From contig JAHPZI010000007.1 in NCBI GenBank assembly GCA_019058295.1, positions 111,565 through 143,766 of the forward strand: DNA of 32,202 bases. Reading direction: 5' to 3'. How positions within the stretch are numbered: the first letter of the stretch is position 1; every line of letters starts with the position of its first letter. The notes beneath the pieces were generated by a model. That model saw only the letters and a program-made list of their open reading frames with translations, did not search any database and was not told where the DNA came from. A program made the position numbers and the translations under genes. This document shows positions 1 through 32,202 of the stretch, piece after piece. Origin of the DNA: Promethearchaeota archaeon (GTDB lineage Archaea > Asgardarchaeota > Lokiarchaeia > Sigyniarchaeales > SOKP01).

Positions 1-172
1 TTATTACTATTATGATTTAAAAAAATTCATATTATTATCTAAAATTATAAAAAAATTACTTTGAATATCTAATAAGTTCTAAATGATGTGACTCAAATTA
101 AATAATTTATAAATTCAAATTTTTTATTCAAAGTATTTGTATATGTAAATAAAACAAATTTACTAAAGTGCA

Positions 173-826
173 ATGGAAAATTACAAATCAAATTTTAAGT
201 ATAAAAATCATTACAAAACCTTGATATATGTGGATTTCCTTCTTTTATTTCTTTCAATAATCATTCCATTGATTTTAATTATTCTGAATCATCAACTCAA
301 CGGATGCCATCATCATATATCGCGCGGCAGAAGAAGTAATTCAATTCTCTGGATTTTAGGTAGATCATTGGGTTTTACAACTCTTATTTGGTTTATTATA
401 TCCTCTTATCAAGGCTTTACAACAAATAAACATGCCAAGTTATTCCATAGTAAGAGAAAGGCCAATGATTTTCATTGTATTGGAGCATTAATAACGAATA
501 TTATGCTGGGATTTCATGTATTGTTTCTCTTCATCTCAGAACCTTGGAGAAGTGTCATCTTAATAAAAGAGATTGAACATTTTCCTATAATACTATACCG
601 TCTTAAAATTTGGACAGGAATTATCTTTGCAATTGCAATGATTTTTGTCTCGATTTTGTCATTTTATTTAAGAGATATTAAAAAATTAAAGAAATTTAGA
701 TATAAACGATTTATTCTAATCCATCGAATTATGCTACTTCTTACAGTCATCTTAATGGTTCATATCTTTTTAATTAATACTGAAATTATGATAGCATTGG
801 ATCTTATTGGGGAAATTGATGATTGA
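173..826 (+). CDS. Ferric reductase-like transmembrane (di-heme b, MsrQ-like) protein
   Basis: About five hydrophobic helices. Two His pairs spaced 14 (FHCIGALITNIMLGFH) and 13 (IHRIMLLLTVILMVH), the pattern of ferric-reductase TM domains. No FAD/NAD domain. Confidence 0.7.
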   Translation: MENYKSNFKYKNHYKTLIYVDFLLLFLSIIIPLILIILNHQLNGCHHHISRGRRSNSILWILGRSLGFTTLIWFIISSYQGFTTNKHAKLFHSKRKANDFHCIGALITNIMLGFHVLFLFISEPWRSVILIKEIEHFPIILYRLKIWTGIIFAIAMIFVSILSFYLRDIKKLKKFRYKRFILIHRIMLLLTVILMVHIFLINTEIMIALDLIGEIDD

Positions 827-873
827 GTTGCTAATAATATAATAGAAAAAAGAAAAAATAAATAGAAATTATA

Positions 874-2403
874 TTAAAATTTGTCTGCATCAGAATACCA
901 TTCAGGAAACCATCTATAATGTTCTTTTGGAAATGCTTTCTGTAATCCTTTATAGTTTGCTTTCACTAATACTATTTTACCTTGTCTATCTTGATGAGTT
1001 ACAATTAATCCTTGTTGTTCAAGGGATTCAAAGGTTTTCCTTATCTTAGAACGACTTCCACCGATATCTGCTCTTACATCGTCAGGAGTCATATAAATTC
1101 CTGGGTTTACTTTATAATCATGTGCGATAACTTTTAATAGGTTCTCGTCATTAATTTCTAGTCCTTTAAATTGGGATTCTCTATTTGATAAAACAGGAGC
1201 ATTCACCTCCTCGTTCCATCGATATTTTAGCATTTTATTATAGGTTGGAAGCAATGCAGCGAATCGATAGATGATCATCTTTTGTACCTCTGTAGTGCCA
1301 GCAACAATTTCGGCAATTTTTCCCTCACGCAATAAGCGCTCTGCAGGATAAAATTTTGTTAATCCATCGCCCCCCATAGTTTGGATTGCTATTGTCCCAA
1401 CTTCCCTTATCCATTCACAAATCATTAGTTTTGCAATAGAAACATCAACCATCGGCTCCTTTCCCTGATCCATCTCATAAGCGCAATGATAAGAAAAGAC
1501 TCTTCCCATCCTATATCGTGCGATAATATCTGCAATATTATTTTGAATTCCAGGGAATTGATTCAAAATCCGTCTAAACTGTACTCTTCTCTTAGAGTAA
1601 TGAAATAATAGAGTAATTAAGTCTTTTAAAATGCCACTAAAAACTGCGGCAGCAATTAAGCGTTCGAAATTCAAACCACTCATCATTACATTCCAGCCTT
1701 TTCCTACTGCACCAAAACGATTCTCATCAGGAACTCTTACATGATCAAAATCTAAATAACCATTGGGTACATTATCAAAACCAATCAAAGGATTTATCTT
1801 TTCTAATGAAAATCCTGGCATGCCTTTCTCCAAAATAAAAGCAGAAATATGGCTATATTCTTTTCTATCAGCGGGATCTTCACTAGTTTTTGCATAGATA
1901 AAATAACGATCACTAACCCCTGCACCAGTGATGAATCTTTTTTTACCATTTATAATCCATTCATCACCCTCTTTCACAGCTGTAGTCATAACATTCGCAG
2001 CATCACTCCCTGCGAAGGGTTCCGTTATACAAACGGCTCCCAATTCTTTACCTTGTGCCAGTTTTGGTAACCACTTTTGCTTCTGTTCTTCCGTTCCATA
2101 TCTTAAGATTTGCTCTAAGCCCGCTAACATACTTACGGTAAACACGTGCCCAACAGCATACAATCGTCCCAACTGCTCAGCAACAATGCAAGCTCCCGTT
2201 GCACCTAATTCTAAGCCGCCATATTCTTTAGGGATTCCAGCTCCAAAATAACCTGTTTTGGCAACTTTCTTTACAAGAGGCCACGGAAATTTTTTATTCC
2301 AGAAATAGGTTTCTGCTTCTTCAACATTTTCCTCCGCAAATTGGGCTACTTCTTCAGCAACTCGCTTTTGTTCATCAGTCCACCAAAAAAATGGTTCACT
2401 CAT
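874..2403 (-). CDS. Acyl-CoA dehydrogenase (IVD/LCAD-type catalytic arrangement) with C-terminal winged-helix-like extension
   Basis: Motifs IPKEYGG, CITEPFAGSD, INGKKRFITGA, GLNFERL, RVQF, GGDG and EIVAGTTEVQK. The ATG at 2403 is preceded by GAGGA and is preferred over the TTG at 2418. Confidence 0.93.
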   Translation of the reverse strand: MSEPFFWWTDEQKRVAEEVAQFAEENVEEAETYFWNKKFPWPLVKKVAKTGYFGAGIPKEYGGLELGATGACIVAEQLGRLYAVGHVFTVSMLAGLEQILRYGTEEQKQKWLPKLAQGKELGAVCITEPFAGSDAANVMTTAVKEGDEWIINGKKRFITGAGVSDRYFIYAKTSEDPADRKEYSHISAFILEKGMPGFSLEKINPLIGFDNVPNGYLDFDHVRVPDENRFGAVGKGWNVMMSGLNFERLIAAAVFSGILKDLITLLFHYSKRRVQFRRILNQFPGIQNNIADIIARYRMGRVFSYHCAYEMDQGKEPMVDVSIAKLMICEWIREVGTIAIQTMGGDGLTKFYPAERLLREGKIAEIVAGTTEVQKMIIYRFAALLPTYNKMLKYRWNEEVNAPVLSNRESQFKGLEINDENLLKVIAHDYKVNPGIYMTPDDVRADIGGSRSKIRKTFESLEQQGLIVTHQDRQGKIVLVKANYKGLQKAFPKEHYRWFPEWYSDADKF

Positions 2404-2651
2404 GTTTTTTATCCTCAACTAATTTGAATTTAAGATTTTAATTATTATGTTATTAGCTTTTAAGACAATAATTTTGAAACCTTCATTTATTAAAAATTTT
2501 GAGAGTTCTTAATAGCTCTTTTATGTAAAAAAAGATTTTTTTTAAAAAGATTATTATCCTAAATATTCAGACACGTAATAATCAGAAATTATAGTGATAT
2601 AAAATTTCAATTCCATCATCAGTAAGGGAAGGTCCAAGAACCACAAATACA

Positions 2652-4217
2652 TTGGCAAAAAAGCGATATCTTATCCTCTATTTTATGATAATAACATTTA
2701 GTGCTCAACCAACACTAATATGGTTTTGGTATTTCTGGCAATTCTTTCCTGAATTCAATTTATTGTTTTTCATTCTTTTTCCGTTTATTTTCTTCATAGG
2801 AATTATAATTTTAATTATGAGTTCAATTATAACAGCAAAAATATTCTTAATTTTTATTAACGCAATCCATAAACCAAGAGAGGGTGTTTTCAATAGAGAT
2901 AAGAAAGATAAAGATTATTGTTATTGGAGTTTAAGAGCTGTTATCAAAAAATGGCCAATTTGGTTAGCTCGCCAATTAAATCTGCCAATTCTCGAAACTA
3001 TCGCCTTAAAAATTTTTGGTGTTAAAACAAATAGATTTAATTCTTTAAATGAAGGGTGGGTTGATTGTGAATTTATTGAATTCGGGAAAAATGTTAAAAT
3101 TGGTCAAGGAAGTGTAATAATGTCTAATATTTTAATTGCCGATAAACTGATTATAAAAAAGGTAGTTATAAAAGATAATGTTATAATCGGCGCACATTCT
3201 TGTATAGCTCCTGGAACTACTGTAGAATCTAATACTATACTTGGAGCACTTACCATGACAATAATTAATCAACATCTTGAAGGCAATTCTATATATAACG
3301 GAAGCCCAGCAAAAAAAATTATGCCAAATAAACCAATAGAAAATAAAGAAGTTATTGAAAATCAAATCTTTAAAAAAGATTCTGAGGAACAGTTCGATAA
3401 GATTGAGCTAAAAGCAGAAAACAAAGCTTTGAGTGTCCCTTATCAAGCATATATATCGGCAGGTTGGTTTATTGCGGGAGGATCTTATATAATACCTAGT
3501 TTTCTTTTTATCTTCTTTTTTTTTGGTTTCTTGATCCCTAATCTTCTCATAATTCCATTTTCTCTTAAATTACTCTTGGATCTGAAAATAATATTTATTT
3601 TACTTATCACTCCACTAATTTTTGTTGGTATATATTTGTTACATCTATTTTTTGTAGCTTTATTTACAAGATGGATTTATAAATTTGCAGATAAAAGAGG
3701 TCCTGCCCAAGGTCTTTTTGATAGAAATTTAACTGAATCTTCAACTATGTTAGATTATTATCATTTTAGATCTTTTTTAATGAAATATCCAATTTTCTCT
3801 TTTATACGTTCTCCTTTTCCATGGTTGGTGAAGTGGGAGTTGAGGTTTATTGGTTCAAATAAAATAGGAAAGGGCACTGTTATTGAAGAATCTTATATTC
3901 ATAGTCATATTAATTTTGGAAAAGATTGCTATTTAGGAACTTTTGCTCACATATCTAATCACGTTGTAGATGGTATTTACGGAGAAGAAAATTTATGTTT
4001 CTTTGGAGCTAAAATTGGAGATAATTGTGTCTTTAACTCATTAACGGGAGCTTTACCAGGCTTGGAAATAGGAGATTGTGCAACTTTTTTCCTAACTGCA
4101 ACAACTATAAAGTACGATAAACTTGGAGATAATGGTATATATACAGGATTTCCAATTAGAAGGCTCAAAAAAGAAGAAATTATTAAATTAACCGGGGTGG
4201 AATATAATGGAAAATAA
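2652..4217 (+). CDS. Membrane protein with two TM-hairpin plus left-handed beta-helix (hexapeptide) acyltransferase-like modules
   Basis: Two hydrophobic hairpins, each followed by hexapeptide repeats (FGKNVKIGQGSVI, IKDNVIIGAHSCIAPG; IGKGTVI, FGKDCYLG, IGDNCVF). The modules end in GSPAKK and GFPIRR. TTG start. Confidence 0.8.
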   Translation: MAKKRYLILYFMIITFSAQPTLIWFWYFWQFFPEFNLLFFILFPFIFFIGIIILIMSSIITAKIFLIFINAIHKPREGVFNRDKKDKDYCYWSLRAVIKKWPIWLARQLNLPILETIALKIFGVKTNRFNSLNEGWVDCEFIEFGKNVKIGQGSVIMSNILIADKLIIKKVVIKDNVIIGAHSCIAPGTTVESNTILGALTMTIINQHLEGNSIYNGSPAKKIMPNKPIENKEVIENQIFKKDSEEQFDKIELKAENKALSVPYQAYISAGWFIAGGSYIIPSFLFIFFFFGFLIPNLLIIPFSLKLLLDLKIIFILLITPLIFVGIYLLHLFFVALFTRWIYKFADKRGPAQGLFDRNLTESSTMLDYYHFRSFLMKYPIFSFIRSPFPWLVKWELRFIGSNKIGKGTVIEESYIHSHINFGKDCYLGTFAHISNHVVDGIYGEENLCFFGAKIGDNCVFNSLTGALPGLEIGDCATFFLTATTIKYDKLGDNGIYTGFPIRRLKKEEIIKLTGVEYNGK

Positions 4218-5112
4218 GGATAAAATGAAAAATATCGAAGATTTCGATATAACAAAATATCCAATAACTACGAACGCTTTTACTTGGACGCCAATGGCAA
4301 TATTTCTTTATTGTCTATTACATATATTATCGTTTATGATCCCAAGTCTTTTAATTTTAACATTTTACACAATTGCAATGAGTGGAAATTTTTCAAACTG
4401 GTGGAGAATCCTGTTTATAATCATAGATATAATGGCATGGTGGGGTATTTATATTCTCTGCAGTTTACTCTTTGGTAAACTATTCTTATCAATTCTAAAA
4501 TTGATTCATAAACCCAGAGAGGGTCTTTTTAAGATTGATAAAAATGATAAGGATTATTCTTTCTACTGTCTTAGGATATGTGTTAAAAAATTTATTTTCT
4601 GGATTTGGAATAATTTTGCATTTCCTTGGGCATCCAACTTGGCTTTTAAATTATGTGACATGAAGGCAGACTTTAAAAGCACAATGTTCGATGGATGGAG
4701 TGATGTAGAATTTATTGATTATGGCGAGAGTATAATATTGGGGCAAGGAGCTGTAGTACTTTCTAGTATGATAATCGGAGATCATCTTTTAATTAAAAAA
4801 GTAATAATTGGAGATCATGTTATTATAGGTGGAAATGCTATTGTCGCACCTGGAACTGTAATAGGAAAAGGTACTACTCTAGGAGTATGGGCAACAACTC
4901 ACGTCGCACAAGTTTTAGAACCGGATTGGATTTATATTGGGAGTCCTGCGCGAAAATATCAATCTACTCGAGAAATGGTTGAAGAAAGTAAGAAAATTGC
5001 TATAAGAAGAATGGTTGATACTGGCGAAAGAATCCCTTTCGATGTGGATAAGTTTATAAAAAGAGATAAGAAACACAGATTAAAATATAGTAGATTGAAA
5101 AAAATTAAATGA
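4207..5112 (+). CDS. Membrane protein with one TM-hairpin plus LbH acyltransferase-like module (paralog of the upstream gene)
   Basis: HKPREGLF..DKDY, IGDHVIIGGNAIVAPGTVIGKGTTLG and GSPARK align with module 1 of the upstream gene. Overlaps that gene by 11 nt. Confidence 0.8.
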   Translation: MENKDKMKNIEDFDITKYPITTNAFTWTPMAIFLYCLLHILSFMIPSLLILTFYTIAMSGNFSNWWRILFIIIDIMAWWGIYILCSLLFGKLFLSILKLIHKPREGLFKIDKNDKDYSFYCLRICVKKFIFWIWNNFAFPWASNLAFKLCDMKADFKSTMFDGWSDVEFIDYGESIILGQGAVVLSSMIIGDHLLIKKVIIGDHVIIGGNAIVAPGTVIGKGTTLGVWATTHVAQVLEPDWIYIGSPARKYQSTREMVEESKKIAIRRMVDTGERIPFDVDKFIKRDKKHRLKYSRLKKIK

Positions 5113-5230
5113 TATCATAGTTAAAATCGATTTATAAATTATTATTAAAAAAGTGTTATATTGATATTTTATTCTTAATTATTAAAGTAAATAATATTCT
5201 AAATCACATATTACAAATATTAGTGCTCCC

Positions 5231-5806
5231 ATGGAATATAATTACCTTGCTAAAGCTGTTTTGATTGGAGATGGTGCAACTGGAAAAACAAGTTTAATGG
5301 AGAGATTTTGTCATGGAACGTTTTCAACCTCTTATCTTATGACTGTTGGAGCTAATTTTTACTCAGAAATATTTGAATTTGGCGATAATGGTGATAGGTT
5401 AAAAATAATATATTGGGACCTAGCTGGAGAACAACAATTCGATGTTGTGAGAACTCAATTTTATATGGGAACCATGATTTGTATGGCTGTCTTTGATTTA
5501 ACTCGTTATATCACTTTAAAAAATCTAGAAAAGTGGCTTAACGAAATGTACAAGAATTTAGAAGAATCTGTTATCCCTACAGTCATAATTGGAAATAAAA
5601 TTGATTTAGAAATTGAAAGATCAGTAAGTAATGATGAGGCTACCAGATTTGTAAATTCCTTGTATGATAAATTCCCAGAATATAAGAATATGGAAATACC
5701 TTATTTTGAAACTTCGGCAAAAACCGGGGAAAACGTAGAAAAAACATATAGAGCGACTGCTGAATTATTTCTAAAAAAGCTAAAGGAAAGCGAAACTGAA
5801 GATTAA
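5231..5806 (+). CDS. Rab-like small GTPase
   Basis: G1 GDGATGKTS, G2 YLMTVG, G3 WDLAGE, G4 NKID, G5 ETSAKTG. No C-terminal Cys motif. Confidence 0.93.
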   Translation: MEYNYLAKAVLIGDGATGKTSLMERFCHGTFSTSYLMTVGANFYSEIFEFGDNGDRLKIIYWDLAGEQQFDVVRTQFYMGTMICMAVFDLTRYITLKNLEKWLNEMYKNLEESVIPTVIIGNKIDLEIERSVSNDEATRFVNSLYDKFPEYKNMEIPYFETSAKTGENVEKTYRATAELFLKKLKESETED

Positions 5807-5988
5807 ATTGATCGAGACACTTATAATAGTTCCCCCCTGCATTTACTTATTTTTATCTCATTAAAAAATCAACTTCTTTTTAGAATAGAATTAAATAATT
5901 ATTATTCTATTAATTTTCAATGTATATACATTTTTTATAGAAAAAAAATCTCTAAATATGTGATGACTATTAATATGAAGGGGTAAAA

Positions 5989-8121
5989 ATGAATAATAGT
6001 GATTTTAGCTTAGTAAATCAATGGTGGGAGCTAGAAGTTCAAACCAAGGACAATGAAAATTTTATCTATAAATTGCATAGCAAAATAAATGATGTTGTTT
6101 ATGCTGATCAAGATTATCATTATCGAATCATTAGGTCAAAAAAGAGAGGATCGAGATTTGTTTATTTGGATCATTTGAGTCTTGAATATAAAGCTAAGGA
6201 TTTAGCAGAAAGAACAGTACAATTAATAAATAAAGAGAAGTTATTAATCGAGGGAATATTTCGGGATACAGAAATTAAAATCAAACACGAATTTGAACTT
6301 AAGAAAGATTGTAAATGGCTGCGGGAAAATATAACTTTAAAAAATAATGGTAAGAAAAGAGTTAAATTAGGATTAATAAATTTGGGTTTCAAAAAAGCTT
6401 TTTTTAGACAAAATTCTGGATGGGTAGATACCTTAGATGAATATAAATTAAGTGCTATTCCTACACGAAGATTTATTCATTATGGTAAAGATCGAAAAAA
6501 GAAGCATTTCAATGCCCAAGATCTTTTATTTAATGCTTGGGTTTATAGAGAGGATGAAATGCCGGGATTCTGCTCTGAAGGATGGTTGTGGGGCAATTCT
6601 GAAGGGGGGCTGCTAATTTGTAAGTATAACCTCACTCAACTGGAATTCTCTCGATTCAAACGATTCGCTTCTGTTTTGCCAGGTCGAGGCTGTGAAGATC
6701 TATATCTCCTTTTTGGTGGAGCTTCATTGTGTCAAAATAATCCTGAATTGGCCACTACATTGGATCCAGGAGAATCATATCAGTTTGGTATTTCAAAATA
6801 TTGTGTCTATGAGGGAGATTATAAGAATGGATATTATTTATATCGGAGCCATCTTGATGAGGAAGGTCATAATCCCCCGAAAAATTATAATCCCCCTATA
6901 AATTGGAATGAACTTTACAACTTAGGCTGGATTAATGAAAAAGTAGGATTTTTTAAATCAGATAACCAATTTGAATTATATACTTTAGAAGATCTATATA
7001 ACGAGGCAGAGATTGCACAAGATATCGGAGCAGAATGTTTGTATTTGGATCCTGGTTGGAACACTTTCATGGGGTCTGAAATATGGAATGAAAAGCGCTT
7101 TGGTTCTTTGAAAGAATTCTCTAAAATAATTCATGAAAAATACAATTTAAAGCTTGGATTACATCTTATGATGAATATTGAAGGGTTAAATGAACGGAAA
7201 GAATTTTATCTAATAAATCAAAAGGGCGTAAAAGTTGTGTCAGATCCTTATATAAATTTATATTCTGTATGTACAAATGAAAAATGGGTTCAAGAAAAAA
7301 GCCGCAGAATCTTAGAATTGGTAAAGGATGGCGTGGATTTTTTGATGTTTGATTTTACAGATATAGGAAATCCTTTAGAAGATCTAACAGGATGTTATAG
7401 CAAAGATCATGGACATGAAGTTCCAATGAATCAACAAACTCATGCACACAATATTTTTCGAGTTATCCAAAATATTAAGAAAAAATATCCAAATATTCTG
7501 ATTGAAGCGCATGATAGGGGTGTAGGTAATCAACTTTATTACCAACATAACCTGCCACATAGTTTCGATGAGAATTGGGGATTTGAATGCATGTGGAATC
7601 CAATGCAAGATTTAATCTCTCATAGGGCTTTCCAACTTTATGAATATAATTTAGCGTATTCCATCCCGCTCTATTTGCATATAAATGAAAATAGTGATAA
7701 TGAAAAGATGCTACAGTTTTGGTGGTATGCTTCTGTCGTTAGACATATAGGAATTGGGGGATTGAAAGATAAAAATAGTTCAAAATACAAAGCATTACAG
7801 AACGCAATAACTCTTTACAAAAAGATTAAACTAATACTAACAAAAGGTATTTTCTATGGTATTTCCCCTACAGTTCACCTTCATGTACATGGAAATTCTG
7901 GAAGTGGAGTAATTACGGCATTTAATCTATCCAGCCGCGATAAAAAAGTAGCTATTAAGTTAGATACATCAAAATTTAACTTAAAATTTCAAACAATAGA
8001 GATATTTACGGGAACTAATCAAAAGATTGACACTCTCTCTAAATTTAATGAACATACCAAATTTTTAGAATTTAATATTGAAATATCCTCTTTATCACCA
8101 GCAATCGCTATTCTTAAATAA
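5989..8121 (+). CDS. GH36/clan-D-like glycoside hydrolase (alpha-galactosidase-like, divergent)
   Basis: TIM-barrel motifs INWNE, LYLDPGW, WNEKRFGSLK..HEKYNLKLGLH, GVDFLMFDF and KKKYPNILIE, plus a C-terminal beta domain. GAAGGGG precedes the ATG. Confidence 0.7.
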   Translation: MNNSDFSLVNQWWELEVQTKDNENFIYKLHSKINDVVYADQDYHYRIIRSKKRGSRFVYLDHLSLEYKAKDLAERTVQLINKEKLLIEGIFRDTEIKIKHEFELKKDCKWLRENITLKNNGKKRVKLGLINLGFKKAFFRQNSGWVDTLDEYKLSAIPTRRFIHYGKDRKKKHFNAQDLLFNAWVYREDEMPGFCSEGWLWGNSEGGLLICKYNLTQLEFSRFKRFASVLPGRGCEDLYLLFGGASLCQNNPELATTLDPGESYQFGISKYCVYEGDYKNGYYLYRSHLDEEGHNPPKNYNPPINWNELYNLGWINEKVGFFKSDNQFELYTLEDLYNEAEIAQDIGAECLYLDPGWNTFMGSEIWNEKRFGSLKEFSKIIHEKYNLKLGLHLMMNIEGLNERKEFYLINQKGVKVVSDPYINLYSVCTNEKWVQEKSRRILELVKDGVDFLMFDFTDIGNPLEDLTGCYSKDHGHEVPMNQQTHAHNIFRVIQNIKKKYPNILIEAHDRGVGNQLYYQHNLPHSFDENWGFECMWNPMQDLISHRAFQLYEYNLAYSIPLYLHINENSDNEKMLQFWWYASVVRHIGIGGLKDKNSSKYKALQNAITLYKKIKLILTKGIFYGISPTVHLHVHGNSGSGVITAFNLSSRDKKVAIKLDTSKFNLKFQTIEIFTGTNQKIDTLSKFNEHTKFLEFNIEISSLSPAIAILK

Positions 8122-8129
8122 TGAAAAAA

Positions 8130-8258
8130 TTAATCTTTAACTATAAATTCTCCATCAATTTGAAGATTTAATCCTTTTTTCTCAAGGTTATCACCTTGGA
8201 GCAGAATAAGATTCGTCAAAGTTTTTAGATTTATCTCTAAAAGTTCTGCTAACTGTAT
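8130..8258 (-). pseudogene. 3' remnant of a paralog of the RHH protein at 10904-11335
   Basis: The minus strand reads IQLAELLEINLKTLTNLILLQGDNLEKKGLNLQIDGEFIVKD*, colinear with DDLADYFKVDTKAIKKIVYTHGKEIKKLGLNLVLKNDIISKT. There is no upstream start codon before the in-frame stop at 8310-8312. Confidence 0.7.
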
Positions 8259-8339
8259 AATAAAAAAATTTAATGTTAGATATATTAATAGATGAAAGAA
8301 ATTTAGAAATTAGCAATTTTTAATATTATTTAATATTTC

Positions 8340-8398
8340 ATTGAAACATTTTTGTCGGGTAATATTATAACCAGATCGACAAATGAAAAGTTTTCAAT
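8340..8398. repeat. Imperfect inverted repeat / hairpin
   Basis: ATTGAAA..TTTGTCG-GGTAATA-T-TATAACC-AGAT-CGACAAA..TTTCAAT. Confidence 0.45.
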
Positions 8399-8811
8399 TA
8401 TTAACGGGATATTAATAATGATTTATTCGTATATCACGCATTTAAATAACTTTTATTAATCAGTAATTAAAAGATTTTAAACAATTTATTTAACCGCTAA
8501 CATTAACCTTTTAAATAGATAAAAAACATTAAATCTTTATGAAGTTAGAAAAAATAGAGATTTTGGATTTAGTAAATAGAGAATTCAAAATCATAATTAG
8601 TTTTGAAGCAACAAAAGAATCATTAATCTATAAGAAACTGAATAAAAAATTATTAAACCATCAAAAGAATAGAATAAAGGTAAAAAGTGAGGCTTTTAGA
8701 AAAATAACTAACTGGGCATAGTTCGTTTTTCATCTAATCACACTCACCTTTAGATTAATTTATTTTTTTTTTGATATATAATTTTTTGGTTTTTGTTAAG
8801 ATGCCATTAAT

Positions 8812-8865
8812 ATGATTATTATAGATATTGAGACAATAGGTCTAAATCGTTTTAGAGATAATTAA
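8812..8865 (+). pseudogene. Possible remnant of a DEDD/RNase H-like exonuclease N-terminus
   Basis: Reads MIIIDIETIGLNRFRDN*, matching the ExoI motif hhhDIETTGL, then stops immediately. Confidence 0.4.
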
Positions 8866-8943
8866 ATTTATAAGGTTTAGCACTATATCTTTTATGGCGA
8901 AAAATGAAGTAATCAAATTATTGAGATAAAAAGTGGGTAAATT

Positions 8944-10734
8944 ATGGAAGATTGGCAAAGAAGGGTGGAAGAAGATGCAATTAAAAGAATTGAACCAATT
9001 TTAAATGAACAACGGGATTTACTTAATAATATTACATCAATAACAGATAAAGAAGAACTACTAACAACTTACTGGAAATTAAGGAAAAGTTTTGAGAATC
9101 TAAAACACGATTATCAAGGGTTATGGAAATTTGTCTCATTAGATTATGAAGAGAACGTAATTCAATTCTCATATCAAGAAATTTATTATTATGAGAAATT
9201 ACTTCAATCTTGGAGGAATGAATTTCCAGAGAATACTATCAGATATGATTATTATCTCGAATTGGCTGAACTTGAATACGATTTTTTTATAAAAAGTAAG
9301 TATACAATGCCACAAGAAATTAGAGAAGAGATTTATCAATATGAATATAAGGAAAATGAGCTTCATAAACAAAATATTTTTATTATAATCAATAATCTTA
9401 AAATAGCTCAAAAAATATTAGAATTAAGGGTTATTGCTAATCATCTAGTAAACGATTATGATGCTTTATTTCTTATTTACGACGTCTTAGGAAACGTTAT
9501 TATAAGCATTTATTTAATTCTTGATCTATTCGAAGAAAAAATCTCATCTCGTCTATATAATCTTATTCATCAAGCCTATTTATATTACATTTTCTCCCTT
9601 GAGAATAAACAAATGAATGAAGATCCGACTGTCTTTAGAGAAGGTATTGTAGGAATACCTTATATTGACTTATTTCATGATTTTTTTGGAAATAGTAATA
9701 TTTATTCTGTAGAATCAAAAATTGACTTTTTGAATTTAAAATATCATGATATCTTAAAAAGAAAAAGATTATTGGAGATATCGGAGGAGTTAAAGTTAAA
9801 AGCATTAGAATTGCAAAAAGTAAAAAAAGAAATTGAAGTTTATTACAAAAAACGTGAGGATTTAAAGTTTGAAATTATTAAAGATGGAGAACAACATTAT
9901 AAAATTATTGTTAAAAAAGAAATCAACGAATTATGCAAAGAGATAACCAATATTGTTCCAAAATATCGAAATAAACAAATCACTTACTTTGACATCACGA
10001 ATTTTATAAATCGATTTGGAGAAGATGATGTTAAATTAGCCTTATTACAACAACTAAAAAGAATTACTTACATGACACAAGAACAAGTACAAGATAATCT
10101 ATTAAGAGTATTAACTCAAGTTGCTCCAAAATCAGCTGATAAAGTTATACTATGTACATTTAAGAAGTCTATTCCAGAAAGTCATAATGCTTGGACTTAT
10201 TTTATTAAATTCTATACTGATGGGGGATACGAAGTAATTAATGCTGGCAATTTGAAAAATGATTTAGATAATAGAGATCTAAATGAGATTTTATATTATA
10301 TATTTATTGATGATGTTATAGGTTCAGGATCTCAATTTGTTGATAATTTCAAACGTCAAATCGGTATTTCATTAGAAAAATTTAAAGAGATTGTAAAAAA
10401 CCATAAGAATCTTCATTTTAAAATAGTGGCTGCCATAGGTTCTTGGGAATCTAAATCCTCTATTTCTAAAAAGCTAGGTGTTCTTTCCGAGACAGATATT
10501 TTGTATTATACAAATATTAATGAAGTAGATAAAGCTTTTCATTCTAATCATTGGAAAGAAGATATATTAACAAAAACTATAGAATTTTTGTCTAAAAAAG
10601 ATCCTGAGTATTGGCGGGGATATAATGATTGCGAATTCTTAGTTGTATTGGAATGGAACGTGCCAAATAACACTATAGGATGTTTATGGAATGATCCGAA
10701 TGGATGGGAACCTTTATTCCCAAGATATTCCTGA
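8944..10734 (+). CDS. Helical N-terminal region plus C-terminal phosphoribosyltransferase-like (PRTase-CE-type) domain
   Basis: PRPP-binding loop YIFIDDVIGSGSQF and C-terminal NVPNNTIGCLW...WEPLFPR, which I recognise as typical of conflict-associated PRTase-like proteins. The first ~320 aa look all-alpha. Confidence 0.75.
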   Translation: MEDWQRRVEEDAIKRIEPILNEQRDLLNNITSITDKEELLTTYWKLRKSFENLKHDYQGLWKFVSLDYEENVIQFSYQEIYYYEKLLQSWRNEFPENTIRYDYYLELAELEYDFFIKSKYTMPQEIREEIYQYEYKENELHKQNIFIIINNLKIAQKILELRVIANHLVNDYDALFLIYDVLGNVIISIYLILDLFEEKISSRLYNLIHQAYLYYIFSLENKQMNEDPTVFREGIVGIPYIDLFHDFFGNSNIYSVESKIDFLNLKYHDILKRKRLLEISEELKLKALELQKVKKEIEVYYKKREDLKFEIIKDGEQHYKIIVKKEINELCKEITNIVPKYRNKQITYFDITNFINRFGEDDVKLALLQQLKRITYMTQEQVQDNLLRVLTQVAPKSADKVILCTFKKSIPESHNAWTYFIKFYTDGGYEVINAGNLKNDLDNRDLNEILYYIFIDDVIGSGSQFVDNFKRQIGISLEKFKEIVKNHKNLHFKIVAAIGSWESKSSISKKLGVLSETDILYYTNINEVDKAFHSNHWKEDILTKTIEFLSKKDPEYWRGYNDCEFLVVLEWNVPNNTIGCLWNDPNGWEPLFPRYS

Positions 10735-10903
10735 ATTTTGTACTCACCCTAATTTTTTCGTTTAAATAAAGCTGAATTTAAATAGATTTTGTTATAAACT
10801 TAGACAAAAATTAGATTCGGATACATCATTTAAATTTTAAAATAAATGAAATTTTTTCTTATTGAAATGATTAGATTTATCTTACTTGAATCTAAAAAGA
10901 TTT

Positions 10904-11335
10904 TTAACCTGAGGTTTTAGAGATTATATCATTTTTTAAGACTAAATTCAATCCTAGCTTTTTTATCTCTTTGCCGTGAGTATATACAATCTTCTTAATT
11001 GCCTTCGTATCAACCTTAAAATAATCCGCTAAATCGTCGATGGAAATAGTTTCTACTAATTCGAAAAAATTAGGTAATTCTTTAATTATTAACGAAGTGT
11101 CATATCCTTCGCTTAATAGCTCATCCGTGACTTCTTTAAATACAATTCCATAGTTTTTTTTTAATAAATCGGGACTGTCTTCAATCCATTGATGAACAAT
11201 TGTTCGAACTACTTCTGAAAGAGACAATTTCCTATTTGCTGCCATTTTTGAAACTACATGGTAGTCGAATTCATCCAATCCTACCGTTATTCGCTTTTTC
11301 TGCGCTTTTTCTATTTCTGTTTCCTCTTCAACCAT
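10904..11335 (-). CDS. Ribbon-helix-helix (CopG-like) protein with C-terminal HTH-like domain
   Basis: KKRITVGLDEFDYHVVSKMAANRKLSLSEVVRTIVHQWI fits the RHH beta-alpha-alpha pattern. TISIDDLADYFKVDTKAIKKI is HTH-like. Start is the ATG at 11335 or the GTG at 11341. Confidence 0.72.
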   Translation of the reverse strand: MVEEETEIEKAQKKRITVGLDEFDYHVVSKMAANRKLSLSEVVRTIVHQWIEDSPDLLKKNYGIVFKEVTDELLSEGYDTSLIIKELPNFFELVETISIDDLADYFKVDTKAIKKIVYTHGKEIKKLGLNLVLKNDIISKTSG

Positions 11336-11362
11336 CTTCACTACAAAAAATGAGCATTATTG

Positions 11363-11423
11363 TATTTAAATGTTTGCATTAATGCATCTATAATAGATCA
11401 AAAATGCAACAAACATTTAAATA
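11363..11423. promoter_or_regulatory. Symmetric divergent promoter/operator with nested palindromes
   Basis: Perfect 14-bp inverted repeat TATTTAAATGTTTG (11363-11376) / CAAACATTTAAATA (11410-11423), each arm carrying a TTTAAATA TATA-like box facing outward. Inner palindromes TGCATTAATGCA (11375-11386) and ATCTAT-A-ATAGAT (11386-11398). Confidence 0.7.
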
Positions 11424-11517
11424 TAAGTTTACCCATAATAACATATAGACAGTATCACAATATTATTGAAGAATTATCTTAAAAATTAAATTAAAAATTC
11501 CTCCATTTATAGGTTAT

Positions 11518-12165
11518 GTGTGTGAAATGTTGGAACTGATCTATCAAGAACCGGAAATAAATACTCGCGATCAAATAACAATTGATATTATTAAAGACGG
11601 AAAGGAGTTTCTAGAACAATTTGAACTGAATCAGCGAATACTATTAGATTCTGTATCTATTATATATCGATTCTTAAAATTAAATGGCAAAATCCCGCAT
11701 AACCTATATAAATTTTTTATTGGAGCATATTATATAGTCAGCAGGCATCCGTGGACTTTTCCAGCACACGAAAATAAAAAGAAGTTCTGCCGCAAGTTTG
11801 GCATTCAAATAAGTTCTCTGGATTATTCAGTAGAAAAAATAGTTGGAATGCTTCATATATCCAAGATTTTGGATGATAAGAATTATCCATATTATCTCGA
11901 TAAAAAGAATGATGTTGGATTCAAACTTGCGAAAAGTGTCGTTAAGAGTGAAGTTGATAAAGCAATGATGGAATTCTTGATATGCAATCAGCCGATTAAT
12001 TCTCAAATCTTAAGTGAGGAACTGATAAATAAAATAATATTTGAAATGAAAATTTTCCCTGAGGAGCTTTTTAGACAGTTCTACGAGATAATACTTGAGT
12101 TAGTAGAAGATTCTCTTCATGAATATTACGAGTACGTTCAATTACAGGATAAATGTTTTATTTAA
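11518..12165 (+). CDS. Hypothetical protein with TFIIB/cyclin-fold-like N-terminal half
   Basis: FFIGAYYIVSRHPWTFPAHENKKKFCRKFGIQISSLDYSVEKI resembles the TFB repeat pattern (A.hY...R....P.......A...Gh....h). No Zn ribbon. Alternative ATG at 11527. Confidence 0.5.
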   Translation: MCEMLELIYQEPEINTRDQITIDIIKDGKEFLEQFELNQRILLDSVSIIYRFLKLNGKIPHNLYKFFIGAYYIVSRHPWTFPAHENKKKFCRKFGIQISSLDYSVEKIVGMLHISKILDDKNYPYYLDKKNDVGFKLAKSVVKSEVDKAMMEFLICNQPINSQILSEELINKIIFEMKIFPEELFRQFYEIILELVEDSLHEYYEYVQLQDKCFI

Positions 12166-12171
12166 ATCGTC

Positions 12172-13680
12172 TTATTGATCTTTCATATTAACGAACTTCT
12201 GATAATCATGAAGCTTTCTTAATACAACAGTAGCGAGCTCTGGATTTCCTCCAAAAACCATTATTTTATTTTTGTCATATTGTTCGTAAACTGGATTAGT
12301 AAAACCTGAAGAGAATCCAATATAAATAATCTTTTTATCTGGATATTTAAGGCATAAATCAATTTCATCTTTTATACTTTTTTCTAATCTTTGTTCCATT
12401 ACCTGCTTCATTATTGCAAGCATTCTTTTACCATAATCATTTACTGGTTTTAGAGATTTTATTGTTTCAATAAAACCAGATGAAGTTAGTGTAATAATTA
12501 TATCAAAACACTCGGATTTTAACATCAGTTCAGTTATTTTTTTATAAAGATCGAAATCACGCGTAGCTACCAAATCAACAGGATTATTGCGGCTCCAATA
12601 AAATGGTAAGTGGTTTGAAATTTCTTCAATGAGCTGAGGACCGTTTGGTACTGTCGTTAAATCAACAACATTAATTCCATTTTTTTCACATAGATCAGTT
12701 AGATGTACAACAAAACCTCCTCCACCTGAGATAATCCCTGCCCGTAAAGGATCACTTTTTGGGAGGGGTAGTAAGTATTCTGCTCCTTTAGTCAAATATA
12801 TTAACTCTGTTAATTGCTCAGCATGAATTACACCCGTTTGTTTAAAAACAGATTTATAAATATCTAATGAACCAGCTATTGATCCCGTATGACTGCTTGC
12901 TGCTCTGGCACCGCTTTTAGTGATACCTGCCTTAAGAAATATGATCGGTTTTTTTTTTGTTATTGCTGTACAAATCTCTTTAAATCTAGAGCCTGCACGT
13001 AATCCTTCCACAAATAATGTAATGACTTTTGTTTGTTCATCCTGCGCGTAATAAGCTAAATAATCTTCTAAAATTAAAGAGGCCTCATTCCCACTTGACA
13101 CAAAGTATCTTATATTCTGTAATGCATTACATAAAACCGTTCCCATTGTTCCAGATTGAGAAACAATTGAGATATTTCCTGATGCTGGTATCATAAAGCC
13201 AAATCCTAAATGCAGAGGTGATGTTTTATCTTCTGACGAGTATATACCCATCGAATTAGGCCCTACAAAAATTAATCCTCCCTTTTCAGCAACATTGACT
13301 AATTCTTTATTTTCATCTTGTCTGTCTTCTGTTTTTACCTCACCAAATCCGGCTGTAATTATAACTGCTGCCCTAATATCATTTTCAATCGCCTGCTTTA
13401 TCGAATCCACTACCTTATTTGGAGGAACAACAATTCCAACAAGATCAATCTTTTCAGGACATTGGGCCAGAGTTGGATAAACATCAATCCCCATTATTTT
13501 CTTGTTATTATATCTTGGTTTAGGATTTACAGCATAAATTTTCTTAGTAAATCCACAACTTAAAACACTCCCCAATACAAAGGAGCCAATTTTGATTATA
13601 TTGTCAGTCGCCCCCACAACTGCAATATTTTTAGGATTAAACATAACTTTCATTAATTCTAATTTTTCTTCTGTATTCAT
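12172..13680 (-). CDS. acdA: ADP-forming acyl/acetate-CoA ligase alpha subunit
   Basis: FNPKNIAVVGA, ITAGFGE, GPNSMG, SQSG, SSGNEA, phospho-His motif AASSHTGSIAG, and NPVDL. Confidence 0.88.
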   Translation of the reverse strand: MNTEEKLELMKVMFNPKNIAVVGATDNIIKIGSFVLGSVLSCGFTKKIYAVNPKPRYNNKKIMGIDVYPTLAQCPEKIDLVGIVVPPNKVVDSIKQAIENDIRAAVIITAGFGEVKTEDRQDENKELVNVAEKGGLIFVGPNSMGIYSSEDKTSPLHLGFGFMIPASGNISIVSQSGTMGTVLCNALQNIRYFVSSGNEASLILEDYLAYYAQDEQTKVITLFVEGLRAGSRFKEICTAITKKKPIIFLKAGITKSGARAASSHTGSIAGSLDIYKSVFKQTGVIHAEQLTELIYLTKGAEYLLPLPKSDPLRAGIISGGGGFVVHLTDLCEKNGINVVDLTTVPNGPQLIEEISNHLPFYWSRNNPVDLVATRDFDLYKKITELMLKSECFDIIITLTSSGFIETIKSLKPVNDYGKRMLAIMKQVMEQRLEKSIKDEIDLCLKYPDKKIIYIGFSSGFTNPVYEQYDKNKIMVFGGNPELATVVLRKLHDYQKFVNMKDQ

Positions 13681-13838
13681 TTGTATTTTTTCCTACTTAG
13701 AAATGAGAGTTATTTTTAAAAAGAGCGTATAGTATTAATTCTATCTTATTTTTTTATAAATATTTAAGCTGTTATAGATTGGTTTTATGGTCTAATATAA
13801 TCCCGAAATTGGTCGTAATGTAATTAAATTAGTTAAAA

Positions 13839-15113
13839 ATGGAAAAAAAAAATTCTAAGATGTCTGACGAACGGTATACAGAAGATTTCCAAGCTATGAT
13901 TAATATTGTTATTTTGAATAGCTTGGGTTTCTTTTTTATGGGATTTATAGTTCCGGTAATTGCTAGGTTCAATATGAATGCGTCTGGAATAGAAATCGGT
14001 ATTATTATATCTTTACTTGTAATTGGTATGATGACTAGCAGTTCTTTCGTTGGAATATTAATAGATAAAGTTAAGTCAAAAAAAAAATTAATTTTTATAG
14101 GTTCCATTGGTCGTGGACTGTCATATTTCTTAATATATGCTGCTATAGCCATGAATTCTTTGATAGGGCTTGGCATAGGATACTTTGCACTTGGATTTAT
14201 GGCAGGATTTTTTTGGATACCATTTGATACACTCGTAGCAGAAAAATCAAATAAAGATCACCGCTCTCATGCGTTTGGCAAACGAGATTCTGCTAATGGG
14301 AAAGGTCAACTTATTGGAGCTTTGATGGGTTTTATTATTCTCCTATGGCTTAGTCTTTATACAGATAATCCTTTCCTTTTATATAGTTCAATTCTTATTT
14401 TCGGAGTAGCAAATTTTATCGCTGGATTTAAATTTATTCACGATGTAGATGAGACGGTTAAATTTTTTTACGATGAATCACAATTAAAGGAACCTTCTAA
14501 GATAAAATGGCTAAAATCAATGATAATAGGTTTGATTTTTTTATGTTGTCTCGTTCTCATCAGCAGTATTAACGCTAACTTAGCATGGCCGTTTTTAAAC
14601 ATCTATATATTAGAAAATATTACTGATAATTTCTTCATCTTTATTTTAATATTTTTACCAATCGGTTTCATAGCTATATTTTTAGCACCGAAATTAGGGA
14701 AAATTGTTGATAAACTGAATCCGATAATTGGAATTAGCATTGTAATTTTAATAGGGGCACTTGTTACTTGGTTTTTAATTAATACAACAAATATTTTGAT
14801 TTTCGCAATCCTTTTAATAATTGATGTAACTATTGGGCTAGCCGGTGGGTTAATTTTTCGGAATCTTCTTAGTAGAATCAGCATTGAACATCGTGGAAAA
14901 GTTATGGGACTTAACTCCTTTTTCACAAGTCTTGGTTCGGCTATAGGGCCAATCCTAGGTGGTTATGTTTGGGATTACTTTGGTCCAAAAGCGCCATTTA
15001 TCATCAGTATTTATGTAGAATTATGCTTAATTCCACTTTTTTGGGTTGTGGCTTTTTTGTTAATACCTCACGTTGCTGAAAGTTTCGATAAAAAAGAAAA
15101 AGCAGCAGCGTAA
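13839..15113 (+). CDS. MFS transporter
   Basis: About 12 TM helices. Motif A GILIDKVKSKK / GKIVDKL, plus HRGKVMG and GSAIGPILGG. Confidence 0.9.
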   Translation: MEKKNSKMSDERYTEDFQAMINIVILNSLGFFFMGFIVPVIARFNMNASGIEIGIIISLLVIGMMTSSSFVGILIDKVKSKKKLIFIGSIGRGLSYFLIYAAIAMNSLIGLGIGYFALGFMAGFFWIPFDTLVAEKSNKDHRSHAFGKRDSANGKGQLIGALMGFIILLWLSLYTDNPFLLYSSILIFGVANFIAGFKFIHDVDETVKFFYDESQLKEPSKIKWLKSMIIGLIFLCCLVLISSINANLAWPFLNIYILENITDNFFIFILIFLPIGFIAIFLAPKLGKIVDKLNPIIGISIVILIGALVTWFLINTTNILIFAILLIIDVTIGLAGGLIFRNLLSRISIEHRGKVMGLNSFFTSLGSAIGPILGGYVWDYFGPKAPFIISIYVELCLIPLFWVVAFLLIPHVAESFDKKEKAAA

Positions 15114-15126
15114 AATATAATGATAA

Positions 15127-16284
15127 TTACGGGACACCTATAGATACATAGGAGGGTAAAAAAAGAGGCTTTTTAAATTTAGAAATTCGTATTTTTTTTT
15201 TTAGAGTTTTCATCATTACGGTTTCACCTCTTAATTTTAAATAAATCATATTTCTCAAGGCTCTCTGCAATTCATAATCTTTAAAAGTAACCAAATGAGT
15301 TAAAATTCCTATCTTCCTTCGAGTAGCAGCTTTGATTATCTTGTCGTTGAGATAAATATAACCTAAATGCAAATTCCTTTTATTGTTAAATTGTGTCTTA
15401 TCAAGGAAAAGATCATGTATTAATCCAATTCTAAATTTACTACCACGTTTAGAGTTATAAATATTTTGATGGGTTAGTGTAGCACCTCCAATTATTCTAT
15501 TGTCTTTTTTTATTAGAACATAAGTAGGTCTATGTTGGTTTGCGGGAACTTTTATGCGTGCCCATTCAAATTTTCTTTTATCATATATTGGAAAGCCGGT
15601 GTAATAATTCGGCATTATCTTATTCACAGCTTTCATATATTCGAAATGCTTTCGATTATTATTTATTTCAAAGGAAAAGTCCCTAAAGAAAGGATTAAGT
15701 TTAATTATTATTCTATTCAATATTCGGGGGAGATATGAAATAGTGAAAAATACAGGAAAGAATATCAAAGACGCTAAGATGTCTTTCATCAATTTGAATA
15801 GATTAGGGAATTGTATAAATGCATATGCTCTATCAACATCAAAATAACCTAATCTTAAATAAATCTTTTTTCTCGCATGGCCATTATAGTCAGCAGTAAG
15901 TATTGAAATATCACAACCCTTTTTTTCCATATAATTAATTGACAACTTCATTAAATTTGTTCCTATGCCTCTTTTTATATAGTCTGGATGACAAGACACA
16001 TCGTTAATATCTCCTACTAAATATTTATTGCCATTAAAGGGGATTTTCTCAATTAGATTAACATAAACTGCTCCAACAATTTTTTTATTATCAAGATCTT
16101 CAGCAATTTGGCACATCTCGGGTTCAAATCCAGGCGATTGAAAATATCTCCAATACCAATTTTTAGTTGTTCTAATTACACTTAAACCATTCATTTGAAA
16201 GGCTCTGTTGAATAAATCAGCTAACTGCGGGGCATCTCCTTCCTGATAATGGCGATATATGATATTTAACATATTCATACACAA
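15127..16284 (-). CDS. GNAT-family N-acetyltransferase
   Basis: Motif A DVSCHPDYIKRGIGTNLM and motif B ARKKIYLRLGY. The C-terminal half may be a second degenerate GNAT fold. The true start may be the ATG at 16278 or 16272. Confidence 0.82.
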   Translation of the reverse strand: MCMNMLNIIYRHYQEGDAPQLADLFNRAFQMNGLSVIRTTKNWYWRYFQSPGFEPEMCQIAEDLDNKKIVGAVYVNLIEKIPFNGNKYLVGDINDVSCHPDYIKRGIGTNLMKLSINYMEKKGCDISILTADYNGHARKKIYLRLGYFDVDRAYAFIQFPNLFKLMKDILASLIFFPVFFTISYLPRILNRIIIKLNPFFRDFSFEINNNRKHFEYMKAVNKIMPNYYTGFPIYDKRKFEWARIKVPANQHRPTYVLIKKDNRIIGGATLTHQNIYNSKRGSKFRIGLIHDLFLDKTQFNNKRNLHLGYIYLNDKIIKAATRRKIGILTHLVTFKDYELQRALRNMIYLKLRGETVMMKTLKKKIRISKFKKPLFLPSYVSIGVP

Positions 16285-16306
16285 TTAAATCGCTATTAAA
16301 TACTTA

Positions 16307-17152
16307 TTAAAGGTGTTCATATAAATTAATATCTTTTAAAACAGAATTTAATTTGGAAAAAAGACCTGTAATAAGACTTAATTCTTTTTTTGACATTAAA
16401 GCTCTCTCAAATACATTTTTATAAGCTAGAAATACATTTTCTTCTTTATGACTTCTTATTTTCAATTTGTCGATTAAATTCTTTACGAATGAATAAAGTA
16501 AATTGCGATCTTCTTTATCTGCAAGTAAAACCGGATGCTCACCTCTTCCGATATCTATCAAATTGATTTTCTTGAAAACTTCATATAGTATTATCCCGCA
16601 GGCATGTGATAAATTTAATGCAGAATATTCATTACTAGCAGGAATTCTTAAAATAATGTCCGCACAACTTATTTCTTCATTTGTTAAGCCCCTTGATTCA
16701 CGACCAAATAGTATTGCAATATTCCGCCCTTTTTCCGATACTGGAATTGTTAAATCTTCAGGAAATATTGCCAACCTTCTGATATTTGTATTTCTCATAC
16801 CTCTTGCTGTCGTAGCTATTACTAAATCGAATTTCTTTAGATAATTACTAAAACCAGATATATATTGATTTTCATCCTCTGCTTCAATAATATCTGCGGA
16901 TAAAAGAATCTCTTTTCCGTGCATTGCGAATCCTTGAGCTTCATAGCTCTTAATCGACTTCTCATCCGCAATTGGATTATAAATTACGAGTTTTTCGAAA
17001 TTGAAATTTTTCATTATACGTGCAATAGATCCGATATTTCCAGCATGTTCAGGACGTACTAAAACTATAGTAAACGAGATATTTTTATATTCATCATTGA
17101 GCTGTGTTTCTTGAAAATTATTGATTTCTCTATGAATTTTTTTCTTATTCAA
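16307..17152 (-). CDS. trmJ: tRNA (C/U32 2'-O)-methyltransferase, SPOUT TrmJ family
   Basis: VLVRPEHAGNIGSIARIMKNF, VIATTAR, LFGRESRGLTNEE and IPASNEYSALNLSHA. Confidence 0.88.
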   Translation of the reverse strand: MNKKKIHREINNFQETQLNDEYKNISFTIVLVRPEHAGNIGSIARIMKNFNFEKLVIYNPIADEKSIKSYEAQGFAMHGKEILLSADIIEAEDENQYISGFSNYLKKFDLVIATTARGMRNTNIRRLAIFPEDLTIPVSEKGRNIAILFGRESRGLTNEEISCADIILRIPASNEYSALNLSHACGIILYEVFKKINLIDIGRGEHPVLLADKEDRNLLYSFVKNLIDKLKIRSHKEENVFLAYKNVFERALMSKKELSLITGLFSKLNSVLKDINLYEHL

Positions 17153-17373
17153 TTTAACTCTAGCTCTTTTAGTTTTTAAAATTTTATAGTAAGCAAAACA
17201 TAAAAGACTTAAAAATTTTTGTTCTGCCTAATTGTCCTATGAAAATAGTTATATAATTTAAATCTATATTATCTAATGACAATTTTATATTCAATAAAAT
17301 TTTAAAAACAAAAATGTTTTAACATTATATATTAAACTATAAGACCTATTTATGCAATTCAAATCAAATCACA

Positions 17374-17955
17374 ATGAGTAAAAATATCAAAAATAAGCTA
17401 CATTTTATAAATATTTCTAAAGAAGAAATGACCTTTTTTGAATGGAAACCCCCTCGATCCTTTAAAAGTTATATTTTAGATGTGAATATAGTTAAAGATA
17501 ACACGACTCAAGATATTTTCTTTCATTTAAATAAAGGAAATATGAAAATGGTTTATATTCGTAAAGGAATTCTTTTATATACGATCGGATCTGATCAAGA
17601 CGTGCAATATCAACTCTTAGAAGCTTTATTAGAACAGATAGATAAAAAATTTCACGAAATTTGGGACATTGATGTGATTCTTTCTTATGGAAATGTTTCT
17701 TCTAATATATTCAAAGATTTTACAACTCACGTGAATGAAATCATAGAAAATTGTAATGAATTAATCAAAAAAGTTGATGTATATTGTAGAGTGTGTAAAA
17801 AAACTCTCATGTTATATGTAAAAAATAGTATTATTGAAAATGCGGTTTCTTTTCCTGTACCACTTGTTTTCACTCATAGAGGGCACGCTTTAGTAACCTA
17901 TATCGATCAAAATTTTGTCGTGCGTGGTGTAGAATTAGTCAATATCACAGGGTAA
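17374..17955 (+). CDS. Longin-like domain fused to a CxxC/HH putative zinc-binding domain
   Basis: Beta strands followed by LLEALLEQIDKKFHEIW..FKDFTTHVNEII (longin-like helices). C-terminal CRVC-x26-HRGH-x6-DQNF. Confidence 0.55.
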   Translation: MSKNIKNKLHFINISKEEMTFFEWKPPRSFKSYILDVNIVKDNTTQDIFFHLNKGNMKMVYIRKGILLYTIGSDQDVQYQLLEALLEQIDKKFHEIWDIDVILSYGNVSSNIFKDFTTHVNEIIENCNELIKKVDVYCRVCKKTLMLYVKNSIIENAVSFPVPLVFTHRGHALVTYIDQNFVVRGVELVNITG

Positions 17956-17964
17956 TAATTTAAA

Positions 17965-18987
17965 ATGAAAGAAGAAAATAATTCTAAAGAAGAAATTTTC
18001 TTTGAGGATATTGTAAAAAAAAGTAAGACAGGGATTACTTTTCCTAAAAGTTTAAGAGATGAATTATTCGCAGAAAATCAAGATATTTTCTTCAAAATGA
18101 CTGTGCCTCAAGAAAAAGACAAAATCATTCTGGAAATAGTATCAGAAGAACAAGCTAAACTGCTTTCTGATAAATTAAAAAAGCAAAAACCTCAAGTATC
18201 AAGATCAAAGAAACAGGAAATAAAGAGTATAGAAAAAAAACCTGTTAGCTTGCAACCGAATTGGGGGGAATATTTTGTCTATGATTTTGATAATCAAGAA
18301 AAAGTACAACCCATATTAGAGTCTGCGTTCTATAAATTTGCAGAAAAGCCTCCAAATTTAGAAGATGCAATGGGCAGAGTTAAATACGCTTTAATTTCCT
18401 TCTTAAGTTCAACAAAGACTGATAATGCTAAATTATATTTTTCTATCATTAAATTCCTCGTTGATGTCATTGAAAAATTTAATCAACCTAATTTAATTGA
18501 TTGGATCTTTGAAAAAATTATCCCAAATATTAAGAGTAAATACTTATACGAATTAGCTTTATTAGAGATGGTTGATATTAGTCTTAGGACAAAGCGATTT
18601 GAAAAGGCTGAAACCTATATCTTTTATGTTTTAAAAAATATTGATGATTACCCGAAAAGCGAGATGTACAATATTATGAACTCATTTAAACAGCTGGTTA
18701 AAACAATTCTAAATGTTGAGAAAACACATGAGATAGAGAGATCAACTAAGATTGATATATTACTTAAAGAAAAGCTATTAGAATATGGAGAAGGGGCTGA
18801 AGATATTGATTATAAGATTCAAATTGTCGAATTTTTAGAGGATTTAAATTATATCGAACTCGCTTATAAATTAGCTAAGGATATTCAAGTGAATTTACCT
18901 TCAGAGAGTGTAAGAATTGAGGAAGTTCGAAAAATAGTAAGACGACTACACTCCGCACCGATAACAGAACAAAAAGATGTTAATTAA
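17965..18987 (+). CDS. AbrB/SpoVT-like N-terminal domain plus alpha-helical repeat region
   Basis: IVKKSKTGITFPKSLRDEL...KDKIILEIV resembles the swapped-hairpin motif (GxhxIPKxhRxxL). It is followed by a charged linker and TPR-like helices. Starts 9 nt after the upstream gene. Confidence 0.5.
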   Translation: MKEENNSKEEIFFEDIVKKSKTGITFPKSLRDELFAENQDIFFKMTVPQEKDKIILEIVSEEQAKLLSDKLKKQKPQVSRSKKQEIKSIEKKPVSLQPNWGEYFVYDFDNQEKVQPILESAFYKFAEKPPNLEDAMGRVKYALISFLSSTKTDNAKLYFSIIKFLVDVIEKFNQPNLIDWIFEKIIPNIKSKYLYELALLEMVDISLRTKRFEKAETYIFYVLKNIDDYPKSEMYNIMNSFKQLVKTILNVEKTHEIERSTKIDILLKEKLLEYGEGAEDIDYKIQIVEFLEDLNYIELAYKLAKDIQVNLPSESVRIEEVRKIVRRLHSAPITEQKDVN

Positions 18988-19004
18988 TATTTTAAAATTG
19001 ATTA

Positions 19005-20183
19005 TTATTCATCTTCAAATCGTTCTTTAATTTGTTTAGGTCCATGGTTAATAATTTCTTGCTCTTTGCGCTTTATTTCTTTTTGTTTCAATTCTAATTC
19101 AATATTGGTTATTTGCTTCTCTTTTTCAATTAATTCTTCTTTTAATTTAATTGCTTTCTCTTTTTCAAGAATAGCTTTTTTTTCTAATTCTTTTTCCTTC
19201 TCTTCTAACTCTAATTTTTTCTTTTCAATTTCTAAATCTACTTTTTTTAGTTCTAATTTCTTATCAAGAATTTCTTCTTCTGATTTTTCTAACTCTTCTG
19301 TTGTGATTTCTTCTTGAGCTTTTTCAATTAATTCTATTTCTTTATCTTCCAATAATTCTTTTTTTATTTTTAGTGCCTTTTCTTTTTTTTCAATAGCTTT
19401 TTCTTCTAATTCTTGCACTTTTTCTTTAAGCTCTAATTGTTCTTTTTTTAGCTCTATTTTTTTCTTTTTTAATTCACTTTCTTCCTTAAAGATTTTTTCT
19501 TCTGCTTCTGCCTCTTTACCTTCTTCTTCTACAATCTCCTCAATTCTTTCAACTGTTACAATAGACTTTAAGATAAGATCTATTCTTTTCTTTAATTCTT
19601 CTTTTTCAGGACAACTTTTTGCATATTCTTTTAGAATATGAGTTATTACTGAAGGTGATTTCTTTCCAATCACTTTTAAAACTTGTATTGCTTTTTCAAC
19701 TACGAACTCCTTCTCGTCATTTAGTTTAGATACTATTGCTTCAAAAAGAGATTGTTGTTCAATATCTAATTTCTCGCCTCCAGCCATAAAGATTAAAAGT
19801 TGTAAATTAGCCTCTCGAACATTTGGATCATCTGAATTCAATAAATTTTCGCTGTAGGGTAAAAATAAATCGCCCTCGTTCTCACATATATCTTTTAATA
19901 ATAAAAGAAATGAATACCGTAATATTGGGTCTTTTTTGGAGAGATTTTCAATCAAACCAGGAATATCGATAATATTATTTTCTATAAGAAATCTTATTAC
20001 AGTTCTTCCTCCATGAAGAGGTGAAATTGTTTCTATAATATTTTCGAGTGCTTCTATATAATTCTCTTCCGTAGTTTGGTTTAAATAATGAGCAATTCTT
20101 TTCACAGCATCATCAATCTTTCCCTCTCCAATCAATTCTTTCACTTTTTCCATTTCTCTTCGCTCATTTTCGGTTTCTGTCAT
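19005..20183 (-). CDS. HEAT/ARM-repeat protein with long E/K-rich coiled-coil tail
   Basis: HEAT-like units (LLNSDDPNVREA, KLNDEKEFVVEKAIQVL). The C-terminal ~170 aa are E/K-rich heptads with a 74-aa internal repeat. GAGG precedes the ATG. Confidence 0.75.
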   Translation of the reverse strand: MTETENERREMEKVKELIGEGKIDDAVKRIAHYLNQTTEENYIEALENIIETISPLHGGRTVIRFLIENNIIDIPGLIENLSKKDPILRYSFLLLLKDICENEGDLFLPYSENLLNSDDPNVREANLQLLIFMAGGEKLDIEQQSLFEAIVSKLNDEKEFVVEKAIQVLKVIGKKSPSVITHILKEYAKSCPEKEELKKRIDLILKSIVTVERIEEIVEEEGKEAEAEEKIFKEESELKKKKIELKKEQLELKEKVQELEEKAIEKKEKALKIKKELLEDKEIELIEKAQEEITTEELEKSEEEILDKKLELKKVDLEIEKKKLELEEKEKELEKKAILEKEKAIKLKEELIEKEKQITNIELELKQKEIKRKEQEIINHGPKQIKERFEDE

Positions 20184-20205
20184 TTTAACCTCATTTTTTA
20201 TTGAT

Positions 20206-21180
20206 TTATTTAAATTTTATTCCATTTAAATGCAACTCATAATAGTCAAAATATAATCGATAAAGGAAATTGAATAAAAGCCTTAAATCCCTATACTTTA
20301 ATGAATTTATTTTTTTTACGCCACTATAATTATTTGTTTCCAAATTTAAATATAATTTTATTACGAGATTATGAGTATATTGATTAATATTTAGGGAGAT
20401 TTTTTTACTAATTTCTAACAAAGCATCAAGATCTTTTGGAAATATATTCCAGAAATAATCATCCAATTTTGACAAATTTTCTTCCATATTTGGATCGCTG
20501 GAAATATTAGAGACTACATCCCTTGGCACAACTGCGGAGATTTCTACAAATTTTAGAGGATTATATTTTACTTTAAAATCTGGAAAGAAAAGTCTTCGGT
20601 AAAGTTCACATAAACTATATAAAATTTCTAAACTTACTATATTTTCTTTATTAGCATTACAAAGCGCATATTTTTCGTTAATAAAAATAACATGAATCCT
20701 TTCACCATACTTGAAAATAATATAATTTTCAGTTAATTGATAGTGAAAATCTTCGCCTTTTTCTATTCTTTCATTAAAAATCTTTAATAAATCGTCCCAA
20801 TTCTTAAATGAAATGAATTTATTTAATTTTCGATAATCTCCATGAAAAAACACATCTAGAAAATCAATTAAATATAAATATGCATCAATAGGTTTGTAAA
20901 CAACAGTTTTCCCGTAAAAATCTCGATATAATACATTTTTATGAACGCTATAGCAAAATTTTGGAATATCATCTATAGTTAAATTGTTTTTTATTCGCAG
21001 TCTAAGTAAAAATCTCCGGGTGCACATAGGAGTTAGTGTACAAGCTATACGATCTATCTCACATTCTTCAAAACATAACTTATCAATTCTCTTTATTAAC
21101 ATGTAAAGTAATTCTGTATTCAATTTGTCATTTGAGGTGTTTTCTAAGAATTTTTCAATGTTTTCAGGATCTAGGGGCAT
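20206..21180 (-). CDS. Hypothetical protein with N-terminal Cys cluster
   Basis: 324-aa ORF containing CFEECEIDRIACTLTPMC. No recognised family. Confidence 0.7.
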   Translation of the reverse strand: MPLDPENIEKFLENTSNDKLNTELLYMLIKRIDKLCFEECEIDRIACTLTPMCTRRFLLRLRIKNNLTIDDIPKFCYSVHKNVLYRDFYGKTVVYKPIDAYLYLIDFLDVFFHGDYRKLNKFISFKNWDDLLKIFNERIEKGEDFHYQLTENYIIFKYGERIHVIFINEKYALCNANKENIVSLEILYSLCELYRRLFFPDFKVKYNPLKFVEISAVVPRDVVSNISSDPNMEENLSKLDDYFWNIFPKDLDALLEISKKISLNINQYTHNLVIKLYLNLETNNYSGVKKINSLKYRDLRLLFNFLYRLYFDYYELHLNGIKFK

Positions 21181-21371
21181 ATTCTAAAAATTTTGGAAAG
21201 CAAATATTATTCTTAAAGTTACCATAATTATGAACTTAAATATTATTTATTATTTTTCGTGAAAATACCATTATATCGATGTTTGAGAAATTATTAATAT
21301 GAATTATTTCTTCTTATCTAATATATTTAATTTCAATTAATAGTTCCATTGAATTTTTTAACTATTGTAAA

Positions 21372-21887
21372 ATGGATGAAAAGAATAATTCTGAAAAAAA
21401 GGAAAGATTTACAGCTCCAGAGCAAATAAAATTTCGTAAAGAAATCTCAGTGAAATCCCTCCCTAAAACACCCTTTTCAGAAAAATCAGTTGAATCAGAG
21501 AAATCCTCACCAAAATTATCATTGAAACCAGAAGATATTAAATTAAGTTTTAAAAGTAAGATTGAGAGAATTCAAAAAGTTAAGAGCAATATAACCATTA
21601 AATCCACCACAGAAAAACCAATCGAGGGAGAAAAACTTCCTGTTAAACCTTCTTTAAAAATTCCATTTAAAATTCACAAACCAAACTTAACGGATGAAAT
21701 AGCTATAGATAAAGAATTTAATTGGGTAAATAAATTGCAACAGTTTATTGAGAAAAGAGATAGTACATTGAAAACTAGATTATGTGAGAGATTTATTTCC
21801 GAATTGTTAGATTCTTTAAAAGAACCATTAAAATTGGAAGATCTTAAGTATGCTGCAGATTGTTTTGTACAGTTAGAAAATTTATAA
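21372..21887 (+). CDS. Hypothetical protein with a K/P/S/E-rich disordered N-terminus and small helical C-terminal domain
   Basis: 171-aa ORF with biased composition, co-oriented with the downstream GTPase. Confidence 0.65.
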   Translation: MDEKNNSEKKERFTAPEQIKFRKEISVKSLPKTPFSEKSVESEKSSPKLSLKPEDIKLSFKSKIERIQKVKSNITIKSTTEKPIEGEKLPVKPSLKIPFKIHKPNLTDEIAIDKEFNWVNKLQQFIEKRDSTLKTRLCERFISELLDSLKEPLKLEDLKYAADCFVQLENL

Positions 21888-21960
21888 GATATAAAAATTT
21901 ATTAAATTTAGAGAAAACTCTAAATTTACATTCATATTATTTTCTTTAGGTGAACAGGGA

Positions 21961-22614
21961 TTGGGAGAAGATATTGATATAAAATTAGTGGTTCTAGGAG
22001 AGGGAAATACAGGGAAAACATCGCTAATAAATAAATTTTTGGGCAAAGAGATTTCAGATAGTTATGTCCCAACAATTGGATATAAGATAAACCAGAAAGA
22101 ATATATTTTAGAAAACAAGAAAATTCGAATAAATATTTGGGATTGCTGTGGTAAAAAAGCCTTCAATGAGGTCAATCCTACGGTCTATAAAAATATTGAT
22201 GGTGCATTTTTAGTTTTTGACCTATCTAGACCAGAAGAAACGATAAAAAATCTAAAAAAAGATCATGTTAAACACTTAGATTATTATGCTAAAGGAGTAG
22301 AGGAAGGAATTCTCTTTATAGTTGGAAATAAATTAGATTTAGTTTTAGTTAATAAGGATTTAGAACCTGTAAAAAATTATTTATCTGAAGATGATTTAAT
22401 AATAGCCATGTCCGCTTTGACTGGAGAGAATGTAAATGAATGTTTTGAATTGTTAGTCTATACAGTATTAAAGCAAACTAATAAAGATGAAGTTGCTAAA
22501 GAATTCATACAATTCATTGGTAAAACAGAGGAAGAATTAATAAATCAAGTGATAGATATAGCGAATATTGATATACTTTTACTAAAAGAAAAAGTAAAAC
22601 TTATAGAAAAATGA
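21961..22614 (+). CDS. Rab-like small GTPase with atypical switch II
   Basis: GEGNTGKTS, YVPTIG, WDCCGK, NKLD and SALTG. The TTG start is preceded by AGGTGA. Confidence 0.88.
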   Translation: MGEDIDIKLVVLGEGNTGKTSLINKFLGKEISDSYVPTIGYKINQKEYILENKKIRINIWDCCGKKAFNEVNPTVYKNIDGAFLVFDLSRPEETIKNLKKDHVKHLDYYAKGVEEGILFIVGNKLDLVLVNKDLEPVKNYLSEDDLIIAMSALTGENVNECFELLVYTVLKQTNKDEVAKEFIQFIGKTEEELINQVIDIANIDILLLKEKVKLIEK

Positions 22615-22760
22615 TTCATGTAAGAACGGAATTTGCTTTTTAATAATCCCAAATTAAATAGTTTTAAATAAATCCTTTAAAACTATTATTTATAAGATAA
22701 ATTTATTCTTATTATAATATAATAAGAAGACTAAATGAGGGAGTATTTTAAATTAAAAAT

Positions 22761-23405
22761 ATGGATAAAGAAGATGAAGAGGAGGATTATTATGCTCCTA
22801 TCGTGCCCCCTCCTCGCATAACCCGCACAATTCCCTTAGATTCAGAAGAATTATCTCAAGATCTATTAAAAAAGTTAGAAAAAATTGATACTGAAAATGT
22901 TAAACCTATTATCATCAAATGTGAGAGATGTAATAAATACGTTTTACTCCCAATTCCAATTCAGCCGGTTTTAGACTCAGAAAAAAGAGAGGTTCTTATT
23001 AACTATGTTCATGAAGACAAAAAAAACAATGATAAACATTGCCTATTATTTGAAGTGGATCACAATTTTAATATAATATTACCAAAGATAATTGAAGTTA
23101 TTATTTCTACAAAAAAAGAAGAAAATGAGGAGACTGAAAAATCCCCAGGTATTACGTATGTCTTAATTAATTGTGAAGTATGTAATGAAAATATTCATGT
23201 ACCGGTTCCAAATAAAATAATTGAAGAATCAAAATTACCAAAAACTCCCATTACTTATGTTCATAAAGGTAAAGAAAATGATGATCCTCACTCTGTTATT
23301 CTATATTTAGATAGCAATTTCGCCGATCGAGATACAAGATTTCCAGATGTTCTTATCCTATATCTATTTCCTTATTGGTTAAAAAAGAAATTTTATTTCA
23401 CATAA
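22761..23405 (+). CDS. Protein with two tandem CxxC/HH putative zinc-binding domains
   Basis: CERC-x26-H-x8-H-x6-DHNF and CEVC-x26-H-x8-H-x6-DSNF, preceded by an acidic/Pro-rich N-terminus. Confidence 0.7.
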   Translation: MDKEDEEEDYYAPIVPPPRITRTIPLDSEELSQDLLKKLEKIDTENVKPIIIKCERCNKYVLLPIPIQPVLDSEKREVLINYVHEDKKNNDKHCLLFEVDHNFNIILPKIIEVIISTKKEENEETEKSPGITYVLINCEVCNENIHVPVPNKIIEESKLPKTPITYVHKGKENDDPHSVILYLDSNFADRDTRFPDVLILYLFPYWLKKKFYFT

Positions 23406-23564
23406 AAATATGTAAAATTCTAAAAATCATCTCTTAATTAAAAGGATAGAAACTAAGACCTTACCCTTCTAGTAATTACTTGGTTAATAATTAATGTTTA
23501 ATTATTTAATAAAATAGTAAAATTAGAATATTTAAGATATTATATATTTCAAAGTTGATAATTT

Positions 23565-24887
23565 ATGGTAAATTGTTTAATTGTTGGTCATGGAGCAAGA
23601 GAACACGTAATAGGTGAATCTTTAGTTCAAAGTGGCGCTAATTTATTTGCCTTTATGAGTTTTAAAAATGCAGGTTTAGAAGATTTAAGCAAAGGGAACA
23701 TAAAAATTCATTCTGAAACTGATTTCAAAGAAATAATTGAATTTGCAAAAGATAAAAAAATTGACTTTGCAGTTATCGGCCCAGAAGCACCCTTATGCGT
23801 GGGAATTGTAGATGCTCTAGAAAAAAGTAATATCCCTTGTATTGGTCCAAAAATAGAGGCTGCCCAATTGGAAGGTTCAAAAATATTCACCCGAAATTTG
23901 CTTAAAAAATATAAAATTCCCTCAAATATTGAAAGTGAGAGTTTTAACTCAATGGACGGCCTAAAAAGTTATATTAAAGATTTAGGTAAGGAAAATATTG
24001 TTGTAAAACCTGATGGTTTAACTGGTGGAAAAGGTGTCAAAGTATATGGAGATCACCTTTTTTCTACACAAGATATTTTAGATTACTGTCAAGAAATAAT
24101 AAATCAGAAAAGCCCATTTATTCTGGAAGAAAAATGCAATGGAGAGGAATTTACATTACAAACCTTTGTCGATGGGACAAATGTCATTAGAACACCTTTA
24201 GTTCAAGATCATAAAAGAGCATATGAAAATGACGAAGGGCCGAATACTGGAGGGATGGGATCGTATTCCATGGAAAATCACCTTATGCCTTTCATTGATA
24301 AAAATGATGTCGAAATGGCCTTAGAAGACATGAAAAAAGTGGTTGCTGCAGTTAAAGCAGAAACAGATGTAGAGTATAAAGGTTTTTTATACGGTCAATA
24401 TATGAAAACGTCTAAAGGTATAAAATTAATTGAATTTAACGCTAGATTTGGAGATCCTGAAGCAATGAATGTTTTACCTCTCTTAAAGAGTAATTTTGTA
24501 GACATTTGCCAAGGAATAATAGACGGGAAATTAACTAATAATGTAGAATTTGAGAAAAAAGCAACGGTCTGTAAGTATTTAGCTCCCGAGGGATATCCGG
24601 TTTCACCAAAAAAAGATGAAATAGTAAAAATTGATGTAAATAAAATGGAAAAGATTGGAGCTAAATATTATTATGCTTCAGTTTATAGAGATAATGATAA
24701 GATCTACACTACTACATCGAGAGCAATTGGAGTCTTAGGTATAGCTGAAAACCTTGAAAATGCAGAAAAAATCGCAGAACAAGGTGTAAGTTGTGTTGAG
24801 GGAAAATTATTCCACCGAAAAGATGTGGGTACTCAACAATTACTTCAGAAAAGAATTGAGCACATGAATTCAATCTTAAAGAAGTGA
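23565..24887 (+). CDS. purD: Phosphoribosylamine--glycine ligase
   Basis: VGHGAREH, VIGPEAPL, QLEGSK, VVKPDGLTGGKGV, QDHKRAYENDEGPNTGGMG and EFNARFGDPE. Confidence 0.97.
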   Translation: MVNCLIVGHGAREHVIGESLVQSGANLFAFMSFKNAGLEDLSKGNIKIHSETDFKEIIEFAKDKKIDFAVIGPEAPLCVGIVDALEKSNIPCIGPKIEAAQLEGSKIFTRNLLKKYKIPSNIESESFNSMDGLKSYIKDLGKENIVVKPDGLTGGKGVKVYGDHLFSTQDILDYCQEIINQKSPFILEEKCNGEEFTLQTFVDGTNVIRTPLVQDHKRAYENDEGPNTGGMGSYSMENHLMPFIDKNDVEMALEDMKKVVAAVKAETDVEYKGFLYGQYMKTSKGIKLIEFNARFGDPEAMNVLPLLKSNFVDICQGIIDGKLTNNVEFEKKATVCKYLAPEGYPVSPKKDEIVKIDVNKMEKIGAKYYYASVYRDNDKIYTTTSRAIGVLGIAENLENAEKIAEQGVSCVEGKLFHRKDVGTQQLLQKRIEHMNSILKK

Positions 24888-24973
24888 TTTAGCGAGAATC
24901 TTTACTGCTATATTATTTTATATTTTATAATAATCATTTTATAATAGTATTATACTTTCTTTTAAATTGAATA

Positions 24974-25459
24974 ATGTCAGAATCTTGGGACTCTAAAAAT
25001 AAAAAATTCAACTCATTAATTAAACAGTTATTCCATGCTGATAATTGGCAAAAAAGAGCAGAGGCTGCCCGTGAGCTAGGGTTAATGAAAGATGGAAGAG
25101 CTGTAAACTTGCTCTGTCGTGCGCTAAAATCAGAAAAAGACAATTTGGTTCAAAATCGAATTATTGAAGCAATGGGCAGGATTGGAGATTGTCGAGCAAC
25201 TATGCGCATCATTGAAAAACTTGAAGAGCATCTTAATCAAGAAACTATTGACAAATATAGAATAATTTACATTATAGAGAGCCTTATGAATATTAAAGAT
25301 AAAAGAGCTTTAGCTTCAATTGGTCAATTTTTAAACAATTCTGACGAGGATTTAAAAAAATTAGCAGAAAACGCATTTGATATAATAGAACCAAATTGGC
25401 GCCAAATAGTAAAGCAGGAAAGAAAAGAGAAATCAATAGAGGAAATTTTTAAAATTTAA
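24974..25459 (+). CDS. HEAT-repeat (PBS lyase-like) protein
   Basis: WQKRAEAARELGLMKDGRAVNLLCRAL, VQNRIIEAMGRIGDCRA and IIESLMNIKDKRA. Confidence 0.85.
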   Translation: MSESWDSKNKKFNSLIKQLFHADNWQKRAEAARELGLMKDGRAVNLLCRALKSEKDNLVQNRIIEAMGRIGDCRATMRIIEKLEEHLNQETIDKYRIIYIIESLMNIKDKRALASIGQFLNNSDEDLKKLAENAFDIIEPNWRQIVKQERKEKSIEEIFKI

Positions 25460-25568
25460 ATATATATTTATACTGACTTCCACAAACTCGATTTTTATCT
25501 ACGGAAACCGAAATTAATAAATAATGCTTCTTTTGTAATAATAAATTCTATGAGATCTATTTTCCAAA

Positions 25569-26888
25569 ATGAGAAGTGAAAGGAATTTTTTCAATAAGAA
25601 TCAAACTCATATCAATAATACTGCTGAAAATGAGCGATTTAGTAGATTTTCAACTATTATATATTCAATTAGGGCCATCTGCATAATTTTTATCATAATA
25701 TTTCACATAGGATATTGGTTTCTTACAATTAGACATTATTCCAATATTTATCTTCTAATGATTTACGATATCGCGAATATCGGACTTGATCTCTTTTTTT
25801 TTTTAAGTGGTATGTTATTAGTTATTAACATACTAAATCGTAATTATGAAAATCTTTCTTGGCTAAATTGGTATAAAAAGCGTGTAATGAGAATTTTTCC
25901 GGCTTATTGGCTAGTGCTTTCGGTAATAATTTTTCTTGAATTTTTAATATTTGGTAATATTTACGAATTATGTGCAATTTTAATTAATTTTAGTGGATTT
26001 CAAGCTTTATATATAGACAATCCAAATTTCATTCTTATTCATTTTATTTATTGGTATATTACTGTAATATTAAGTTGCTACATAATATTTCCATTACTGT
26101 TTATTGCTTTAAGAAAAAATTTTAAAGGATCAATTTTAATAGGAGTTATTTTATTTGCGCTTTTTTTTTATTTTAACGCTAACTTTGAAATAATTATAAA
26201 ATTTTTATCAAAGATTACAACCATACAACAGGGAACAATCAAGTTTTATTTTTATAAATATTTTGTTTTTTTCTTTGGAATGGTTTTTGGCTATTGGATT
26301 GGAGAAAATAATATGGAAAATCTTGAAAAAATGTATGAATTAAAAATAGGAATAACTCTTTTTATTCTCTTAACAATTACATTCTTAATGATTATAGAAG
26401 GTTATTCCAGATGGTTTTTCCCATTTATAACTTTTATTTTTATTCCATTTCTTCTATTTATATTCAATAAATTTTTTAAAGCCAACAAATTTCTAACGTT
26501 CTTTGGAAAAAGATCTTATGAAATTTATTTAGTCCACAGTTTCATACATATTATACTTTTCCATTTCTTTTTTGATTTAATATCTTTGCCTGTGGACCTT
26601 GTTTTTGAACTATTGATCTTACCAATTTGGTTAATATTTATTTTCTTTTTTGCTTATTTGTTTCATAATTTAGTGAATCAAATTATAAGAAAAGAAGAAA
26701 TTCATATATATATATATGTATTTGCTTTAAGCTTATTTATTTTTACATCTATATGTATTTTCTTAGCTTTTATTTTATCATTTATATTCGCTCTATGCAT
26801 ATATGGGTCCATTATCTTATTTCTAATATTATTTAATATATTTTATAAAAAAAGATCAAAAAGATTTGAAAATTTGAATCAAAATTAA
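25569..26888 (+). CDS. Acyltransferase family 3 (OafA-like) membrane O-acyltransferase
   Basis: IRAICIIFIIIFH, GLDLFFFLSG, KKRVMRIFPAYW and GKRSYEIYLVH, with more than 10 TM helices. Confidence 0.88.
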   Translation: MRSERNFFNKNQTHINNTAENERFSRFSTIIYSIRAICIIFIIIFHIGYWFLTIRHYSNIYLLMIYDIANIGLDLFFFLSGMLLVINILNRNYENLSWLNWYKKRVMRIFPAYWLVLSVIIFLEFLIFGNIYELCAILINFSGFQALYIDNPNFILIHFIYWYITVILSCYIIFPLLFIALRKNFKGSILIGVILFALFFYFNANFEIIIKFLSKITTIQQGTIKFYFYKYFVFFFGMVFGYWIGENNMENLEKMYELKIGITLFILLTITFLMIIEGYSRWFFPFITFIFIPFLLFIFNKFFKANKFLTFFGKRSYEIYLVHSFIHIILFHFFFDLISLPVDLVFELLILPIWLIFIFFFAYLFHNLVNQIIRKEEIHIYIYVFALSLFIFTSICIFLAFILSFIFALCIYGSIILFLILFNIFYKKRSKRFENLNQN

Positions 26889-26980
26889 ATCAAATACTTA
26901 GGTAATAAAAATTTAATAATAAGGTTATTTAAAATATTCTTATTCTTTATATCTTGTAATTATTAATCTATCTTTAAACG

Positions 26981-28090
26981 TTGAAGAAAAAAAATATTTG
27001 TTGTTGGGATTTAGAAGGCCCGATATCTGTGTTAGATTTCGCAGCCGAAATTGGAAGGATTTTAAGTAAGAAACCTGAATTAAATTTACAAAATTACAAT
27101 ATGGGCGATTTTTTTTTCATGATTTCAAACTACGATGATTATCTCATTGATACTCCAGGAGTTAAAGAAAAATTAGGGATTCCAGAATATCAACCAGGGG
27201 ATACTCTTAGAATTATGGCTCCCTTATATGTAGCATGTTTTACAGATGAAGAACTAATAAATTTTGCTCGAAAAAATCTTGGATTACTCCCTGATAGTAA
27301 AGAATTAATGGTAAATTTACATAAGAACTGGAATATATTTGTTATATCAACAAGTTATACTCACTTTGCTCATAATGTAACTAGTGTTTTAAATATCCCA
27401 AAAGATCATGTATATTGTACAGATTTAAATATAAAAGAATTAAAAAAAGACTTAACAACTATCGAAAAAAGTGTAGATCTTCTGGTAAGAGACATATTTC
27501 AAAAATATGAAAATAATAATAAAAAACTTGAAACTGTTATTGAAGATTTAAACCACTTTTTTTGGAAAGGTATAGAATCCGATTATATTAAAGTAATGAA
27601 TAGAGTGAAAGTTAGGGGAGGAAAAAGAAAAGAGCTAGCAGTAGAAGAAATCTCTGAGAGAACCAATGTACCTATCTCGGATATGATTGCATTAGGTGAT
27701 TCTATCACCGATATCAACATGCTTCAAAGATTAAATGATGACGGGGGAATTGCTGTTTCGTTTAATGGAAATCGATTCAGTGCTGAACGTGCTAATGTTG
27801 TAGCCACTACACCAAATAACCTTGGAGTTTTACCTATTTTTGAATCAAAGACCGATATTGAGCAATTCCTCGAAGATTGGGAAGCTGAATATAATAGCTT
27901 TAAAAATAGTCCTAAAAAAATACCTAATGGATTAATTTCAAAACAGTCTAAGGATTATATGATTCATTATAATTTTGTTCCTGAACTTAGGAATTTAAAA
28001 AACAAATCAGAAGCGCAGAAAAAAGAAATTATATCTCGGCAAGAAAAAATGCGCAAACTTGTAAGAGGTTGGGCCGGAAATCTAGGTTAA
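26981..28090 (+). CDS. HAD-superfamily hydrolase (EhaR/COG4030-like)
   Basis: WDLEGP (motif I), ISNYDDYL, YQPGDTL, ISTSY (motif II), GDSITD (motif IV) and VSFNGN. Confidence 0.8.
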   Translation: MKKKNICCWDLEGPISVLDFAAEIGRILSKKPELNLQNYNMGDFFFMISNYDDYLIDTPGVKEKLGIPEYQPGDTLRIMAPLYVACFTDEELINFARKNLGLLPDSKELMVNLHKNWNIFVISTSYTHFAHNVTSVLNIPKDHVYCTDLNIKELKKDLTTIEKSVDLLVRDIFQKYENNNKKLETVIEDLNHFFWKGIESDYIKVMNRVKVRGGKRKELAVEEISERTNVPISDMIALGDSITDINMLQRLNDDGGIAVSFNGNRFSAERANVVATTPNNLGVLPIFESKTDIEQFLEDWEAEYNSFKNSPKKIPNGLISKQSKDYMIHYNFVPELRNLKNKSEAQKKEIISRQEKMRKLVRGWAGNLG

Positions 28091-28110
28091 ATTTTTATTT
28101 TTATTCCTTT

Positions 28111-28707
28111 TTATTGAATAGGAAAATGCTTCTTATAATATTTTATTCCAAAATAAAAATATCGCAATTTCTTAATACACTTTCTAATTATAATGCTAAC
28201 AATAAAACATATAAGAATAATTAATATGTAATGAAAAATGGGTTGAACATTCAAAATCGATAAGAAAAATACAAAATAACTTAGAAAAAATATTGAAATA
28301 ACTATATTAAGAATGTAAAAATCAGTCATTTTCTTACTATATGATAAAAACTCGTTAATTTTTATTTTTTCATAACAATCACAGCAAATTAAAGGCATTT
28401 CAACATCGTAAGTTTCTTTATAATAAATTTTGTGGATAATAGAGAGCATTCTATCAATTTTTTTTCCACATAATCTACATAAATATCCTTTTTTTAACCC
28501 TCTGTTAAAAATTTCATCTATTCTTGTTTTTGAAAAATAACATTCATTATTCTCGTAATGGGAACATGTTTTACAAGTTAATTCAGCGTCTAAATATAAA
28601 TCTTCAAAATAATCGCAAGGTCTAATTAAATGATCGTAATTGGAGTGATTTTTACAAATTACTCGCCCTTTTTCATCAATTTCAAACGAAAGTTCTTCAT
28701 TTCCCAT
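28111..28707 (-). CDS. Cys-rich hypothetical protein with two C-terminal TM helices
   Basis: CKNH, CKTC..C, CRLC and CCDC, followed by two hydrophobic helices and a basic tail. Confidence 0.7.
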   Translation of the reverse strand: MGNEELSFEIDEKGRVICKNHSNYDHLIRPCDYFEDLYLDAELTCKTCSHYENNECYFSKTRIDEIFNRGLKKGYLCRLCGKKIDRMLSIIHKIYYKETYDVEMPLICCDCYEKIKINEFLSYSKKMTDFYILNIVISIFFLSYFVFFLSILNVQPIFHYILIILICFIVSIIIRKCIKKLRYFYFGIKYYKKHFPIQ

Positions 28708-28855
28708 TTTTATAAATTAGAGTTTAATTTATGATTAATTTAAACCCTGAATATATTAAAATCATTCTTAAATTAAATTTATAGAGACGATATAAGAATT
28801 TAAATATGAACTTATTTATAATAATAAAGGAAATGAAAATGTTACAGGATATATA

Positions 28856-29689
28856 ATGTTTGAATATATAAAAGAGACAGAAAGGTATTATCATATATTA
28901 AATGAAACTGACGCTAATGGATTGACTAATATTGTTAAAAAATGGAATAAATCTTTTAATATAGGAGAAATAATCCCTTACAAGCCAATATTATATGACA
29001 ATCATATAGTTATCGAAGAAAAAAAAATATCTAGAATAGGAATAAAAATAGATAAAAATTGCCCTAAAATCCCAAAAGAGATAAATGAGTTTAGAAATTT
29101 AAAACACCTCTATATCTACTTGAATGATTTAGATTTAAATTTTGAGGCACCACAAACAATATCTCCTAATATTGAAACCTTATATGTTTTTATACATGGG
29201 AATAAAGAGAAGTATTATATTAATCATCTTAACTGTCTGCCAAATCTAATATTATTATTCATATATAGTGAAGGGAAGAGATGGCTATCCGATCCAAAAA
29301 CATTTACTCCGTATACAAAACCTCTGATAGTACTTCCGGAGAATATTTGTACCTTAAGAAAATTGGAATACCTCAAAATTGGATTCTGTAATATTAAACA
29401 TTTGCCTGAGTCATTAAATAACTTAGCCCATTTAAAAAGACTAATAATAAATGGCTCAAACCTAAAGCGTCTACCCGAGCAGATTCTTAATCTAAAATCT
29501 ATTGAAACCTTGAATTTAGAAAACACATATTTAGAAGTTCTTCCGAAATCACTTTTAAGCAATAAAAGCATAAGATCTTTTACTTGCGAACCTTATTTAA
29601 TAACGGAAGAAATAAAAAAATGGATAGAAGCTCGAGAGCTTATACCTTTCGGTGAAAAGGGGTATAAAGAGATACTTTTTTTTGATTAA
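28856..29689 (+). CDS. Leucine-rich repeat protein
   Basis: 23-aa LRRs: LPENICTLRKLEYLKIGFCNIKH, LPESLNNLAHLKRLIINGSNLKR and LPEQILNLKSIETLNLENTYLEV. Confidence 0.88.
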   Translation: MFEYIKETERYYHILNETDANGLTNIVKKWNKSFNIGEIIPYKPILYDNHIVIEEKKISRIGIKIDKNCPKIPKEINEFRNLKHLYIYLNDLDLNFEAPQTISPNIETLYVFIHGNKEKYYINHLNCLPNLILLFIYSEGKRWLSDPKTFTPYTKPLIVLPENICTLRKLEYLKIGFCNIKHLPESLNNLAHLKRLIINGSNLKRLPEQILNLKSIETLNLENTYLEVLPKSLLSNKSIRSFTCEPYLITEEIKKWIEARELIPFGEKGYKEILFFD

Positions 29690-29933
29690 ATTAGTCTTAA
29701 GTTATATATCAAAATTTTTATCCTAAGATGGTTTTCTTTCTTTATTTTTAGTTAAATATATGGAGTTAATAGTTAAGTTTCATAAGAATATAAATAACTG
29801 AACCGAAATTAGAAGATGAATGGATTGATTAATTTTTTCTATATAAAATAAAAGCTTTTAATACACTAGTATGTTATTTTTATCTATCATTTAAAATAAA
29901 TGATTAAAAAAAAATAAAAAGATAGGTTGATAA

Positions 29934-30371
29934 GTGATGGTTGATATGGCGCTTGCGGCAGAAGTTAAAGCACTTAGAGATAAGGGTTTGGGCGATGACC
30001 CAAAGTTAGTTCTCAAGATTTTTGAACTTATGAAGCAAGCATCAGCAGAGATTGAAGACTTACAGGAAGAATTAGAAGATATTGATGAATTTATTGGACA
30101 AATGGTGGTTGAAGACAAAGGTTTTAAGTGGTGGGTCAAAATAGGAGACGGAAATTTTGACTATGGCGAGGGTGAGACATCCGATCCATCTTTCACTATG
30201 AGCGCAAATTGGGAGACTATGGGAGGTCTTATGTCAGGCGAAGTTGATGGAACGAGCGCTTACATGAGCGGGGACTTAAAGATTGAAGGTAACCTTCAAG
30301 ATACAATGGCCTATGGTGAATATTTAGCGTTCGCAGCAGAAACTATGTCAGAGATGGATCCTGATAAATAA
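29934..30371 (+). CDS. SCP2 sterol/lipid-binding domain protein
   Basis: WWVKIGDG..GE...PSFTMS...LMSGEVDGTSAYMSGDLKIEGNL. The true start may be 29937 or 29946. Confidence 0.88.
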   Translation: MMVDMALAAEVKALRDKGLGDDPKLVLKIFELMKQASAEIEDLQEELEDIDEFIGQMVVEDKGFKWWVKIGDGNFDYGEGETSDPSFTMSANWETMGGLMSGEVDGTSAYMSGDLKIEGNLQDTMAYGEYLAFAAETMSEMDPDK

Positions 30372-30398
30372 TCTTATAATGAGTTTAATAACAAAAAT

Positions 30399-30448
30399 TA
30401 TTCTTTTTTTTTGCTTGGTTTTTTAATTCTTTTCTTTTTTTTATTTTT
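30399..30448 (+). terminator. Oligo-T (archaeal-type) terminator of the SCP2 gene
   Basis: Several consecutive T runs of 4-9 nt starting ~30 nt after the stop codon. Confidence 0.55.
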
Positions 30449-30666
30449 AAAAAAGGAAAATAAAAATATCGAATTCAAGTTCGTTCATTATTCGATCAAA
30501 TATATTCAGTATACATAGATTTTTTTATATTTAATGATTTGGTTAAATTAGTCAAAAAATCTATTAAATTTTAAAATAATTCTTAATTTCGAGAGTAAGA
30601 TCAAAGATTTCTTCATTTTTTTTATGAATAATATAAATTTAATGAAATCTAAGTGAAGTGAATTAA

Positions 30667-32202
30667 ATGACAAGGGAGGAATCGGAGGAGGAATTAAAAG
30701 GATTTAAAAAAAAATATGAAAGAATCATTAAACATTTGGATATTGGTTATTTTAAATCTGATGCTAATGGAATTATATTAGATCATAATCCTAGCTTTAG
30801 CAGAATATTGGGTTACGATCCTAATGAGAATTTAGTAGGAGTCTCATCTACAGACTTATGGGCTAATCCTGAAGATTTTAATAATTATCTACAGGAATTA
30901 ATTGAAAAAAGGAGTTTAGAAAGTTATATACACAAAGCAAGAAAGAAAAATGGAGAAATTATTATTTTGAACACCCATTCACACGTATATTTTAATAAAG
31001 AAAAAAATACATTTGAAGCAGAAGGCACTATCTTCGATATTACTGAGAAATACGTTTTAGAGCAAAAATTAAAAGAATCTGAAAAAAATTATAGAAATAT
31101 TATAGAAAATGCTCAAGATGCTATAGTTATATTTGGATTTGATGGAAAACTTAAATATACTTCTCCTCAATTAAGTAAGATGTTGGGAAGAGACATAGAA
31201 CTTGGAACTAGAGCTTTTGAGGGTATCCATCCAGATGACCAAAAAGTTTTGGTTGAAGCTTTTGAAAAAGCCGTTAGAGAAAAAGGGACTTATACAAATG
31301 AGGATTTCGAATTTAGAGCTATTCATAACAATGGTCACTATATTTGGTTATCAAGTTCAACGAAAAATTACTATGATGATGAGGGAAATCTGGATGGGTT
31401 TATCGCATTATTAAAAGATATTACAGACAAAAAAGAAGCACAGAAAAAATTATTGGAATCTGAGACCAAGTATAAAAATATTATTGAGAATTCCAAAGAT
31501 GCAATTGTTATAATAGGTCTTGACGGAAAGTTTAAATACATTTCTCCTCAATTATCCAAAATGGTGGGTAGAGAAGTTAATCTCGAAACTGAATTATTAT
31601 CCAATATTCATCCAGAGGATCAAAATATTTTAATAGAATTGTACTCTAATGCTGTAAAAGAAAAAGGCGTTCTGACAGGTCAAGATGTCGAATTTCGCAC
31701 ATTGCATAATGATGGATATTATATATGGTTGTCTAGCTCTTCGAAAAATTATTATGATGATGAGGGAAATGTAATAGGGTTCATTACATTATTAAGGGAT
31801 GTTACTGATAAAAAAGAAGCTGAACAAAAATTAAGAGAATCGGAAAAAAAATATAGAGAAATCCTCGATAATCTAGAACAAGGCTATTATGAGGTAGATA
31901 TCAGGGGAAATTATACATTAGCAAATGAATATTTTGCTAAATATTACGGAACCACACCAGATGAAATGATTGGGAAGAACTATAAAGAATTTTTAAATAA
32001 GGAAGCAGAAAATAATCTGTTTAAGGTATATAATAAAATTTATAGAGAAAATATTCCAAAAATGACGCGCCAATTTGAAATTACAGATCGAGATGGATTA
32101 AAACACGCTTTTGAATTAATAATTTATTTAAAACGCGATTCGAATGATAAAAAAATTGGCTTTTATGGTACATTATATGATATTTCAGAAAGAAAAAAAT
32201 GG
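30667..32202 (+). CDS. Multi-PAS/PAC sensor protein, 3'-truncated by the window edge (not in the ORF track)
   Basis: Frame is open from ATG 30667 (MTREESEEELKGFKKKYERII...) to the window end. Four PAS-PAC units end in DITE, DITD, DVTD and DISE and are linked by K(L)xESExKYR-type coils. Probably a histidine kinase, but the output domain is not visible. Confidence 0.92.
   Translation, partial: MTREESEEELKGFKKKYERIIKHLDIGYFKSDANGIILDHNPSFSRILGYDPNENLVGVSSTDLWANPEDFNNYLQELIEKRSLESYIHKARKKNGEIIILNTHSHVYFNKEKNTFEAEGTIFDITEKYVLEQKLKESEKNYRNIIENAQDAIVIFGFDGKLKYTSPQLSKMLGRDIELGTRAFEGIHPDDQKVLVEAFEKAVREKGTYTNEDFEFRAIHNNGHYIWLSSSTKNYYDDEGNLDGFIALLKDITDKKEAQKKLLESETKYKNIIENSKDAIVIIGLDGKFKYISPQLSKMVGREVNLETELLSNIHPEDQNILIELYSNAVKEKGVLTGQDVEFRTLHNDGYYIWLSSSSKNYYDDEGNVIGFITLLRDVTDKKEAEQKLRESEKKYREILDNLEQGYYEVDIRGNYTLANEYFAKYYGTTPDEMIGKNYKEFLNKEAENNLFKVYNKIYRENIPKMTRQFEITDRDGLKHAFELIIYLKRDSNDKKIGFYGTLYDISERKKW

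Follow-up and report, generated by a model that had tools for sequence, protein, structure and literature searches.

A two-gene, three-module membrane beta-helix system in Lokiarchaeia, a predicted acyltransferase resembling the polymerisation domain of Pls synthetases

Two overlapping genes, here called A and B, in the window (the whole 32,202-nt stretch of a Promethearchaeota archaeon genome analysed here) encode three mutually homologous modules, each combining a transmembrane (TM) hairpin with a left-handed beta-helix (LbH). We consider it probable that the two proteins combine in a 1:1 ratio to give one pseudo-trimeric membrane enzyme that has a single active site, uses acyl-CoA as donor and acts on a membrane-associated acceptor. 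The locus is one member of a large family, as yet without a name, of beta-helix proteins that are anchored in the membrane and predicted to be acyltransferases. Its members are single modules in other archaea and in bacteria, which also have stand-alone triples, and putative two- or three-gene heterotrimers and fusions in Lokiarchaeia. A literature search found no paper describing the Asgard system or the stand-alone forms. Coordinates of all features are collected in Table 1.

Table 1 Features of the A/B locus (nucleotide positions refer to the window, aa positions to the protein named).
Feature	Position	Strand	Remarks
Acyl-CoA dehydrogenase (ACAD), divergent neighbour	874..2418	-	Pfam; extra C-terminal domain of ~120 aa
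Gene A	2652..4217	+	521 aa, TTG start; alpha-gamma module fusion (ORF list)
Gene B	4207..5112	+	301 aa, ATG start; beta module (ORF list)
A stop/B start overlap	4207..4217	+	11 nt
Alpha module (A1)	2652..3437	+	A aa 1-262
Alpha TM helices	A aa 6-31, 37-72		AlphaFold2 model
Alpha motif HKPREGVF	A aa 73-80
Alpha helices	A aa 87-108, 112-121
Alpha LbH	A about aa 124-225		Asn159 at the family His column
Gamma module (A2)	3438..4214	+	A aa 263-521; predicted catalytic module
Gamma TM helices	A aa 264-299, 311-348		AlphaFold2 model
Gamma motif GPAQGLF	A aa 350-356
Gamma helices	A aa 364-385, 392-400
Gamma LbH	A about aa 403-500
His437 codon	3960..3962	+	gamma, motif SNHVVDG; candidate general base
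Beta TM segments	B about aa 27-59, 66-101		hydropathy
Beta motif HKPREGLF	B aa 101-108
Beta LbH	B about aa 165-250		Ser187 at the His column
Beta C-terminal tail	B		basic

The sequence-only reading of this locus had described two genes overlapping by 11 nt, three homologous modules with P..G.F motifs and a terminal GxP, and about six TM helices, and all of these were recovered. Both open reading frames and the motifs are in place, and the TM helices correspond to four long helices in the AlphaFold2 model of A and two hydropathy segments in B. A1, A2, and B are mutually homologous, with pairwise BLASTP similarity far above chance (A1 versus B, 35% identity over 249 aa, E = 1e-51; A2 versus B, 26% identity, E = 5e-13; A1 versus A2, 21% identity, E = 6e-12). 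From N- to C-terminus they share a TM hairpin, the P..G.F motif, two helices, and the LbH, and they end in GSPAKK, GFPIRR, and GSPARK. Each module stands for a conserved subfamily with signature residues of its own: A1 for alpha, A2 for gamma, and B for beta. Pfam and NCBIfam scans of the two proteins returned LbH families only, with the Pfam Hexapep model (PF00132) scoring 45.9 bits in A and 26.4 bits in B, the latter slightly below the cut-off of 27, and a PDB sequence search with A, B, and gamma yielded generic LbH enzymes only. The Protein Atlas, entered via a homologue, gave just generic 'acetyltransferase' clusters.

Full-length orthologues of A (50-93% identity) were found in 15 genomes of the window's family, and relatives of B that are 60-99% identical occur across many Asgard MAGs. 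The sequence-only reading had staked its proposal on the co-occurrence of the gene pair, and this was borne out: the alpha-gamma fusion is present in 15 of the 19 genomes of family f1, with a beta gene adjoining it in all 12 loci examined. Overlaps of the A/B type, 8-14 nt long and exactly 11 nt in six cases, were counted in eight orthologous loci (L018, L019, L022, L023, and L025-L028; L020, L021, and L024, with differently called starts, stand outside this count), and such a conserved start/stop overlap suggests translational coupling and equal dosage of A and B. All genomes sampled from families f1 and f2 carry several module sets each, with up to 16 Asgard modules in one genome, and alpha, gamma, and beta travel together in the sampled genomes throughout the window's archaeal order. 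For Asgard biology, the family represents a conserved and expanded group of predicted membrane enzymes. Sets are arranged either as an alpha-gamma fusion with a beta gene or as separate genes in the order gamma, beta, alpha; a fully split paralogous set lies on another contig (C28) of the window's own genome. Natural fusions are known for alpha-gamma, gamma-beta, and alpha-gamma-beta (P0122, P0270, P0271, P0307), with all three modules on one chain in P0122, P0270, and P0307. Every well-scored fusion follows one cyclic module order, from which the weakly scored representatives P0156, P0162, and P0219 deviate.

Structure prediction points in the same direction. Protein A (AlphaFold2 pLDDT 87.8, pTM 0.85) and a natural alpha-gamma-beta triple fusion of 797 aa (pTM 0.86, with an alignment built from fusion proteins only) are each confidently predicted to fold as a single compact body, and in the model of A each pair of long helices leads into a short strand and then, via two helices, into a beta-helix. 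The folded fusion is a paralogue that shares 51% (alpha), 30% (gamma), and 36% (beta) identity with the corresponding modules of the window; its model and pTM suggest that A and B would pack three ways in a similar manner. When the soluble part of one module was searched with Foldseek, the best matches were maltose/galactoside O-acetyltransferases (1OCX, 3IGJ, 1KRU; probability 1.0, target TM-score 0.55-0.64, sequence identity 12-18%). Enzymes of this type are trimers that depend on acyl-CoA and have their active sites between subunits. They match the helical N-terminus and LbH fold of the modules, but they are soluble, consist of three identical chains with equal active sites, and lack a TM hairpin.

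A single residue distinguishes one module from the other two. His437 of gamma occupies the column of the invariant His of single-module relatives, which is also that of the His in the Pls C3 sequence QTHLFEDR, and hhalign pairs the gamma and C3 residues directly. It is invariant across the 10 aligned window-type orthologues, and the His, within a His-x-x-acid motif, recurs in each of the 20 single-module relatives that were examined. Among three-module systems, the family His is kept only in gamma (Asgard), C3 (Pls), and M2 (the bacterial triples described below). The Asn at this column in alpha predicts that this module is non-catalytic, beta has Ser, and the restriction of His to gamma suggests a single active site per ring, in which His437 may take part in catalysis. 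In one paralogous alpha-gamma clade, Gln replaces the His in 9 of 43 aligned gamma modules, which means that the His can be dispensed with or that some of the sets have no activity. The comparison puts forward His437 as a candidate for the catalytic residue and the locus as a small model system, free of carriers, for the Pls-type fold.

In the machine that we propose, a 1:1 complex of A and B would be anchored via six TM helices arranged as three hairpins, with the alpha, gamma, and beta LbH domains placed around a pseudo-threefold axis. These would face the cytoplasm, as the positive-inside rule suggests from the N-terminal MAKKRY and a K/R-rich stretch after TM2. Gamma, through His437, would carry the only active site of the ring, with alpha and beta as structural or substrate-binding partners. 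The predicted chemistry follows that of LbH acyltransferases and the C-terminal domain of Pls: a pantetheine thioester would donate an acyl group, and an amine or a hydroxyl would receive it. The acceptor is probably membrane-associated, with lipid head groups, lipid-linked glycans, and polyamine-like molecules as candidates. The system may act in lipid or envelope modification, which bears on the archaeal-to-eukaryotic membrane transition.

Acyl-CoA is the most likely donor, given that a search of the window's genome returned no PP-binding or ACPS (phosphopantetheinyl transferase) match; the genome is 79% complete, which limits what such an absence can prove. The view that no adenylation or carrier domain lies nearby thus extends beyond the window, as the whole 144-kb contig is also devoid of AMP-binding genes, while the genome as a whole contains 16 of them. 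Pfam agrees with the sequence-only reading that the divergently adjacent gene encodes an acyl-CoA dehydrogenase. ACAD genes neighbour 9 of the 12 window-type loci, mostly within one genus, and therefore lend little weight to an acyl-CoA link. Neighbours of Asgard loci vary otherwise (DUF1295, PHP, MBL, PAP2, alpha/beta hydrolase, nitroreductase), as do those of bacterial single-module genes (TPR, ThiF/nitroreductase, glycosyltransferase, GDSL lipase, MFS, OEP), and no recurring partner or substrate clue emerged from the neighbourhoods examined. ORFs of 450 and 550 aa beside paralogous sets had no Pfam, NCBIfam, or PDB match, and a check of the listed sequencing runs for expression evidence turned up none from RNA.

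The C-terminal membrane domain of the NRPS-like Pls/PosA enzymes (NCBIfam TIGR02353; epsilon-poly-L-lysine synthetase and the delta-poly-L-ornithine synthetase PosA), the least understood part of the synthetases that make poly-lysine-type antimicrobial polymers, provides the main comparison. In the published PosA model it consists of six TM helices, all bent, and three LbH domains of five turns each, arranged in pseudo-threefold symmetry (PMC10522769). The predicted models of A/B and of the fusion share the helix-strand-helix-helix-LbH order of the PosA model, and both systems comprise three TM-hairpin and LbH modules, encoded 2+1 in our case and presumably packed with the same pseudo-threefold arrangement. 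In profile comparisons (hhalign), alpha aligned with all Pls modules at 99.0% probability (E = 4e-18, 217 of 248 columns) and gamma with Pls C3 over 200 columns, such that the module homology reaches the TM hairpin and helical segment, past the generic hexapeptide repeats. The Pls resemblance noted from the sequence alone thus holds for the whole module, but does not amount to family membership. Although TIGR02353 is the best NCBIfam match of B, it scores only 38.0 bits there and 40.0 bits in A (54 bits in the natural Asgard triple fusion P0122) against a cut-off of 423.1, and in both A and B the match is confined to about positions 130-233 of the 695 in the model. Unlike Pls/PosA, which are single chains, the Asgard system is split over two genes (three in paralogous sets), lacks adenylation and thiolation (PP-binding) domains in A and B, and is archaeal, with multiple paralogous sets in each genome. 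A PDB sequence search with a Pls protein returned A-domain structures only, with none for the C-terminal domain, and no solved structure of that domain was found in a literature search.

A second point of comparison comes from uncharacterised stand-alone triple-module proteins of bacteria (P0193, P0197, P0238, P0252, the SDR-fused P0221, and L047 of Propionivibrio). Like the Asgard system, these have three TM-hairpin and LbH modules, no A or T domains on the same chain, and the invariant His in a single module, and hhalign aligned them with the Asgard module profile at 99.4% (E = 3e-21) over 186 columns, from TM2 to the terminal GxPA. They differ in being single chains, in having modules more alike (profile scores of about 440, versus 190-530 in Asgard), and in forming their own clade; with 157-184 bits for TIGR02353 they are nearer to Pls than the Asgard modules are.

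Between lineages, profile scores range from 58 to 173 and always lie below those obtained within a lineage (alpha-beta, 528; C1-C3, 236; M1-M3, about 440), and a quick maximum-likelihood tree resolved the Pls, bacterial, and Asgard modules as three clades with SH-aLRT support of 95, 92, and 98, respectively. The separate clades indicate that the resemblance reflects parallel evolution from single-module ancestors rather than Pls membership: as judged from these sequence comparisons, the Asgard system is outside the Pls family, and a triplication of its own lies behind every one of the three kinds of triplet (Asgard, Pls, bacterial). A three-module ring with one predicted active site would accordingly have evolved at least three times. 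The aligned His had prompted an alternative candidate, orthology of gamma and Pls C3 through a single ancient triplication, which the profile-score matrix and the tree refuted.

These comparisons also bear on whether the system could be a stand-alone Pls-like polymerase, which would condense an activated amino acid or another monomer iteratively and release a polyamide through the TM bundle, with the adenylating enzyme acting in trans. The architecture of the Pls/PosA polymerisation domain, the whole-module profile homology, and the same pattern of one His module in three all speak for such an activity, as do the position of the bacterial triple L047 directly downstream of an AMP-binding gene and an MMPL transporter, the 16 AMP-binding genes of the genome, and a TSGTT-like motif spotted by eye in the 550-aa ORF near paralogue locus C20. 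We nevertheless regard it as unlikely, because the 79%-complete genome yielded neither PP-binding nor ACPS matches, the window's contig has no adenylating gene, the Asgard triplet falls outside the Pls clade, and the TIGR02353 scores (38-40 bits) do not reach the cut-off of 423; to our knowledge, no polymer has been described from these archaea. A wider conjecture, which we offer tentatively and with some doubt, is that the Asgard rings are carrier-independent stand-alone polymerases or lipid-modifying machines, with a different substrate for each paralogous set. If so, they and the single-module relatives would make up a previously unrecognised enzyme family that served bacteria as the source for an independent construction of the Pls polymerisation domain, and the rings might produce a new polymer of the archaeal cell envelope or a new acylated membrane lipid.

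The pseudo-trimeric enzyme that we favour must also be weighed against the simpler possibility that A and B, or perhaps every module, are separate homotrimeric membrane acetyltransferases brought together by tandem duplication. The usual state of LbH acyltransferases is the homotrimer, relatives with a single module (about 220-260 aa) occur widely among bacteria and other archaea, and the window's genome contains incomplete sets, namely gamma and beta on contig C20, two modules on C1, and a single gamma-like gene on C14. However, the strict co-inheritance in fixed order makes independent enzymes improbable, and the well-scored fusions combine distinct subfamilies, with copies of the same subfamily never joined. 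Alpha and beta have moreover lost the His common to the 20 single-module relatives, and the fused chains reach pTM values of 0.85-0.86. A homotrimer of A would hold six beta-helices, a poor fit to a threefold LbH bundle. The expectation of the sequence-only reading that the proteins would not form independent homotrimers is consistent with these fusions and with the missing His.

It is very improbable that the modules form a non-enzymatic or non-acyltransferase LbH heterotrimer, either a structural or assembly part of a membrane complex or a gamma-carbonic-anhydrase-like unit: gamma-carbonic anhydrases and complex-I CA/CAL chains do appear among the PDB sequence matches, two modules out of three seem to have degenerated catalytically, and Gln takes the place of His in some paralogues, but the subfamily consensus sequences lack the conserved three-His metal site (at most one conserved His per LbH), nearby genes show no recurrent partner complex, the top fold matches are CoA-dependent O-acetyltransferases, and the His-x-x-acid motif is kept in gamma as in the single-module relatives. 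The CA/CAL heterotrimer of plant and protist complex I likewise consists of diverged, membrane-attached LbH paralogues with degenerate sites, a likeness by analogy only; unlike the Asgard system, it has a metal-binding His triad, no TM hairpins of its own, and a place within complex I.

The window covers positions 111565–143766 of contig C7 in genome G000, with a GC content of about 30%. The sequence-only reading had proposed that two overlapping genes in it, A and B, encode three homologous modules, each with a membrane hairpin, a P..G.F motif, repeats and a terminal GxP, and the ORFs, BLASTP and motifs all agreed. The genes overlap by 11 nt, and when protein A was cut at residue 262 into A1 and A2, BLASTP aligned A1 with B at 35% identity over 249 aa (E = 1e-51), A2 with B at 26% (E = 5e-13), and A1 with A2 at 21% (E = 6e-12). 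All three modules run from two long hydrophobic helices through the P..G.F motif, a helical segment and hexapeptide repeats to a terminal G.P(A/I)(K/R), while the Pfam matches of A and B were confined to hexapeptide families.

Coordinates of genes A and B and of their motifs (gene and codon positions in the window, motif positions in the protein)
Feature	Position	Orientation	Details
Gene A	2652–4217	same as B	TTG start, 521 aa
Gene B	4207–5112	same as A	ATG start, 301 aa
P..G.F motif of A1	A 73–80		HKPREGVF
P..G.F motif of A2	A 350–356		GPAQGLF
P..G.F motif of B	B 101–108		HKPREGLF
Conserved His of gamma	A His437, codon 3960–3962		motif SNHVVDG, from profile alignment

Directly downstream of B lies a Ras/Roc-type small GTPase (191 aa, 5231–5806, plus strand), a position kept only in the closest relative, and beyond it a 710-aa ORF without Pfam match (5989–8121, plus strand).

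The modules form three subfamilies, each marked by signature residues: alpha (A1-like), beta (B-like) and gamma (A2-like). Matches were present in every one of the 31 related genomes searched. Layouts were read by ORF calling on 30 fetched loci. In type I, the layout of the window, an alpha-gamma fusion is followed by beta. Of 19 family f1 genomes, 15 have the fusion, and beta adjoins it in 12 of 12 fetched loci, bearing out the conservation of the gene pair in related genomes; the genes overlap by 8–14 nt in eight of 11 other fetched loci (11 nt in six). Type II comprises three genes, invariably gamma, beta, alpha and often in multiple copies; read cyclically, this is the same order as alpha-gamma-beta. 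Some genomes have a gamma-beta fusion (loci L042, L044, L046). G000 itself carries paralogous sets on contigs C28, C20, C1 and C14: three split genes on C28 (160894–163631, minus strand, locus L128; gamma 299 aa, beta 299 aa, alpha 303 aa, gaps of 9–17 nt), whose order is kept in many relatives, a pair of one A2-like and one B-like gene on C20, two modules on C1, and a single A2-like gene on C14. Searching a representative library of 1.84 billion proteins with a 59-module profile yielded 140 proteins at E ≤ 1e-30, and the only fusion types among well-scoring representatives were alpha-gamma, gamma-beta and alpha-gamma-beta. Four natural triple fusions (P0122, P0270, P0271, P0307) come from Loki/Promethearchaeota MAGs, each annotated 'hypothetical protein'. 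Among 151 genomes sampled across the phylum, all those of f1 (25/25) and f2 (2/2) had strong matches, three other families had weaker ones only, and module number reached 16 per genome. Single contigs can hold tandem arrays of several gamma/beta/alpha sets (e.g. G129:C48:427-15681 and G077:C27:8972-29399). The system is specific to this lineage, a Lokiarchaeia order, and occurs there in multiple copies.

The Pls/PosA NRPS terminal domain model TIGR02353 was the top NCBIfam match of B and the third of A, with scores of no more than 38–40 bits (cut-off 423) that fall on the left-handed beta-helix (LbH) part. Bacterial stand-alone triple-module proteins among the representatives (P0193, P0197, P0238, P0252 and P0221) scored 157–184 bits with this model over three stretches including TM regions, and hhalign matched the Asgard module profile to the bacterial triples at 99.4% (E = 3e-21) over 186 columns spanning TM2, the P..G.F motif, the helices and everything up to the terminal GxPA. 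P0221 (960 aa) has a short-chain dehydrogenase/reductase (SDR) domain fused ahead of the triple-module protein. The comparison with Pls used 19 Pls/PosA-type proteins (about 1300 aa; NCBI names nine 'Pls/PosA family'), cut into modules C1, C2 and C3. Against these pooled modules, alpha aligned at 99.0% (E = 4e-18, 217/248 columns), gamma at 98.4% and beta at 97.8%. The likeness is therefore specific and whole-module, extending beyond the hexapeptide repeats.

AlphaFold2 predicted a 797-aa natural alpha-gamma-beta fusion with a mean pLDDT of 85.7 and a pTM of 0.86, using an alignment (A4) built from fusion proteins only and checked for coverage of all three modules; window protein A, aligned with 43 orthologues and paralogues, gave 87.8 and 0.85. 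Each predicted module consists of two long helices, a short strand, two helices and the beta-helix. This order agrees with the published PosA C-terminal model, in which the TM helices are six in number and bent, three LbH domains of five turns each pack in approximate threefold symmetry, and a strand and two helices link every TM pair to its LbH (PMC10522769). Given the pTM and this analogy, the alpha, gamma and beta modules would pack as a ring. The earlier picture of a 2+1 pseudo-trimer, similar to the Pls terminal domain but lacking adenylation (A) and thiolation (T) domains, stands. Among solved structures, Foldseek gave maltose and galactoside O-acetyltransferases as best matches (probability 1.0, about 186 aligned columns); for Pls, our PDB search returned the A domain (7WEW) and no C-terminal structure.

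A search with the bacterial alignment retrieved 20 single-module relatives of about 210–300 aa (bacteria, Poseidoniales, other archaea); the seven that were scanned against NCBIfam all had TIGR02353 as top or near-top match. When aligned to the module profile, 20/20 show a His followed 3–4 positions on by an acidic residue. In the triple forms, only Pls C3 (QTHLFEDR), module M2 of the bacterial triples and Asgard gamma retain this His, except that one bacterial triple protein has it in all three modules. hhalign aligned the gamma His to that of C3; alpha has Asn159 and beta Ser187 in this column. The His437 column is invariant in 10 aligned window-type orthologues. In a second alpha-gamma paralogue clade, Gln replaces His in 9 of 43 rows (NQLWD; alignment A5, e.g. 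P0126, P0278, P0285), a caveat on His437 as essential base; some of these Gln-type proteins have a His in an alpha 'IGxHS' turn, in an inconsistent pattern. With its three fixed subunit types, the ring probably has a single active site. A distant single-module relative in G000 (C18:51253-52344, minus strand, 363 aa) has four TM segments before one LbH and a His in the catalytic-loop region.

Although homologous to Pls/PosA over the whole module, the Asgard set stands outside the Pls family. Lineage relations were tested with a 9x9 profile-score matrix and a quick IQ-TREE of 75 modules. Scores within lineages were 528 (alpha-beta) and 208 (alpha-gamma) for Asgard, 233 (C1-C2) and 236 (C1-C3) for Pls, and about 440 among bacterial M1/M2/M3; all cross-lineage scores were 58–173, each module being closest to modules of its own lineage. 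In the tree, Pls C1-C3, bacterial M1-M3 and Asgard alpha/beta/gamma formed separate clades (SH-aLRT 95, 92 and 98), each adjoined by different single-module proteins. Matrix and clades together rule out Pls family membership of the Asgard modules. Because the three sets occupy separate clades, the three-module ring evolved at least three times, and the Pls likeness reflects parallel evolution, the ancestors being a widespread and unnamed family of membrane LbH acyltransferases with one module each. Two f2 loci, L039 (G026:C1) and L040 (G019:C28), have only two genes, gamma and one alpha/beta-type protein of 422–434 aa with a C-terminal extension that branches beside beta; this arrangement looks like a two-gene stage preceding the alpha/beta split. 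The literature searched yielded no published account of the Asgard alpha/gamma/beta LbH system. Fixed subunit types with probably one active site, lineage-specific multi-copy spread and parallel evolution with Pls add to the earlier reading.

That reading had seen no adenylation or carrier domain nearby. The 79%-complete G000 genome gave no match to PP-binding or ACPS domains, and none of its 16 AMP-binding genes lies on the 144-kb contig that contains the window. The positive-inside rule predicts that the LbH domains face the cytoplasm. These three observations suggest acyl-CoA as the likeliest donor. The divergent acyl-CoA dehydrogenase (ACAD) noted beside A and B is indeed there and adjoins 9/12 type I loci, eight of the nine from one genus. 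The window copy (874–2418, minus strand) is extended at its C-terminus by about 120 residues, which give a weak TrmB-like winged-helix match (E = 0.028). Type II neighbours were DUF1295 membrane proteins in four cases, otherwise PHP, MBL, PAP2 or hydrolase genes. In a Propionivibrio MAG, one strand of locus L047:4636-12004 encodes, in this order, an MMPL transporter, an AMP-binding enzyme (566 aa) and a 781-aa LbH protein of the stand-alone triple-module type, whose N-terminal 154 aa show no carrier domain. As hints, the neighbour genes lean towards lipid chemistry without pinpointing an acceptor.

Two ORFs near the G000 paralogous sets had no Pfam, NCBIfam or PDB match. One, of 550 aa (C20:82372-84024), lies downstream of the C20 gamma-beta pair on the same strand, with DUF1295, DUF6512 and UvdE genes between; it carries an ANL-like 'HTSGTT' motif and may be an unrecognised adenylating enzyme. 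The other, of 450 aa (C28:163973-165325), is directly upstream of C28 gamma. It is 29% identical to a paralogue on contig C10, and its LAGLIDADG-like motifs, read by eye (LLAEGHL, GFFDGDG), suggest that it may be a homing-endonuclease-like gene.
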